From Promethearchaeota archaeon (lineage in GTDB: Archaea; Asgardarchaeota; Thorarchaeia; Thorarchaeales; Thorarchaeaceae), in contig JBHLPF010000010.1 of NCBI GenBank assembly GCA_048939765.1, positions 1 to 64,000 on the forward strand: a stretch of DNA of 64,000 bases, in the 5' to 3' direction. Below, one piece after another: positions 1-64,000 of this stretch. The translations under genes and the position numbers were made by a program. The notes under the pieces are model-generated. The model saw only the letters and a program-made list of their open reading frames with translations, did not search any database and had not been told where the DNA came from. Each line of letters starts with the position of its first letter. Within the stretch, counting starts at the first letter, position 1.

Positions 1-1459
1 TATTCCAGTCCACCTTGACCTCAATCGACGGGTTCAGACTATGGGGGATTCTGTCAAAGACCTCCATTCTCACTGGACGCTTCGAATAGCTCTCAATCTC
101 GAGACGATATTTGTATGCCCTTCTAAGTTTTCCACGAGTGATGCCTGCCTTTTCGACCTCACGATTAATCAGCTTCTTTTTTGCCTTCACATCATAAGCA
201 GTCCTTGTCCCGAGTTTGAACTTCTCACGTGGACTCATGAGATTAATGCTGGTTTCCCCGATATAATCGCCCTCTGCATACACCTTGGCACCGCCGGGTA
301 GAAGCACTGCATCACCATTCGTGACCTCATCCTGGGCAACGACCTCTGCCATGCCGTCGGCGTACCAATAATGGATGGTCCTTGAAGCAAACTCTTCCTC
401 AACTAGAGTCACTGGATGACGTTTGTTATCGGATGGAATCGATACCGGTTTGGGCAGCTCATACACTGATATTCCAGAAACAGCCTCCGATGCTTCAGCA
501 AACTCCACCTCAATCTCAGGGGGTGGAGCCGGGGGAGGTGCGGCGCCTGGTGCTGCTGCCATTGGCCTAGGCATCGCCTTTTCTTTCTTCATTGCGATAG
601 AACTCGAAACCCTCTTTCTCTCATCTCTTCGTCTTCTTAGCAGTTCTGGATCATATGCTGTGATGATGAGCGGCGAACCCTCAACCGCCTCAACAGGTCG
701 TGCAGTTGCAGTTGACACAATAAAATCGACTTCTTCCCAGTCCTCGCGTGTCGCATTAGCGACAAGTGCCATCCTCCGAACCGTTGCCTTGTCAGCATAC
801 AGATCCACATCATAAGACGGATTCCAATTTGCTCCACTCACTTGGTAGGTCACATCAAGTTCCACCTCTGCCTTGTCCCTGACCTCCAACGAGATTTCAA
901 CCTCATAGAATGAGTCAGTTCTTCTCTTTGACTCAATTTGTCCAATGTTGCTTCTCAGGACACTAATCTGATCCTTAATCTCCTTGCGCTGCTCTGTTAT
1001 GGTTCTCAGCTTGTTCTTGACGGACTCTACCATCTTATCTGATTTGGAATCCATTTCGATTAACTGGTCCATCTTCGCCTCATTGGCAGCAAAAAGCATG
1101 CCGAAAGTCCCTGCGAAATCTCCAACCATTCCCCGTATATTGATGAGCCGCTGATTCTGAGTCTCCATCTCGTCTTCCATCTTATGAAGTGATTTCTCTA
1201 GTTTCTTCAGTTCGTCGTATAGCGGCTTGACATCCTCCTTTGGATCAAACACAACCTCTGTTCTTCTAACATCAATAGTAGACAATGCTGCAGGGCCTTT
1301 CCCTTTTACACGAAAGCTGTCCTCTTGTGCGTATGCTGTTATTCCTTTGACCAACACCTTCTGAGGCCCTGCATCTAGTTTCGCAGTTCCACTCCGAGAT
1401 ATACGGGCCCCATCTCTAAAGACGGTCACTTGCTGAATCCTTGTCTTCATCTCTGTCAA
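1..1459 (-). CDS. DUF4140/DUF4139 (MuiA-like) protein, 3' end runs off the window
   Basis: Not in the ORF track. TTG at 1459 follows a GGAGA SD and reads MTEMKTRIQQVTVFRDGARISRSG...EDSFRV (DUF4140-type N-terminus). The same frame reads ...RIPHSLNPSIEVKVDWN at the left edge. Confidence 0.85.
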   Translation of the reverse strand, partial: MTEMKTRIQQVTVFRDGARISRSGTAKLDAGPQKVLVKGITAYAQEDSFRVKGKGPAALSTIDVRRTEVVFDPKEDVKPLYDELKKLEKSLHKMEDEMETQNQRLINIRGMVGDFAGTFGMLFAANEAKMDQLIEMDSKSDKMVESVKNKLRTITEQRKEIKDQISVLRSNIGQIESKRRTDSFYEVEISLEVRDKAEVELDVTYQVSGANWNPSYDVDLYADKATVRRMALVANATREDWEEVDFIVSTATARPVEAVEGSPLIITAYDPELLRRRRDERKRVSSSIAMKKEKAMPRPMAAAPGAAPPPAPPPEIEVEFAEASEAVSGISVYELPKPVSIPSDNKRHPVTLVEEEFASRTIHYWYADGMAEVVAQDEVTNGDAVLLPGGAKVYAEGDYIGETSINLMSPREKFKLGTRTAYDVKAKKKLINREVEKAGITRGKLRRAYKYRLEIESYSKRPVRMEVFDRIPHSLNPSIEVKVDWN

Positions 1460-1527
1460 GAATTATCTCCCGGCTTGTCGTGAGCCGCTGCACATTTATT
1501 CTTTGAGTAGACATCTAGCATCGGGCA

Positions 1528-2772
1528 TTAATTTCTAGGCCCCTGTCGTAGAACTCTGCTGTATCCGAGCTCATCTTTGTCAATATGCTGAATTGGTATA
1601 AGCAGTCGAAAGGCACACCCATCCCTATCGACCAAATCTATTAGCTCAATTGTACCGCCCAAGTGCTCAATGATTGATTTGGTAAGATAGAGCCCCATTC
1701 CAGCTCCTCCTTTTGTTGTGAATCCCTTTTCGAAAATTACGCTTCGAAATTGGATTGGAACTCCCGGACCATCATCACAGAATATGACTTCTAGAAGCTC
1801 ACTCTGCATTTTGACCATGATCTCAACCTTAGGATTGCTCCCTGCATGCTGAGATACGTTTCGAATCATATTCGAAAAGACGGTACTGACAAGTTTGCTT
1901 CGAGGGCGAACTTGTCGAGCGTCACTGTCTGCGCTAATCTCGATTGTGAGATTCCTATCCATCAATCTAGCAAGCTCTGCAATATACTCGAGCATCGAAA
2001 CAACGTTCTCGAACTCCTCGGGAACAGGAGCTGAGAATAGTCTAAGCAAACTCGCCATTCGTTCTCCAGCAGCTAGAGATGTCTTTAGCTGATCAGAAAT
2101 TCGTCCTTCTTGCGAGGGGAGCATTAAAGATGAGAGCTCGATACCCCCAATGACCACCTGCATATCATTGCCTAAATCATGAGTTAGTATTGACGTGTAT
2201 ATTTGCAGCTCCTTTTGTCGTTCATCCAAATCCCTATTTCGTTTCTCAAGTTGTTCTACGTAATACATGTGCGTCCAGTTTCCCAGCAAAATTAGGATAG
2301 TTAGGGCAATTTCAGCGGCGATTACTTCAGCTGCGACTCCAACAGCAATCCCCGGATGGACAAAGACTGTCACGACTAGAGCAGCATTCAATAGAATTCC
2401 CAATATCGTTTCAGACCGAGGACTTAGCATTTGACTGCCAACAACTACTGCCAGAATCGGCCATGTGAAAATTTGAAACATGAGGCCTCTTTGATCCCAA
2501 ATAGGATTGGAGGATAATGCAAAGAATGGCACTAGCGAAACAAGAACGATCCCAATCTTTGCTGCAATCTCATAATATTTGGTTCTGCTGACTAGATAGA
2601 GAAAAGCGGAGAAGAACGTCATTGTAGTGTAGATAGGCATACCTTGAATGACGACACTTGTTATCTGCAATAGAGGAAAGACACAACAGCCTGCAAACAA
2701 TGCAGTGGATACGTATCTTGCTTTTAGTGTGGGACCTCCTGGGTCTACCTCAGGCGCAGGTTCTGTCAGCAA
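1528..2772 (-). CDS. Membrane sensor histidine kinase
   Basis: About 5 TM segments, H-box THDLGN, N-box NMIRN, G1 DDGPG, G2 GAGMGL. Start uncertain because the frame stays open upstream. Confidence 0.9.
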   Translation of the reverse strand: MLTEPAPEVDPGGPTLKARYVSTALFAGCCVFPLLQITSVVIQGMPIYTTMTFFSAFLYLVSRTKYYEIAAKIGIVLVSLVPFFALSSNPIWDQRGLMFQIFTWPILAVVVGSQMLSPRSETILGILLNAALVVTVFVHPGIAVGVAAEVIAAEIALTILILLGNWTHMYYVEQLEKRNRDLDERQKELQIYTSILTHDLGNDMQVVIGGIELSSLMLPSQEGRISDQLKTSLAAGERMASLLRLFSAPVPEEFENVVSMLEYIAELARLMDRNLTIEISADSDARQVRPRSKLVSTVFSNMIRNVSQHAGSNPKVEIMVKMQSELLEVIFCDDGPGVPIQFRSVIFEKGFTTKGGAGMGLYLTKSIIEHLGGTIELIDLVDRDGCAFRLLIPIQHIDKDELGYSRVLRQGPRN

Positions 2773-2970
2773 GAAGGGGAGATCTGCGATTCTCCGTAGA
2801 ATGGACTTTGCATCGATGCCCCTTCCAACTAACAGTCTTAACCAACTCCAATTGATAGTGTGGACCTATCTTTACAGCTAATAACAGTCCACGAGAATTG
2901 TTTTATCTATTCATATTTCTTATTACGTAGTACTGACTCCACACGCGTAACTCTTGGAGACGAAGCACCA

Positions 2971-5568
2971 TTGAGCAGAGAGATCGCACGCATGGGCTTC
3001 AGAAACGCCTTCCGAAGAAAGCGTGTTGCAATGTTTACGGTTATTTCAATTGCAATCGCAGTGAGCCTCCTATACACTGCGCTATCGGCAAGCACCAGTC
3101 TTCAGCATAGCGCGAATCTCTTTCTACAAGATACATTATCACCAGTGGACATCACGGTTTCAAATGGTGGGCAGTGGCATAGACGAATTAATACCGAAAT
3201 GAGAGCTGCGATTGAACGCATTCCTAGTGTAACAAAAACTATTCCCAGAATTGAAGAGTATGTTTGGCTCGAGAACGGAACTGATACACTCTATATGATT
3301 TTGGTAGGGCTGGATCTACAGCAAGAGCCACACGTAGGGAGCCTGAATTCAACCGAAGGGATTCTCGACCTCTCAGGCAACCAATGTTTCCTGACCAGAG
3401 AAGCGGTGAATCTTCTGAACATCAGTGTTGGCGATGAACTACAGATTTCAACTACAGCGGGCTTTCAATTCCTCAATGTCAGCGGATACGGGCTGGCACT
3501 CGATAAGGGGGTCATAGGACCCGTTGTCTTTGTTTCTCTGGAAACAGCACACTCTATCTATAGTATCAGATACCCTGAGGATTCAGTTGGAAAGCTGCTC
3601 GTGGAAATCGATGACATTTTCCGAGCTCCAGAGATTATGAACGATATTTCCAACCTAATCGGCGAAGATTTCATTGTTTCAAATGTCAAATCGTATCCTC
3701 TCGAGCTTGCCAATACTTTTCTCGCTCAAGCACGTACAATTCTGTTGGCACTCGTTGCGGCAGCTTGTTTCATCGCTGTATTCAGAGTCTTTTCCGCATT
3801 TGCCATGGTCTTCAATGAACGGAGATATGAAACAGGGGTGGTCCTTGCATTCGGCGCATCAAGAACAACGGTACTCATCCTATTTATGTCAGAAATTGGG
3901 ACAATAGGACTCATTGGGGCTGCTTTTGGCGGCGTTCTTGGTATTGCAATGGGTGCGATTGTTATTCAATTTGCCATTCTATTGCTTTCAATAATGACCA
4001 TTTCACCAACATTAGATTTCATCTCGTCGATACAAGCTATTGATCCCTTGCTGATACCACTAGCAGGTCTTTTTGGAATCATTCTAACACTCCTAGCTGG
4101 TTATCTTCCTGCTTGGAGGGCATCAAGAGGGTCTGTTATCGAAAGCATTGGCGCAGGCCCCATTGCGCCATCGCAACGCAAAGGCTACATGACTCGAGAA
4201 ACACGAAGAAGGATTCAAGGGATTGTGGCATTCATCTCAGTCTTCCTTGTAGCATTAGTGTTTCTACAGATGTGTTCTGATTTGCTCAATTTGCATTGGA
4301 TATCATCTGATTTCATTCGAATTGCTTCAATACCCGCATTTCTGATGATGGCTATTTCAGTATCACCAAAGCTAGCAAACTCTGAACTCTCAGTTCGTCC
4401 GTTGATATCGCGATCCTCTCAAGTAGTTCAAATAATGTCAAAAAGGAATATCAGACGAAACACACTGAGCGGATTGATTATCTTCAATCTCTTTGTTTCG
4501 GTGACTGTACTCTTTGTCGCCTCAACTAATGTAGGCCTGGCTATTTCAGAATCTTGGAATGCCAATCTTGGATGGCAAACAAGCTCTGCCAACATAGTTG
4601 TTTACATGGACCCTCCACTCCAAATCGATTTCATCGAAGAAATCGAAGATATGGCAAATGTCACAGAAGTTGTGGCAATGAACCAGGGACTTGGGAATAT
4701 AATCAGCCCATCAAGAACAGCTTCCGGATTGATTATCGGCATACGACCTGAAGGGTTTTCACGTCTAGCTTCGCTTTCGGTCTCTAGCCAAGAGAATCAA
4801 TCATTAGGCTTCCTCGCAATAAATGAACCATATACTTGCATCCTATCTGAGTACTCAGCAGACGCTCTGAACGTGGGGGTTGGAGATTATGTTGAAATTG
4901 GAGTAGCAGCAGATGTTAGAGTCGTGGGGATATGTGAATCAGCTGTTCCAGTGTTTGTGGTCAGTGTTGTGAATCCTACCTTTGCGATAGTAGGAGTTGA
5001 AACATGGGAGGATGTACGTGAGCAGGAATTCATGGTTGGGAGTGTTTTGATTGATTCGTCCAATCCTGATGCCACCATTGCGGATGTAATGATGTTATCA
5101 AACGCACATCCAGTTTTGGTATCTTCATTGGAAACGGACTATGAGGCTGCGCTGAATGCAATCCAAGTGGTCGTCAATGCCTCGCTAATGACGCTATTCC
5201 TCGTAACGTTGGCTAGTGCCTTTTTGAGTAGCTGGTCAATAGCATCTACGCGGAGGCGCGAGATTGGCATGCTATCCGCTCTCGGAATGACTGATTCGCA
5301 AATCGCCCAAACATTGACTGCTGAGAGTGCAAGTGGTATGATCTCAGGTGCTCTTGTGGGCGTTATAATCGGGCTCCTTGTCCAAGTTGCACTATCAGAG
5401 ATTATAATGCGTTTCACTGGCGGCGTATTGCATTTTGTGAATCCAGGTATTGTGTTTCTCATCGTTCTATCCCTCGTAGGTTCAATTGCCGCATCTTACT
5501 ATGTCATCAGGAATACCACAAGGACCCGAGTTGTCGGTCTTCTGCGGGATTTGGGGCGCGGCAGATGA
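2971..5568 (+). CDS. FtsX/MacB-like ABC transporter permease (duplicated halves)
   Basis: Two FtsX modules (ERRYETGVVLAFGA and RRREIGMLSALG) with extracytoplasmic domains. Start taken as the TTG at 2971; ATG 2992 is an alternative. Confidence 0.88.
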   Translation: MSREIARMGFRNAFRRKRVAMFTVISIAIAVSLLYTALSASTSLQHSANLFLQDTLSPVDITVSNGGQWHRRINTEMRAAIERIPSVTKTIPRIEEYVWLENGTDTLYMILVGLDLQQEPHVGSLNSTEGILDLSGNQCFLTREAVNLLNISVGDELQISTTAGFQFLNVSGYGLALDKGVIGPVVFVSLETAHSIYSIRYPEDSVGKLLVEIDDIFRAPEIMNDISNLIGEDFIVSNVKSYPLELANTFLAQARTILLALVAAACFIAVFRVFSAFAMVFNERRYETGVVLAFGASRTTVLILFMSEIGTIGLIGAAFGGVLGIAMGAIVIQFAILLLSIMTISPTLDFISSIQAIDPLLIPLAGLFGIILTLLAGYLPAWRASRGSVIESIGAGPIAPSQRKGYMTRETRRRIQGIVAFISVFLVALVFLQMCSDLLNLHWISSDFIRIASIPAFLMMAISVSPKLANSELSVRPLISRSSQVVQIMSKRNIRRNTLSGLIIFNLFVSVTVLFVASTNVGLAISESWNANLGWQTSSANIVVYMDPPLQIDFIEEIEDMANVTEVVAMNQGLGNIISPSRTASGLIIGIRPEGFSRLASLSVSSQENQSLGFLAINEPYTCILSEYSADALNVGVGDYVEIGVAADVRVVGICESAVPVFVVSVVNPTFAIVGVETWEDVREQEFMVGSVLIDSSNPDATIADVMMLSNAHPVLVSSLETDYEAALNAIQVVVNASLMTLFLVTLASAFLSSWSIASTRRREIGMLSALGMTDSQIAQTLTAESASGMISGALVGVIIGLLVQVALSEIIMRFTGGVLHFVNPGIVFLIVLSLVGSIAASYYVIRNTTRTRVVGLLRDLGRGR

Positions 5569-5641
5569 AGATTCGGTCAAACTTGGTGGAATGGGACGCA
5601 CTTATATCGTACAAAATAAATGAAGAATCGAGGTCAACTTT

Positions 5642-5869
5642 ATGGCATCCGTACATATTCTGATTCAAGCAGAGTCGGGACTGATGTGGGCAGTATCAGA
5701 AGCTCTCGAGAAGGTGGATCATGTTGAATCAGTCCACGTCGTCACAGGACCATATGATATCATAGTCCGCCTTGATATGCCTGTGGAGGATCTTAGAGCC
5801 CTCATGGATACTGTTCATGCGGTACCGGGTATCATCCGTACTGAAACTTGTATAGCAGTACGGACCTAG
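5642..5869 (+). CDS. Stand-alone Lrp/AsnC ligand-binding (RAM) domain protein
   Basis: VTGPYDII and GIIRTET motifs, 75 aa, no HTH. TATA-like cttata lies about 40 nt upstream. Confidence 0.88.
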   Translation: MASVHILIQAESGLMWAVSEALEKVDHVESVHVVTGPYDIIVRLDMPVEDLRALMDTVHAVPGIIRTETCIAVRT

Positions 5870-5979
5870 AATCGCTGACTCACTGCATAGAAGACTTGCG
5901 TACATTATGGAACCTAGGTATTCTTCCAGTAGTTGATATCTAATTGCTCAAGTCCCGAGTATGACGGCATGTCAAGCTT

Positions 5980-6801
5980 ATGGCGGTGCGGGCGGCAGTG
6001 TCGTTCAAGTATCTCACTGACCTTGAGTATGGAGAAGCATTTCGCAAATTCGGCAATATACGGAAAGCGATTGCTGAACTAGTTCATTCCCTGACTAAGG
6101 GTAGTGCAGATTCTATTCTAGATATTCCAGCAGGCCATGGCTATTTGACAGCAGAGTTTGCTCATCTATTCCCCTCAAGCAAGTTCATTGCTCTGGGTCT
6201 GAGAAATGACCTCGCCTCATATGTTGCATTGAGGGAATCCGAATCATTCCCCCTGAAGATTTGGACACATGTTTCGTACATTGCTTCTGATGCATTGATG
6301 ATTCCGTTCTGCAATGGAGCCTTTGATCTTGTCATTAATTTCCTGGGTTTGGAAGATATCCAGATGACTAGAGGAATTGCTGGAGTTCAAGTTGCTCTCT
6401 CTGAGATGGCGCGTGTGCTTGACGAGAAAGGACTTCTTCAAATTAGTCTTGTTGAATACGGCGACCTTCCCGAAGAGAAAATCGCAAAGGATGTGTGGGC
6501 TGCTACAGGACTAAATCCAATATTCGAAACCAAGGATTGGTACCAGCAAGAGATTGAATCACTTGGATTGCATCTTTTCAAAGAGAAGCAATTCATCTTT
6601 CCAAAGAAGATGACTCCAGCTCAAGCAAAGGAAGAAATTGAATTTGCTTGCAATGTCGCTCCTTCCGTCTTCTCCGAGTTCGGCGTTTCAGCTGCGAGCT
6701 TTGATGATCTTTGGTCGAAGTTTGAAGACCGCATTGAAGCTCATGGCATGGCATATTGGTCTCGGATTCGAGTGATGCTCTTCAAGCATCATGATGACTG
6801 A
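5980..6801 (+). CDS. Class I SAM-dependent methyltransferase
   Basis: Motifs ILDIPAGHG, FDLVI and EMARVL. Confidence 0.85.
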   Translation: MAVRAAVSFKYLTDLEYGEAFRKFGNIRKAIAELVHSLTKGSADSILDIPAGHGYLTAEFAHLFPSSKFIALGLRNDLASYVALRESESFPLKIWTHVSYIASDALMIPFCNGAFDLVINFLGLEDIQMTRGIAGVQVALSEMARVLDEKGLLQISLVEYGDLPEEKIAKDVWAATGLNPIFETKDWYQQEIESLGLHLFKEKQFIFPKKMTPAQAKEEIEFACNVAPSVFSEFGVSAASFDDLWSKFEDRIEAHGMAYWSRIRVMLFKHHDD

Positions 6802-8031
6802 CTATCGCCAGACTTTCTTCAGTAATGCCAGAGCGTTCCCACCCATTACTTTGATGACCTCCTCATCCGAATATCCGTTCTTTACCATCCATCGGGCGAC
6901 ATTGTGCAATGCTTCGCTGGGATTCTCAACACCCTTCACATAGTCTGGAAGCCTACTCTCATCCAAATCTGGTATTTGCCCCGGACGCGGATAGTGCCCC
7001 ATACCGGCCGTTGATAGGATTTCATCGTAAAGCTTGTAGAGACCGACGTGGTCACCGTAGAACGTATCTGGTCCGCATCCGACGTGATTGATGCCCATCA
7101 GTTCAATACAGTACTCCAGATGCTTTCCGTAGGTATCAATTGAGGGAGTCTTGTTCTCATTCGTCGCAGTATATCCAGGTGCAGCTTCAATCCCAATGAC
7201 ACCACCCTTCTCAGCCAAAGCATTCAGGACTTCATCAGGAACCATTCGCTTGATTGTGTGCACTGTCTTCGATCCGGCATGCGAAATAATCAGCGGCTTT
7301 TTGGCACACTCAATTGTATCTAGGGCGGTCTGGTCGCTGACATGGCTTACGTCAACCAGCATTCCAACCTTGTTCATGCGAATAACTGCATCATATCCAA
7401 AGTCAGTCAGTCCACCGTCACGCATCTCATCAAGTCCAGTGCCCAGTTGATTGGTCTCACTATAGACTAGTCCCATTGATCTAATCCCAAGACCGTAGAG
7501 AACATCGATCCTATCGACTTCATTCTCAATGCATGTGGAGGACTCAAGTACTGCAACCCAAGCGAGTTTTCCCGTATCAAACGCAGTGATGATGTCCTCG
7601 ACTCTACGGCAATGGATGACATAGTCTTGGTGTGTTATGTCACAAAGACGCTGCCCAAGATCGTGTATGGTGTCAGTCCATTTCCATCCATGCTTTGAGG
7701 TTATATTGACTGAGCCATCCATCAGATTGTCGAAGACAGCATCGAGGTTGGTCTTGCTGAGAGCTTCATATGCCAAGCTGTCCCTGCCTTCGCGATTGAC
7801 CAATAGAGAATCCTTTGAGTCTGCGGGGTACAATACAGGGTGCTCATGAAGATCTATCACGATATTGTTCTCAAGAATCTCCTGAACTCGCTCCTCTTCT
7901 GTCTTTGAGAGTGGCACCTTGTAGGCCCAGTCCTTCTTCACCGGCTCCCGCCACTTGAATGCTTGATAGTCAGTGCCCGGTGTTAGGTATTGATATGGCT
8001 CATAGCCATCGTATTTCTTGTCTTTTCCCAT
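6802..8031 (-). CDS. Membrane/renal dipeptidase family (M19) amidohydrolase
   Basis: IDLHEH, LVDVSH, IISHA and HVGCGPD motifs. ATG 8031 follows a GGAG SD. Confidence 0.9.
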   Translation of the reverse strand: MGKDKKYDGYEPYQYLTPGTDYQAFKWREPVKKDWAYKVPLSKTEEERVQEILENNIVIDLHEHPVLYPADSKDSLLVNREGRDSLAYEALSKTNLDAVFDNLMDGSVNITSKHGWKWTDTIHDLGQRLCDITHQDYVIHCRRVEDIITAFDTGKLAWVAVLESSTCIENEVDRIDVLYGLGIRSMGLVYSETNQLGTGLDEMRDGGLTDFGYDAVIRMNKVGMLVDVSHVSDQTALDTIECAKKPLIISHAGSKTVHTIKRMVPDEVLNALAEKGGVIGIEAAPGYTATNENKTPSIDTYGKHLEYCIELMGINHVGCGPDTFYGDHVGLYKLYDEILSTAGMGHYPRPGQIPDLDESRLPDYVKGVENPSEALHNVARWMVKNGYSDEEVIKVMGGNALALLKKVWR

Positions 8032-8049
8032 TTCTACTACTCCAATCAT

Positions 8050-8793
8050 TTACTTCTTGAACACTGTATCCATGAGTTTGTCAAAGTCAGCCGCAGGATA
8101 TGTCAGGCGACTGTGTCTGAGCTTTAAGTCCACAAACATCTCAGCAGTCTTGATAGCAGCCTTCAAAGGATTGACAATTGGAATTGCTGGTTTTTGAATG
8201 ACTTCATCAGCCATCTTAAATGCCATTGACATACATCCTAGCACCAGACAACCTGCCCCCTTTGAGCTAGCCTTCTCAACTCCCGCTGACATCTCCTCTA
8301 CTAAACCATCTCCTCCCGACCCCCACATTTGCGCTATTGGCATCTCCACAAACTCCACCGAGGCAAATCTGCTCTCTAATCCCATCTCTCTAATACGAAC
8401 TCGGACTCCAGCCTCTGATTCCACACCTGCCTGCAATGGAGCAAGCACGCTGAACCGATCAGCAATCATGCATGCGAGATGATAGGATGACTCTGCCGGC
8501 CCGATGATTGGCATATCCATCATCTCTCGTGCCGCAGCCAACCCAGGGTCTCCCGCACACCCGATAATGATTGCGTCATACTTGTTTTCATTTCCGATCT
8601 GAAGCAACCTCTTCAACATTGGCCCTATTGACATGTACTCCTCTATCGATGACTCTATTGAAAGAGGACCCTCGCCAACCTCTTCAGTATGAAAGGTCGA
8701 ACCTGGCCGAATTATCGTGTTGCCTGTTTCCGCGCGGCGCTTCAGTTCATCCTCAGGCATTCCATCTCCTGGAATAAGATACAGTAATTCCAT
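8050..8793 (-). CDS. Asp/Glu/hydantoin racemase family protein
   Basis: GPLSIES motif and two catalytic Cys motifs (IGCAGDPG, LGCMS). ATG 8793 follows a GGGTGA SD. Confidence 0.88.
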   Translation of the reverse strand: MELLYLIPGDGMPEDELKRRAETGNTIIRPGSTFHTEEVGEGPLSIESSIEEYMSIGPMLKRLLQIGNENKYDAIIIGCAGDPGLAAAREMMDMPIIGPAESSYHLACMIADRFSVLAPLQAGVESEAGVRVRIREMGLESRFASVEFVEMPIAQMWGSGGDGLVEEMSAGVEKASSKGAGCLVLGCMSMAFKMADEVIQKPAIPIVNPLKAAIKTAEMFVDLKLRHSRLTYPAADFDKLMDTVFKK

Positions 8794-8964
8794 GGGGTCA
8801 CCCATCGGGATGCTCGCTAATCCAATTATTATATCCTTTCTACAGGTCAAATCTGAGGCTTGATTGGATTATTTTGTAAGATGCAGCTGAATTCATCATA
8901 CACGGCATTATTAGTGATGAGTCCATTGCAAACTCCAATTCACTTAGTACTATGGTGAAATGAC

Positions 8965-9333
8965 ATGACAGAAATTCCAATGCCTGAAGATGCTATGAAA
9001 GCTCCAAGAGGCGAGCGCCCCCTAGGAGTCATGATTTTGGCAGTATTGAACTGGCTTGAGGCTCTGATCATAATAGCATTCGGCGCGATAGTCTTTTCAT
9101 GGGGATTCATTTGGCCCATCGTAGGTTTGATCATAATCTTAATTGGATTATTCTTTTTCTACATAGGTCTTGGCCTGTGGAATTTGAGGGGATGGGCCTG
9201 GACATGGGCTATGCTTCTGAACATCCTTGGGGCCATCATCACTCTCATTGGTCAAATGTGGTTAGGCCTCGGGGTCAGTATTATAATCATTGTATATCTG
9301 AATGCACCTGATATCAGACGCGTCTTTAGGTAG
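8965..9333 (+). CDS. Small 4-TM membrane protein
   Basis: RPLGV...GLWNLRGWAW...YLNAPDIRRVF pattern, hydrophobic, GGTGA SD. Confidence 0.8.
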   Translation: MTEIPMPEDAMKAPRGERPLGVMILAVLNWLEALIIIAFGAIVFSWGFIWPIVGLIIILIGLFFFYIGLGLWNLRGWAWTWAMLLNILGAIITLIGQMWLGLGVSIIIIVYLNAPDIRRVFR

Positions 9334-9342
9334 AAATGGGTG

Positions 9343-9379
9343 GGTTGGAGCTTCGGGCTCCAATCCTGCGTTCTTTTTT
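9343..9379 (+). terminator. GC hairpin plus T-tract downstream of 8965..9333
   Basis: GGTTGGAGC-TTCGG-GCTCCAATC followed by TTCTTTTTT. Confidence 0.65.
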
Positions 9380-9483
9380 AGTGTCACCCCAAACATGAAT
9401 TTGTGTCCCATGCACCTGTTTATTGGAGAAACTGACAAGATAGAGGCAAAAGAGGACGGACATATCTGATGAAGAAAGCTCAA

Positions 9484-9504
9484 GGGACTCAAAAGCCGAG
9501 TCCC
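9484..9504 (-). terminator. 3' hairpin downstream of rubredoxin
   Basis: GGGACTC-N7-GAGTCCC about 20 nt after the stop, followed by TTTCTT on the minus strand. Confidence 0.5.
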
Positions 9505-9522
9505 ATTGCATATTGGGGAGCT

Positions 9523-9681
9523 CTAGATCTGCTCAAAATCCTCTTTCGCGGCGCCACACATGGGACAGACCCACTCATCTGGAAGGTCAGCGAATAACGT
9601 GCCAGGTGCAATTCCGCTATCTGGATCGCCAACATCTTCGTCATAGACATATCCACAAACTAAGCATTCCCATTTGGCCAT
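9523..9681 (-). CDS. rub: Rubredoxin (52 aa)
   Basis: Missed by the ORF track. [52 protein letters not shown] has two CxxC motifs and an AGGAG SD. Confidence 0.97.
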
Positions 9682-9805
9682 GTTAGCAAACTCCTATACA
9701 TACGACTTGGAACACCGCGTGCTAAAAGCACCGCTGTTCTTCGCACGGCTTCAGAGATATTGAGATAAAAGGCTTCGCCTATCACGTTTTTCAATGATGT
9801 TGATA

Positions 9806-9844
9806 GAAAAAGAGAGAGGGTACTCGTGCCCCGAAGGACACGAG
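9806..9844 (-). terminator. cUUCGg tetraloop hairpin plus pyrimidine tract after 9865..12327
   Basis: Minus strand reads CTCGTGTCC-TTCG-GGGCACGAG, then CCCTCTCTCTTTTTCT. Confidence 0.7.
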
Positions 9845-9864
9845 ACCTGCAATATGCTGGATAA

Positions 9865-12327
9865 TTAACTCCTGCGTCGGACGATTAGCAATGCTACACC
9901 GATTACAGCAACACCACCAATACCAGCAACCACGTAGAGAGTTGGGATTCCCAGAATCTCACCATCCCACCAGTTGCCGCCACCAACTACCTGAATCTGA
10001 TAGCCTGGTGCGGACCATGTGTACCGGGAGGTACCTGTCCATGCCTCTGCGGAATTGGGATTGAATGTGGACACCGTTGTGTTGAAATAGACACAGAATG
10101 CTGGGAAGTCCATGAACAGTCCACCATCAGTGGCTTGAACGCTGTAAGGTATGGTCCAAGTCCCGCCAGAAGCTAGAGTGTCTCGTTGCCAGTACCAATC
10201 GCGATCACCATCGAATCCAGAGCTCATACCATCCACAACAAGTATGTCATGGGCAGCTTCAGATCCGTAGTTGTGAACAGTGATGGTGAAGTCAACCATT
10301 TCGCCGACATTCACAGTCCTATTGATTAAGCCCTTCGTCACAACAAGGTATGGCCCATCGACAGCAAGTGCATCTGGATCTGCATCAAATGTCAGAGTAA
10401 TGTCAGCGACATTCAGTGGCTCGAAGGTCATATTAACGGGATCAACATTTGCTGCTCCTAGGAAGCCAATGCCCCCTAGCCATGAAGCACCCAAGTCTGC
10501 CATCAGATATGGTATGAATTGCTGAGCGAAGTTCTCCATATCGACCATGTTGATGAGTGCCGTCTTTATTCCGGCCAGGTTGTCTGCAGCCATGGCAGTC
10601 CAGAGCGCACCAAGAGCAATCTCCCAGTGGTCTTCCAAGAATGTAGCGATCTCTTCCTTTGACTGGAACTCGGCGGGCAAGTCGATGCCTGCAAAGTCCT
10701 TCAGAAGCCCTTCAATCCCATCTCCGAATGTGTTAATGTAGCCCTCAAGAGCTACTGGATCGGCATAATAGTCGTTATCCAGAATGTCCAATAGATGGTA
10801 GGAATCAAAGTAGCTAATGAATGCCTCTGCTATTGCTGCCGCTGGATTAGCCGCAGCCAAGGTGTCATCCACTCTACTCATCAATGCATCGGGATTCATC
10901 CCTGCCTGATCCATGATCTCTGCCAATAAGTCAAAGTTCAGTTCCGTAACTGGTGTAGTTGGGAAGAACGTGGGATCAGAAAAGTCCAAGTTCAGAACCA
11001 TCTGCCTCATGTCAGGCCATGGTGTTATGCTTCCCCAGAGGGTATCAACTGCGGAATTAATACCATTCTCAATTTCGGTCATGTTGAAGTCCAGCATCTG
11101 CGCATTCAGCTCTAGAGCCAAGCCTTTTGGCAATACAGAGAGCATTTCCTTTAGGGCATCACCCAAGGTGGTGTTCTCCTCTATGAACAGATAGGGCTCC
11201 ATTGAAATGTTGGTTGGTATTTCAAAACTATCATCAAGTGAGATCCACGAGGTAGGTATCTCCGGAATTGATAACGAACCCGGAGAGGCTCCAACGATAG
11301 CTGAGATCGAGTTTGCTGATGAGTCTTGGTCCATCTTTGTCTGAATATTGCCTGTGTAGCCAACTTGGTCCTTCAGGGAATATGTTTCATCACCCGCTAC
11401 TGAATCTACAACACCAGGATATTCAAATCCAGCGAAGCCCACTACGCCACTCTGGACTTCTGTCGCCAGATCAGTGTGAGAGGCATCCGCTCTGATGTAG
11501 AAATCAGAACTGCCGGCCAGGAAATTGCCAACAAATGAAGACATGTTGTAATAGTATGGAAGATAGTATCGCGGTATGTAGACTTCACCCGCAGATGTCA
11601 TCAGGGCTGGCCAATCAGGGGAGCCTGCCAGATCCATGAATCCGCCCATATTGGCAAGTCGGTCTAGGAACAGAGGCATTGCTGTTTCACCCTGACTTGC
11701 GGTAAGAATGTCTATGTATGTCATCATGTATGTGGTGCCATAATCGTAGACTGACGTGGTATTGGTGTAGTCGAACCACTGGGACGCATTGGTCTGGATT
11801 ATCTCTAATCTGTCCATATTGAGGCCGAATGCAGACTCATAGACTGCTACTACTTCCTCAGCTATGGCAATAGCTTCGCTTGCACTGAGGTCAGTGAGTG
11901 AAGCCAATTCCCTATCTGCAGGAACTTCCCAGATTGGATTAATAGCCAGCTGGAGTATAGCCATCGGACTTCCCACCGCCCCGTTGGGGAAGGGTGATAA
12001 TCCGTTAAATATGAACTCCATCTGACTGACATATCCATCAGCAGTGTTCATTTGGTTAGTCACTATTGTCTCAAGCGCGGACGTGTAAGCGTAGTCATAA
12101 TGCGACACATTTTGCATGGACGCTATGATATTATACACTCCCCCCCAGGCATCCACGTAGGATCCCATACCTTCTATCGTGGCGACGTTTGGAGGACCAT
12201 CCTCTGCAGCCACTGATGAAGATACAATGGAGGCTGGCGTGCCCCGCGTGCTACCTGCAACCGCTGGGAGGAACAGAGTCATCACAACGAATGCAGCTAG
12301 AAGCAGGTTGTTTTTTCTAGTACTCAT
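9865..12327 (-). CDS. Large acidic secreted/surface protein with a DUF11-like Ig domain and C-terminal membrane anchor
   Basis: Signal peptide, VTKGL...VGEMVDFTITVHNYG (DUF11-like), C-terminal TM followed by RRRS, several N-x-S/T sequons. Confidence 0.8.
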   Translation of the reverse strand: MSTRKNNLLLAAFVVMTLFLPAVAGSTRGTPASIVSSSVAAEDGPPNVATIEGMGSYVDAWGGVYNIIASMQNVSHYDYAYTSALETIVTNQMNTADGYVSQMEFIFNGLSPFPNGAVGSPMAILQLAINPIWEVPADRELASLTDLSASEAIAIAEEVVAVYESAFGLNMDRLEIIQTNASQWFDYTNTTSVYDYGTTYMMTYIDILTASQGETAMPLFLDRLANMGGFMDLAGSPDWPALMTSAGEVYIPRYYLPYYYNMSSFVGNFLAGSSDFYIRADASHTDLATEVQSGVVGFAGFEYPGVVDSVAGDETYSLKDQVGYTGNIQTKMDQDSSANSISAIVGASPGSLSIPEIPTSWISLDDSFEIPTNISMEPYLFIEENTTLGDALKEMLSVLPKGLALELNAQMLDFNMTEIENGINSAVDTLWGSITPWPDMRQMVLNLDFSDPTFFPTTPVTELNFDLLAEIMDQAGMNPDALMSRVDDTLAAANPAAAIAEAFISYFDSYHLLDILDNDYYADPVALEGYINTFGDGIEGLLKDFAGIDLPAEFQSKEEIATFLEDHWEIALGALWTAMAADNLAGIKTALINMVDMENFAQQFIPYLMADLGASWLGGIGFLGAANVDPVNMTFEPLNVADITLTFDADPDALAVDGPYLVVTKGLINRTVNVGEMVDFTITVHNYGSEAAHDILVVDGMSSGFDGDRDWYWQRDTLASGGTWTIPYSVQATDGGLFMDFPAFCVYFNTTVSTFNPNSAEAWTGTSRYTWSAPGYQIQVVGGGNWWDGEILGIPTLYVVAGIGGVAVIGVALLIVRRRS

Positions 12328-12496
12328 GAATAATTCTCCTTAGGAGTATTTTCTCGGTAGTATAGGGTATTAAGTCCCCAACAAAAACACTACACGAACA
12401 GGAAGGTATGCGGAAAGTACGTATTTGAACCTTTGTTGGCTATTTCGGCATTCGGTGTAGTGATACTCGGCGAAATGCTATTCTCATATGGAGAGT

Positions 12497-13738
12497 CTAC
12501 TCGTCTTCCAGTTCGTCGGATTCATCATCATCCACGAACTCCTCTGGCTCCTCCGAAACTGGTTCGACTTCTGGTTCAGAAATAAATTCCTCCTCCACAG
12601 ATTCATCTTCAGGCTCTTCAATTTCCTCATCTTCTATAAGAATTGGAGCGCCTTCGGGCATGGGAGTGGGTTCTGGAGGTGCTCTGCCCACACGCCTAAT
12701 GAAGAGTAGTGACATCAGGAGCGCAACACCAGGAAAAAGGAAGAGCTTGATGATATCTGGAGCTTTCCCAAGAATTGGCCATATAGATGCCTCAAAGGCA
12801 GCATCGACCACGAGATATCCTGATGCCAAGAAGAAGGTGAGCGTAGCAGCAAGCTCCTTTGAGATTTTCCAGCGAGTATCCAGTTCTGCTCTGGCGGAAA
12901 GGGTTAGACCTACGGAACTCATAGCATATAGTATGAAGAAGATAGACATACCAATATCGACAAGAAGTGACAGAACATCCAACCCAACAACTTCAGGTTT
13001 CATGACATTGTAGAGAAAGTAAGCAACATAGAACGCGATGAATAGCCCTAAGAGGGCAAGATTATCGCCCATTGTCTTGTTTCGATACCGAAGGATGAGA
13101 ATACCATTCAGAAAGTTGTAGCCCAGAGCAACAAGAAGGCCAAGAATGGCTCCAATGAGCACTGGCCACTGAGCACCGTCAGTAATCAATGCGGGATTGT
13201 AGAAGAGCAGAAGGATAAATGCTCCAATCATGATAAAATAGCTGACTAGGTAAAGGGACCCGAAGAAGATTGTTACGGCTTTGGAGCGATGTTTAATATC
13301 AACCATCTCTGCGTATCCCAAAGCAGTTCTAGATGACAGATACGCCTGAAGTACAATCCATCCGAAGAAGGATATCCAGAAGAAGAATAGACTGTATAGA
13401 AATGGTGCTAGGATGAAGAGCGCCGCATAAACGACAGCGCTAACTCCAAGCCAAGGAACGAATAGGGCTAGAGAACGGCTGTAGGTTTCCTCATCTGCCA
13501 GGAACCGCTGCAGCCCAAGAATCGCCAAGAATGAGGCAATAAGGAAGAATGTAGGGAAGATTCCGCCTATGACTGCGATCAGACCAGTAGCGAAAATGGG
13601 ATAGATCTGTCCCAAGCCTCTGACAAGATACACAAGAATCGCTGATATCAAAAAGACAAATGCAAACCATCGCAGCCTTTTAGACTCGAGGAAGAGCTCT
13701 ATTCCTTTGATGAATCTGGTTAGTATAGGTATTTCCAT
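12497..13738 (-). CDS. Polytopic membrane protein (about 10 TM) with acidic C-terminal tail
   Basis: Hydrophobic helices followed by about 45 aa of E/D/P-rich tail. AGGAG SD. Confidence 0.8.
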   Translation of the reverse strand: MEIPILTRFIKGIELFLESKRLRWFAFVFLISAILVYLVRGLGQIYPIFATGLIAVIGGIFPTFFLIASFLAILGLQRFLADEETYSRSLALFVPWLGVSAVVYAALFILAPFLYSLFFFWISFFGWIVLQAYLSSRTALGYAEMVDIKHRSKAVTIFFGSLYLVSYFIMIGAFILLLFYNPALITDGAQWPVLIGAILGLLVALGYNFLNGILILRYRNKTMGDNLALLGLFIAFYVAYFLYNVMKPEVVGLDVLSLLVDIGMSIFFILYAMSSVGLTLSARAELDTRWKISKELAATLTFFLASGYLVVDAAFEASIWPILGKAPDIIKLFLFPGVALLMSLLFIRRVGRAPPEPTPMPEGAPILIEDEEIEEPEDESVEEEFISEPEVEPVSEEPEEFVDDDESDELEDE

Positions 13739-13789
13739 CTCCTATTCCTCCTTATGTTGCGCATTGACAGAGCGAGGCCACTTTTATTT

Positions 13790-14284
13790 CTACGCTAGAG
13801 CCTCTTTTAGAACATGAACAAGTTCAGCTTCTAGCGTAGGTTTCACACTTGGTTTTTCAACTATCACAGCAACTCTATTGCCATCGCTATCGAATATCTC
13901 AATCCAAGGAATCGCGGTTACACCCCACTCCTCCATCTCTGGAGGTGATGGTGGGATCTTCCATTGATGATCAGGATCCAATGGAGCTGTCTTGATACCG
14001 CCAAAACATCTTACATCTAGCCCAATCTTTTCTTCCAGATGCATTAGAACCGGAAGTGCAGCCCGGCAATCTTTGCACCATCCTGCACTCATCACTACAA
14101 ATACGAGGCCTTCAGCTAGAGTCTTGAGTTCCTGTGTCGACTGAGGATCCAGTTTGTATTCATCATAAACCTCAAGAAATTGACCTCCCGCCTTACCTTC
14201 TATACTCTCAACATAATCTCTGGCATTCTTTGTTCTCTTTCTGATATCGTCCAAGTCGACCATTGCGTTTCCGACACGGACCAT
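13790..14284 (-). CDS. Thioredoxin-family protein
   Basis: WCKDC active site and the cis-Pro motif TAIP. Confidence 0.85.
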   Translation of the reverse strand: MVRVGNAMVDLDDIRKRTKNARDYVESIEGKAGGQFLEVYDEYKLDPQSTQELKTLAEGLVFVVMSAGWCKDCRAALPVLMHLEEKIGLDVRCFGGIKTAPLDPDHQWKIPPSPPEMEEWGVTAIPWIEIFDSDGNRVAVIVEKPSVKPTLEAELVHVLKEALA

Positions 14285-14369
14285 GCTGCCTCTAAAAGGC
14301 TTCTATATGTAAAGGACTAGTAGCCCTTGCAATCATGGAGTATGTCGCCCCAATGCTGAAATGTGATGA

Positions 14370-14948
14370 ATGCTGATTTCTCAAGCAAGCAAGGAGTGGT
14401 ACGACCTGGCAGAAGTCTACAAGGCTATTGTTCTTGGCCCGCCAAATGTGGGGAAAAGCTCACTGATTAGACGCTATCAGGCAGGGGAATTTAGTGATGG
14501 GTACACTGCCACTGTCGGAATGGACATGAAAGCAGCTACGTTTGACTTCCCAGACGGTTCTGTTGTCCTCACAGTTGTTGACATCGGAGGACAGTCAACT
14601 TTCACGGGTCTAAGAAGCCGTTTTTTTGCTGGTTCTCATCATATGATTCTTGTCTTTGACAAGACTGACCGATCCACGTTTGACTCGATTCCAGAGTGGC
14701 ATGGATCATTGACTAAGAATGTGAACATACCTGAGAAGCTCTTCCCAAGAGGGTCCCTTGTAGGGAATAAGGCCGATTTGAAGGACCAAGAGGCAGTCAC
14801 TGCGGAGGAGGGGGAAAGGATGGCGGATATCTTGACTTTGACCTATTTTGAGGCAAGTGCCAAAACGGGGCTGAATGTCGCAGAACTCTTTCTGAATGCT
14901 GCGACTGAATCCAGGCAGCTGGTCAAGACACGAGCCAGAGAGGCATAA
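14370..14948 (+). CDS. Ras/Rab-like small GTPase (eukaryotic signature protein class)
   Basis: G1 GPPNVGKS, G2 YTATVG, G3 DIGGQ, G4 NKAD, G5 SAK. No C-terminal Cys motif. A possible alternative CTG start at 14406 follows GGAGTGG. Confidence 0.95.
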   Translation: MLISQASKEWYDLAEVYKAIVLGPPNVGKSSLIRRYQAGEFSDGYTATVGMDMKAATFDFPDGSVVLTVVDIGGQSTFTGLRSRFFAGSHHMILVFDKTDRSTFDSIPEWHGSLTKNVNIPEKLFPRGSLVGNKADLKDQEAVTAEEGERMADILTLTYFEASAKTGLNVAELFLNAATESRQLVKTRAREA

Positions 14949-15027
14949 TTGATAACCTCAGGTACAAGTCCCAACAGTTAAAACCCCGGCCAAGCTCATC
15001 AAATCGCTTTGATTCGAGGGATGTGTT

Positions 15028-16371
15028 TTGGACACCATAGAGGCAGTCACAAAGAGAAAATGGATGGCACTTTATGCCTTCTTGATAATGGACTTCGTGC
15101 AAATTCTGCTTGTGTCGGTCCTGTATCTTGATGAGCGGGACAATCCTCTTGTTGTTGGCATTGATTTTTCGAGATTTGAACCAGGTGCATCCCTGACTCT
15201 ATTCATTGGAATCAGTTTGCTCCAACTCTTCCTTGTATACTACGTTGCAATAGCCATGCAGCGAGACCCAGATTTGGTGCTACTCTATCCCGATTATAAG
15301 GAAACGGATGAGTGTGCCTGTCGGTTCTCACGTGATGAAATCGTCAATTGGACTCTTGAAACTGCGAAGATGAGTGGAGTTTCAGTAAGCAGAATCTATC
15401 TGATGAAATCACCGCTTCCCAATGCATTCACTTTTGGTCTCCCTTTGATGGGCTCCATCATTGTTGTGCATAGCAATATCTTGGATGTGCTTGAGCCTGA
15501 AGAAGTAAAAGCGATTATCGCTCATGAGGTCGGACATATCAAGAACCGTGATTCTATCATTCAGATTCTTGCCAGAATGCCCGCTTTCTTTATTGATACA
15601 ATCTATATCTATGTCTACGTGCGAATAGCACTGGCTATATCGGACTCCCTCTTTATCGCAGGCGATGTCATTTTAGCTGGGATTCGTTTTCTAGTCTTAT
15701 TGGCATTCTTCGGTCTATCTAGATTCCTTGCAGCTCTATCGATGTTCCTGATGCAGATAGGATCTCGGGAAGCTGAGCTATTATCTGACTATCATGCTGC
15801 TGAAGTCATAGGAGCCGAACATACAATTAATGGCCTCATCCGTCTGGGTCAGCGGTCTGAGGCGATTTCTGTGCTAATCGATGAGATTCGTTGGTTGGAA
15901 TCACTCAATCCTGAAAGGACCGGGGTCGTAACCCGGAAGGAACTTGTTCGAATGATTGAGCAATATCCGCTTGATGGTATTGATGAGGCTAATGCTCGGC
16001 ATATGGCTCCATGGGTCTTTCTGGCAACAAGACTGAAACACATGAGGGAAGTCTATGGAGTAGACCTCAGCGATCAGCAGATCAAGTCAGCTATCGAGCC
16101 AGCCATGGCTTTCCTTGAGGAAAAGAGACCTGAGAGAGAGGAAGCAGCCGAGGAAGGAGACAAGACGCCTAAGACAATTGACTGGAGATCAGTGGATTAC
16201 GATGGTGACCGCCGCCTCTCAGATGATGAATTGAAAGACTTGCTTGAGCTACTTCGAACTAATCCAAAGAAGCTCATGTTTGATAGCGAGGTTGGGAAGA
16301 ACTTGATGGCTTTGAGCCATCCTGACTTCAGACGACGAGTGCTAACAATTGCTGATGCATTTGGTCTCTAA
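15028..16371 (+). CDS. M48 (HtpX/Ste24-like) membrane zinc metalloprotease with EF-hand-containing insertion
   Basis: PNAF, AHEVGH (HExxH), SREAELLSD and SHP motifs. DYDGDRRLSDDE lies within a long insertion. Confidence 0.9.
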   Translation: MDTIEAVTKRKWMALYAFLIMDFVQILLVSVLYLDERDNPLVVGIDFSRFEPGASLTLFIGISLLQLFLVYYVAIAMQRDPDLVLLYPDYKETDECACRFSRDEIVNWTLETAKMSGVSVSRIYLMKSPLPNAFTFGLPLMGSIIVVHSNILDVLEPEEVKAIIAHEVGHIKNRDSIIQILARMPAFFIDTIYIYVYVRIALAISDSLFIAGDVILAGIRFLVLLAFFGLSRFLAALSMFLMQIGSREAELLSDYHAAEVIGAEHTINGLIRLGQRSEAISVLIDEIRWLESLNPERTGVVTRKELVRMIEQYPLDGIDEANARHMAPWVFLATRLKHMREVYGVDLSDQQIKSAIEPAMAFLEEKRPEREEAAEEGDKTPKTIDWRSVDYDGDRRLSDDELKDLLELLRTNPKKLMFDSEVGKNLMALSHPDFRRRVLTIADAFGL

Positions 16372-17828
16372 ATTCTTGCAGCTTCTCGTGCAGCATCCTT
16401 TTCAACCTCAGCTGGACTGAGGCCTCGGAACAAGGAGATGATAATACCGAATACCGCCAGTATTGCTAGGGTCCAAACAGTGAACTGGAATGCCAGTGTA
16501 TATGCATTGACATAAATGGGGCCAGAGGTGGCTCCAGTGGTATTGATAGCTGCGAAATTCAACGAGAAGACTGTTGTCACAAGAGCTGTAGCAATTGAGA
16601 AACCAGTTGTTCGAGCGATGTTTGTTAGAGCGCTTATTACGCCCATGTATTCTCGGGGTGTCGAAGTCATAATGAAGTTGCTATTTGCCACACTGAAGAA
16701 TGATAGACCAAATCCAAGAATCACAATTCCAAGCACTGGTAGAATTAGAGACATCCATGGAATTGCAGTAAGATTGGGCATTGGCTGAATACCGGCCAAA
16801 GCCATTCCAAAGAAAATTAGGCCAATGAATTGAGCAAAGAGACCTACAACAGTCTGAGTCTTTGCTGTGACTCTCTCTGAAACAAATCCTGAGAACGGTC
16901 CCACTACCGAGATAACTAATGGGTGTGCTACAAGTACGAAGCCCGTAGCAACCTGTGTGAAGCTTTTCGCGTCTTGGAGATAGAAGGGTAAGAGGAATGA
17001 CACAGGTACAAGAGACATGTAAGCAAGAAGAGCTGAGAATATACTCGTGGATATCCGCCTATCAGCCAGGACATTCATCGGGATTATGGGCGTGATGAAA
17101 GTCCTCTCTCTAATAATGAATGCTATGAAAGAAACAAGGAAAATTGCGAGGAGTAGTATCAAGTCAGGGAATACTGGAATTGTCCCCATAATGGAAACGC
17201 CAAAGATCAGCGTGAATAGAAAGGTCAGGAAAAGCAGTGCCCCAGCTGTGTCGAATCTTACTTCATGTACGCACTCAGTTTCAGGGATAGTCGCCCAGAC
17301 AACGAGGAATCCTACAACGCCAATTGGCAGATTGATGAGGAATATACTCTGCCATCCAAAGAATTCACTAAGAAAACCGCCCAGGACTGGACCTAGAGCC
17401 AGGGCTGCAGCCAAGACAATGGAACTCAATCCTATAGCTCTCCCACGATTCTTTGGTGTAGTGAAGTAGGTGACTAGAGCCAGTCCATTAGCTGACATCA
17501 TACTTGCGCCAAAGGCCTGGAATATCCTTGATATAAGCAGGAATTGAAGGGTTGGACTGAGCGCACAGAATAGTGATCCAATCACAAAGAAGATCATTCC
17601 CCATTGGAAGACCTTTGTCTTGCAGAATCTATCCCCAAACTTGCCCATAAGGGGCATAAATGAGGTCATAATCAGGAGGTATGAGAGGACAACCCACTGA
17701 ATCTCAGCCATCTCGACGCTTAGGCTGGTTGCCATTGTTACTAATGAAACGTTCACAATCGACGAGTCAAGAGCACTCAGGAACACACCAAAGCTTGTCG
17801 CTGCCACAATCTTGTACGGACCAGGCAT
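16368..17828 (-). CDS. MFS transporter, DHA2 (14-TM) type
   Basis: LDSSIVNV, GKFGDRF, GPVLGG and WQSIFLINLP motifs. Confidence 0.92.
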   Translation of the reverse strand: MPGPYKIVAATSFGVFLSALDSSIVNVSLVTMATSLSVEMAEIQWVVLSYLLIMTSFMPLMGKFGDRFCKTKVFQWGMIFFVIGSLFCALSPTLQFLLISRIFQAFGASMMSANGLALVTYFTTPKNRGRAIGLSSIVLAAALALGPVLGGFLSEFFGWQSIFLINLPIGVVGFLVVWATIPETECVHEVRFDTAGALLFLTFLFTLIFGVSIMGTIPVFPDLILLLAIFLVSFIAFIIRERTFITPIIPMNVLADRRISTSIFSALLAYMSLVPVSFLLPFYLQDAKSFTQVATGFVLVAHPLVISVVGPFSGFVSERVTAKTQTVVGLFAQFIGLIFFGMALAGIQPMPNLTAIPWMSLILPVLGIVILGFGLSFFSVANSNFIMTSTPREYMGVISALTNIARTTGFSIATALVTTVFSLNFAAINTTGATSGPIYVNAYTLAFQFTVWTLAILAVFGIIISLFRGLSPAEVEKDAAREAARI

Positions 17829-17983
17829 TTCGATGCCCGTTACTATAGATTGCTGTCCTTGGTCTATCATTGCGTCATCGCTCGTCCTTGCAATTATCCG
17901 TTGAAGTCCAACCTGCAATTAAGGGTATGGCTACACTCTTGTAAGGCGGAAGCATTTTCATCTGCCAGGGCTTCCTATGACCT

Positions 17984-18802
17984 ATGACTGATTTTGATCT
18001 TCTTCATAAGAAGGCACGCCATGATATCAGGATGTGCCTCCAATCGTGGATTAAGGTGCTGAAGGATGAACTCGGAGAACGCATTGACTATGTCTATTCC
18101 AAGGGATCATCAATGAAGAACTGGGACTCCCCAATTGATTATGTGCCTGTACTCAGTGATGTTGATATCCACATCCTTCTCAAAGATGAGGAGGACCTTT
18201 TCTTTGGCTGCAAGGACAGATTCGAGGCTGCAATGCGCTTCTCCAAACGATATGAAGATCACTTCTTTGAACTGGAACCAGAGCCTCTTCATTTTCCACG
18301 CAGCCAGTTGGTTCATGTCAACCCGTTCCGGAGAGAGAAATGGTTTGTAATGCCTAGGGTCGATGCAGTACAACCTCTTATAGGAGATCCTAAACCTGCG
18401 AAGATTCCCCCAGATGATACTATCCGAGAAATCGACTTGGGGAATCTAATCGAGCTAAAGGAGTATCTCCATGAAGTCGTCATGAGTGCTGTGGACAGAG
18501 CTGGTTTCGACTTCTGGTCAATGATTAGACGTATGCTGTGGAGAGTTTCACCATCACCTGTACGAGTGATAACCCAGACCCATGGAGATCCAGCTGAGGT
18601 TTGGAATTGGAATCGAACTCAGATATGTGCTCAACTGCTGTACATGGACTTGTGTAAAATGGAGCGGCTCTACAGAGCATTCTACATGGCTGGATGGCGG
18701 CTGTTCATCTCTGGCTATACTAGCCGCGATGATTTCCGGGATATGGCATACAATGGATACTATCTTTTGAAGGAATGCCATCAGTACGCTTTGAACATGT
18801 GA
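17984..18802 (+). CDS. Pol-beta superfamily nucleotidyltransferase-like protein
   Basis: Y-x-KGSS...SDVDIH (hG[GS]...DxD) followed by a helical C-terminal domain. Confidence 0.6.
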   Translation: MTDFDLLHKKARHDIRMCLQSWIKVLKDELGERIDYVYSKGSSMKNWDSPIDYVPVLSDVDIHILLKDEEDLFFGCKDRFEAAMRFSKRYEDHFFELEPEPLHFPRSQLVHVNPFRREKWFVMPRVDAVQPLIGDPKPAKIPPDDTIREIDLGNLIELKEYLHEVVMSAVDRAGFDFWSMIRRMLWRVSPSPVRVITQTHGDPAEVWNWNRTQICAQLLYMDLCKMERLYRAFYMAGWRLFISGYTSRDDFRDMAYNGYYLLKECHQYALNM

Positions 18803-18882
18803 AGCATGTAGTACCCTCTGGGTTTATCTGCTGCATGACTCGCTTTCTCAACAACGACCTCGATAACTCAGGCGGTTCTCGT

Positions 18883-19674
18883 ATGCGTGAATACAGGATG
18901 CTACCAACGGTTCTCTACAAGGGAGGAAAGCGGCTAGCAGAAGAGGATGCCATTGCAATAGAAACGGCACTGGAGCTAAGGCTAGATGAGGATTTCATTG
19001 CGGCTTTTGTATGCACTCCAGGCTTGGAGGATGAGCTGGCTGTAGGATTTCTCCTGTCTTCCGGAATTGTTGCTCAACCGGATCACATCGCCTCAGTGAA
19101 GACTGTAAACAATCGATGTACAGTCAAACTAGTGAATGGAGTTGAGGCAAGAAGGGATAACATACCTGCTATACGACGAGTAGTAACGACAGAGTGCTCA
19201 GCTCCAGACATGCTGAGGACCCTTCGTACTGGTGGAAAGGTACCGCGACTTGATTTCACGCTAGAGGTTGAGCCAGATCAGATATTCTCCATATCTTCTG
19301 AGATGAAAGAGGTGCAAGAGGTCCATAAGAAGACTGGCGCAACTCATGCAGCCCTCATTCAAGAGATAGGTAGAGGAGCCCGAATAATTGCAGAGGATTT
19401 AGGGCGACACAATGCCGTTGACAAGTGCATCGGGCTGGCAGCAGCACAATCAAAAGACTTCAGGAAATGCCTCCTTATCAGCAGTGGCCGACTTACTGCA
19501 GATATCGTTTCCAAATGCGCATGGGCATCCATACCTCTCCTTGTATCATCATCGGTTGCTACTGATGCAGGAGTCAAAGTTGCCGAAAAAGGCAACATAA
19601 CACTGATTGGAGCCTTACGCGGAAGCCGAATGCGAGTCTACCACGAGGGTGCAGCTAAACTGTTTCACGAGTAG
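18883..19674 (+). CDS. fdhD: Formate dehydrogenase accessory sulfurtransferase FdhD
   Basis: CTPG, LAVGFL, TGATHAA, EDLGRHNAVDK and SSGR motifs. Confidence 0.93.
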   Translation: MREYRMLPTVLYKGGKRLAEEDAIAIETALELRLDEDFIAAFVCTPGLEDELAVGFLLSSGIVAQPDHIASVKTVNNRCTVKLVNGVEARRDNIPAIRRVVTTECSAPDMLRTLRTGGKVPRLDFTLEVEPDQIFSISSEMKEVQEVHKKTGATHAALIQEIGRGARIIAEDLGRHNAVDKCIGLAAAQSKDFRKCLLISSGRLTADIVSKCAWASIPLLVSSSVATDAGVKVAEKGNITLIGALRGSRMRVYHEGAAKLFHE

Positions 19675-19683
19675 GTGAGTTGT

Positions 19684-20589
19684 GTGTCAAAGCCCAAGAA
19701 GGCATCTTCTGTCAAGGTTCGTTCAATTCTTAGTAAATATGGCATTGTCCCGGACAGAGAGCACGGTCAGAATTTCATCACAGATCGAAACCTGATTGAC
19801 AGGGAGGTTTCTCTTGCTGAGGTCCGGAAGAAGGACATAGTACTCGAGATTGGACCAGGCATAGGCATTTTGACCGAAGCACTTGCGCGAAAGGCAAAAC
19901 GAGTAATAGCTGTTGAGATAGACGCCCAATTTCGCGATATTCTTGCGGACCTGCAGAAGCGTTCTCCAAATCTAGAAGTTGTATTCGATGACGCATTGAC
20001 TGTTGATTTCCCATTCTTCAACAAAGTTGTGTCAAACTTGCCCTTCAGGGTCGCCCTTCCAATCCTATTCAAGCTCATGGATTATGACTTCGAACTTGCC
20101 ATTCTCATTTGCCAGGAGCGATTAGCTAGGCGAATCTCAGCAAAACCCCGCGATTCCGGATATAGCCGTATCAGTGTACAAGCCGCAAGAAGAACAGAAA
20201 CGAGGCTTCTGCATACTATTTCAAAAGCCAAATTCTATCCATCGCCCAATGTAGACGCCGCCCTTCTCCAGCTCAAAAGAGTAGCACCAAAATTCGAAGT
20301 TCCATCAGAGCAGTTTTTCAAAGAAGTGCTGAAGTATTTCTTTGCTTTCAGAGAAAGATCAGTCACCAAGGCGCTGAATACACTAAAGGCATTCGCAATA
20401 TCGAAGAGTGAGATGATGCGGGCTAGACGCTTGATTGGAGAACGCATAGCGAGAAAAGAAGTCTTTGCAGTGACTCCTCATGAGTTTGGCAGAATCACAC
20501 GTATTATCTGGGACGAATTTGGCGACATAACTCGAAGGTTCTATACGTACTATGATAAGATGAACCTCTATCAGCGCGATGCCGAGTAG
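19684..20589 (+). CDS. rsmA: 16S rRNA m6,2A dimethyltransferase (KsgA/Dim1)
   Basis: GQNF, LEIGPGIG, VEID, SNLPF and FYPSPNVD motifs. GTG start follows AGGTGA. Confidence 0.92.
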   Translation: MSKPKKASSVKVRSILSKYGIVPDREHGQNFITDRNLIDREVSLAEVRKKDIVLEIGPGIGILTEALARKAKRVIAVEIDAQFRDILADLQKRSPNLEVVFDDALTVDFPFFNKVVSNLPFRVALPILFKLMDYDFELAILICQERLARRISAKPRDSGYSRISVQAARRTETRLLHTISKAKFYPSPNVDAALLQLKRVAPKFEVPSEQFFKEVLKYFFAFRERSVTKALNTLKAFAISKSEMMRARRLIGERIARKEVFAVTPHEFGRITRIIWDEFGDITRRFYTYYDKMNLYQRDAE

Positions 20590-20690
20590 CCAAGAAAGAG
20601 GCGAATCTTGCACCACTTTACCCCAACAAGATACAACGTTTATTCATAACAATAGGAGCACAAATTCTCTGGCAGAGGTGAGGATGTGCA

Positions 20691-23012
20691 ATGAAGCACA
20701 TCAATCGAAGAATAATTCTAGGGGTGACAATTGCGCTTGCATTTCTGATGGGATCCCAAATCACTCCCGTCGCCGCACTGCAGACGCAGATTGTCATCGA
20801 GAAATACAATCAGGCGTTCCAGTATGGAGCGAATAATCATACCTATCTGTATCTTGAGCCAAACCCGCTAGACCGTGTATCTCGTGCCACTATTCATTTG
20901 AATGAGGATCTTGACTACTATAGATACTCATACGATAATACTGGCTGGGCGCGTACTCAGTCTTCGGGTTCTGAACCAGCCAATTCTCCATTTTATTGGA
21001 TGAATTACCAAGGCTTCGCAACAGGTACGTACGGAAATCCTACCCGGCTCCCGAACTTCTACGACTTCACAGCTTCTGACGGTAGCGGAGTAGTTGTTAA
21101 TACTACGCTGGAAACAAGGACATTCTCATTGGCCTTTGGTCAGCATACTCCAGTCATGATCGAACGGGATTCTGTTTACTTCGGAACACTTCCAGTCACT
21201 GGACAAGAGTTTGTGCATCTGACAATAGACTGTAGACAAGATGACGTGTCATGGAGTGTCAGTGTTGTGGATCCAGAAGGTCGATTCATGGCCTCAACAA
21301 GCGGATCCAACGGTGATATAGTGTTGATTCCATTCAATCCCTCAGTTGATGGAACATATCTCGTAATTCTACAGGCAACTCCTGGATCGACCCTCAATAC
21401 ACTTTTCGACATTTTTCCAGCAGCAGTGTCGCCTCAGAGGATTGGGATAGACGAGGTTGTCACAGGGGTATTGCCCACTGGTGAAATAGTCCTAAATGAT
21501 GAAACTGGCAGTCTCGTCCATAAAGAACTGGCTCCCACAGCTCACACCTACAAGTTTTGGTCGCCAGATAGTCTTGCATCCATCAGCTATTCTTACAACT
21601 ATCCTGAGATGTTCGTGGGCATAACTCAGCCGCCTGCCATATTCTTTACTAGTGATTCTTTCGAGTACGGATATGATGGCGGTTCGCGATATGTCGATGC
21701 TATTGGCTCCCCTACGTCTGGTGATTACAACTACATCGGTGACACGCATTACGTCACCGTCATGGGGGGTGACAACATAGAATACACATTGTATCATCGA
21801 GCAATTGATGAAAGCCCACTTCCTGTGAACCAGGAGTTCCAGATCGAGAACTACTTCAGCACGACAGATACCAGGGCTTATCGATTGACCCTTGAGGAGG
21901 ACTCGATTCTAAGGGTGAACTCTACTGCTGGCGGCGGTGATTTCACCATTAGAACTGTGGCGGAGTATGAGGATGGATATCGTGTCGAACGGTCCATCAC
22001 CGATGCAGCCACTCTTGCTGGTGCCACAGACTACTACATGCCTGCAGGCGACTATATGGTCGAAATTGGCGTTGCCAGTGGCGTGAATGAGTGGATTGAA
22101 TTCAACTTGGGCCCCATAACGACTGAAGCAGAAGCAGATATAGTCTGCATGGGTGGATTCTACGTCCCAACAAGTGTCTTCCAGTTGTATAATCTATCAT
22201 TATATCTGGAGAACCATGACAATGTCACCGTGTCACTTGACATAACAGTGAGAGACTTGTCTGACGTATCCCTGGCCGACTTCAACGTCGACCTGGCAAA
22301 CTGGTGGGATGGGTCATCTCTGATGACAAATCCTTCAGATCCGAACAATGTAACCTACATGCTGGGATCTAGAATCTGGCATGATGACTTAGCTTTTGTG
22401 GGAATCTGTGCGTACGATATGGCAAACAACACCGTAGGAGCGACAAACCATTACCAAGACTACCCTGTGAATCTCACAATTGAATGGGTGAATAGGCTAA
22501 GCGAGTTCTATAGTGACACCACAGCTTTGGAGGTAGCTTCCTCGGTGGACTCACATAACTTCACATTGTCACTACCAGGGAATTCCGTGGAGTACTACGG
22601 TGTGGACCTAAACACCACTAGGGGAACATGGTACAATGTGTCAATCCGTACTGGAGATGTCAACACATTCCAAGCAGTTCTCTTCAGCGAAGTGGACGGA
22701 CGGTCTCATGACACTGCCTGGAGTGACTTGAATGATGCTCTGACTGGGAGTCTACCAGACATATCATTCCAGTTCGGAGCAATATCCGAAGTATCACATC
22801 TGCAGATCTATACCGCGAGGAATTTGGCTACGGACGGATTTCTATGGATACAAATCACTCCAATGGTGACACATATGCTGGAACTTCCTCAGATATCACC
22901 AGTTGGACCTGACATTCTAGCGATTCTAGGCACTATCGCCCTGCCAGTTGGATTGGGTGTTGCTGTCATAGTCGTGGTCTACGTTATCTATGTCAAGAAG
23001 TTCAAAGACTGA
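20691..23012 (+). CDS. Secreted beta-rich surface protein with C-terminal TM anchor
   Basis: Signal peptide, PPC-like beta-sandwich segments, many N-x-S/T sequons, C-terminal TM followed by KKFKD. GAGGTGA SD-like sequence upstream. Confidence 0.8.
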   Translation: MKHINRRIILGVTIALAFLMGSQITPVAALQTQIVIEKYNQAFQYGANNHTYLYLEPNPLDRVSRATIHLNEDLDYYRYSYDNTGWARTQSSGSEPANSPFYWMNYQGFATGTYGNPTRLPNFYDFTASDGSGVVVNTTLETRTFSLAFGQHTPVMIERDSVYFGTLPVTGQEFVHLTIDCRQDDVSWSVSVVDPEGRFMASTSGSNGDIVLIPFNPSVDGTYLVILQATPGSTLNTLFDIFPAAVSPQRIGIDEVVTGVLPTGEIVLNDETGSLVHKELAPTAHTYKFWSPDSLASISYSYNYPEMFVGITQPPAIFFTSDSFEYGYDGGSRYVDAIGSPTSGDYNYIGDTHYVTVMGGDNIEYTLYHRAIDESPLPVNQEFQIENYFSTTDTRAYRLTLEEDSILRVNSTAGGGDFTIRTVAEYEDGYRVERSITDAATLAGATDYYMPAGDYMVEIGVASGVNEWIEFNLGPITTEAEADIVCMGGFYVPTSVFQLYNLSLYLENHDNVTVSLDITVRDLSDVSLADFNVDLANWWDGSSLMTNPSDPNNVTYMLGSRIWHDDLAFVGICAYDMANNTVGATNHYQDYPVNLTIEWVNRLSEFYSDTTALEVASSVDSHNFTLSLPGNSVEYYGVDLNTTRGTWYNVSIRTGDVNTFQAVLFSEVDGRSHDTAWSDLNDALTGSLPDISFQFGAISEVSHLQIYTARNLATDGFLWIQITPMVTHMLELPQISPVGPDILAILGTIALPVGLGVAVIVVVYVIYVKKFKD

Positions 23013-23103
23013 CATGATATAGGATGCTGCAAATCTGGCTAGGATGTGACATGGCAAGGAAATCAACCTCCTTGCCATCCTTCTCTTTTTTCTGGGATTC
23101 TCT

Positions 23104-23991
23104 TCAGAATTGCGAGAGCGCCCCTTTTCTTCTGACATATCTCTCTGTGTATCTGAACATGAGGACGCCCAGTACAAGGAACACTACATCCAACACGACA
23201 AGTGCAATGATTGCATTCACCACTAAAGAGCCGCCGAGGCTGCCCAAGAGGAATCCCCGAAAGCCCTCTACGCTCCATGTCAATGGAGATGCCACTGCTA
23301 TATACTGGAGGACGGGTGGCAAAACCGCAATGGGGTAGGACATCGGAGCCACCAAGAACAATACACTTGACAGTAACTCGACTACCATCCATGCCTGTTT
23401 GGCTAATAGGATAATGCAGACAACAGTGAAGACGAGTCCCTGCATCGCTATGATGGACAAAGCCACTACTCCCAGAGCTGGGAGCACTCCCCAGATATCG
23501 AGCTGCACTCCAAATATGAGGACAGAGCCTACTAGCTGGAGAATCACTCCAAGACCTCCATGTTGTAGATTATGGAGTGAAGACCCCCAGACAAGAGTTC
23601 CTTTACCCATCGGCGTTGACATCAGGGTTTCTAGAGTGCCCACATTCTGTTCTCGGCGGAGAGCGAATCCTGTACCCCACATCAAACTGATAGCTAGGCC
23701 GGCGTATGCATTGCCTATTGCGACGTAGCTCAACCAGTCACCTGTGCCAACCATCCCCTCGAGGAATGTAGACTCGGATCCTCCACTTACGGCAACTCCC
23801 GTAAGAAGAAGAGGAATAAACCAAAGAAAGGGCATTACGATAAACCAAAGCACGCTGAGTGGATAGCTGAATTCAACCTTCCACTGCTTGATGGCTAACG
23901 CGTTGGCTGCCCTTAGCTCCGCTCTCAAGCCTTCCCTTTTCCACATCTTTTCGAAGATGGTTGATCTCTTGACCTCTGTCGTTTCAGTCAT
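23104..23991 (-). CDS. ABC-2 type exporter permease
   Basis: REQNVGTLE and YPIAVLP...SPLTW motifs, 6 TM. Confidence 0.92.
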   Translation of the reverse strand: MTETTEVKRSTIFEKMWKREGLRAELRAANALAIKQWKVEFSYPLSVLWFIVMPFLWFIPLLLTGVAVSGGSESTFLEGMVGTGDWLSYVAIGNAYAGLAISLMWGTGFALRREQNVGTLETLMSTPMGKGTLVWGSSLHNLQHGGLGVILQLVGSVLIFGVQLDIWGVLPALGVVALSIIAMQGLVFTVVCIILLAKQAWMVVELLSSVLFLVAPMSYPIAVLPPVLQYIAVASPLTWSVEGFRGFLLGSLGGSLVVNAIIALVVLDVVFLVLGVLMFRYTERYVRRKGALSQF

Positions 23992-23992
23992 C

Positions 23993-24898
23993 TCAGAACC
24001 CTCCCATATGTCCTCGTTGCCTCGACCACCTCTCGGCGTACGTAAATGACCCTATTCCTAGAATCCAGAAGAAGAGTCCGATGAGTCCCAGCCCAGCTAA
24101 TGTCGACAAGAACCCTGCCAGGTTCATGACTCCAGTTATCGCTAATTCCCGGATAGTCACTATCGCGAGGGTTGTCGGGACCAAATATGCCGCAAACCTC
24201 ACTGGCCCTGGGAGAGAAGCTAGGGGATATTGAACGGGTGAAATCATCCAAGTGACTTCAGAAACCAACTCCGTCAAAACGCTTGGATCCTTGAATACAA
24301 TGATCAACCCTGCAACCATGAAGGCGAATCCATACAATGCAATTATCATAACAAGCAGAATCACCACGATTGGCAATATTTGTGTCAATGCATAGAGAGG
24401 CCCGAACACTAGGCTGGAGAGCCCGACCAGGACAATCGTCTGGAAAACACCCTGGAGACTGTCTGAGAATGCCGCTCCCAATAATAGGCTGACCCTTGGC
24501 ACCGGTGCCATGAACAATGGCTCAAGAGTTCCACTAAACTGCTCCCATCTGAAGTTGTTGCCAATGCCCCATATGCTGTTGTCTAGAAACATAATCACAA
24601 ACCATCCGATGACACAGAATGTGATGTAGTCATCAAAGCCAGACAGCTCGGTGAAGTGTGCGCTCGCCTCTGGCCCTGCAATAGCGGTTGCCATGAGAAT
24701 GAACGGCGCAAACCACAGGATTGGCAGAATTCCCCAAATCAGAAGGTTTGCGGGATATCTAAGGGCCAGTCTGAGGTTCTTCTTCGCAATGATGATTGCA
24801 GCTTTCCAGTCAAAGAAGAGTGGCTTGAACTCGACTAAATACTCAGAGCCATTGAGGAATGCGTGCTCATCTCTTGAGTCAAGTGGGGTCTCTGTCAA
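23993..24898 (-). CDS. ABC-2 type exporter permease
   Basis: WEQFSGTLE and YPLASLP motifs. Paralogous to the adjacent permease. Confidence 0.92.
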   Translation of the reverse strand: MTETPLDSRDEHAFLNGSEYLVEFKPLFFDWKAAIIIAKKNLRLALRYPANLLIWGILPILWFAPFILMATAIAGPEASAHFTELSGFDDYITFCVIGWFVIMFLDNSIWGIGNNFRWEQFSGTLEPLFMAPVPRVSLLLGAAFSDSLQGVFQTIVLVGLSSLVFGPLYALTQILPIVVILLVMIIALYGFAFMVAGLIIVFKDPSVLTELVSEVTWMISPVQYPLASLPGPVRFAAYLVPTTLAIVTIRELAITGVMNLAGFLSTLAGLGLIGLFFWILGIGSFTYAERWSRQRGHMGGF

Positions 24899-25887
24899 TC
24901 CTCAATCCTCCTCCCAGTCAGTTGTAGGAACACATCATCAAGGGTTGGCTCCTTGACCTCGAAGTGTTCGACTTTGACACCAGCTGTGTCATGGACCAGA
25001 TTCAGCAGCCTATGGGCTAGCTCGTATCCATCCCTAGCGGTGACAACAAGGTCTGAATGGCCATTCCTCTCTGTGATCGAAGCTGTCATCACCATATCCA
25101 TGTTCTTGATAGTTTCCAGGTCTGGCGTGCCAACAAGCCTCATGTGAAGACTGTCATAGTCGCGTACCTCTTCCTTCAAGTCATGAGGTGTTCCAAAGCT
25201 CTTAATCTCTCCCTCGTTTATGAGAGCAATCTTGTCACAGAGTAGATCTGCTTCATGCATGTAGTGTGTCGTGAGCAGTATCGTCTTGTCACGCAGCTCA
25301 TGCCTGATGTGGTTTCTGAGGTCCGATGCGAAAGTTGGATCCAACCCTTGGGTTGGCTCGTCGAACAAGAGAATCGGAGGATCATGGAGTAGAGAGCGTG
25401 CGAATACTATCTTCATGCGCATGCCATGCGATAGATTCTCTGTTTTCTCATCAGCTTTCTCCATCAGGCCCATTCGCCCGAGTAGCTCATCTGCCCTCTC
25501 CTTAGCCTCATTGTGCGGCATTCGGTAGAGCTTGCTGAAGAAGATAAGGTTCTCTCTCGCGGTGAGCTTCCAATAGATGGATCGCTCATTGCCCTGACAT
25601 ACTCCCATGCAGGCTCTCACATGAGTAGGGTCCTTGAGAATATCATAGCCCATAACCTTAGCTGTGCCCGAGGTAGGTATCACCAGAGTCGCTAGACATT
25701 TGATGAGCGTGGTCTTCCCGGCTCCATTCGGTCCCAAGAGGCCATAGACCTGCCCATGCGGAATATCCAGTGACACTGATTTTAGAGCCTCTACTCTTTT
25801 CCTCTCAACGGGAACCACGATTGCTCTTCTTCTAACACTGATGAAAGTCTTAGACAGGTCTTCTATTTCTATTGTAGTTTGTTTCAA
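24895..25887 (-). CDS. ABC exporter ATP-binding protein (DrrA-like)
   Basis: GPNGAGKTT, LSHG, FDEPT, TTHYM and EPTLDDVFL motifs. Confidence 0.95.
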   Translation of the reverse strand: MKQTTIEIEDLSKTFISVRRRAIVVPVERKRVEALKSVSLDIPHGQVYGLLGPNGAGKTTLIKCLATLVIPTSGTAKVMGYDILKDPTHVRACMGVCQGNERSIYWKLTARENLIFFSKLYRMPHNEAKERADELLGRMGLMEKADEKTENLSHGMRMKIVFARSLLHDPPILLFDEPTQGLDPTFASDLRNHIRHELRDKTILLTTHYMHEADLLCDKIALINEGEIKSFGTPHDLKEEVRDYDSLHMRLVGTPDLETIKNMDMVMTASITERNGHSDLVVTARDGYELAHRLLNLVHDTAGVKVEHFEVKEPTLDDVFLQLTGRRIED

Positions 25888-26206
25888 CGTTTAGTACCTC
25901 CCCAGAATCGTAGGGGATTGATATAATGTTCGAGTGTCACATGCATCCTGCCGCTCAACAACACGGCATAATGCGAAAGAAGTCGTGTGTTGTGCGGATT
26001 TCATCTTTTGAGATATTCCGTCTTCATCCGAACACCTATTCAGGGAGCCCTGTGTTTTGCATATGAATTTTTCCGCCGGCGTAGCGTAGCTGTCAATCAA
26101 GATTCGTCCTCAATCAATTGCGTGAGAAGCACTAGCGACTTAGGCCGCCTATTGAAACCGCTGCTCGGAAGATACGAGTGATGGTAAGTCACTCATCTAG
26201 GTTCTA

Positions 26207-27865
26207 TTACCGAAACAACGATTCAAATGTAGTCAAAATTCGAGGTTTCCCCTTAGTGAGAACTTGCATCACTGCATTGCTAAGAGTAGAGTTGGTCATA
26301 AGATGTTTGCAGCTGGCGATCTTTCTCGCCGATTGAATTGACCCTTCTGCCACTAGAATTGATTGAGCCAATGCATCAATAACACGGGCTCGCTCCAATT
26401 CACGTACCTTTCTAAGAGCCCTCGTAGCAGTCCATCTCGCTCTATATGAATAGTAATAATGGGATTGATGGCTACGAGTAGTTTCTTGAGAATAAGCATC
26501 CCTGTAGATTCGGATTATGGCGTCAACTACTCTAATATCGCTCAGGACTTCTGGTAGCTCTCGCAATACTTCAGCAAGATCTTTCATATGGGAACGCTTA
26601 GTAATGACCTTCGCAATCGCTTCAATCTCTGCATTTCCCCATTGAAAGTTTGGCAGGGCTTGAGCAATCTCAATGGCTCTTACCGGAATGCCAGAGCTTC
26701 CAATGGCTCCAGAGATCAAGTCCTTGTTTGTCTTTAAGGCCTCGACACCTTCTTTTCCAATGCTCAGAAGAGAATACATGGCATGAACTCTCTTTCTCCC
26801 CCTCTTATTTCTGAGAATCTTGAGTAGAATTGGCACTGCATCAATGTGCCTGCTTTCGCCAAGTGCCTTTATACCTGGATTTTCCAAATCTCGCCCCGAG
26901 TCCATGGCACTCTTAATATGGCTCAGTATTGAAGGATCTCTGATTCCTCCCAAAGCAATAATTGCATGTTTTCTAGTATATCGTCCATCAAGCAGCTTCT
27001 TTACGAACTCCAATGAGATAGGGTCGCCAATCTTCCCAACTGCTTCAATAAGTGAAGGCATCACCCATCCGCGGTTTGACTCCAGTCTAGAGTGCAACAG
27101 AGGAAGCGCCCTTTCATCCCCTATATTTCCGAGCTCTCGAACCGCAGTTGACCTCCTATCATAACCCGAAGCCGCCACCCTGAGAAGTCCCCAAAGCAAT
27201 TTCCTCGTGTAATCAGAACAATTACTGAAAGCATCCTTGGATTTCTTGATTAGCCTCGCTGGTATTTTGACCTGATCACCAAATTGCTGAGATAAGCATT
27301 CAACTCCTTCAATGGCTTCCTTGGAAGCGCCAGCAAAGCCATTGCCTACAGATCCAGTTGTGATGACGACAAATCCATAATAGGTTGAGAAGACTTCCCA
27401 TAGGTTTGGCTTGGATGCAAGGTCAGAGATCTCTGCGCTCCTTGATTCAAGTAGGTCTGCCACAAGGACTGCATACGGCGAGGTCGCCATTATATCAGTG
27501 TCAAGAAAGAACGTGTTTCTTCGTTCTATCTGATTTCGAAGAATGTCATGTGATGGCCCCAAAATCTTTCTGCGCAGTTCTGCTAGATTACTGGCGCTGA
27601 TATCACAGAATCCACCTATAAGGTCGGTGTCTATTCCACTAATGGACTCTAATCCTAACAGCCTAACCATGGCATCTCGGAATGTTCCACTTCGCATGGG
27701 AAAGAGCGAATTTCCGGGAACAGTCTTATAATTCCTGAGGCGGACAAGATGTTTCGCAGTTTTTGTCCAGCCGATCTCTTGAATCTTCGCATCAACAAGA
27801 CTCTCAACTTTCCCATAATCCCGCATCATGATTGAACGAGCGAGTTCACCTCTAGAAACTCCCAT
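26207..27865 (-). CDS. HEAT/PBS-lyase repeat protein
   Basis: Repeats AVRELGNIGDERALPLL, IEAVGKIGDPISL, AIIALGGIRDP and ALGESRHIDAVPIL. ATG 27865 follows GAGGGTGA. Confidence 0.85.
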   Translation of the reverse strand: MGVSRGELARSIMMRDYGKVESLVDAKIQEIGWTKTAKHLVRLRNYKTVPGNSLFPMRSGTFRDAMVRLLGLESISGIDTDLIGGFCDISASNLAELRRKILGPSHDILRNQIERRNTFFLDTDIMATSPYAVLVADLLESRSAEISDLASKPNLWEVFSTYYGFVVITTGSVGNGFAGASKEAIEGVECLSQQFGDQVKIPARLIKKSKDAFSNCSDYTRKLLWGLLRVAASGYDRRSTAVRELGNIGDERALPLLHSRLESNRGWVMPSLIEAVGKIGDPISLEFVKKLLDGRYTRKHAIIALGGIRDPSILSHIKSAMDSGRDLENPGIKALGESRHIDAVPILLKILRNKRGRKRVHAMYSLLSIGKEGVEALKTNKDLISGAIGSSGIPVRAIEIAQALPNFQWGNAEIEAIAKVITKRSHMKDLAEVLRELPEVLSDIRVVDAIIRIYRDAYSQETTRSHQSHYYYSYRARWTATRALRKVRELERARVIDALAQSILVAEGSIQSARKIASCKHLMTNSTLSNAVMQVLTKGKPRILTTFESLFR

Positions 27866-27954
27866 ATTCACCCTCAATACTAATCCGTTATCACTAGTTA
27901 AAAGGTGCACACATATAGGTGGAGTTATCTCTGGGGCAAATCATCTGATTGCCA

Positions 27955-28479
27955 ATGAAACGCGTCTTAGTGCTTGGACCATCCGGGTCCGGAAAGTCCA
28001 CCTTCGCAGAGAATCTTGCCAGAGTGTTGGGTGTTCCTTGTATCCATTTGGATTCACATTATTGGAAGCCAAACTGGGTGGAAGCACCCGAGGAAGAATG
28101 GTTTGAAGTTGTGAGTGAGCTAATCTTGCAGGATGAATGGGTCATGGATGGTAACTATTCATCTACACTTGAGATGAGAATCAAGCGAGCTGATACAGCA
28201 ATATTCCTTGATGTCCCGAGGAGGGTATCATTTTGGCGTGTGTTCAAGAGGAGGCTGTTGCATAGAGGACAGGTACGTCCAGAGCTTGCTCCAGGTTGCT
28301 ATGAGAAGATAGACCTTGACTTCATCAAGTGGATATGGAACTATCCGACGAGAAGTCGCCCGGTAATAGACAAGATTCTTTCTCAGAACTCTGGAAGCAA
28401 AACAATCATAGTTCTGAAAAACTCAAGAGAAGCTACCGAATTCCTATCTAAGATGAGAATTGAATCCTCAGCCAACTGA
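27955..28479 (+). CDS. P-loop kinase, FlaR/topology modulation protein-like
   Basis: GPSGSGKST, HLDSHYW, WVMDGNY and FIKWIW motifs. Confidence 0.88.
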   Translation: MKRVLVLGPSGSGKSTFAENLARVLGVPCIHLDSHYWKPNWVEAPEEEWFEVVSELILQDEWVMDGNYSSTLEMRIKRADTAIFLDVPRRVSFWRVFKRRLLHRGQVRPELAPGCYEKIDLDFIKWIWNYPTRSRPVIDKILSQNSGSKTIIVLKNSREATEFLSKMRIESSAN

Positions 28480-31400
28480 TACCCATTCGAGGCCGGTTGT
28501 TATGCCAAACGCCGCAATAGATGCTACAAGTGCAATTAGAACAATCAATCGCAGATAGACTAGTCTTGGGTTCATTGCTTCTCTCTCCTTGATGTAACGA
28601 CTCACAAAGAGAAGAAACGCAGCTGTGGCTAGTAGTAGACTCTGATATACGGGTCCCAGAACGAATGTGTACGCAAATCCTGTCAGTGCAAAGAAGAGCG
28701 GCGATAGAAACAGTTGTCTTGCACTTCTTGCTGTCACCGGATAGAAGATTATTGAAGCCACAAATACTCCTAGATAAATCCCCGCAACTTGGTCAAATGG
28801 CGGTATTATCAGAATGTACGAGCTGAGGTATGCAATGACCCCTGTCATGATGGCCAATAGACTCCACAGCAATTCTCTCTGAGTCTTCGGAACCCAATTC
28901 ACTGTTGTTGAGAGTAAGTAAAGCATGAATGTCGGAGTGAATGATAATAGCATCGCAAGTAAGAGTGAATCCAGCGTGCTTGAACTTGGTAGCATGTAGT
29001 AGAACAGTGATGCGGAAATGCTTGGTGGGATTGGCAGCCAGAGCAAGGCTATGCGTCTTGGATCAAGCTGTAGCTCTCCTTTGAGCATTAAACCGGTCCC
29101 ACATACTGCGATTATCGCTGAGAAAAAGGATAGAACTTGATACCCGTGATCAAAGAGAAACACAATTGCAGTGATTCCTCCACCAAATGCGGCATAGAGT
29201 CCGCTAAAAAGACCAAAGCGCGTTCTGACCCGCCGTCGTACGATTGCGATGAAAAGCATCATGAGCCCGATGATTGCGGTCGGTATCGAGAAGCCTGGAA
29301 TTTCATAGAACAGCCCTGTTGGCGGCATATTCAGAAGCTCACTGAAGAGTGGTCTACTTAATACTCCAATTACAGCGACAAACAGCAAAGCAAAGAAAGC
29401 CCACGCGACATACCCGAAGCTTCTGAAGATTCTTAGCAAGAAGCTTCCAAGATTCCTGATGGCCTTGACAAGGATTGCCCCATAGCGACCAAGAATAGCC
29501 AAGAAGGCTCTTACCTGCGTCCAGAATACAGGTGCTTCTACTACAAGGAGAATAAGAGTCGCATATACTAGGGCATGTATCGGCTGCAAGCCGCCGATGG
29601 AAGTGAATCCTGTCAAAGCTGCCACGAATAGGGATATCCCCAGAATCCCGGCATTCCTTCTCATCCATACCTTCTGTGAAAACGAACTGACTTGCGCAAG
29701 AGTCGCAACCAAAGCAAGAGATGTAGCTAATGACAAGCTGAATAATAGCTCAAGAAGATCGTAGGATTCTGCCGTCATGGACATGAGAAGTATGAGGTTG
29801 TTAACGCCAAATCCGATCAGGATTGCAGAAGGCGACTGAAGCTCTTCTCCGATAGGCGGCTCCAACGCAGCTGCTTCAAACCAATAGAGTAAGCCTACCA
29901 GCACCAGACCAACGGTAATCGAGAAAGCTAGATTTCTGTAGGGCAGCCCAAGAATGGCTGAAGTATCCAAGGGATCATAGACCCACAAGGATACTAGACC
30001 CGCTATCAAGACGGGTAGAATTGTGGCGAACTTGGCTCTGTTGCTCCTGTAGATTTCTTCGGCCCAGGACAGGAATCGAGAAAATGCAGCAGCTAGTTGT
30101 TTGCCCTTAGTAGCTAGCCATCCGAGGAAGGTGATTGTCGCTGCAAGAGTCAATGGCAAGCTTAGTATATACCATACGAGGAGAAAGAGCGCAATCAACT
30201 CCGCAGTCCCAAGGATTGGCTCAGCCCAAATCCAGACTCCTCCAGCGACGGCTGAGGCTAAAATGATGATATCACCCATGAATAGCGTTCTTGGCCTCGC
30301 AGGTGTAATGAGATAGAGAATGAGCAGAGCCAGGGCAAGTCCGAGTCCTGCTACTGTAAGTATGAAACGTATTTCTCCGAGAAGATTTGCACCCATTTGT
30401 GCACCGAGCGCAGCCCATCCAGCAATGCTTGGACTCCAGCTATATCGGGCAGTAAGATGGTCTTCATTGATCTTCAATTTACCCTCAATTAGAAGATAGG
30501 CTGGCGTGGATAGTACGGAGAACAATGATAGAATGATGCCTGCGGCAAGATATGGCTCTGCAGGAGGAGCTAGTCCATACAAGTCCCAACCGGATATGAA
30601 GGAGCCTAAAGATATTGATATTGAAACACTAACAACACTCCAAAGAATTCGAAAAACATCCCATGGTATCGCACCTCTCAAAGGCAGTAGAATCACGGGA
30701 GTCAGAAGTAAGCCTACTCCTGCGAGAATGACATTTGTGTCAAAGAGGAATACTAGCAAGGAATGCCAGACCCATATGACTTCGAGCATAGCGATTAATG
30801 TAGCAACCGCAATGTTAGTGACTCCCGCATTGTCCTCATGTCCTTTGGGATCGGTTAGTCTAAGAGAACTCAATAGAAAAACAGCCGTTGTAACACAAAG
30901 CCACAGCGATTCCATTGAACGGTAATATGTGTACCAGCTGAATGAAACCATCGCGGTTGTAACGAGGCAAGATACCATCCAGCTGGCGCGTTTGAATGTT
31001 TCTCCTTTGGAAAGAACTGCTGTGAATGCAAGAAGCGGGATTCCTGCTATATATGCAGAATATAACCCGTCTACTAGCATGATTTCCCAAAGGTATGAGA
31101 ATATCAGGAAGCAGAGATTGAAGACTGCAACGGACTGAAGCCCCACGAGTATTTCCGCAGAAATGAAGTTCCTCATTGAAAGAGCGAGAATTATTGTTGC
31201 AGATAGACTCGATAGACCCAACTCCATCAGAGGCTCTCTAAGCGGGCTCGGTGTGGGAATCCATGAAATAACCAGTAGATACACTGAAGCACCAACCAAA
31301 GCGGCGCGAGTTATACCCAAGAATATTCCAGTCTTTTCGCCGATACTCAGATGTGGGGTGAAGCGAAGGATTTCAAGGGCCACCAACGCCGCAAGCACGA

Positions 31401-34400
31401 GATTGATGGTCATGAATGGGCTCAAGACTAATGCTATACTCATACCAGTTGAAACTGCAAACACAGTCCACGTCGCCTTGGTCCTGAGCTGCTCAGGTAT
31501 TGAGACCAACATTGATTCAACTGCAATATAACCAGCAATGACAAGTGCCGCATCCAGGCTGTACAAATAGAAATGCCAAAACAGAAAGGCAAGCAAAGCA
31601 CCTGTGACAATTGGATAGGCAAGAAGCACCCTATTGGCTCTGCTGATAACTGGTGTCGCAATGAGCCCAACACCAAATATGGCTAGAAATACCTTGGAAG
31701 TAGGATCAAATGGTGCCAAATAGAGACCTAGCAGCAATGCAACGCTAATTGCGAATGCCGCTGATGGAACTTGCTGCTTGAAGAAAATCATCACTGGCAT
31801 CAATAATGTGAATAAAACTGAGAAGAGAGCAACTGAGCCTAGTATGCTAAGAATGGGGTCAGTTAGCTGGAGCAGAATGACCAAGTCCAGGCTGACTGCT
31901 GCACAGAGAGTAACAAGAGCCACCGAATGGAGCCGCAGATTCTCTGACCTGCGAAGATGAAGGGCGGGTAACCAAGTGCACATACAAGTAAGGATGAAGG
32001 TAAGAGAAATTGGTATGAGTGGCACTGAATGAAATGAGAAGAGTGGTATCAAGTAGTAGACCAACAATGAAGCAATGAGGATCGAAAGGAAGGCAATAGC
32101 CGCTACAAGATGAATCGCGATGTACGCTAGGAAAACTCGAAGTGCCATCAACGCAGCAGTTCCAATAGAGAGAATTGCATTCCAATACTTCCTATAGGCG
32201 GCAGGAATTGGGATCAAGAACAAAACGCCCAGACTAAGGATGTAGTTGGCATAGAATAGATGCACCAAGAATGTAGCAGCGGGAACGGTGAGTGCGAGGT
32301 AGAAACCGTTGATGATTCGGGGTGGTGCGCCCATCAATCTCAGTGGCAGCAATCCGAATCCAAATAGTGCAAGTGCAGAGAGGGCTGACTGAAGCTCCCC
32401 ATAACTCAAGATTGCTTCGAGATATATCCATGTGCATACCAGAGTGAGCATCATGAGCCAGGTTGTCGGGATGAAGTAGACTCTGATAGGCTCAGGGAAT
32501 TTGTTGTTGGTCAATGTCATCGCAAGGCAGATAGCTGATACAGATGCAAGAAAGCGAATTGCTGTATGCAGCATTTCGGTGTAGAAGAAAACAAGAACTC
32601 CTAGCCCCAACGCCGCTCCCAATATGCAAATCTGAAAGAGATAGGAAGGGGGTTCTTCAGCCCGCCCAATTGCAGGAGCATATGCTAGGAAGAAAGCCAA
32701 AGCGATCCAACCAATAATCGGTATTGGATTGTAACTATAGAATGGCGCAAGCCACTGCAAAGCCACGAACGCTAGTCCGACGAGCACAAATACCGCCCAA
32801 GATATGAGGATGAATTTTAGCAGGAATCGACCGATGGATATGAGCGCATGATGAATGGCTGCTCCAAGTCTGCGGACTCCTTGCACAATAGCTCTTCCGG
32901 CTCTTATGGCCGCATCTGATATCCATCTCCCGGCTTTGCGGTATTCGATATGGAGAACAGGCCCAGGTAGGACAGCAAGTAGCAGCAGTGTCACTACGGG
33001 TAGCCGGTTCGACTGGAGGGGATCTTCAAACATCAAGGCCAAAGAAACTGCTGCAAGTAGCCCAGGCAAATATGCTGTTCCAGTGTAGATTCGATTTACT
33101 CCAAGCTTCAATAGCGCAATCGAACCTAGGAACCAGAGCAGGGAATAGGACAATGAACCGATAACATCGATTGATATGATGTAGTAGAATTGCCAGAAGG
33201 TAACCAAGGCCAATGACCCAAGAAACATGATCAATGCTATAGATAGGAAGCGATGGCGATTTGGTAGGCTTCGAAAGATTGAGAGGCCGACAATACCCAT
33301 TCCAGCAAACACAGCGGCTTGTACACCAAGAATCGAAATCGGGTATCCTGGCAGGGGCTGTAGCATTGGATTGATGTAGCTGAATAGAAAGATGCAGAGA
33401 GTAAGATCAGCAACAATCCCGGTAATGAGCATATTGCTCAGAATCCATGCCTTGAGGTCTCTAAGATGACCTACTAAGGAAATCCAAATCCGTTTCCAAA
33501 TTCTTCGTATCCATCTGAAGAGACCTGTCATTCCTGCGACAAATAAGACAAACGATGTTGTGAATGAAACGAGCAGCGGCCAGAGATAATATTGGGTCCA
33601 GAGATAGCCACTAGCAGATGCAAAGAGTACTATAGCCACTCCGATAGCTCTTACAATTATGTATTCCGAATCCCTTGTCAGCCGCTGGCCCAACCTGAAA
33701 AGAACTGGAGATGGAGCAAGAATGAGTAATCCGATGATGAGCGCAATTGGGCCTATTAGTTGAATTTCCGTTCCCCATATGGTCGACTCGGCTAGCCAGA
33801 GGAAGATAGATGGAATACCTGAAGCCGCAAGAATGAGTGAAATCCCTGACAGGGTGTTGGCATCTTCTGGAACAATTATCCATTCTTCAGGAATTGGTAC
33901 ACTCTCTTCATCCTCCTCAAGCGCGGCGCTCAGTCCTACTTCTACAAGAATAGAGTCGCGGCCCTTCTTCTTCTGTGATTTGCGCACCCATCTTGTGCCC
34001 GCCCATGATTGCAGGCGCTTGGCGCATTGGGAGGCAAAGAATAGCGCCGCGCCGAGGACCACCAGAAATCCAGACACCAATAGCACGGGTGATAGAATAG
34101 AGGAGTTGATCATGTAGTCAACTATCAATACAGATGGAGCTAGTGAAATGATGATAACATTAGGTACACCCAATCGAGCATATTTCTGTAGATATTGAAG
34201 GGCAATTATATAGACGGAAAGAGCCCCAATGAAGCCTGCTAGGATGAAGAATATAGCAGAAGTGGTTTCCGATAGCCAAAGTGCAATTGCAAGTGGGCCC
34301 GTCAACAAGATAGGTGGACCCAAGGCCCACCCGACTCTATGAAAGGTTTCATCCGAGATTCCTTCCCTGTTTCGCAGGCTATTCAAAATCCCAATCGATG

Positions 34401-34728
34401 CCAATAGAAATCCATGAAGGCTCAGAATAGATGTTTGCAATGATGCCAATAATAGAGCTAGCGTGAGAGCAATGATTCCTGCACTCAGAAAAAGGAGTAT
34501 TGTACCGGGAAATAGCCTTCTTCTCCATACTAGGATTAGACCTGCGAGTGCAAGGCTAACAGATGTTGCGACCAGCATCTGAACCAGGCTGTCCCTGACA
34601 AATGGCTGAATGAGAAAATAGGAAGCTAGCCAAACTGCTGCTGATACGATAAGGAGTACTACAATGAAGGCAAAGAGCTGAATCCTATCTGCCCAAAGAC
34701 TCGCTCTTTCGAATCCTTTTTCCTGCAT
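28468..34728 (-). CDS. Giant polytopic membrane protein of unknown function (2086 aa)
   Basis: Uninterrupted 6.26-kb ORF made almost entirely of hydrophobic helices with short loops. GGGGA SD. Confidence 0.88.
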   Translation of the reverse strand: MQEKGFERASLWADRIQLFAFIVVLLIVSAAVWLASYFLIQPFVRDSLVQMLVATSVSLALAGLILVWRRRLFPGTILLFLSAGIIALTLALLLASLQTSILSLHGFLLASIGILNSLRNREGISDETFHRVGWALGPPILLTGPLAIALWLSETTSAIFFILAGFIGALSVYIIALQYLQKYARLGVPNVIIISLAPSVLIVDYMINSSILSPVLLVSGFLVVLGAALFFASQCAKRLQSWAGTRWVRKSQKKKGRDSILVEVGLSAALEEDEESVPIPEEWIIVPEDANTLSGISLILAASGIPSIFLWLAESTIWGTEIQLIGPIALIIGLLILAPSPVLFRLGQRLTRDSEYIIVRAIGVAIVLFASASGYLWTQYYLWPLLVSFTTSFVLFVAGMTGLFRWIRRIWKRIWISLVGHLRDLKAWILSNMLITGIVADLTLCIFLFSYINPMLQPLPGYPISILGVQAAVFAGMGIVGLSIFRSLPNRHRFLSIALIMFLGSLALVTFWQFYYIISIDVIGSLSYSLLWFLGSIALLKLGVNRIYTGTAYLPGLLAAVSLALMFEDPLQSNRLPVVTLLLLAVLPGPVLHIEYRKAGRWISDAAIRAGRAIVQGVRRLGAAIHHALISIGRFLLKFILISWAVFVLVGLAFVALQWLAPFYSYNPIPIIGWIALAFFLAYAPAIGRAEEPPSYLFQICILGAALGLGVLVFFYTEMLHTAIRFLASVSAICLAMTLTNNKFPEPIRVYFIPTTWLMMLTLVCTWIYLEAILSYGELQSALSALALFGFGLLPLRLMGAPPRIINGFYLALTVPAATFLVHLFYANYILSLGVLFLIPIPAAYRKYWNAILSIGTAALMALRVFLAYIAIHLVAAIAFLSILIASLLVYYLIPLFSFHSVPLIPISLTFILTCMCTWLPALHLRRSENLRLHSVALVTLCAAVSLDLVILLQLTDPILSILGSVALFSVLFTLLMPVMIFFKQQVPSAAFAISVALLLGLYLAPFDPTSKVFLAIFGVGLIATPVISRANRVLLAYPIVTGALLAFLFWHFYLYSLDAALVIAGYIAVESMLVSIPEQLRTKATWTVFAVSTGMSIALVLSPFMTINLVLAALVALEILRFTPHLSIGEKTGIFLGITRAALVGASVYLLVISWIPTPSPLREPLMELGLSSLSATIILALSMRNFISAEILVGLQSVAVFNLCFLIFSYLWEIMLVDGLYSAYIAGIPLLAFTAVLSKGETFKRASWMVSCLVTTAMVSFSWYTYYRSMESLWLCVTTAVFLLSSLRLTDPKGHEDNAGVTNIAVATLIAMLEVIWVWHSLLVFLFDTNVILAGVGLLLTPVILLPLRGAIPWDVFRILWSVVSVSISISLGSFISGWDLYGLAPPAEPYLAAGIILSLFSVLSTPAYLLIEGKLKINEDHLTARYSWSPSIAGWAALGAQMGANLLGEIRFILTVAGLGLALALLILYLITPARPRTLFMGDIIILASAVAGGVWIWAEPILGTAELIALFLLVWYILSLPLTLAATITFLGWLATKGKQLAAAFSRFLSWAEEIYRSNRAKFATILPVLIAGLVSLWVYDPLDTSAILGLPYRNLAFSITVGLVLVGLLYWFEAAALEPPIGEELQSPSAILIGFGVNNLILLMSMTAESYDLLELLFSLSLATSLALVATLAQVSSFSQKVWMRRNAGILGISLFVAALTGFTSIGGLQPIHALVYATLILLVVEAPVFWTQVRAFLAILGRYGAILVKAIRNLGSFLLRIFRSFGYVAWAFFALLFVAVIGVLSRPLFSELLNMPPTGLFYEIPGFSIPTAIIGLMMLFIAIVRRRVRTRFGLFSGLYAAFGGGITAIVFLFDHGYQVLSFFSAIIAVCGTGLMLKGELQLDPRRIALLWLPIPPSISASLFYYMLPSSSTLDSLLLAMLLSFTPTFMLYLLSTTVNWVPKTQRELLWSLLAIMTGVIAYLSSYILIIPPFDQVAGIYLGVFVASIIFYPVTARSARQLFLSPLFFALTGFAYTFVLGPVYQSLLLATAAFLLFVSRYIKEREAMNPRLVYLRLIVLIALVASIAAFGITTGLEWVSVG

Positions 34729-34934
34729 CTACATCCCCGAATACCATCGCGAATCCACAGAAAATTGGCGTCTTCTAAGGCAGAAGTAATCCTGTGGTGG
34801 CATGTAATATTGGGGTATTTCCATTAATAAATTCGCTTTGTTTGATTGAAACGCTTCAAGCAATCCTTTTATCGACAATTTCGATGGATAGAGCATTTGG
34901 CTTGTTCATGATAATGCCATCTGAGGGGTGAAGC

Positions 34935-35471
34935 ATGCCAGAGAAAGTAGAATGCCGCTATTGCGGCGCTATAAATGACTTAGGCGAGCCAGAGTGTGCT
35001 AATTGCGGAGCGAACCTTTCCGATGCAATCACACATGTTGCATGCGACAGATGTGGAATCCTCCTTAGAGAAGGGACGGATCCGGTAGGACATTGTATCG
35101 TGTGCCAGACACCCGTTTTTCTTTGTGATAGACACAAGAAGAGAGTGGAGGATGATGAAGTCTATTGCAGAGAACATGAAACTGAGTGCTTCATCGCTAC
35201 AGCTGTCTTTGGGACTCCACTCCATCCAGAAATTGACCTCCTAAGGAGATTCAGAGACGAATGGCTTTCAAGCAGGCTAATAGGCCGCATCGCAATTCGG
35301 ACCTACTATGATGTATCTCCCCCCATTGCTCGATGCGCCAGGCGAAATGAACGAAGGAGGAGGATTCTTCAGCGATTGATAGTGGAACCAGGCCTCAAGC
35401 TTGCGCGGACGGTTTTGGGAAGAGAGTCACATCCTCTGCCCTTGGAAAAGGGCAACTCAAAACGGAGATAG
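34935..35471 (+). CDS. Zinc-ribbon protein with CFI-box-CTERM domain
   Basis: Four CxxC pairs plus two CxxH motifs, then CFIATAVFG...LRRFRD...YYDVSPPIA. Confidence 0.85.
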
Positions 35472-35510
35472 GCGCACGAAATCGATTAATAGCCAAATAT
35501 CTCCCTAGAA

Positions 35511-38288
35511 TTGGATGCGGTGAGTGACGACCTGCCAATAATGAAGGAATTCCCTCCAGAAACCAAATTCCGTTATACTTGGAGGCCATATCAAGCACGT
35601 GTCCTAGGTGAGCTTGAAGAGTACCTAGATGACAACCGACTTCACGTCGTTGCGGCTCCCGGGTCTGGAAAAACGCTCCTTGGGCTAGAAGTCATGAGAA
35701 GGCTAAACCAGCCGTCGATTATCCTCGCTCCTACATTAGCAATACGTGACCAATGGATTTCGAGGCTTGTGGATTTCTTCCTTCCTGAGGGAAATGAAAC
35801 CCCACATTGGATTTCAACAAATATCTACAATCCAAGATTTCTGACGGTGTCAACATACCAAGGTCTCTACAGCGCTTGCTCCGGAGCCTTAGACGAAGAT
35901 TATCTCTACGATGAGGAAATCGAATCTGAGGATGAAGATTCATACAATAATGATGACCTGGACAATGGAAAACAAGAACTCCATGAGGACAACATGATCA
36001 GGCAATTACAGGAGCTATCTGCCAAGACCATTGTCTTGGACGAAGCTCACCATCTCCGATCAAATTGGTGGCGTTGCCTGACGAGAGTTGTTCACGGACT
36101 GAAGGAAAGCACCGTTCTGGCCCTGACAGCAACCCCGCCCTATGACGTTTCGATGTTTGAGTGGGAGCGATACATGGAACTATGCGGCCCGGTAGATGCG
36201 GAGGTATCTGTCCCTGAGCTTGTGCAGGAAGGGAATCTTTGCCCTCACCAAGATCTCGTTCTCTTCACGTATCCTAGTCTCATTGAAGGAAACAAACTCA
36301 AAGAGTTCAAGCAAGCGGTAGATGAGTTTGTCAAGGACCTCGAGTCCGATGATGATTTCCTAGAAGAGGTCAAAAACCACGCTTGGCTCAAGGATCCCGA
36401 AACCTATGTTATTGAGATCCTAGATGACCCATCATTCTTTTCAAGCATGCTTGTCTACCTGAGACATCGCAAGGTGGTCCTCCCAAAGCAAGCCATCGAA
36501 CTCATCGCTGGTGAACAGTTTGGAATTCCCTGGTTCAACAAGGAATGGTTGGAAACTCTGCTTGAAGGGATGCTGTTTCCCCCTGATATAGATCCTAAGG
36601 ACTTGTCTCCAGTCCTGAAGCGAATAAGGGATAGACTCTATCGAATTGATGCTCTTGAGCGCAGAGATGTGAATCTGCTCAGCACTAAGAAACTGGACGC
36701 CGTTCTCAAAAGAAGCATTACAAAGCTATACGCAATTCAAGCAATTGTATCCATGGAACTCAAGGCTCTTGGTGAAGACCTTCGGATGGTCATCCTAACC
36801 GATTACATTAGGAAGGCCTATCTCCCCAAAAGTGAGCATGACCTTCCGGAATTGGACAGAATCGGTGTAGTGCCGATCTTTGAGGAGATTAGACGATCGA
36901 ATCTTGAAGGCATAAGACTTGGAGTTCTTAGTGGGTCATTGATAATTGCTCCTACTGAGTCAACTGAACTCCTGCTTGAATGTGCTGATGAATGTGAAAT
37001 CCTTCGTGACTCAGTTTCAGTCAAACCCATTGCTGATCCTGATTATTCAATAGTGACTGTCAAGGGCATTGACCGACAAAAGGCAGTGCAGCTCATAACA
37101 GAGCTATTCTCTAAGGGCGGAGTAAATGTCTTGGTAGGTACGAAGTCACTCCTTGGAGAAGGATGGGATGCCCCATCCATAAACTCACTTGTTCTGGCCA
37201 GTTTTGTGGGATCATATATGTTGTCCAACCAAATGCGAGGACGCGCTATCAGAACTGATCCCAAAAAGCCGGATAAGACGTCCAATATCTGGCACCTGGT
37301 CTGTGTGAATCTCGACTCTGAGAGCGCAGGAAATGACTACCACATTATGGAAAGACGGTTCAAAGCGTTTCTAGGGATATCATTTGTTGAATCTGTGATA
37401 GAGAATGGGTTCGGTCGCCTTAGTGTTGGAAATCCTCCTTTTGATAAAGACGAGATACGGGCGATCAACACATCAATGACAGCAAGGGCTCAGGATAGAA
37501 CAGCTCTACGGTCAGCATGGGAAACCTCGCTGAAACGAGGTGAAGAGGGAGTTAGGCTCGTTGAGGAAGTGAAGGCCAAGAAGGCAAGGCTTCCAGTTCC
37601 CAGAGGCTTTGTATTCAGAAATACCATCTCAGCACTCACCTGGGAGACTATGCTTATACTCGGATTCTTTGTTGCTCGGCAGCTATTTTCATGGGTCGTT
37701 CCGATTGGCAACCTTGGTTTGTCATTTCTATCATTTCTGCCAATGCTTGGATTTCTCTTCTTCATCCTCAGGTTTGCCCCAAAAGCCCTGAAGGCAGTCT
37801 GGCTCTTTATCATGCACGGTCCAATCAAGTCTAGTCTTGCCCAGGTCGGGAAAGCTGTACTAGCGACTCTCTGCGACGTGGGAGTAATCAGAACTCCCTT
37901 AAGCAATATGAGCGTTGTAGTGGAAGAAGGGAAGAAGGGTGAGGTATTCTGCCATGTGGTAGGTGGCACAAGAAGAGAAAGAGCAACGTATCTAAGTTCG
38001 CTCAGGGAAGTGTTGGAACCAATTGAATCACCCAGATACCTACTTCTGAGAAAATCGATGCTAGGGAAATCGTTTGTGAGACAGGATTATCATGCGGTCC
38101 CAACGGTGCTAGGAATCAAGAAGGAATACGCTGAGCGATTTGCGGCACAATGGAAAGAATACGTTGGCGAAATGGATTTGATATACACGCGCAACAGAGA
38201 AGGGCGCATTGCGCTCCTCCAAGCTAGAAACCATTCACTATCTGCCGGTTTTCGTTCCCATTCCGAAAGAATAAGCCGCTGGAAATAG
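35511..38288 (+). CDS. SF2 DEAD/DEAH-box helicase with C-terminal TM hairpin
   Basis: RPYQ, APGSGKT, DEAH, TAT, LGEGWD and QMRGRAIR motifs. Hydrophobic segment at about aa 710-755. Confidence 0.92.
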   Translation: MDAVSDDLPIMKEFPPETKFRYTWRPYQARVLGELEEYLDDNRLHVVAAPGSGKTLLGLEVMRRLNQPSIILAPTLAIRDQWISRLVDFFLPEGNETPHWISTNIYNPRFLTVSTYQGLYSACSGALDEDYLYDEEIESEDEDSYNNDDLDNGKQELHEDNMIRQLQELSAKTIVLDEAHHLRSNWWRCLTRVVHGLKESTVLALTATPPYDVSMFEWERYMELCGPVDAEVSVPELVQEGNLCPHQDLVLFTYPSLIEGNKLKEFKQAVDEFVKDLESDDDFLEEVKNHAWLKDPETYVIEILDDPSFFSSMLVYLRHRKVVLPKQAIELIAGEQFGIPWFNKEWLETLLEGMLFPPDIDPKDLSPVLKRIRDRLYRIDALERRDVNLLSTKKLDAVLKRSITKLYAIQAIVSMELKALGEDLRMVILTDYIRKAYLPKSEHDLPELDRIGVVPIFEEIRRSNLEGIRLGVLSGSLIIAPTESTELLLECADECEILRDSVSVKPIADPDYSIVTVKGIDRQKAVQLITELFSKGGVNVLVGTKSLLGEGWDAPSINSLVLASFVGSYMLSNQMRGRAIRTDPKKPDKTSNIWHLVCVNLDSESAGNDYHIMERRFKAFLGISFVESVIENGFGRLSVGNPPFDKDEIRAINTSMTARAQDRTALRSAWETSLKRGEEGVRLVEEVKAKKARLPVPRGFVFRNTISALTWETMLILGFFVARQLFSWVVPIGNLGLSFLSFLPMLGFLFFILRFAPKALKAVWLFIMHGPIKSSLAQVGKAVLATLCDVGVIRTPLSNMSVVVEEGKKGEVFCHVVGGTRRERATYLSSLREVLEPIESPRYLLLRKSMLGKSFVRQDYHAVPTVLGIKKEYAERFAAQWKEYVGEMDLIYTRNREGRIALLQARNHSLSAGFRSHSERISRWK

Positions 38289-38410
38289 AATAGACGCCAT
38301 CTCTATCAGCAGTGAGCCCATTTTGACTAAATGAAACCTCCAGAACTGCAACTCATAATCTGAGCAACGCTACCGATAGCATCATAGGAGCCTTTGATGC
38401 CCCCACAGCC

Positions 38411-39313
38411 ATGCAACTCACACCCGATGTCATTCTTGGAACCGTTATTGGCTTCCTTGCGGCATTCATGTGGGCTGTTTCTGTTGTTGTGTATCGGTCA
38501 CAGAGTGATGAGATTAGGCCTTTGGCTATTGGGTCTGTCAAAATGTGGGTGGCACTCGGATTCATGATCTTGCTTGTCACAATTCCATGGCGTCCAAATG
38601 TATTCACAGTTCCATTCGAGTCAATTATCTATTTGGCTCTCTCAACATCATTAGGGGCAGTGATAGGTGATACAATCCTGTTCATGAGCCAGGAAAGAAT
38701 CGGAGTTTCTTACTCATTTCCTATTGCGATGTCGTTCCCGGTTCTTACCTACATTCTAGCAATTCTGATCCTTGGGGATGAAGTTTCAGCCTTCCGATTC
38801 TTTGGCACCATAATCGCAGTTCTGGGAATCATTCTAATATCTCGTGAACAAAACAGGGGGCAGGAAGACGAGGGGGACTCGCAATTTGACCTCTTAGGAA
38901 TTGGAATGGCCCTCTTCACAATGGTCTGCTATGCAGTTGGAACCGTTTTTCTTGAAATGGGAGTAACTGGGGTTGATCCCATTGATGCCAATTTCGTTAG
39001 AGTTGTCATTGGGTCTATTGAATTCGTTCCCATCTATATCATAGCAAGCCAAATGGGGATGCCAAGGCCAACAAGACGTGCCACAGAAATTGTTGCAGTC
39101 GCTGGTTTCTTCGGTATGGCATTAGGCTCTGTGCTCTATGTCATGATGGTGAAACACATCGGTGCAGCTATGGGATCGGTCATAGGTTCAACCTCTCCGC
39201 TATTCGCTGTTCCAATATCGATGGTCTTTCTGAAAGAGCACCCGACTAGATTGGCAATTGTTGGCATTCTAATTGCGATTTTGGGTGTCGTCCTAGTAGT
39301 TGGAAGCATCTAG
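38411..39313 (+). CDS. DMT/EamA family transporter
   Basis: 10 TM in two repeats. Confidence 0.9.
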   Translation: MQLTPDVILGTVIGFLAAFMWAVSVVVYRSQSDEIRPLAIGSVKMWVALGFMILLVTIPWRPNVFTVPFESIIYLALSTSLGAVIGDTILFMSQERIGVSYSFPIAMSFPVLTYILAILILGDEVSAFRFFGTIIAVLGIILISREQNRGQEDEGDSQFDLLGIGMALFTMVCYAVGTVFLEMGVTGVDPIDANFVRVVIGSIEFVPIYIIASQMGMPRPTRRATEIVAVAGFFGMALGSVLYVMMVKHIGAAMGSVIGSTSPLFAVPISMVFLKEHPTRLAIVGILIAILGVVLVVGSI

Positions 39314-39321
39314 GAACTCTA

Positions 39322-40248
39322 CTACGGTGCGGTCCCTAGGGTGACGTAGACTTCAAAGATGTCATTTCGTCTTTGAAACCTAATACGCACCTTATCGCCT
39401 GTGCGCTTCACAAGAACCTTCTTCCGAAGATCCTCCATCCCCGTGATGTTTTCGTCATCGATAGCCTGAATGATATCGCCCGCTTTCAACCCGGCATGTG
39501 AAGACGGCCCGCGGGGCACTTGAACTAGTAAAGCCCCCTTGTCTGTAGGCAATCTATAATGCGACGCTACACCCGGAGTAAGAGTGACACCCATTACTCC
39601 CAGCCATGGACTTCTGATAGTTCCAGTCTCTACAAGCTCATCAAATGCACGTTTCACCCAGTCAACACCTATGGCAAAGCCAATCCCCTGACTCCACGGA
39701 ATCATCGCAGTAGGTACTCCAATGAGTTTCCCTTCGGTATTCACCAAAGCCCCGCCAGAGTTGCCAGGATTAATCTGAGCAGATGTTTGGATGAGTCCCT
39801 CAAGGAAGGTACCGCCTCCTTGGATCGTTCTCTCAACAGCACTAACCATCCCGAAAGTGACTGAGCTTCCTAGTCCAAGAGGATTTCCGATTGCCACTGC
39901 AATCTGTCCTACCTGCAGGCTACTTGACTCTCCCAACTCGATTGCTGTCAGACCCTCAACTTCGATTTTCAAGACTGCGAGGTCTCTTACTTTTGATTCA
40001 CCAACTAATACGGCCTTGAAAGCGCGTCCGTCATTCAATGTCACTTCAACATCTCGGACACTTTCCACAACATGTGCATTGGTGACAATGAATCCATCGT
40101 CTGTCAAAATCACGCCAGACCCCTGTCCCTGAACAGGAACTGCCCTGGAGAGTTGGTCTCTCGCCATTCTTGTCGTTGTGACGCTCACAACGCTGGGTAT
40201 GACTTTCTCCACAACTGCGATTAGTTTCTTCTCTAACTCCGCAGACAT
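39322..40248 (-). CDS. HtrA-like trypsin serine protease with PDZ domain, no signal peptide
   Basis: Catalytic triad in TNAHVV, DLAVL and GNSGG. PDZ motif WLGV...AGLKAGD. Confidence 0.93.
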   Translation of the reverse strand: MSAELEKKLIAVVEKVIPSVVSVTTTRMARDQLSRAVPVQGQGSGVILTDDGFIVTNAHVVESVRDVEVTLNDGRAFKAVLVGESKVRDLAVLKIEVEGLTAIELGESSSLQVGQIAVAIGNPLGLGSSVTFGMVSAVERTIQGGGTFLEGLIQTSAQINPGNSGGALVNTEGKLIGVPTAMIPWSQGIGFAIGVDWVKRAFDELVETGTIRSPWLGVMGVTLTPGVASHYRLPTDKGALLVQVPRGPSSHAGLKAGDIIQAIDDENITGMEDLRKKVLVKRTGDKVRIRFQRRNDIFEVYVTLGTAP

Positions 40249-40473
40249 TATCTCCACTGAAAGTTCGCTATTGTTTTCTGCTTATTAGATTGAGCATTCG
40301 GTACTTCAAAAATAGCTAGGCCGCATCACCATTCCTAGGAGCAGGTCATGGGAACCAAAGTCTAGATTCTGCCCTTGCTCGATATCACCTGCGTATTATC
40401 GCTCATATGTTTGGATAGCCAAGATATCCTTTTCAAAAGATAGCGGACTGATTAATCTCTCGAGTTGTGTTGG

Positions 40474-42750
40474 ATGAATAGACACCAGAAACGAGCACTG
40501 ACAAAAATAGCTATTTTTGTACCATTGGCATTGCTGGCCATAGGAGTAGCTATTGGAGTCTTGGATATCGTTTCCATCACAGAAACCGCTCGAGTAGCAG
40601 CTCACTCGCTTCTATCATATTGGGTATCAATCCCAGCAGCCATCCTTGTTCTGGCGTTTGTTAGGCGTCCCTCGAGATCATTGGCAGCATTCGCGGCCGC
40701 GCTCCTCTTTCCTATCATGGTGAACATTGGAAGTGCAATCAGCTACAGGACTTACCTCTTAGCTCCCTCCGGGGTAAAGAATCTCTCCAATCTTGTGACA
40801 GACATATACGAGTGTGCAGTTTTTGGCGTCCTCATCTTGGTAGCTCTGACTCTGCGCCAAGATCCAAGCAAAGAGAAGGGAATGACAGCTCGCAAGGGCA
40901 TTGTGATTGGATTCGCCTCTGTATTAATCCTTGGAGCTCTTTACGGTGTCATATGGTTCTTCCTGATTCCGCTCATGACTCCTGAGGTTCTAATCTATTT
41001 CGGGAGTTCCACGGCGCTCTCCGGTATCGTGATGACACTTGGCGCCGTCTATTTATTGCTCAAAAATGGATACGAGGAGCCTTCCGTAGACATCGGCTAT
41101 TTTGCAAGTGCTTGCATACTCTCTGCGATTGCTATTTGTATATTAGTAGCAGAACTCTTCCTTTCATCCGCCCTCTGGATATACGCGGAAACAATACAGA
41201 TGGCTTCCTACTTTTTGATTACGATTTCCCTCTGTGTTCCCTTTCTTAGAAATGCTGGATACAAGCGGATGACAGCATATCTCATTGTTGTTGCTCTGGC
41301 TTTACTCTCCTATCTGCCTTTCACCATCACTATAGAGATTGAAGCAGCAGAACTCTACGGTTCTCTGTACTTGAACACCCTAGCATTTTCAATCATTCAT
41401 ATCGGAGTTGGATCTCTTTCGATTATGATGGGCTTTCTCCTCTTCGCATATTCGAGGCGACACCCATCGAGAAACCTCTATGCCCTTATCATGTTGTTCG
41501 TGCTCTGGGCTGAAGTGTCTGCAGTTTCGGTGCTAACAGTATTGCCACTCGGATTCACGCTTCTCGGAGAGCCGATTGTTTCGTATCTGGTTGGCAGCAT
41601 TCTATCAATCCCTCTCTTGTATTTAGCCATACGTTGGACTCCGAAGAATCATCTGCAAGAGGCGAGCCCTCCTTCAACATGGCTCCTTCTTGCAGGATCA
41701 TTCATCATGTTAGGAGCCATATTAGCTGGAGAGGTTGGGAATCAACTTGTTCTACAACGGTACATATGGCTTTCTGGAAGCCCTCTCAGCAACTCACTAC
41801 TTCTGTTTGCAAACTTACTGCTTATCTTCTTAATTGCATACTTGCTATTCACACAGGCTGAGATTTCTGGTGGTCAGACTTCAATAGAAGTCTATGTCGT
41901 CCTATTCTTGTCGATGTGGATAGTCCCGAATGTGCTAAAGAGCTATTACGATATATGGACTGCCGGCTGGTGGGTTTCAGAGATTCTGATATTGCTTGCT
42001 CTAATGATTGGTCCTGCATTTCTAGGACTTCTATATATGCGTGCGTTGCAGGATTTAGAAGACTCTCATTCAAAAGCGACGCTTTATGCAGACCTTCTCA
42101 TGCATGACATCAGCAATTACCATCAAATGCTTCTCACGGCCGTAGAGCTCCTAGGAGAGGAAGAAACATCGATTGAGCAGCGAGAACGTCTATCGGGTGA
42201 TGCATATCATGTAATCTCTCTTGCGGAGCAGCTCATCACCAATGTACGCCTTATAACTGAGAGTGAGGGTCTCCAGAGAGAATCCCTCATTCCATTGAAT
42301 CTAATGGAAACACTTGTTGAGTCTTTGGATCGGGTTATGAGAATAGCTGGGGGCAGGGGAGTAAAATTGCAATTGATGCCATTCAGCGCACAAGCCTTTG
42401 TCCTCGGCAGCGATGTGTTGAAACATGTCTTCATTAATATCATCCATGGCGTTTTACTGCAGCCACTGGATGCCCAAAGAATTAGTATCGAAATCCAGCC
42501 ACGCGTAGAGATGGGCTCTGAATATTGGATGGTTAGAATTTTCGTTCCGAACTGGTGGCTGGATATACAGAGCGATGTGTCCGCTCCCGGAGCGCAAGAG
42601 GACTTCAGTGGCACCGCATTAGGCCTTCTAGTGTCAAGGCTTGTTACAGAATCTCTTGGTGGGACCCTAACCGTTCTAAAGAGAATGGAAGAACCAGATA
42701 TGGGTACATCATTCTATGTTCTTCTTCCAGCATGTGAAAGAGATTCTTGA
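40474..42750 (+). CDS. Multi-TM sensor histidine kinase-like protein with degenerate ATP-binding domain
   Basis: About 15 TM, H-box LMHDISN. The N-box and G1 are not canonical; G2-like GTALGL. Confidence 0.8.
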   Translation: MNRHQKRALTKIAIFVPLALLAIGVAIGVLDIVSITETARVAAHSLLSYWVSIPAAILVLAFVRRPSRSLAAFAAALLFPIMVNIGSAISYRTYLLAPSGVKNLSNLVTDIYECAVFGVLILVALTLRQDPSKEKGMTARKGIVIGFASVLILGALYGVIWFFLIPLMTPEVLIYFGSSTALSGIVMTLGAVYLLLKNGYEEPSVDIGYFASACILSAIAICILVAELFLSSALWIYAETIQMASYFLITISLCVPFLRNAGYKRMTAYLIVVALALLSYLPFTITIEIEAAELYGSLYLNTLAFSIIHIGVGSLSIMMGFLLFAYSRRHPSRNLYALIMLFVLWAEVSAVSVLTVLPLGFTLLGEPIVSYLVGSILSIPLLYLAIRWTPKNHLQEASPPSTWLLLAGSFIMLGAILAGEVGNQLVLQRYIWLSGSPLSNSLLLFANLLLIFLIAYLLFTQAEISGGQTSIEVYVVLFLSMWIVPNVLKSYYDIWTAGWWVSEILILLALMIGPAFLGLLYMRALQDLEDSHSKATLYADLLMHDISNYHQMLLTAVELLGEEETSIEQRERLSGDAYHVISLAEQLITNVRLITESEGLQRESLIPLNLMETLVESLDRVMRIAGGRGVKLQLMPFSAQAFVLGSDVLKHVFINIIHGVLLQPLDAQRISIEIQPRVEMGSEYWMVRIFVPNWWLDIQSDVSAPGAQEDFSGTALGLLVSRLVTESLGGTLTVLKRMEEPDMGTSFYVLLPACERDS

Positions 42751-42779
42751 ATCTAAAAGACAGATTCTCACGTAACGGT

Positions 42780-44693
42780 TTACGCAGCCAGTGGCAATCT
42801 GATAATGAAACTTGCGCCCTTGGTGTAGTCACCTTTCACGCGGTCCTGAACATCAATTTCTCCCCCATATCGCTTCACAATTCTTTGGACCAATGTTAGA
42901 CCGATTCCAGCCGCCACCTCGCCCTCCTCAGTTAGCCTTGAGAATAGTGTGGCTTTCTTGCTGTCCTTGATTCCTGGGCCAAAGTCTTCAAACATTATAT
43001 CAATGTAATTTGAATCTTCACCAATCCTGGCGTTCACTTCCACATTCACTTCATTTCTTGAATCATGTTTTGCTGCATTGTGAAGCAGATTGAAGAACGC
43101 ATCAACTAAGAAATCATCAGCAAAAACCTTGAAGTCGCCTTTTTTGAAATTCGAGTTTACATTGATTCTCTTCTCGGGAAAGGCACTACTCACCATGACC
43201 TCGGCTGTTAGGAGTAATGGACTAATATCTAGCTCTGACAATTTCAGGGGTTCCTCAACAACTCTTGAGTATTTCCTGACACTCGCGATAATCTCGCTGC
43301 CGCGCTTGACCTGCCCTAGTGCGACTTCCACCTGAGTCACCGATTTTGGCGAAAGGCTTCCACTCATCAAAAGCAACTCAAGACTGGACATAATCCCTTG
43401 ATGGATGTTATTCAAATCGTGCGCCATAAGATCGTTGAATAGCTCTGCACGTGCACCTGCCTCCATCGCCGCATCATACGCCTCCATTTGTTCGGTGACA
43501 TCAGTGGTTATCACAAATTGAACAGGCGTACCGTCTTCTCTGCTAGTTGAGGCAAACCGATTGTTGACGTAGCGCCGGGTGCCGTCCTTTCTAACAGTCC
43601 AGAAATCAAGCTGATCAGGATACTCACCTGTCGCCATAGATTTCGCCACAATTGCACTTACTCTCTCTCTTTCTTCAGGAGCCACTAGATCAAGTGTGGT
43701 CAACTTCATGAATTCATCACGATGGTAGCCGAATATCTCGCATGTTCTATCATTGACATAGACGACTGGACCGCCCTCCATTATTGTGACTCCATCCTGA
43801 ATGGTTTCAGCCATGCTTCGAAATCGTTCCTCGCTTTCTCGAATCGCATCCTGTGCCTTTAGGATATCTGTCACATCAGTGGTTATCATAACCACAAGGT
43901 TGTCAGCTGGTCTTGTGTAATCTACAATCAAGCGTCGTGCCTCTACATGAGCAGGAATTGAGGATATCATGAAAACAATCTCAGCCCGTGATTTTCCACC
44001 CTCATTCATTGTTGTCCTAATCATCGATGACATCTCGGAATTGTCAGGAAAGAGGTCTTCTGGTGGCCTTCCGAGATATTCTTCAACTAGACCTCTTGAG
44101 AACTGCATCATGGCTTGATTCACCATTTGCAGTGCTATTGTGCCATCCTCCCTTCTCTCCCAAACATAAGCAGGATCTGGAATTGCATCAAAGGTCTGTC
44201 TGAATCGCTCCTCGTTCTCCCTAAGCGCATTCTCAGCTCGGGCTCTTGTGGTCACATCGGTTATGATTGCTTGGTAGATGGTCTCATCTTCAATCGAGAT
44301 TATTGTTGGAATGACCTCTATATGCCGTGTTTCTCCATTCGGGTGGCGGAAGCTTAACTGAAGCAATCCTTCGGTAGTTTTCCCCTTGGCTATGTCTTGA
44401 TAGAGTTTCTTGACTGTTTCAGGATCTTCGCCCGCCAAAACCCCCAGGATGTCATCCATGCCCCACGAGTATATCTCTTCAAGAGGAACACCAGAAATAT
44501 CTGAAAGGGCCAGATTCGCGTACTGCACCTTATCATTCTTGACGACAACTACACCCTGAGGCAGCCTACTAAATATGACCCGATACATCTCGAAATCAGG
44601 TATTGGAATGGTGTTGTCTTTTCCTGGTTGCACGTTAGTCCACTTCGTGGGATTCACGCAGAGCCTTGATTCCCCCAGGGAGAATTCCGGCAA
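42780..44693 (-). CDS. Cytoplasmic PAS-domain sensor histidine kinase (3 PAS)
   Basis: PAS/PAC repeats each ending TDVT, H-box AHDLNN, NLLHNA, DFGPG, GIGL. Confidence 0.93.
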   Translation of the reverse strand: MPEFSLGESRLCVNPTKWTNVQPGKDNTIPIPDFEMYRVIFSRLPQGVVVVKNDKVQYANLALSDISGVPLEEIYSWGMDDILGVLAGEDPETVKKLYQDIAKGKTTEGLLQLSFRHPNGETRHIEVIPTIISIEDETIYQAIITDVTTRARAENALRENEERFRQTFDAIPDPAYVWERREDGTIALQMVNQAMMQFSRGLVEEYLGRPPEDLFPDNSEMSSMIRTTMNEGGKSRAEIVFMISSIPAHVEARRLIVDYTRPADNLVVMITTDVTDILKAQDAIRESEERFRSMAETIQDGVTIMEGGPVVYVNDRTCEIFGYHRDEFMKLTTLDLVAPEERERVSAIVAKSMATGEYPDQLDFWTVRKDGTRRYVNNRFASTSREDGTPVQFVITTDVTEQMEAYDAAMEAGARAELFNDLMAHDLNNIHQGIMSSLELLLMSGSLSPKSVTQVEVALGQVKRGSEIIASVRKYSRVVEEPLKLSELDISPLLLTAEVMVSSAFPEKRINVNSNFKKGDFKVFADDFLVDAFFNLLHNAAKHDSRNEVNVEVNARIGEDSNYIDIMFEDFGPGIKDSKKATLFSRLTEEGEVAAGIGLTLVQRIVKRYGGEIDVQDRVKGDYTKGASFIIRLPLAA

Positions 44694-44812
44694 TCGCCCT
44701 AATCAATCTTAGAGTCCTAGTGCATGCATGCACCTGGACATAAAACAATTGGGTGGAGGTAATCCAGTGACCTTGGGGATGCAGGCGTGCTCGACTGAGT
44801 TATGGAGAGGTC

Positions 44813-44834
44813 AGCCCAGCTCGTTGACTGGGCT
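44813..44834 (-). terminator. 3' hairpin downstream of 44844..47153
   Basis: AGCCCAG-N8-CTGGGCT about 10 nt after the stop. Confidence 0.45.
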
Positions 44835-44843
44835 AATGCCTAC

Positions 44844-47153
44844 CTATTGGCCTGCCTGTCTTGGTCTTACTACAGCAAAGTATACGAAGACAACAGCCGC
44901 GAGTGCGATTGCCAGTCCTAATGTTAAGGGCAGGATGTCTATGGGGGGTGGGATGTCTATAGGGGTTGTAGGCGTTGAAGTTGATTCTGGAATATCATAA
45001 CTGAATGTATCACTTACATCATTTTTGCTGTAGACATCAAACGCCTGAACATAGTAATCAACATGTACTCCCTCAGATTCACCAGGGATGATTCCCCGGT
45101 AACCAAGACCAGATACGTAGACCATAAGTAGGCTCGACCAAGCCCCATTGTCAACTCGATAACGGAGTGTAACATTGGATAATCCAGCATCAACTACACC
45201 TGCAAAAACCATGACCTCCTCGTTTGGCTCAGGTGACAATGGGATTTGCATTATGTCAGTGATCTCCGGAGCCAAATCAGAATAGAAGTATAGGTTGTCC
45301 ATGAGGAATGTGAGTCCAGTACCAGAGCCAGCATCTCCTTCCAAGCGAAATGAGGATATGCCAACTTCATCTGTCCAGCCAAATGCTTCTACATAGTCAT
45401 GATATAGATCTCTGTGAGCCCATTCCCAACTTCCTATTGAGTTGGCTGATTCTACTATGAAGGCAGCTTCGCTTGAGGTGTTCGCATTCACGGCAGTTTC
45501 ATTATACATGAAGAAGTAGACGATTTCCTTCTCGTCCCAAAATGTGACAGCTAAGGTTGCTCTCGAATATCCTCCACTATCAAACGAGTCACATCTCCAC
45601 ATCACATCGAGATATCTCTCAAGATCACTTGCGATGTAGCTATCTTCAAGCTCTTGAGACCTCTCAAAATAGTCGCTGGAACTGAGAGTCATATTGGCGG
45701 CCTTGCTTCCCTCATAGGCATCATCTGTGACAGTGAAGAGAGAAGAAGTTTCAAAATATACATCTGAGCCCCACGCAACTATTTTTGCTCCGACTGAAGG
45801 CTGGTCCTCATACCCCATATCATTGAGTGCCGCTGAAACAAGACCGAAATCATCAAAGAGTATAGAGATTCGAGCCCCAGGACTAGTGGTTTTGAACTCT
45901 ATGCTAAAATCGAATATCGTCAAATCGAATAATACAGAAGCGCTAGCGTTGAAATAGCCTGAAGCTATCTCCCAGAGACTTGTATCCAGGTACATCCAGC
46001 TAGTGGTCGTGTTGAATCCCTCAACATGCAACACAAGAGTATCTGTGGCATTCTGCATCCATAGTGGCAAATCTCCGGCAGCAAACACCAAGTAGATGGC
46101 CATATCGTGAGTATCGTTTCTGCAATCCCAATAGAAATAGGCATATTCCTCGCCATTTAGTGAATCGACCGCATCAATTCTATAGGAAAGTCTGAAAGCA
46201 TCCCGATTGATGTTTGTAAGTCGTGTAGAGATTTGCTTATTCATTGAACAGTCGCTCTGATTTCCATTCGATGAACTGGTGATATTCAGACTCCAATCAC
46301 CAGAATGCGATTCGGTGCTTTGTGAGATTTCTGAGGCATCTCGATTGCCACCAACTGGCGTCCAATCAGCAGCGGATGTTTTGGTTTCAAAATTGCCATT
46401 CTTGGTTGACGCTGAAATGTATTCGATATCGCCGTTTTCTAAGCGAACATCATCTATGAAAGCACGTGCGAACTGGTTTGTAGAACCCTTGTGTCCAACA
46501 TAGAACTGAAGATTGTACAAGGTCCTTTCCAGCTCCATGCTTCCGAAGTTATCAACGTAGTCCCGAGTCACATTTCGATAGAATGAGTTCCATATATGCT
46601 CGGTGCCTCCAATGATGTAGTAGAGGCGGGACGATGTATTGCTCGCTGCTGGACTCCCGCTGAAGTAATACCAGATTATTTTCTCATTGGAGAATACTTC
46701 AGTGAACCGGAATCTTACTGCAAAGTAGTCCTCGTCCATAAGAGGATTAGGCATCGAGTCGGCAAACCAGTCGAACTCGACTGTGAGATTGTCAACATCT
46801 ATTCCCCAAGTGCTTTGTTGCCAGACAGCCTCTGCGGGGTGCTGGTCGTCAAGTGCACGAGCCTGCATCCCTCCGGAATAGATTCCCTCATTATGAGGCC
46901 AAGGATCAGTCGCGTTCCAGCAGTAGTGTTCTGTCGACCGACTCGTATAGAAACCATCTGGATCGCTTGGGAATTCCCATCTCTCGAAATTCCCATTTGG
47001 TATGTTATTCTCTGTCCAATCAGCTCTTGTCAAGTCAGTGTCTGAAGTTACATGGGACTTGAAAGTCATAGCTGGTACCTTCTCAGAATAAGTGAATGTG
47101 CTGAAAGCTAGAACCAACACAATAGCAAAAGCAGACAATGATACGTGGCGCAT
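44844..47153 (-). CDS. Secreted surface protein: three CBM-like jelly-roll repeats, Ig-like domain, S/T/P linker, C-terminal TM
   Basis: Repeats open with NGNFE/NGNFE/DMGYE and close with IDDVRL/FDDFGL/MDNLYF. Signal peptide present. Confidence 0.78.
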   Translation of the reverse strand: MRHVSLSAFAIVLVLAFSTFTYSEKVPAMTFKSHVTSDTDLTRADWTENNIPNGNFERWEFPSDPDGFYTSRSTEHYCWNATDPWPHNEGIYSGGMQARALDDQHPAEAVWQQSTWGIDVDNLTVEFDWFADSMPNPLMDEDYFAVRFRFTEVFSNEKIIWYYFSGSPAASNTSSRLYYIIGGTEHIWNSFYRNVTRDYVDNFGSMELERTLYNLQFYVGHKGSTNQFARAFIDDVRLENGDIEYISASTKNGNFETKTSAADWTPVGGNRDASEISQSTESHSGDWSLNITSSSNGNQSDCSMNKQISTRLTNINRDAFRLSYRIDAVDSLNGEEYAYFYWDCRNDTHDMAIYLVFAAGDLPLWMQNATDTLVLHVEGFNTTTSWMYLDTSLWEIASGYFNASASVLFDLTIFDFSIEFKTTSPGARISILFDDFGLVSAALNDMGYEDQPSVGAKIVAWGSDVYFETSSLFTVTDDAYEGSKAANMTLSSSDYFERSQELEDSYIASDLERYLDVMWRCDSFDSGGYSRATLAVTFWDEKEIVYFFMYNETAVNANTSSEAAFIVESANSIGSWEWAHRDLYHDYVEAFGWTDEVGISSFRLEGDAGSGTGLTFLMDNLYFYSDLAPEITDIMQIPLSPEPNEEVMVFAGVVDAGLSNVTLRYRVDNGAWSSLLMVYVSGLGYRGIIPGESEGVHVDYYVQAFDVYSKNDVSDTFSYDIPESTSTPTTPIDIPPPIDILPLTLGLAIALAAVVFVYFAVVRPRQAGQ

Positions 47154-47340
47154 AGTATTCCCTCTCGACCTAGATTTGCACCAAGAATCACACAATAAAC
47201 CTTTGTAGTGGCTCCCATTTTTGGTGGTGGTCGGATTGTACACGCGTTATTTCTGCTTTCTTTCAATGTGAATATATCAGCGTCAGGCAAATAAGGGCAG
47301 AATGCATTACGCCAGATTGCGAGGTAGAGGAACTGTGGCA

Positions 47341-48249
47341 ATGTCTGCAAGGGAAGAGGTGGCTCCCGTCATCAGAATGAGAATTAGCATAAACAAACCA
47401 CTTGATAGGGTCTGGGAGAAATTCATTGATCCCGTAATAATGCTTCAGTGGCTTGGAAACGAGATATCTGCCGACATAAGGGCTGGTGGTTCAATCACGT
47501 TTCTAGGCAACAATGCGCCAACGACATCCGAGCTTGGTAACAAATGGGATATTGAAGAGATTACCGAGAAAAAGGGAATCCTCCTTAGCTGGGATATCAT
47601 GGGCACGAAGACGCTGTTCGTCCTAAGATTTCGAGAGAGTCCTCGCCGCACTTATCTTGAGCTGAAACATGGTGCGATTCCGGACTCTGCATTGGATTTC
47701 CACCTTCCTGAACACTGGAATATTCTACTAGGCAATTTCAAAGCTGTATTGGAGTTGGGCAGCCCAGCACTGCGTTTCGACTACTCGGACTATCGGCCCC
47801 TTAGGATTACACGCTATGATCCTAAAGAGGTTCGAATAGCCGTTCATGTCAAAGCACCCCCGTCACTTCCATTTGATGTGTTCACCAATCCAGAGAAGCT
47901 GAAACGATTTATCCGGGCTGATGACCCCAAAATAGACCCCCAATATGCCGGATTATATACCTGGTGGGCAGAGGGCATGGGTCCAGTGGTCTTTACTAAA
48001 ATGTACCAGGATGAAGAGATTGAATTCTCTTGGGTTTATGGGAATGAGCCAGAAACGAAAGTAAACATCCGTTTCGAGGAGATCAATGGTGACACACTTG
48101 TTACACTCCATCATCATGGATTCCAACAGCCGGAATCAGTTGTGGGATATGATATCGGCTGGACCAGCATTCTCTGCGAGCTCAAACTATTCTGTGAGCT
48201 TGGCGACTCAGGAATTGAACGGCTGAGTCGCTGGGAAGAATCGATCTAG
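47341..48249 (+). CDS. Tandem SRPBCC (AHA1/START-like) domain protein
   Basis: Two repeats: VWEKFIDP...W and FDVFTNPE...GW. Confidence 0.87.
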   Translation: MSAREEVAPVIRMRISINKPLDRVWEKFIDPVIMLQWLGNEISADIRAGGSITFLGNNAPTTSELGNKWDIEEITEKKGILLSWDIMGTKTLFVLRFRESPRRTYLELKHGAIPDSALDFHLPEHWNILLGNFKAVLELGSPALRFDYSDYRPLRITRYDPKEVRIAVHVKAPPSLPFDVFTNPEKLKRFIRADDPKIDPQYAGLYTWWAEGMGPVVFTKMYQDEEIEFSWVYGNEPETKVNIRFEEINGDTLVTLHHHGFQQPESVVGYDIGWTSILCELKLFCELGDSGIERLSRWEESI

Positions 48250-48992
48250 AACATCAAGAACCAAAATGCAGTAGTTGGAAAGACAACCTGCCACATCATT
48301 ATTGCTGTTAGGATTGGGATTAGGAAATTGTCTGCCCAGGCGACGCTCAAAAGCTCGACGACGGTTATCACCGACGCCACAAGCATGATTTGAGGTAGAA
48401 TCGATAATGGAGAAAGACCTGATGAAAAGGTCAACATAGCCATGATGACGGATAAGCATGAGAAAATGAATACGCCTATAGTCCCCTCAAACGATTTACC
48501 TCTAATCTGCTTTTTGATGATGCGACCGCCATATGGCCTCCCGATGACCTCACCGGCTGCATCGCCCCACGACACGGCAAGAATTGATGCCACGATTATT
48601 TCAGGTTGCTGAAAGAAGATGATGAATACTGAAGCAAAGGACACCATTCCCATGAAACCAGCTGCGAACGTGCCAAGATATTGGTCTTCCTCTCGGCTAC
48701 CGGCAAGCAGAAGCTCGGTGATGAGGGTGCTCTTATGCGCCCATGCGTATAGGAGTATGGTCAGGAATATTCCTGCTGCAAGAAACGGGCCACTGAGATT
48801 AGAGTAATGCATTACAGTCAAAGCGATAATTGTGCCCATACTTATGTGGACGATTTTCCGCGGCTTCCATTTTGCAACCCCCTTTTCCGACCATGCATAA
48901 GCAATGGCTAGGACTACTCCACCCAAGATGCCAGTCATCGCTGCCATGATGACATCAAATAAGGTTGGATCACCAAAGACTAAGTCCACCAT
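48246..48992 (-). CDS. Polyprenol/phytol/dolichol kinase family (CTP-dependent)
   Basis: RKIVHI, WGDAAGEVIG, KSFEG and DNFLIP motifs. Confidence 0.88.
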   Translation of the reverse strand: MVDLVFGDPTLFDVIMAAMTGILGGVVLAIAYAWSEKGVAKWKPRKIVHISMGTIIALTVMHYSNLSGPFLAAGIFLTILLYAWAHKSTLITELLLAGSREEDQYLGTFAAGFMGMVSFASVFIIFFQQPEIIVASILAVSWGDAAGEVIGRPYGGRIIKKQIRGKSFEGTIGVFIFSCLSVIMAMLTFSSGLSPLSILPQIMLVASVITVVELLSVAWADNFLIPILTAIMMWQVVFPTTAFWFLMF

Positions 48993-49057
48993 TGCGAGCC
49001 CTGTAAGTTGAGCGGCCCCATTTCTTTCTTACTCGTCTGCCAGATTCTACTTCATTT

Positions 49058-49243
49058 CTAGAACTGACTCTCCCAAGCTTTGTATTGTTGCGATCGTCTA
49101 GCGCGCATGATAACGAAAGTAACAACACCAATGATGATTCCACCGCTGACCAATGAGATATTGTCAACAATGAAGTTGAAAATCTAATAGCTAGGACCTA
49201 TTGAATTCCCCCACGCTGTCGTAGTAGGGTTTCGATTCCTCAT
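49058..49243 (-). pseudogene. Amber-interrupted small single-TM ORF (gene remnant or readthrough micro-protein)
   Basis: ATG follows a GGGGT SD. Reads MRNRNPTTTAWGNSIGPSY*IFNFIVDNISLVSGGIIIGVVTFVIMRARRSQQYKAWESQF, with TAG at 49184-49186. Confidence 0.45.
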
Positions 49244-49319
49244 AACTCGTACCCCTTATTACCAGGTATAAAACCCATTTGCTCTAATTCTAGAAGGAAA
49301 ATAGAGTTAGCGGGATTCT

Positions 49320-49472
49320 ATGCATCTCCTCGATAAACTTAAGAGAAAGCCCAAGGCAAATGAATCGAAAGCGGTTCCGCTCCCAAATTGGGCAACAACT
49401 CCAACAAAGGATTTAGCGAGTTGTCCACTCGGTCTAGACGCTTTGAGGCGGCAAGAAATTGAAGATGCGTGA
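49320..49472 (+). CDS. Putative 50-aa hydrophilic protein translationally coupled to the AbrB-type regulator
   Basis: MHLLDKLKRKPK...RRQEIEDA. Its TGA overlaps the next ATG (ATGCGTGA). TATAAAA at 49267. Confidence 0.45.
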   Translation: MHLLDKLKRKPKANESKAVPLPNWATTPTKDLASCPLGLDALRRQEIEDA

Positions 49473-49992
49473 GATACTACGAATCGACGACCGTGGCAGG
49501 CTTGTAATTCCAAAATCTGCACGAGAGTATCTTGGCATTGAGAATCATATAGAACGACTTGAGAAGGGCACCGATACAATCACAATCATCGCAATCATCA
49601 CTCCAACAGATCGCGCGCTTAGACTGACATCCGTATTCAGTGAAGATCACTCAACTACGCCCATCGTTGAACGTGCTTTGAGAGACGGTGATGATGTGGT
49701 TCCCCTCGAAGTCAACAAAGCAGGAAGAATACACACAAGTAGAATAATCCGCAATATGCTAGAAATCACCCGCGATTCTTACTTGATAGCCATCCCTTTT
49801 GGTAGACAAGATGGGATAAAGGAACTTCGGATTATTCCGCTCCTGGATGCCAGCGAGGCACTGATTGTACGCATAATAAAGAAAGATGCTGTGGAATGGA
49901 GAATACTCACCCCCATTCCTGATGATCCTGAGGCACTGAAGAAGCGAATTCTCAAGATGAAAGGCGTTACGAAAGTAGACTTCTATCTTTGA
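49465..49992 (+). CDS. Tandem AbrB/SpoVT-domain DNA-binding protein
   Basis: IDDRGRLVIPKSAREYLGI and VNKAGRIHTSRIIRNMLEI. Confidence 0.75.
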   Translation: MREILRIDDRGRLVIPKSAREYLGIENHIERLEKGTDTITIIAIITPTDRALRLTSVFSEDHSTTPIVERALRDGDDVVPLEVNKAGRIHTSRIIRNMLEITRDSYLIAIPFGRQDGIKELRIIPLLDASEALIVRIIKKDAVEWRILTPIPDDPEALKKRILKMKGVTKVDFYL

Positions 49993-50210
49993 CAATCCTA
50001 ATGCTCAGCCAAAAATCTTAAATAGATGTATTTCCCAGATTGGGATGTCCCAAATTGGGATACAAACACGAACGAACTTTGGAATGCAACCTTTCCTTAC
50101 CTCCTCAGAAGCAAAGCAAATGGTTGGATTTGCAAGGGACCTGGTGGCAATGGGCCCTGGCCGGGGCTCATTGCCCCTTTACACTGCTTTTATCAGTCCG
50201 CCAATACCCA

Positions 50211-51188
50211 CTATGGAGTCAGCCATGTTCCTATGCCCTGCTCTACTGCCCGATGGTATATCAGCGGTGCCACAGCCATGTCATCCAATGCTAGCCCAAG
50301 ATTCGCAGTCATGTTCTTCTCTTCACGGGTTTGCCGTCCTGACTTCACCCCGGTCACGAGCTCACCAAGATCTGCATGGACTGGCGGGATGTTCTGGAAG
50401 TAGCCAATCTCCTGGTAGTGTCTAAGCTGGGCAGTGTCGTCAGTGCAGAATTTACTGCTCTCGCGAAGCGCATCTGGATGCCAATAGGAGTCAAAGTCCA
50501 CAAGCGAAGCGAATGCACCCTCCTCCATCCATCCTGCCTTGATGGTCGCATGGGGCTTTTTCAGAATTGGCCCTGCTGTTACAACCATGTCGCATCCAGT
50601 GACAGCCTGCTTGGGACTGTCGACCACTTCAACGTCAAGGCCAAACCTATCACCAATCTCCATTGCATAGAGTCTAGCTGAGTCCTTGCTTATGTCGTAG
50701 GCCATCACCTTCTCCAGAGGAAACTCCACCGCGAGAGCCTCGACATTGCTTCGCCCTTGAACACCACATCCCAATACTCCAACTGACGACGAGTCATTTC
50801 TAGCAAGGTATTTTGCAGAAACTGCTGTTGCAGCTCCTGTTCTCATCGCTGTTATCCAAATGCAGTCCATAACAGATATCGGCAAACCAGTGTCTGGATC
50901 ATTGAGAATCAATAGTCCTGTGATATATGGAAGTCCTCTCTTCTCATTCTCAGGGAAGCCACTCACCCATTTCATTCCCGCGGATCCTAGGGCAGGTATG
51001 TATGCAGGCATTGCGTGGATGAAATTGTCCCCGTTTCCGGGATGTATTCCAGGCTTCGGCGGCATTTCCACGAGCCCTTTCCCCTTCTCTCGAAATGCAA
51101 CTTCCAACTCATCCACAATTTCACTCATTGTGAGTCCAGTAGTGATTACATCCGCCTGCGAAAGATAGAGCAAACGATTCTCTGACAA
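50211..51188 (-). CDS. Ornithine cyclodeaminase/mu-crystallin family protein
   Basis: HAMPA, GMKWV, ITAMRTGAA, GCGVQG and GLALDD motifs. Confidence 0.93.
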   Translation of the reverse strand: MSENRLLYLSQADVITTGLTMSEIVDELEVAFREKGKGLVEMPPKPGIHPGNGDNFIHAMPAYIPALGSAGMKWVSGFPENEKRGLPYITGLLILNDPDTGLPISVMDCIWITAMRTGAATAVSAKYLARNDSSSVGVLGCGVQGRSNVEALAVEFPLEKVMAYDISKDSARLYAMEIGDRFGLDVEVVDSPKQAVTGCDMVVTAGPILKKPHATIKAGWMEEGAFASLVDFDSYWHPDALRESSKFCTDDTAQLRHYQEIGYFQNIPPVHADLGELVTGVKSGRQTREEKNMTANLGLALDDMAVAPLIYHRAVEQGIGTWLTP

Positions 51189-51204
51189 ATTTCTTCACAT
51201 CCCA

Positions 51205-52011
51205 TCAAATCTGTGGATCTCTCTCATCATTTGGATTGAAACCATGGCGTTGGAGAATGGTGAAAAGAGCATCATCGGACCATCTGCCTTGGCACATCTT
51301 TCTTGAAATGTGCTCGCACCAAGAATACCGATCAAAGCCTATGTCATCTTTCCCCTCCTTTAGTCTGACCTTCGTTTTTTCCTTGACATAATACCTCTGG
51401 GCCAACATCCCTTCATCCATCACTTTCATGCACTCGTCAATGTCGTTGTCGGAGTGATCCAAATATGAGTCCTCAAATGCACTATATTGAATCGGGAATC
51501 GAGGGCGAATCTCCGTCTTCTCTGCAGGATCCGGATAACCCAAATTCATGCCCACAACAGGAAACACACGGTTCGGAATATTGAAAGTTTCACATATGAT
51601 ATCGGCACGGAGAGGCGCGTTCCCAAGAAGAACAGACCCAAGTCCTAATGCTTCGGCGGCAAGCGTAAGGTTCTCTATCGCCAAAGCGACATCCTGGATA
51701 CCAATCCATAGTGTCATCAGGTCATCATATTCATAGATGTGACCGCGCTTAGCCATGATCTTCTCGAGGCGCCTTACATCGATCAAGAAGACCAGGAGCA
51801 ACGGAGCTGTGGGATATGACCCCATCCCCACCTTCTTCATCTTAGCCTTGTTTCGAGTATAGACTACTGAACAGAGCTGAGATGCAAATGGAGCTCTCAT
51901 TCCTGCCTCTAGCACTTTGGTAAGAACATCATCCGTTACTGGCGTCTCAAGAAACCATCGCATTGATCTTCTGTTGTTGATGATTTCATAGATTTTCCCT
52001 GCTGCACTCAT
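51205..52011 (-). CDS. Nitroreductase/flavin reductase (NfsA-like)
   Basis: RRSMR, AEALGLGSV, LGYP and RPRFP motifs. Confidence 0.9.
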   Translation of the reverse strand: MSAAGKIYEIINNRRSMRWFLETPVTDDVLTKVLEAGMRAPFASQLCSVVYTRNKAKMKKVGMGSYPTAPLLLVFLIDVRRLEKIMAKRGHIYEYDDLMTLWIGIQDVALAIENLTLAAEALGLGSVLLGNAPLRADIICETFNIPNRVFPVVGMNLGYPDPAEKTEIRPRFPIQYSAFEDSYLDHSDNDIDECMKVMDEGMLAQRYYVKEKTKVRLKEGKDDIGFDRYSWCEHISRKMCQGRWSDDALFTILQRHGFNPNDERDPQI

Positions 52012-52084
52012 AATGCTGATTTGGCGTCTCTCTGACCTATGAGCCTTTAGGTGCCTTGATTATCGAAAAGCTTTCACTTATTGA

Positions 52085-52654
52085 CTAGTTGATGAATTCC
52101 AAGGCATCCCATTCCCGAATGCTCTCAAACATCGAGATGGAGAGGGCCCTAATCTTCTCATATAGTGCCTTTGCAGTGGCAGTTTGCAGCAAGGAACTCA
52201 TTTGCTTCTGAAGTTCCTCAGCCTCACGAAATGCAACCCTGAAATCTATGTTCTTCTTTCGTGTCCGATAGACGACCTCTCTGACCAATCCGTATGGTCC
52301 AAGTGTCTGGAGCTTGTCTGCATCAAAGACAACTTTTGCCTCCATGGTTCGTGCAGTATGAATCATTGTCGGCTCAATACACCTTACACAGTGAACTATT
52401 CTATCAATCATAGCAGAAGAAACATCGATGCTGATGAGGAACTCGTTGACTTGGCCAGCTCCCTCAGGATGAAACTGGTGTAGAAGTGCACCCAATCTGG
52501 CAATGAGTTCATCTGCCCCCTCTTCCCTAGCCAAATGGATAGCAAGGCTTGCAGTCTTCTCACAGTGGCCGGATCCATGAGTGTCATCGAGTGAGCGATA
52601 CTTCTCTAGAGCAAACTCCTCTATCAGTGCTATCTGTCGGTCTGTCAACTGCAC
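52085..52654 (-). CDS. HD-domain protein (HQ variant)
   Basis: HGSGH...LLHQ...EAKVVFDADKL. Confidence 0.8.
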   Translation of the reverse strand: MQLTDRQIALIEEFALEKYRSLDDTHGSGHCEKTASLAIHLAREEGADELIARLGALLHQFHPEGAGQVNEFLISIDVSSAMIDRIVHCVRCIEPTMIHTARTMEAKVVFDADKLQTLGPYGLVREVVYRTRKKNIDFRVAFREAEELQKQMSSLLQTATAKALYEKIRALSISMFESIREWDALEFIN

Positions 52655-52740
52655 CGTTCAGCGCCCCTATCATCTGGCGAATGATAACACAGGACTATCT
52701 CAAGCTTGCTCTGATATAACCTCGTAATACAGGAGGGCTG

Positions 52741-53349
52741 TTACGCTACTGGCTGACGAATCACTGTCTTGAGCTTCTCAGGAGCAGTCCTCCGAGGATC
52801 ACTGAGGTAGATTTCGTGATGCTTCCCCCTCAGTCTGAATCCTTGCTCTTCAGCATAGGAATGAAGGTTTTCTATGGTAGGCTGTTCTTCTGACCAGGGG
52901 CCAATATGCATGATTTGAACCGAATAGCCCTCCCTGAATGACTCGAATCTAATCCTTTGAAGGGCCGGCGGGTCCTTCTTCTCTTTTACTTCTGCCATAG
53001 CTTCTATGACATCATTCCTTGTGACGGGTTGGGGTTGCATTATCATTGAGGTCCAGCGCCAGTTTACCTTCACATCGAAATCAAATCCTTCCGACCCCTC
53101 AATCCACCACAGGCCTTCCAGAGGCATTACAGTGAAGTCAGCAACCTTTGCCTTCTTCAATTTGAACTTCAGCGTGAAAGAAGTGGCATATAGAGGTTCA
53201 AGAGCATCTTGGTACTCCTGTGCTGTATTCGGGTCTCCCTTCCCGTCAATCATTAAGAAGTTCATCTCAGGCACATCAACCTCTGATGGCTTCCTCGATG
53301 AAGGCTTGTAGAACTCTTTCAGAACCTTCTTGTGGTCTACTTTCTTCAA
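52741..53349 (-). CDS. GyrI-like small-molecule-binding protein
   Basis: GKGDPN, PLEGLWW, QIMHIGP and HHEIYLSDPRR motifs. Confidence 0.9.
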   Translation of the reverse strand: MKKVDHKKVLKEFYKPSSRKPSEVDVPEMNFLMIDGKGDPNTAQEYQDALEPLYATSFTLKFKLKKAKVADFTVMPLEGLWWIEGSEGFDFDVKVNWRWTSMIMQPQPVTRNDVIEAMAEVKEKKDPPALQRIRFESFREGYSVQIMHIGPWSEEQPTIENLHSYAEEQGFRLRGKHHEIYLSDPRRTAPEKLKTVIRQPVA

Positions 53350-53401
53350 TCTACTGAACCCCTGGTCATTTACTCTCGTGGGTTCCTTATGAATTCAAGC
53401 A

Positions 53402-54241
53402 CTATGTCTGGCACTTAGGACAGACATACACGTGGCCTCCACCATGGGCAAGCTTCTCGATTGGAGATCCGCACTTGGGACATGACTGCCCTTTCATGTT
53501 TGGCCCCATTAATGGAGTGTATTTCCCCCTCTTTCCATAGAGGTCGGTGAATTGGTCTTTGCCGCCAAGACGCGCTCGCTCTTTCATCGTTCTAACAATC
53601 GCATCATAGAGTGCCTTGACTTGACTACTGCTCAAGTCAGACGCCTTCTTCTTGGGATGTATACCGGCTTGATAGATAACATCCTGAAATGTGCTATTCT
53701 GAATTCCAACGAGTATGGCCTCCTTTCCCACCAATGCCATTTTGACGTTCTTTGAAAATAGATTCAGCTGCGACTCAAGCCATTTGGAAGAGAACCTCTT
53801 CTCGTCAGGGGACACCACATCAGAGAAATCCCTTCGATATACATAGTTGTCTTCAAGCTCTTTATTCGAAGCAGCGTCAATATTGCCCCATCCCTTGAGC
53901 CTCAAAGTGAGTATTGTCCTGTCGGAAAAGATTAGTGTCAGATGGGTCTTCTCGGGCAATCCAGTTTCATCCTCATGAAATCCAAATGCACCGCCGTATT
54001 CCGGTGCCAGAAACATGTTCATCTCACCGTCGAGCAGAATCCTTATGCCGTTGCCTCGCGAAACCACTGACTGAACTATTCGCCCCTTCAGTTTGTCGAA
54101 GTTCTTCAAACTCCTACTAACCATTTTGGACTTCTGTAGCTTCTCTAGCTCATCCAATTTCCAGGAATCAATCTTCTTTCCGACAAGTTCTTTGTTCATC
54201 TGCTTCGCGAGGATAGAGGCCTCAGGCAGCTCAATACTCAA
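53402..54241 (-). CDS. Fpg/Nei DNA glycosylase-family protein, atypical
   Basis: ELPE near the N-terminus, H2TH-like LVGIQN...AGIHP, C-terminal CPKC...CPKC zinc finger. Confidence 0.85.
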   Translation of the reverse strand: MSIELPEASILAKQMNKELVGKKIDSWKLDELEKLQKSKMVSRSLKNFDKLKGRIVQSVVSRGNGIRILLDGEMNMFLAPEYGGAFGFHEDETGLPEKTHLTLIFSDRTILTLRLKGWGNIDAASNKELEDNYVYRRDFSDVVSPDEKRFSSKWLESQLNLFSKNVKMALVGKEAILVGIQNSTFQDVIYQAGIHPKKKASDLSSSQVKALYDAIVRTMKERARLGGKDQFTDLYGKRGKYTPLMGPNMKGQSCPKCGSPIEKLAHGGGHVYVCPKCQT

Positions 54242-54257
54242 TTGGAAATCCCTCCAG

Positions 54258-55301
54258 TCAAACGCTCAAGAAGCGCATGTCCCCTTTGGAGAAGCGAGAG
54301 TATGCTTTTTTCTCATATTCGCGAGCCAACTCATTCACATAGGCCTTGAAGGCTTTGATGGTGGACTTTCCGCCCATTCTGTCTGTGAATGAAACCACCA
54401 ATTCCCAGGCAGGTTTATGAGTCTTGGGAACATGCGTCCTTAGGAATCCCATATCGGTTGTCCACTTATCATGCAACTGAATTAGCTCAGCTTCTATTCC
54501 AAGATCATCTAGCATCTTGAAATATATATTCGCCCGAAACTGAGTAGTAAGTGGGTCCCTTCCTTTCTTGTGCTCTGCATAGGTGACTCCGTCTATCGCG
54601 AGATTCGTGCCACCATTTCGCAGCTCGCCGTTCAGGATAATTGTCCAAATCAATCTGTATAGGACATCGCGACGAGCTTTGACTATTCCGGCGCCAGCAA
54701 TCGTATCTGGATGCTTCAATCCGAATCTCGTGGTTGCCAACGTTGATAGGAAGATATGGACTGCTTCTAGGTCAGAAGACTTTATTCCTTGAATCTTTGC
54801 GGTCTCAGGATAGTCGACAACTTTCTTGATGGGTATCTCTACTGTTTTCGCTTCAACGATATCAGCATCGCTAAGACCGGCCCTAATAACATCAAGATGG
54901 GATTTCCCTTGAAATGGCTCAATGAATTGCTCATAAGCCTTATCGGGGACCGGCTCACCCAGGCGCTCTGAAGTGCTTTCTCTTGTGATCTCGCCTATAT
55001 GAGCCTCAATCCAATCGCAAGGGTATCTTGAGCAATAAGCACAGTTCTGGATTCCATTGTGAGTCGCGCACTCTCTCGCTAAGCAACCACGCACGAAGTT
55101 GTGTACACCCACATCTTTAGCAAGCTTCTCATCTGGAGTTTGACATGATTGGCATGGCTTGGCTGTTGGTGTGAAACCTACATACTTCTTCGCATCAATG
55201 CGGTAGGATTCCCAGCCCTCCTCAGAGATTCTTGAACGCACATAACAGCCCCACGGACAAGTGCCACAATAGTTTCCGCACTTACTGACTACTTGCTCCA
55301 T
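54258..55301 (-). CDS. DUF3795-like Cys-rich domain fused to an unknown C-terminal domain
   Basis: CGNYCGTC...CQSC...CLAREC...CAYC...PC. ATG 55301 follows GGAGAGG. Confidence 0.78.
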   Translation of the reverse strand: MEQVVSKCGNYCGTCPWGCYVRSRISEEGWESYRIDAKKYVGFTPTAKPCQSCQTPDEKLAKDVGVHNFVRGCLARECATHNGIQNCAYCSRYPCDWIEAHIGEITRESTSERLGEPVPDKAYEQFIEPFQGKSHLDVIRAGLSDADIVEAKTVEIPIKKVVDYPETAKIQGIKSSDLEAVHIFLSTLATTRFGLKHPDTIAGAGIVKARRDVLYRLIWTIILNGELRNGGTNLAIDGVTYAEHKKGRDPLTTQFRANIYFKMLDDLGIEAELIQLHDKWTTDMGFLRTHVPKTHKPAWELVVSFTDRMGGKSTIKAFKAYVNELAREYEKKAYSRFSKGDMRFLSV

Positions 55302-55442
55302 TATCTTTCCCTCTCCATTTTGTAGAACTGCAGTGATATAAACTTCCAGCCTGAGATAGCGATGCAATCCCTCTATTCCGTCCAAAGGGCGAAAAACCGA
55401 TATCATAGTCTTGTCCCCAAAAAAGCAAAGGAAGCCATTAGA

Positions 55443-56297
55443 ATGAGCGAATCTGATGACGGAACCGCAACCATTCAATCTACAATGGTAGGACCATTAT
55501 GGGCACGTGCAAAATACTCCCAGCTATATCCTGATTTGCTAAGGGATGATCAAGCCATCGATCTCATTGAGCAGGTGAAGAGTGATTTCAGCGATTCACT
55601 AGAGGATTTTGACATTTTGGAGGAGTTCATTGATGAGATGCTAGGACTTGCGTTTGTCATCAGAGCCAGAACCTTCGACGACACAATTACTGCATTTCTT
55701 CAAAGCAAACCACATGCCACAATTGTGAATCTTGGCTGTGGCTTGGACACAACTTTTTCTAGAGTTGACAATGGAACCTTGCATTGGTTCGATCTTGATC
55801 TCCCAGATGCAATAGATTATCGCCGTCAACTAATCCCTGAAACTTCAAGAAGTAGATGCATAGCAAAGTCAATCTTTGATTTCAGCTGGATGGAAGACAT
55901 AGGCTTCGACAATACTGATGGTCTGCTTATGATCGCTGGAGGACTCTTTGCCTATTTTGATGATGATGATGTTTCACGATTCTTCAGAGCAATAGCGCAA
56001 AGATTTCCTGGAGGAGAGATAATCTTTGATAGTAGTTCATCTCGGGGGAATTGGATCATTAATAGGCGCTTCAAAAAGTATGGCATTTCGGGGATAGAGC
56101 ACAAATTCGATGCAAAAAGTCCAGGCCAAATAGAGAGCTGGTCTGAGCAACTTGAAGTAATTGATTGGTTCCCCTATTTCTCCCGCGTTAGAACAAATCC
56201 GAAATGGAAACGTCGAACTCGCCTCATCACGACTCTGAATTCGAAGCTCAAACTGGCGAAATTCATCCATGTGAGAATCAAGGAAGCTCAACCATAA
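55443..56297 (+). CDS. Class I SAM-dependent O-methyltransferase (LCM/TcmP-like)
   Basis: PLWARA, VNLGCGLDT and WFDLDLP motifs. Confidence 0.88.
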   Translation: MSESDDGTATIQSTMVGPLWARAKYSQLYPDLLRDDQAIDLIEQVKSDFSDSLEDFDILEEFIDEMLGLAFVIRARTFDDTITAFLQSKPHATIVNLGCGLDTTFSRVDNGTLHWFDLDLPDAIDYRRQLIPETSRSRCIAKSIFDFSWMEDIGFDNTDGLLMIAGGLFAYFDDDDVSRFFRAIAQRFPGGEIIFDSSSSRGNWIINRRFKKYGISGIEHKFDAKSPGQIESWSEQLEVIDWFPYFSRVRTNPKWKRRTRLITTLNSKLKLAKFIHVRIKEAQP

Positions 56298-56337
56298 GAT
56301 AGAATTGTAGGCTACAATGCTGATATGGCTGAGCATC

Positions 56338-57105
56338 TTGAAAATAATCTCCTGGAACGTTAATGGAATTCGGGCCGGTTTCGAGAAAGGCCTTCTTGAA
56401 TTCATTCAAGACGAAAATGCTGATGTCTACTGTTTTCAAGAAACTAAGTCGTCATCTGGAATGGACGACATCGCGCCTTTGGCACTTAGCGAATATGAAC
56501 AGCATTGGCATCACGCAGCGAAAAAGGGATACAGTGGCACTATGATCCTTACAAAGGAACCACCAATCTCTGTTTTCAGAGGCATAGACAAGAAAGGATT
56601 TGACACTGAGGGTCGTGCCCTTACGCTGGAATATGACAAGTTCTATCTTGTGAACGTGTATTTCCCAAATGCAGGTCGCATGCTTGAAAGACTGGACTTC
56701 AAATTGGATTTCAATGCCAGATTGCTTAGATATACCCAAGGACTCCGGAAAGATAAAGGCGTCATCATAACTGGCGACTTCAATGTTTCACATAGGGAGA
56801 TAGACATTGCAAGACCCAAGAGCAATCGTGGTCATGCAGGATTCACTGATGAAGAAAGAGCCTGGTTTGATCGGATGCTTTCCAAAGGATATGTTGACAC
56901 ATTCAGGGAGTATACTCAGGAAGGAGGCCACTATACATGGTGGTCATACCTTCACAATGCCAGAGCCAACAACGTTGGATGGCGATTGGATTATTTCGTG
57001 ATAAACGAGGAATTCAAAACGCAATTAGTGGGAAGCGACATCCTAGGCGAGGTCTTCGGTTCTGACCACTGCCCCATAAGACTTGAGCTCAGTTCTAAAG
57101 GATAA
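56338..57105 (+). CDS. xth: Exodeoxyribonuclease III / AP endonuclease
   Basis: KIISWNVNG, QETK, GYSG, GDFN, WRLDY and SDHCP motifs. TTG 56338 gives the canonical N-terminus. Confidence 0.96.
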   Translation: MKIISWNVNGIRAGFEKGLLEFIQDENADVYCFQETKSSSGMDDIAPLALSEYEQHWHHAAKKGYSGTMILTKEPPISVFRGIDKKGFDTEGRALTLEYDKFYLVNVYFPNAGRMLERLDFKLDFNARLLRYTQGLRKDKGVIITGDFNVSHREIDIARPKSNRGHAGFTDEERAWFDRMLSKGYVDTFREYTQEGGHYTWWSYLHNARANNVGWRLDYFVINEEFKTQLVGSDILGEVFGSDHCPIRLELSSKG

Positions 57106-57126
57106 CACCTTTGCAGATGCTAGGAG

Positions 57127-57582
57127 TCATGTCAATTTCAGTTTCCATAGTCGAATCGTTTCCCACCATGCAAAGAGCGCTCCAACTGAGCCGATAGCGA
57201 GGGCGATGTATTTGTCATAGAGTCCCGGTCTAGGATTCAGGAAACTTATCGCAAGATAAGCTAGGGTCGCCACTGTGAAGAAGATGGCCACAAACATGTA
57301 ACGTGGAAGAAACCTTCCCCGAAAACCAATGAAATTTCTGAGGACTCCCACTTTGACGATTCGGCTAACCTCGTAGGAATTGTCCGGGAGCTTCTCAACT
57401 AGCTCCAAAGAAACCAGCTTTGAAAGATGATGACTCGCTACAGAAGGACTAGACATGCCCAGCGCCCTCTGTACCTCTCTGACACCCACTGCCTCGTTTT
57501 GAGAAAGCATCAACCAGTAGACTCTAAGTGTGTTTCCTCTAAGTTCTGGGTCGAGAGAGGTTTCCTCACTTGTATCTGACAA
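57127..57582 (-). CDS. Winged-helix regulator with two C-terminal TM helices
   Basis: GVREVQRALGMSSPSVASHHLSKL HTH followed by 2 hydrophobic helices. Confidence 0.85.
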   Translation of the reverse strand: MSDTSEETSLDPELRGNTLRVYWLMLSQNEAVGVREVQRALGMSSPSVASHHLSKLVSLELVEKLPDNSYEVSRIVKVGVLRNFIGFRGRFLPRYMFVAIFFTVATLAYLAISFLNPRPGLYDKYIALAIGSVGALFAWWETIRLWKLKLT

Positions 57583-57725
57583 TTGTCACCACGCACATTG
57601 AGTCTTCACCTTCTTCAGATTAATCTCTTCTTCCTTGTCAGTGCCGCAGGTATAACTCTGTTCTAAAATATGGACGGGGTGTTCTATTCCATGGTACTAA
57701 GTACATCTGAGCCTATGAAAGTAGC

Positions 57726-59984
57726 ATGCTTCAAGTCATTGCAAGAGCTCTTGATCGAGATATTAGGAGGAAGATGCTAGCCGCAGGACTAGTGTCAGCG
57801 CTTATGGCTGTTAGTCTTGTGGGCACAATTGGCTATCTAGGTGGTGCTTTTGGTCCATTTGGATTGCTTTCTCATCCCAATGAACCAGTCTACACAATCA
57901 ACAACATTGTGACTAGCAACTTTGCAGACTTCCAACCACGTGAAGAGCCGTTCATACCAAATGCGCCATTATACACCGTTGATCCCGGTCTTTCCAATGT
58001 TGCTGGCTATGGATTGATTGAAAACCTTCCTGCAGATTTGCTTCTCCAGATAGAATACAATGGTTTTGCTGCGGCCACTCAAACGGAATACAAGCAAATC
58101 CATGAGATATTGGAATTGAACGAAAAGCAATCAATTCCAAGCTTTGTGTCCTCAGACGCTGTGTTGCACGCGTTCCACGTTCTCTATGACCTGTCTCTTA
58201 GGGAAGTTGAAGTCTATTCTTTCTGGGATCTTCTCGGTAATCTGACATCCTCAATGCTGGACTCATCCTTTAACCAATACTTAGCAGCTCCTGAAGGCAG
58301 ATGGAAGGATGCTGCTTTAAGAAACATGATGCTCTTCACAGTCGCTCTCAAGCTCATCGACAGCAACTACATGATTCCTCCAGCATTCCCATTTCAGGTT
58401 GACATTGAGGTTGCAAAGGTGCTCTCCCTGATTGAAGCGCACGATGCTATATCGGATGAATGGTTCCAAGAATACCGAGAAGACTTCACTCAATTCGTGC
58501 CACGGGGACATTACACTCGCAGTGAAACTCTTGAGCGTTACTTCAAAGCAATGATGTGGTATGGGAGAGTATCTCTGCGATTGCAGCCCAATCTTCCTGA
58601 ATTCCCAAACGAAAAAGGCAAGGATAATACTGCCCAGGCGATTCTCATCTCATTGGCCCTCATGGATGAGATATCCACCATGCCAGCCGGGATCACAGGT
58701 TATGACTTATGGGATGCAATCTATGAACCCACAGTCTTCTTTGTAGGTGCTGCTGATGACCTTTTACCAAGTGAGTACTTGGAGCTGGTCCAAACCATCT
58801 ACGGCTCTGAGATTACTATTCCTGACCTTGATGATGATGTTCTTTTAGAGAATTTCATTGATGCTGCTCTGGAGTTGCGAGAACCAGCAATCTTAGGTCA
58901 TCCTGTACCGGATACACTGACCTTAGCCCAGACTATGGGACTTCGGTTCATGGGGCAGAGGTACATTCCAGATAGCTACATCCTGGGGCAACTAGTCTAC
59001 AAGAATGTAGGAACCATGGCGAATCCAAGACTCATGCCTATGGGCCTCGATGTGATGGCTGCTCTGGGCTCTGATAGAGCTTGGGAACTCCTTGAGCCCG
59101 AGAAGATCTACGCGAACTATGAATCGCAGATGAACATGCTCTGGGACATGGTGGCCAATATCACCGAGGCTGAATGGACAAGCAACCTATACTATCTATG
59201 GTTGTACTCTCTTCTACCCCTTCTATCTGATCCGGGGGAAGGCTATCCTTTCTTTATGCAGACTGAAGCGTGGGTTGACAAGCAGCTGTCCACAGCACTG
59301 GGTTCATGGGCTGAACTTAGGCATGATACGATTCTCTATGCCAAGCAGTCTTATACTTGGGAATTGACCGGAATGCCACCTCCTGTTAAGGGATATGTAG
59401 AGCCAGTTCCCCAAGTATATGCACGTTTGGCCTCTTTGTGCGAGATGATGATTGATGGGCTTGATTCCAGGAGCCTGCTGTCCACTTCGATTGGCAGCAA
59501 GCTCAACGCCCTATACAGTCTTCTATTGAATCTTCAGACAATTTCTATAAAAGAGTTGGAGGGAACTCCTCTGACGGAGTCAGAATACTACCTCATCGAA
59601 GGCTGTGGAAAGACACTGGGATCAATTGTTGCAATGCCACAGGATGACTACCTTACATCAGATGCTGACGATGACATGGCTGTCATCGCTGATGTTCACA
59701 CCGACCCTAATACCTTTAGTGTGCTTGAAGAGGCTGTAGGAAGACCGATGGTCATCTATGTAGCTGTCGAAGTTGATGGACAAGTCATTCTCACCCGAGG
59801 AGGAATCTTCTCATACTACGAGTTCACTTGGCCAATGGATGACCGCCTCACAGACGAGGCATGGCAAGATATGCTCACCCAAGGTGAGGCGCCACCCCTT
59901 CCAACTTGGACTGCAAGCTTTGTGATCACCGCCGAAGTCACTTTGCCTGCATTAAATACACTCACCTCAAAGGAATCAGTTTAA
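57726..59984 (+). CDS. DUF3160 domain protein, N-terminally anchored/secreted
   Basis: PRGHYT, YFKAMMWYGR, FMGQR, SWAELRHDTILYAKQSY and ADVHTD motifs. Confidence 0.9.
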   Translation: MLQVIARALDRDIRRKMLAAGLVSALMAVSLVGTIGYLGGAFGPFGLLSHPNEPVYTINNIVTSNFADFQPREEPFIPNAPLYTVDPGLSNVAGYGLIENLPADLLLQIEYNGFAAATQTEYKQIHEILELNEKQSIPSFVSSDAVLHAFHVLYDLSLREVEVYSFWDLLGNLTSSMLDSSFNQYLAAPEGRWKDAALRNMMLFTVALKLIDSNYMIPPAFPFQVDIEVAKVLSLIEAHDAISDEWFQEYREDFTQFVPRGHYTRSETLERYFKAMMWYGRVSLRLQPNLPEFPNEKGKDNTAQAILISLALMDEISTMPAGITGYDLWDAIYEPTVFFVGAADDLLPSEYLELVQTIYGSEITIPDLDDDVLLENFIDAALELREPAILGHPVPDTLTLAQTMGLRFMGQRYIPDSYILGQLVYKNVGTMANPRLMPMGLDVMAALGSDRAWELLEPEKIYANYESQMNMLWDMVANITEAEWTSNLYYLWLYSLLPLLSDPGEGYPFFMQTEAWVDKQLSTALGSWAELRHDTILYAKQSYTWELTGMPPPVKGYVEPVPQVYARLASLCEMMIDGLDSRSLLSTSIGSKLNALYSLLLNLQTISIKELEGTPLTESEYYLIEGCGKTLGSIVAMPQDDYLTSDADDDMAVIADVHTDPNTFSVLEEAVGRPMVIYVAVEVDGQVILTRGGIFSYYEFTWPMDDRLTDEAWQDMLTQGEAPPLPTWTASFVITAEVTLPALNTLTSKESV

Positions 59985-59996
59985 TCACCGAGGAAG

Positions 59997-60038
59997 ATGG
60001 CGAGAGGACGCGGGAAATCGGGGGCGTTCTCTCGCCAT
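59997..60038. terminator. Strong hairpin between convergent genes
   Basis: ATGGCGAGAGGACGC-N12-GCGTTCTCTCGCCAT, a 15-bp stem with one G-U pair. Confidence 0.6.
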
Positions 60039-60146
60039 ATAAAATGCGACTTCATACAACACACAGCGGTCTTCGATACACCCCTCCGCTGGCACGTGGA
60101 TTGATGATGCCAGCTAGGATCAATGATGCAATATGACTCCCATATG

Positions 60147-60791
60147 TCATTGATTTCGTACAATCGAAAGCATCTGTAAGGAAACGATTGCAATCCAAAG
60201 CAGAGGGGCAATTATCCCGACTCTTTGAATCAGTCCTTCTATTGCAGACAACCTGGTCGTCGCAAAGGTGATCCAGAGAGTAATCCCAGCGCCATTACCC
60301 AGGAGTGCCATCAATAGAGTAAAGCCGCCAAGTCGTTCCCACACAGGATCCCGTCTTATCCGGAAATACAGGACGAACAGTGACATGGCAATCAGCATAC
60401 CCGCAAGTGCGGATGATATCATGTGCATGATGCCTGTGGGATTTCTTGTCAAGAAATTCGTACAGTCCTGATCACAATGGAATATACCGCCGCCAATTAG
60501 ACCGATGCCGCCTAGAACAAGCATCGAAGGTCCAACCTTGGAACCATCTCCGTCATTCAAGAATGGATGAAGTCCCAAACCGAAAATCGCCACCAGCAAT
60601 CCAATGATTATCACACCTAGATTGAATAGCCATCCCCGAAGTCCTTCAACACCACCCAGAATGCTCATCATGTCAGTCATCTGGTTGTATCCTGGTTCTA
60701 GAAATCCAAGACCGAATACGAGTATCAGATAAAGAAAGGGGGCAATAACACCTGCAATAGCTGCAGACAATTTCCTAACGTCTTGACTCAA
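60147..60791 (-). CDS. DUF998 membrane protein
   Basis: PGYNQ...MSILG, conserved His, GLIQR. TTG 60791 follows a GGAG/GGTGG SD. Confidence 0.85.
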   Translation of the reverse strand: MSQDVRKLSAAIAGVIAPFLYLILVFGLGFLEPGYNQMTDMMSILGGVEGLRGWLFNLGVIIIGLLVAIFGLGLHPFLNDGDGSKVGPSMLVLGGIGLIGGGIFHCDQDCTNFLTRNPTGIMHMISSALAGMLIAMSLFVLYFRIRRDPVWERLGGFTLLMALLGNGAGITLWITFATTRLSAIEGLIQRVGIIAPLLWIAIVSLQMLSIVRNQ

Positions 60792-61147
60792 ACCACCAAC
60801 TCCTTTCCAGGCTACTGGAGATGAACATTTGCTCCTAGCCATAACGACGATGACAAATACGGCTGAAACACTGCCAAGTGCAACTACCATTATGAAACTT
60901 ATGTCTAATCTAGTCCTCAGTTAACCGTTAATGATGCTTTGAAGATACTTCTTGGAACGGCAAAGTCCTCGGATTTTATTGAAGAGATTGAGGACCCTCA
61001 GATGGAGTATTAGAAGGCCAAGGGATTCCCATATCCTGCCTGAAAATAAGTCATTGATTAAGAAATAAAAGGGAAAAAAGGCAATGAACTATTGAAGGCG
61101 AGGTTGGGGCCTCGACAAGCACAGTGGAAGTCCCGAGTTCAGGTCGT

Positions 61148-61372
61148 CTAGACCTCTTCGCCTTCACCAGGAGTCTGAAGCTCAGCTATCTTTTCATCGA
61201 TGTTCTTGATGCTATCCTCAAGATGTGACTTGAATGCCTCAAGGCGTTTGATAGCTGTTTCCTTACTCTCGAAGTCTGAGCAGCAATCAGAGAACCCAAA
61301 GATGCCTGGCATCATACCAAAGCCAAAGGCATGTCTAGGTCTTCCCCTCATACCGTGATGTGAATCACACAT
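61148..61372 (-). CDS. Small DUF5320-like protein (Gly/Met/His-rich N-terminus, CC, coiled coil), 74 aa
   Basis: ATG overlaps the PadR stop (TAATG) and follows a GGAGGTGA SD. Confidence 0.8.
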   Translation of the reverse strand: MCDSHHGMRGRPRHAFGFGMMPGIFGFSDCCSDFESKETAIKRLEAFKSHLEDSIKNIDEKIAELQTPGEGEEV

Positions 61373-61953
61373 TATTCGTTTTTCACCTCCCACTCCTCTT
61401 CTTCACTGCTGAGCTCGACCAACTGCTGGTTGACCCATTTGAGTTCGGTTTCAAGGTAACGTCGATATTCCTTTAGATACTCTAATCGCTCCTGAACACA
61501 GTTAGGAGATTTACAGCAGGCGTGCTTCATCGCTGCAAATCCTGTCGGGCTTCTATGACGTGCCATGTTCTCAAAAAGAATAGACGCAGTTTCCCCCCGA
61601 ACTGCACTTCCCAGAAATCCCCAGAATCGATCGTGCATCTGCATTTCCCCTCCCATGTGACTAAGCACTCGAGACAGTACCTCTTCACCACTTGGTGTGA
61701 GGGAGTATTCTATTGCATCCGGACGAATTTCTTGCTGGACTCTCTTGCCTTTGATAAGGCCTCTCTTGGAGAGTCTGCGAAGAGCAGGGTATAGTGTCCC
61801 GCTCTTCAACAGTATTCCCAGTTGTTCTTTCAGGCCCGAGAGTATTGCATATCCATGGGCAGGCCCCTGTCTCAGCTGCGCCAAGATGAGGAGCTCCACT
61901 CGACTTATGGTCTTTCTCGGCGGGCCCATTCTTCTAGGTCCGGGGAATTCCAA
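61372..61953 (-). CDS. PadR-family transcriptional regulator
   Basis: PAHGYAI, SGTLYPALRRL and YSLTPSG motifs. Cys cluster and coiled coil at the C-terminus. Confidence 0.92.
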   Translation of the reverse strand: MEFPGPRRMGPPRKTISRVELLILAQLRQGPAHGYAILSGLKEQLGILLKSGTLYPALRRLSKRGLIKGKRVQQEIRPDAIEYSLTPSGEEVLSRVLSHMGGEMQMHDRFWGFLGSAVRGETASILFENMARHRSPTGFAAMKHACCKSPNCVQERLEYLKEYRRYLETELKWVNQQLVELSSEEEEWEVKNE

Positions 61954-61954
61954 T

Positions 61955-62014
61955 TATGTAGTCACCAACTTATGTAGAGTTCTACATATACATATGTAGA
62001 CGCCTACATATAAA
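61955..62014 (-). promoter_or_regulatory. Tandem PadR-type operators (TATGTAG-N4-CTACATA) overlapping the padR TATA box
   Basis: Perfect-arm sites at 61971-61988 and 61993-62010, and a degenerate site at 61955-61972. Minus-strand TTTATAT at 62008-62014. Confidence 0.8.
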
Positions 62015-62097
62015 CATTGGCGTCCTAGTCATTTGGCGAAGCCTCTACAGATTACTTCCGCCTACGCAATATTCAGTCTTCAGTTACAACCTCAGCT

Positions 62098-62658
62098 TCA
62101 GCTTTCCTTCGCTGTTGCATAGAAGAAGAATAGGGTAGCTATTGCTCCAGCAATTGTGCGGAAGTACAACATTATGTCCGTGAGAGCCGTTGGCCATGCA
62201 AAGCCAAACACCTTGTCGAGCAGTAGCATGATGCACCAAATGAGGAACACAAGTCCCGTTAGAAGAGCCATCCCGCCATACTCGTCACGCATCAACAGGA
62301 CCGATACTGCGAAGAGCAGCCATGCCACGGCCACAATCGCGCCGCCCACCTCCGTGCGCCAGATTGAGCTAGTATCCACCCAGGGATATGCGATTGGGTC
62401 AATGACCCAGAGCATGTGTAGGAAGTGATAGGTCACAGTATGAAACAGCAGGACCAATGCTGTGAGAATGTGTATTGGATTGCCACTCTTCCGGTAGAAT
62501 ACCAACACACCCAACATCACTAGCACCATGGCGATGAACACAAGCCCGAGGTATTGGTCACCGGTCATAGTAGTATAGATATTGATCCATCGGGCCAAGG
62601 TGTAAAGAATAGCTCCGATAGCCCCAAGAACTAGGAGAGCTCTATTCGCATTACTCAT
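62098..62658 (-). CDS. Hypothetical 6-TM membrane protein
   Basis: Hydrophobic ORF with a GGAGGAG SD. Confidence 0.75.
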   Translation of the reverse strand: MSNANRALLVLGAIGAILYTLARWINIYTTMTGDQYLGLVFIAMVLVMLGVLVFYRKSGNPIHILTALVLLFHTVTYHFLHMLWVIDPIAYPWVDTSSIWRTEVGGAIVAVAWLLFAVSVLLMRDEYGGMALLTGLVFLIWCIMLLLDKVFGFAWPTALTDIMLYFRTIAGAIATLFFFYATAKES

Positions 62659-62926
62659 ATCAATCTCTCCTCCATTGAAGGGATATTCTAGGTGTTTACC
62701 CCTTCCACAGGACTATTGTCATAGCTATTAGAAAACACTTCCGGCCAGGCTGCGTTCATCAACTACACTCACAGAGATTCAGTGCAAAGTGAGGGTTCAA
62801 ACTGGGATTCGCCTTGGTGCTGGAATGAGGCATAGGAGGATTATCTAATAGGAAGCTAGCCATCTATTAGGTAACTCATTGACTCTGAGAGAAATGCCCT
62901 TAAGACCAGAATCTTGATGCATTGCT

Positions 62927-64000
62927 ATGCTTGAGGTCACGCTTGACCAGGCCAGGAGATTCATCCTCGACACTCAGGGTCTCAGGACTGGTCGCCAGAG
63001 TCGTTCAGTATTGGATGTTGCGAGAAGAATTCACTCCATCCAGATTGACACCATATCAGTTGTGACTCGAAGTCACAACCTCATCACATGGAACAGGTTC
63101 CCGAAATACAAAGAAGGCGATATCTGGAGGGCGCAAAAGGAAGGGAAGCTGTTTGAATGGTGGTCTCATGCGATGTGCCTTATGCCCATGGAAACGTATC
63201 CCTTCACAGCATGGCGCAAGCAATTCTATCCAGAGGAACTATGGCACTCGTTCAAAAAGTGGGTTGTCGAGAATAAGGACACCATTGAGCAGGTGTACCA
63301 GAAGGTCAAGAAGGATGGTGCTGTCAACAGCGCATCTCTTGGTGAAAGGACGACGAAGTCAGATGGTTGGTGGGATTGGAAAGTTGAGAAGAGGGCTCTT
63401 GAGTATCTCTTCTATATAGGGCGGCTAATGGTGCCCTATCGGAATGGATTCCAGAAGCACTATGATCTTACAGAGAGAGTCCTCCCAGCTGGAATTGACA
63501 CTGAGCCACTCTTGGATGATGAGGCGGCAGAGTTTGTGGTGATGACGACATTGGGTTCCTTGGGCCTGGGTAGCCAAGAAGATGTCAGAAGCTACATGGG
63601 TCGAATGCCATCTCGAGTGTTTTGGAAAAACAAAGCCGCAGCTGTTGAAGAGTACCTAGAGGAGTTCGTTCGGGATGGAGTAATTGAAGAAGTTTCGATT
63701 CCAATGCTGAAAGATCGCTATTTCGTACTAAAGAAGAACCTTCGTCGACTCAGAAAGGCATCCAATCAAGATAGCGCCCAGGCGCCAGTCAAATTCCTGA
63801 GTCCATTTGATAATATCATTCGGGAACGCCACTATCCGAAGAAGATTTGGGACTTTGAATATGCCCTTGAGTGCTATACGCCAGCTGACAAGCGCAAGTA
63901 CGGTTACTTCACTCTTCCGCTCCTTGATGGAGCCAATCTTGTTGGTCGCGTCGACGCAAAGGCTCACCGAAAGGAAAGCGTGCTAGAACTAAAGTCACTT
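62927..64000 (+). CDS. YcaQ/AlkZ-like (HTH_42) crosslink-repair DNA glycosylase, 3' end runs off the window
   Basis: Not in the ORF track. Reads MLEVTLDQARRFILDTQGL...IQIDTISVVTRSH (QxD motif)...LSPFDN...RKYGYF...GRVD to the edge. Confidence 0.9.
   Translation, partial: MLEVTLDQARRFILDTQGLRTGRQSRSVLDVARRIHSIQIDTISVVTRSHNLITWNRFPKYKEGDIWRAQKEGKLFEWWSHAMCLMPMETYPFTAWRKQFYPEELWHSFKKWVVENKDTIEQVYQKVKKDGAVNSASLGERTTKSDGWWDWKVEKRALEYLFYIGRLMVPYRNGFQKHYDLTERVLPAGIDTEPLLDDEAAEFVVMTTLGSLGLGSQEDVRSYMGRMPSRVFWKNKAAAVEEYLEEFVRDGVIEEVSIPMLKDRYFVLKKNLRRLRKASNQDSAQAPVKFLSPFDNIIRERHYPKKIWDFEYALECYTPADKRKYGYFTLPLLDGANLVGRVDAKAHRKESVLELKSL

Follow-up and report, generated by a model that had tools for sequence, protein, structure and literature searches.

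A PadR-family repressor and a co-encoded DUF5320-type small protein with a related helix form a predicted autoregulated cassette in Asgard archaea

We describe a pair of overlapping genes in the window, a stretch of 64,000 nucleotides from one contig of a 3.37-Mb Thorarchaeia (Asgard) bin. Sequence evidence supports well that the pair is a self-contained, autoregulated cassette, in which a repressor of the PadR subfamily-1 type would act at two or three tandem predicted operators of the ATGT-N8-ACAT type over its own promoter (Table 1). It is equally well supported that the gene downstream, co-translated with the repressor, specifies a free-standing protein of the DUF5320 type, whose helix is of the same kind and in the same register as the DUF5320-type last helix of the repressor. 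The chances seem to us evenly balanced that this small protein is a PadR-binding regulatory subunit, which would report chemical state through a disordered head rich in Cys, His, and Met.

Table 1. Positions in the window of the genes and putative regulatory elements of the cassette.
Feature	Position	Strand	Remarks
PadR-family repressor gene	61372-61929 with stop (61375-61929 without)	minus	185 aa from ATG
Alternative PadR start	61953	minus	TTG; would give 193 aa
Small partner gene	61148-61372 with stop (61151-61372 without)	minus	74 aa
TAATG stop/start overlap	61370-61374	minus	read from the sequence
Putative operator O1	61994-62009		palindrome ATGTAGACGCCTACAT; edge abuts a TTTATAT (TATA-like) tract at 62008-62014, minus strand
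Putative operator O2	61972-61987		palindrome ATGTAGAGTTCTACAT (ATGT-N8-ACAT type); position kept in related loci
Degenerate third operator copy	61955-61970		half-site here, full site in other genera; direct-repeat family D1
Hairpin, then T-rich tract	61060-61114 (hairpin 61099-61114, T-rich tract 61060-61079)	minus	3' of the small gene; from sequence

Base 61372 is common to the PadR stop codon TAA and the ATG of the small gene. The overlap at TAATG given in a preliminary description of this DNA is thus exact, and the junction points to translational coupling of the two genes. Among relatives, the genes either overlap in the same way (TAATG) or are separated by spacers of 0 to 20 nt, and some junctions contain a GGAGGTG motif. 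The hairpin and T-rich tract 3' of the small gene look like the end of a two-gene transcript. This stretch is kept in loci of the same genus, even when the next gene is different. Flanking genes vary between loci and comprise, in this genome, a DUF998 gene and an unassigned membrane protein. When the region was scanned for tRNA and Rfam families, nothing was detected apart from a sub-threshold match to the C/D-box sRNA sR55 at 59744-59800 on the plus strand (23.7 bits versus a gathering score of 35, E 0.007), which lies inside a DUF3160 gene and is probably a chance match. Elsewhere, 10 loci of genus g12 (among L009-L021) have a gene for a membrane-anchored thioredoxin-like protein 3' of the cassette, on the same strand and about 100 to 600 nt downstream of the small gene. 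This protein has a WCPSC motif and a Pfam Redoxin match (E 7e-15), and its gene is without a PadR operator of its own.

The predicted operators O1 and O2 are perfect ATGTAG-N4-CTACAT palindromes just upstream of PadR, and they are the only exact copies of the site in the 3.37-Mb genome. Seven further sites have one mismatch, a number that is about that expected by chance on a rough estimate. Every related locus with upstream DNA has two or three sites upstream of PadR, 22 and 16 bp apart, with the third sites of other loci at -30 or -16; no operator sites were found elsewhere within those loci. The same motif precedes the cassettes of other Asgard families. Because the predicted operators are confined to the cassette's own promoter, a point missed in the preliminary description, the cassette resembles a two-gene unit that controls itself, with nothing but the two encoded proteins as its regulated products.

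A full-length PadR orthologue (E 1e-37 or better) is encoded in 25 of 87 genomes of the class. The same 25 genomes carry the small gene, each time as a single copy directly downstream of PadR and on the same strand, and neither gene occurs alone in any of the 87, decayed small-gene remnants in two further genomes aside. The architecture also recurs in four other Asgard families, as found in a search of 400 Asgard genomes. The PadRs of these families match Pfam at E 1e-12 to 1e-22 and the small-protein profile with their C-termini, and each has a small relative immediately after it. Conservation of the gene pair, which the preliminary description had proposed to check across Asgard genomes, is therefore seen both as adjacency in 25 of 25 genomes and in these more distant families. 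In one lineage among these, the PadR tail matches the entire small-protein profile, including the His/Met/Trp-rich segment that precedes the helix, as would be expected of a fused DUF5320-type module. Anchored scores between PadR tails and small proteins are positive across lineages, and a PadR's own partner is not systematically its best match (in this score table, the small-protein anchor of locus L041 is in the wrong register). The scores thus give no sign of pair-specific co-evolution and fit one old divergence rather than repeated duplication. The remnants of the small gene that lack an adjoining PadR lie at 1687-1827 of L033 (G016:C603) and at about 1636-1845 of L034 (G055:C150). The G055 remnant adjoins a membrane-protein gene, the same one that borders the intact cassette in sister species, and the cassette seems to have been lost in G055.

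The window's PadR has a winged helix at residues 10-90, with a Pfam PF03551 match at residues 15-86 (E 2.4e-15, 56.7 bits against a cut-off of 27) that is common to all 47 PadR orthologues. An AlphaFold2 model (pLDDT 83.4) places the winged helix ahead of helices at 92-109, 113-124, 128-140, and 145-183, with a Cys loop (C138, C139, and C144) before the last of them. The modeled fold resembles two-domain PadR subfamily-1 structures such as 5x11 and 6jyi, and full-length profile alignments were obtained to AphA and BC1756. The likeness to subfamily 1, represented by Bacillus subtilis PadR, Vibrio cholerae AphA, VanR, and BC1756, lies in the winged helix, the two-domain size, and, in the model, the long last helices. 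Members of that subfamily form homodimers through the C-terminal domain and regulate themselves at palindromes of the ATGT-N8-ACAT type, which is also the type of the operators predicted here. The difference lies in the C-terminal domain itself, which gives DUF5320-type matches rather than matches to Vir_act_alpha_C or to solved C-terminal domains. Vir_act_alpha_C, the usual C-terminal model of subfamily 1, was matched at E 0.1 or better by none of the 47 orthologues, and a profile of the domain compared with solved structures returned no PadR C-terminal domain, only chance matches to 14-3-3 proteins. Residues 98-173 gave a weak DUF5320 match that is below the cut-off (17.7 bits, E 0.008). Weak C-terminal matches to DUF5320, again all below the cut-off, were found in 30 of 47 orthologues and in five of six PadRs of other Asgard families, and in none of six control PadRs. 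These matches suggest that the repressor carries a DUF5320-like tail that the other PadRs tested do not have. In three loci of related Thorarchaeia genomes (L028, L029, and L031), we also observed paralogous PadRs of about 160 aa whose C-terminal ends carry a TRASH-type Cys motif (matches to Pfam TRASH_HVO_1752_C and Ta0938, E ~1e-6); these look like fusions of PadR to a metal-binding domain.

DUF5320 is a widespread family of anaerobes. A literature search found no functional work on it, and the family has no known function. Among 28 relatives of the small protein, 15 match PF17253 (DUF5320) at E 0.1 or better (best E 3.4e-8), and NCBI annotates one relative as DUF5320. The window's own small protein falls below the 27-bit cut-off (14.5 bits, E 0.08); given relatives that reach E 3.4e-8, it belongs to a diverged DUF5320 branch and is not a curated member. 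Like DUF5320 proteins, it has a disordered Gly/aromatic-rich N-terminus followed by a C-terminal coiled-coil helix, but it differs from canonical members in its Cys2, His5, and Cys-Cys, and in its coupling to PadR. The DUF5320 identity of the small protein and of the PadR tail is absent from the preliminary description. In the structure model, residues 1-29 are disordered and a single confident amphipathic helix (37-66) is followed by an acidic tail. With only one helix, the protein is not expected to form a folded core alone, and the model agrees with the earlier claim that it has no DNA-binding domain. The N-terminal 29 residues are rich in Cys, His, Met, Gly, and Phe, with Cys2 and His5 conserved, and are followed by C30 and C31; the helix is under purifying selection (median dN/dS 0.105). 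A type II toxin-antitoxin or defence role was considered and rejected: the small protein, a charged single helix, had no PADLOC match, and that of PadR was only at chance level (0.066).

A canonical DUF5320 gene is present elsewhere in this genome, in locus L001 (contig C18:8550-11843, with ORFs at 1-576, 566-1435, 1459-1773(-), and 1899-2207), and encodes 104 aa (E 4.2e-5). On one side of it are two genes for MinD-type ATPases with ferredoxin-like Cys motifs, and on the other is a divergent DUF134 HTH gene (E 1.4e-19). Such an arrangement is the usual DUF5320 context, with DUF134, NifX, or MinD-ferredoxin genes and not PadR, and is separate from the PadR cassette.

Sequence comparisons indicate that the small protein and PadR's last helix are truly related, beyond the likeness of generic coiled coils. 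The gapless alignment reported earlier is exact, and in each protein a stretch of 34 residues leads from the second Cys to the final Leu (K140 to L173 in PadR and S32 to L65 in the small protein). All the hydrophobic matches listed with it are present, namely, L149/I41, L152/L44, Y155/F47, L159E160/L51E52, L163K164/I55K56, V166/I58, L170/I62, and E172L173/E64L65. Both helices have the same irregular hydrophobic spacing of 3-4-4-3-4-3 (L152, Y155, L159, L163, V166, L170, and L173 versus L44, F47, L51, I55, I58, I62, and L65). Compared by BLASTP, the two sequences on their own reach E 7e-6. At the family level, hhalign of the wider small family (28 sequences) against 22 PadR tails gave a probability of 91% (P 1.1e-6, score 35.9) over 47 columns, in the register of the preliminary description and with the Cys included. 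Controls scored far lower, at 11.0 for the reversed tail alignment (P 0.19) and 14.8 for the best of 30 column shuffles (P 0.03). The profile comparison against generic coiled-coil similarity, which that description had put forward as a test, thus speaks for a specific resemblance of the helices. Note that the signal depends on family depth, because a narrow profile built from close relatives only reached a probability of just 24% (P 8e-4).

Searches of the whole genome, covering all 30,872 six-frame open frames of at least 45 aa, give a similar picture. PadR is the best non-self match of the small-family HMM (E 1.2e-4, the next being 0.14), and the small protein is the best non-self match of the PadR-tail HMM (E 0.045). 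With the narrow small-family HMM, PadR was absent from the top 20 genome matches. When all gapless offsets were scanned at the family level, the register of the earlier alignment scored 30.1 and the runner-up 14.3. A generic heptad pattern would score alike at shifts of seven residues; the seven-residue offset among the top ten scored 9.5, and the opposite seven-residue shift lower, so the likeness is not that of a generic heptad. A search of 1.84 billion protein representatives with the small family returned family members and long generic coiled coils. PadR was absent from it at E 0.001 or better, a threshold that is far too strict for a 30-residue helix.

Conservation of the cysteines follows a different pattern from that proposed earlier. 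The vicinal Cys-Cys had been taken as a conserved motif shared by both proteins, and this does not hold: among 24 pairs, it occurs in seven small proteins and four PadRs. Each of the 24 small proteins carries one Cys or more immediately ahead of the helix; Cys2 is present in 21, and in 20 a His falls within residues 3-7. Of the 24 PadRs, 20 contain Cys in the loop that precedes the last helix, mostly as C-x4-C. Four PadRs of the window's own genus lack Cys in this loop, as do the PadR tails of most other Asgard versions examined. In the gapless register, the aligned conserved Cys is found in 19 of 24 PadRs at the C138 column and in 22 of 24 small proteins at C30, and Cys-Cys with x-Pro after it is common in the sequences that represent the clusters of the wider small family. 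The preliminary description held that merely generic coiled-coil similarity, with a Cys-Cys spacing unconserved in homologues, would count against its proposal; the helix similarity is specific and conserved, but the Cys-Cys motif is not. Its suggestion that Cys-Cys provides metal or redox sensing is weakened by the sporadic occurrence of the motif and by the absence of loop Cys from the four same-genus PadRs and from several Asgard tails.

The C-terminal domain of B. subtilis PadR forms about 70% of the dimer interface, and Leu156Glu at the CTD-CTD' interface yields a monomer (PMC5728393). This supports the statement of the preliminary description that PadR proteins dimerise through their C-terminal helices, the C-terminal domain being the main interface in subfamily 1 (PMC5728393). 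A free helix that shares its kind and register with the last helix of PadR would be well placed to pack on it. As a regulatory subunit, the small protein would pack its helix against the homologous last helix of PadR and alter either PadR dimerisation or the cooperation between operator-bound dimers. This effect would be set by the state of the N-terminal segment, through metal or metal-sulfur loading or through thiol oxidation, and titration of the small protein by its ligand would feed back on its own synthesis. We favour a stoichiometric sensor or co-repressor subunit as likelier than a constitutive dominant-negative antagonist, because co-translation is obligatory and the only operators are the cassette's own, which makes a closed autoregulatory loop.

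The antagonist, the main reading of the preliminary description, would work as SinI does. The small helix would displace the partner's last helix, leaving a 1:1 heterodimer of PadR and small protein with one DNA-binding domain, so that operator affinity drops and the operon is derepressed. This has in its favour the homology of the small protein to the last helix (hhalign 91%, P 1.1e-6), the role of the C-terminal domain as the main dimer interface, and the precedent of sinI-sinR, where a truncated relative of the oligomerisation element lies beside its repressor (PMC3917956). We nevertheless judge it unlikely. Co-translation from the pair's own autoregulated promoter fixes the ratio of the two proteins, so a constitutive antagonist would only blunt repression; the genes overlap, and no separate promoter for the small gene is seen. 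In addition, the PadR helix has extra aromatic core residues (F/Y151, Y158, and W165) that the small helix does not, and the latter may not be able to replace a whole subunit.

The homology of the two helices could also date from an ancient joining of a DUF5320 module to PadR and imply no heteromeric contact. The operon's product would then be the small DUF5320-type protein as an independent payload, for example, a metal or metal-sulfur carrier or buffer; PadR would sense alone, both helices would homo-oligomerise, and their likeness would be a relic. The His-, Cys-, and Met-rich N-terminus suits such a role, and pair-specific co-variation is absent. Genomic contexts are compatible with it as well: the canonical DUF5320 gene of this genome adjoins DUF134 and MinD-ferredoxin ATPase genes, and a Bathyarchaeota Cys-Cys DUF5320-like gene lies two genes from a short PadR without the tail. 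This reading is doubtful all the same, because the genes are strictly adjacent and coupled in 25 of 25 genomes, and because both proteins have preserved register, hydrophobic spacing, and aligned Cys over deep divergences among Asgard lineages, which is hard to explain if the helices never meet. A chance or generic coiled-coil resemblance of two unrelated amphipathic helices is a further alternative; it draws on the long coiled-coil proteins that the small-family profile also matches in the 1.84-billion-protein library and on the modest P value of the narrow profile. It is very improbable and largely refuted by the gap between the real and the control alignments, the fall from 30 to about 9 at seven-residue shifts, the rank of PadR as top non-self genome match ahead of every other helical protein, and the recurrence of the architecture in other lineages. 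We keep the regulatory subunit as the preferred reading.

The closest known parallels to such a subunit are SinR/SinI and SlrR/SlrA of B. subtilis, each a repressor with an adjacent small relative of its oligomerisation helices that has no DNA-binding domain, and with a partly bicistronic mRNA (PMC3917956). SinI forms a tight 1:1 complex with SinR and blocks its tetramerisation (PMC3917956). However, SinR is an Xre-type HTH protein and not a PadR, sinI lies upstream of sinR with its own regulated promoter, and SinI is an antagonist of tetramerisation. The archaeal cassette has the repressor first and the partner second, with obligatory translational coupling. No paralogous mini-partner gene was found in a described PadR subfamily-1 member. 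Within the wider PadR family, LftR of Listeria monocytogenes, a short subfamily-2 PadR, is co-encoded with a small accessory protein, LftS, that is needed for its regulation. To our knowledge, LftS is not a relative of the PadR helix. In eukaryotes, microProteins such as Id for bHLH and LITTLE ZIPPER for HD-ZIPIII factors are short proteins that comprise only a transcription factor's dimerisation element. These are separately transcribed antagonists that are unrelated in sequence, and the likeness to the small protein is one of logic only.

Similar mini-proteins were observed beyond the cassette. In two Bathyarchaeota loci (L036 and L037, 1150-3213, all on the same strand), a short PadR of 129 aa with a Cys/His-rich N-terminal extension is accompanied by a Na/H-exchanger family membrane protein and a His-rich, Cys-Cys-containing DUF5320-like protein of 70 aa. 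In other Asgard families, proteins of 36 to 55 aa, with a Cys/His segment plus a helix, match the small-protein profile (L050 954-1118, L051 1299-1478, L048 988-1221, and L049 997-1200). They adjoin a divergent HxlR-like gene or lie just downstream of a 246-aa winged-helix protein, these regulators having been assigned by eye. Such cases hint that mini-proteins of this kind often accompany regulators. Tentatively, and as something we consider possible rather than likely, DUF5320-type mini-proteins may be general, detachable coiled-coil partner subunits of archaeal winged-helix factors (PadR, HxlR-like, DUF134, and others), docking on a homologous helix and relaying metal, metal-sulfur, or redox state from their disordered Cys/His/Met-rich heads.

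Such a general class, were it real, would parallel eukaryotic microProtein control in prokaryotes, on an Asgard-wide scale, and would provide the first function for DUF5320. The cassette itself, by placing a DUF5320-type protein beside a PadR with the same helix, gives the family its first testable role, as a regulator's partner. Should a metal or cluster bind to the N-terminal Cys/His/Met segment, the cassette would be a compact sensor with a defined 60-bp operator region, which would help studies of regulation in organisms that are difficult to grow. And if the two proteins do pair, a circuit of the SinR/SinI kind, built from a repressor and its look-alike, would be added to the PadR family and to the Archaea, specifically to the Asgard archaea.
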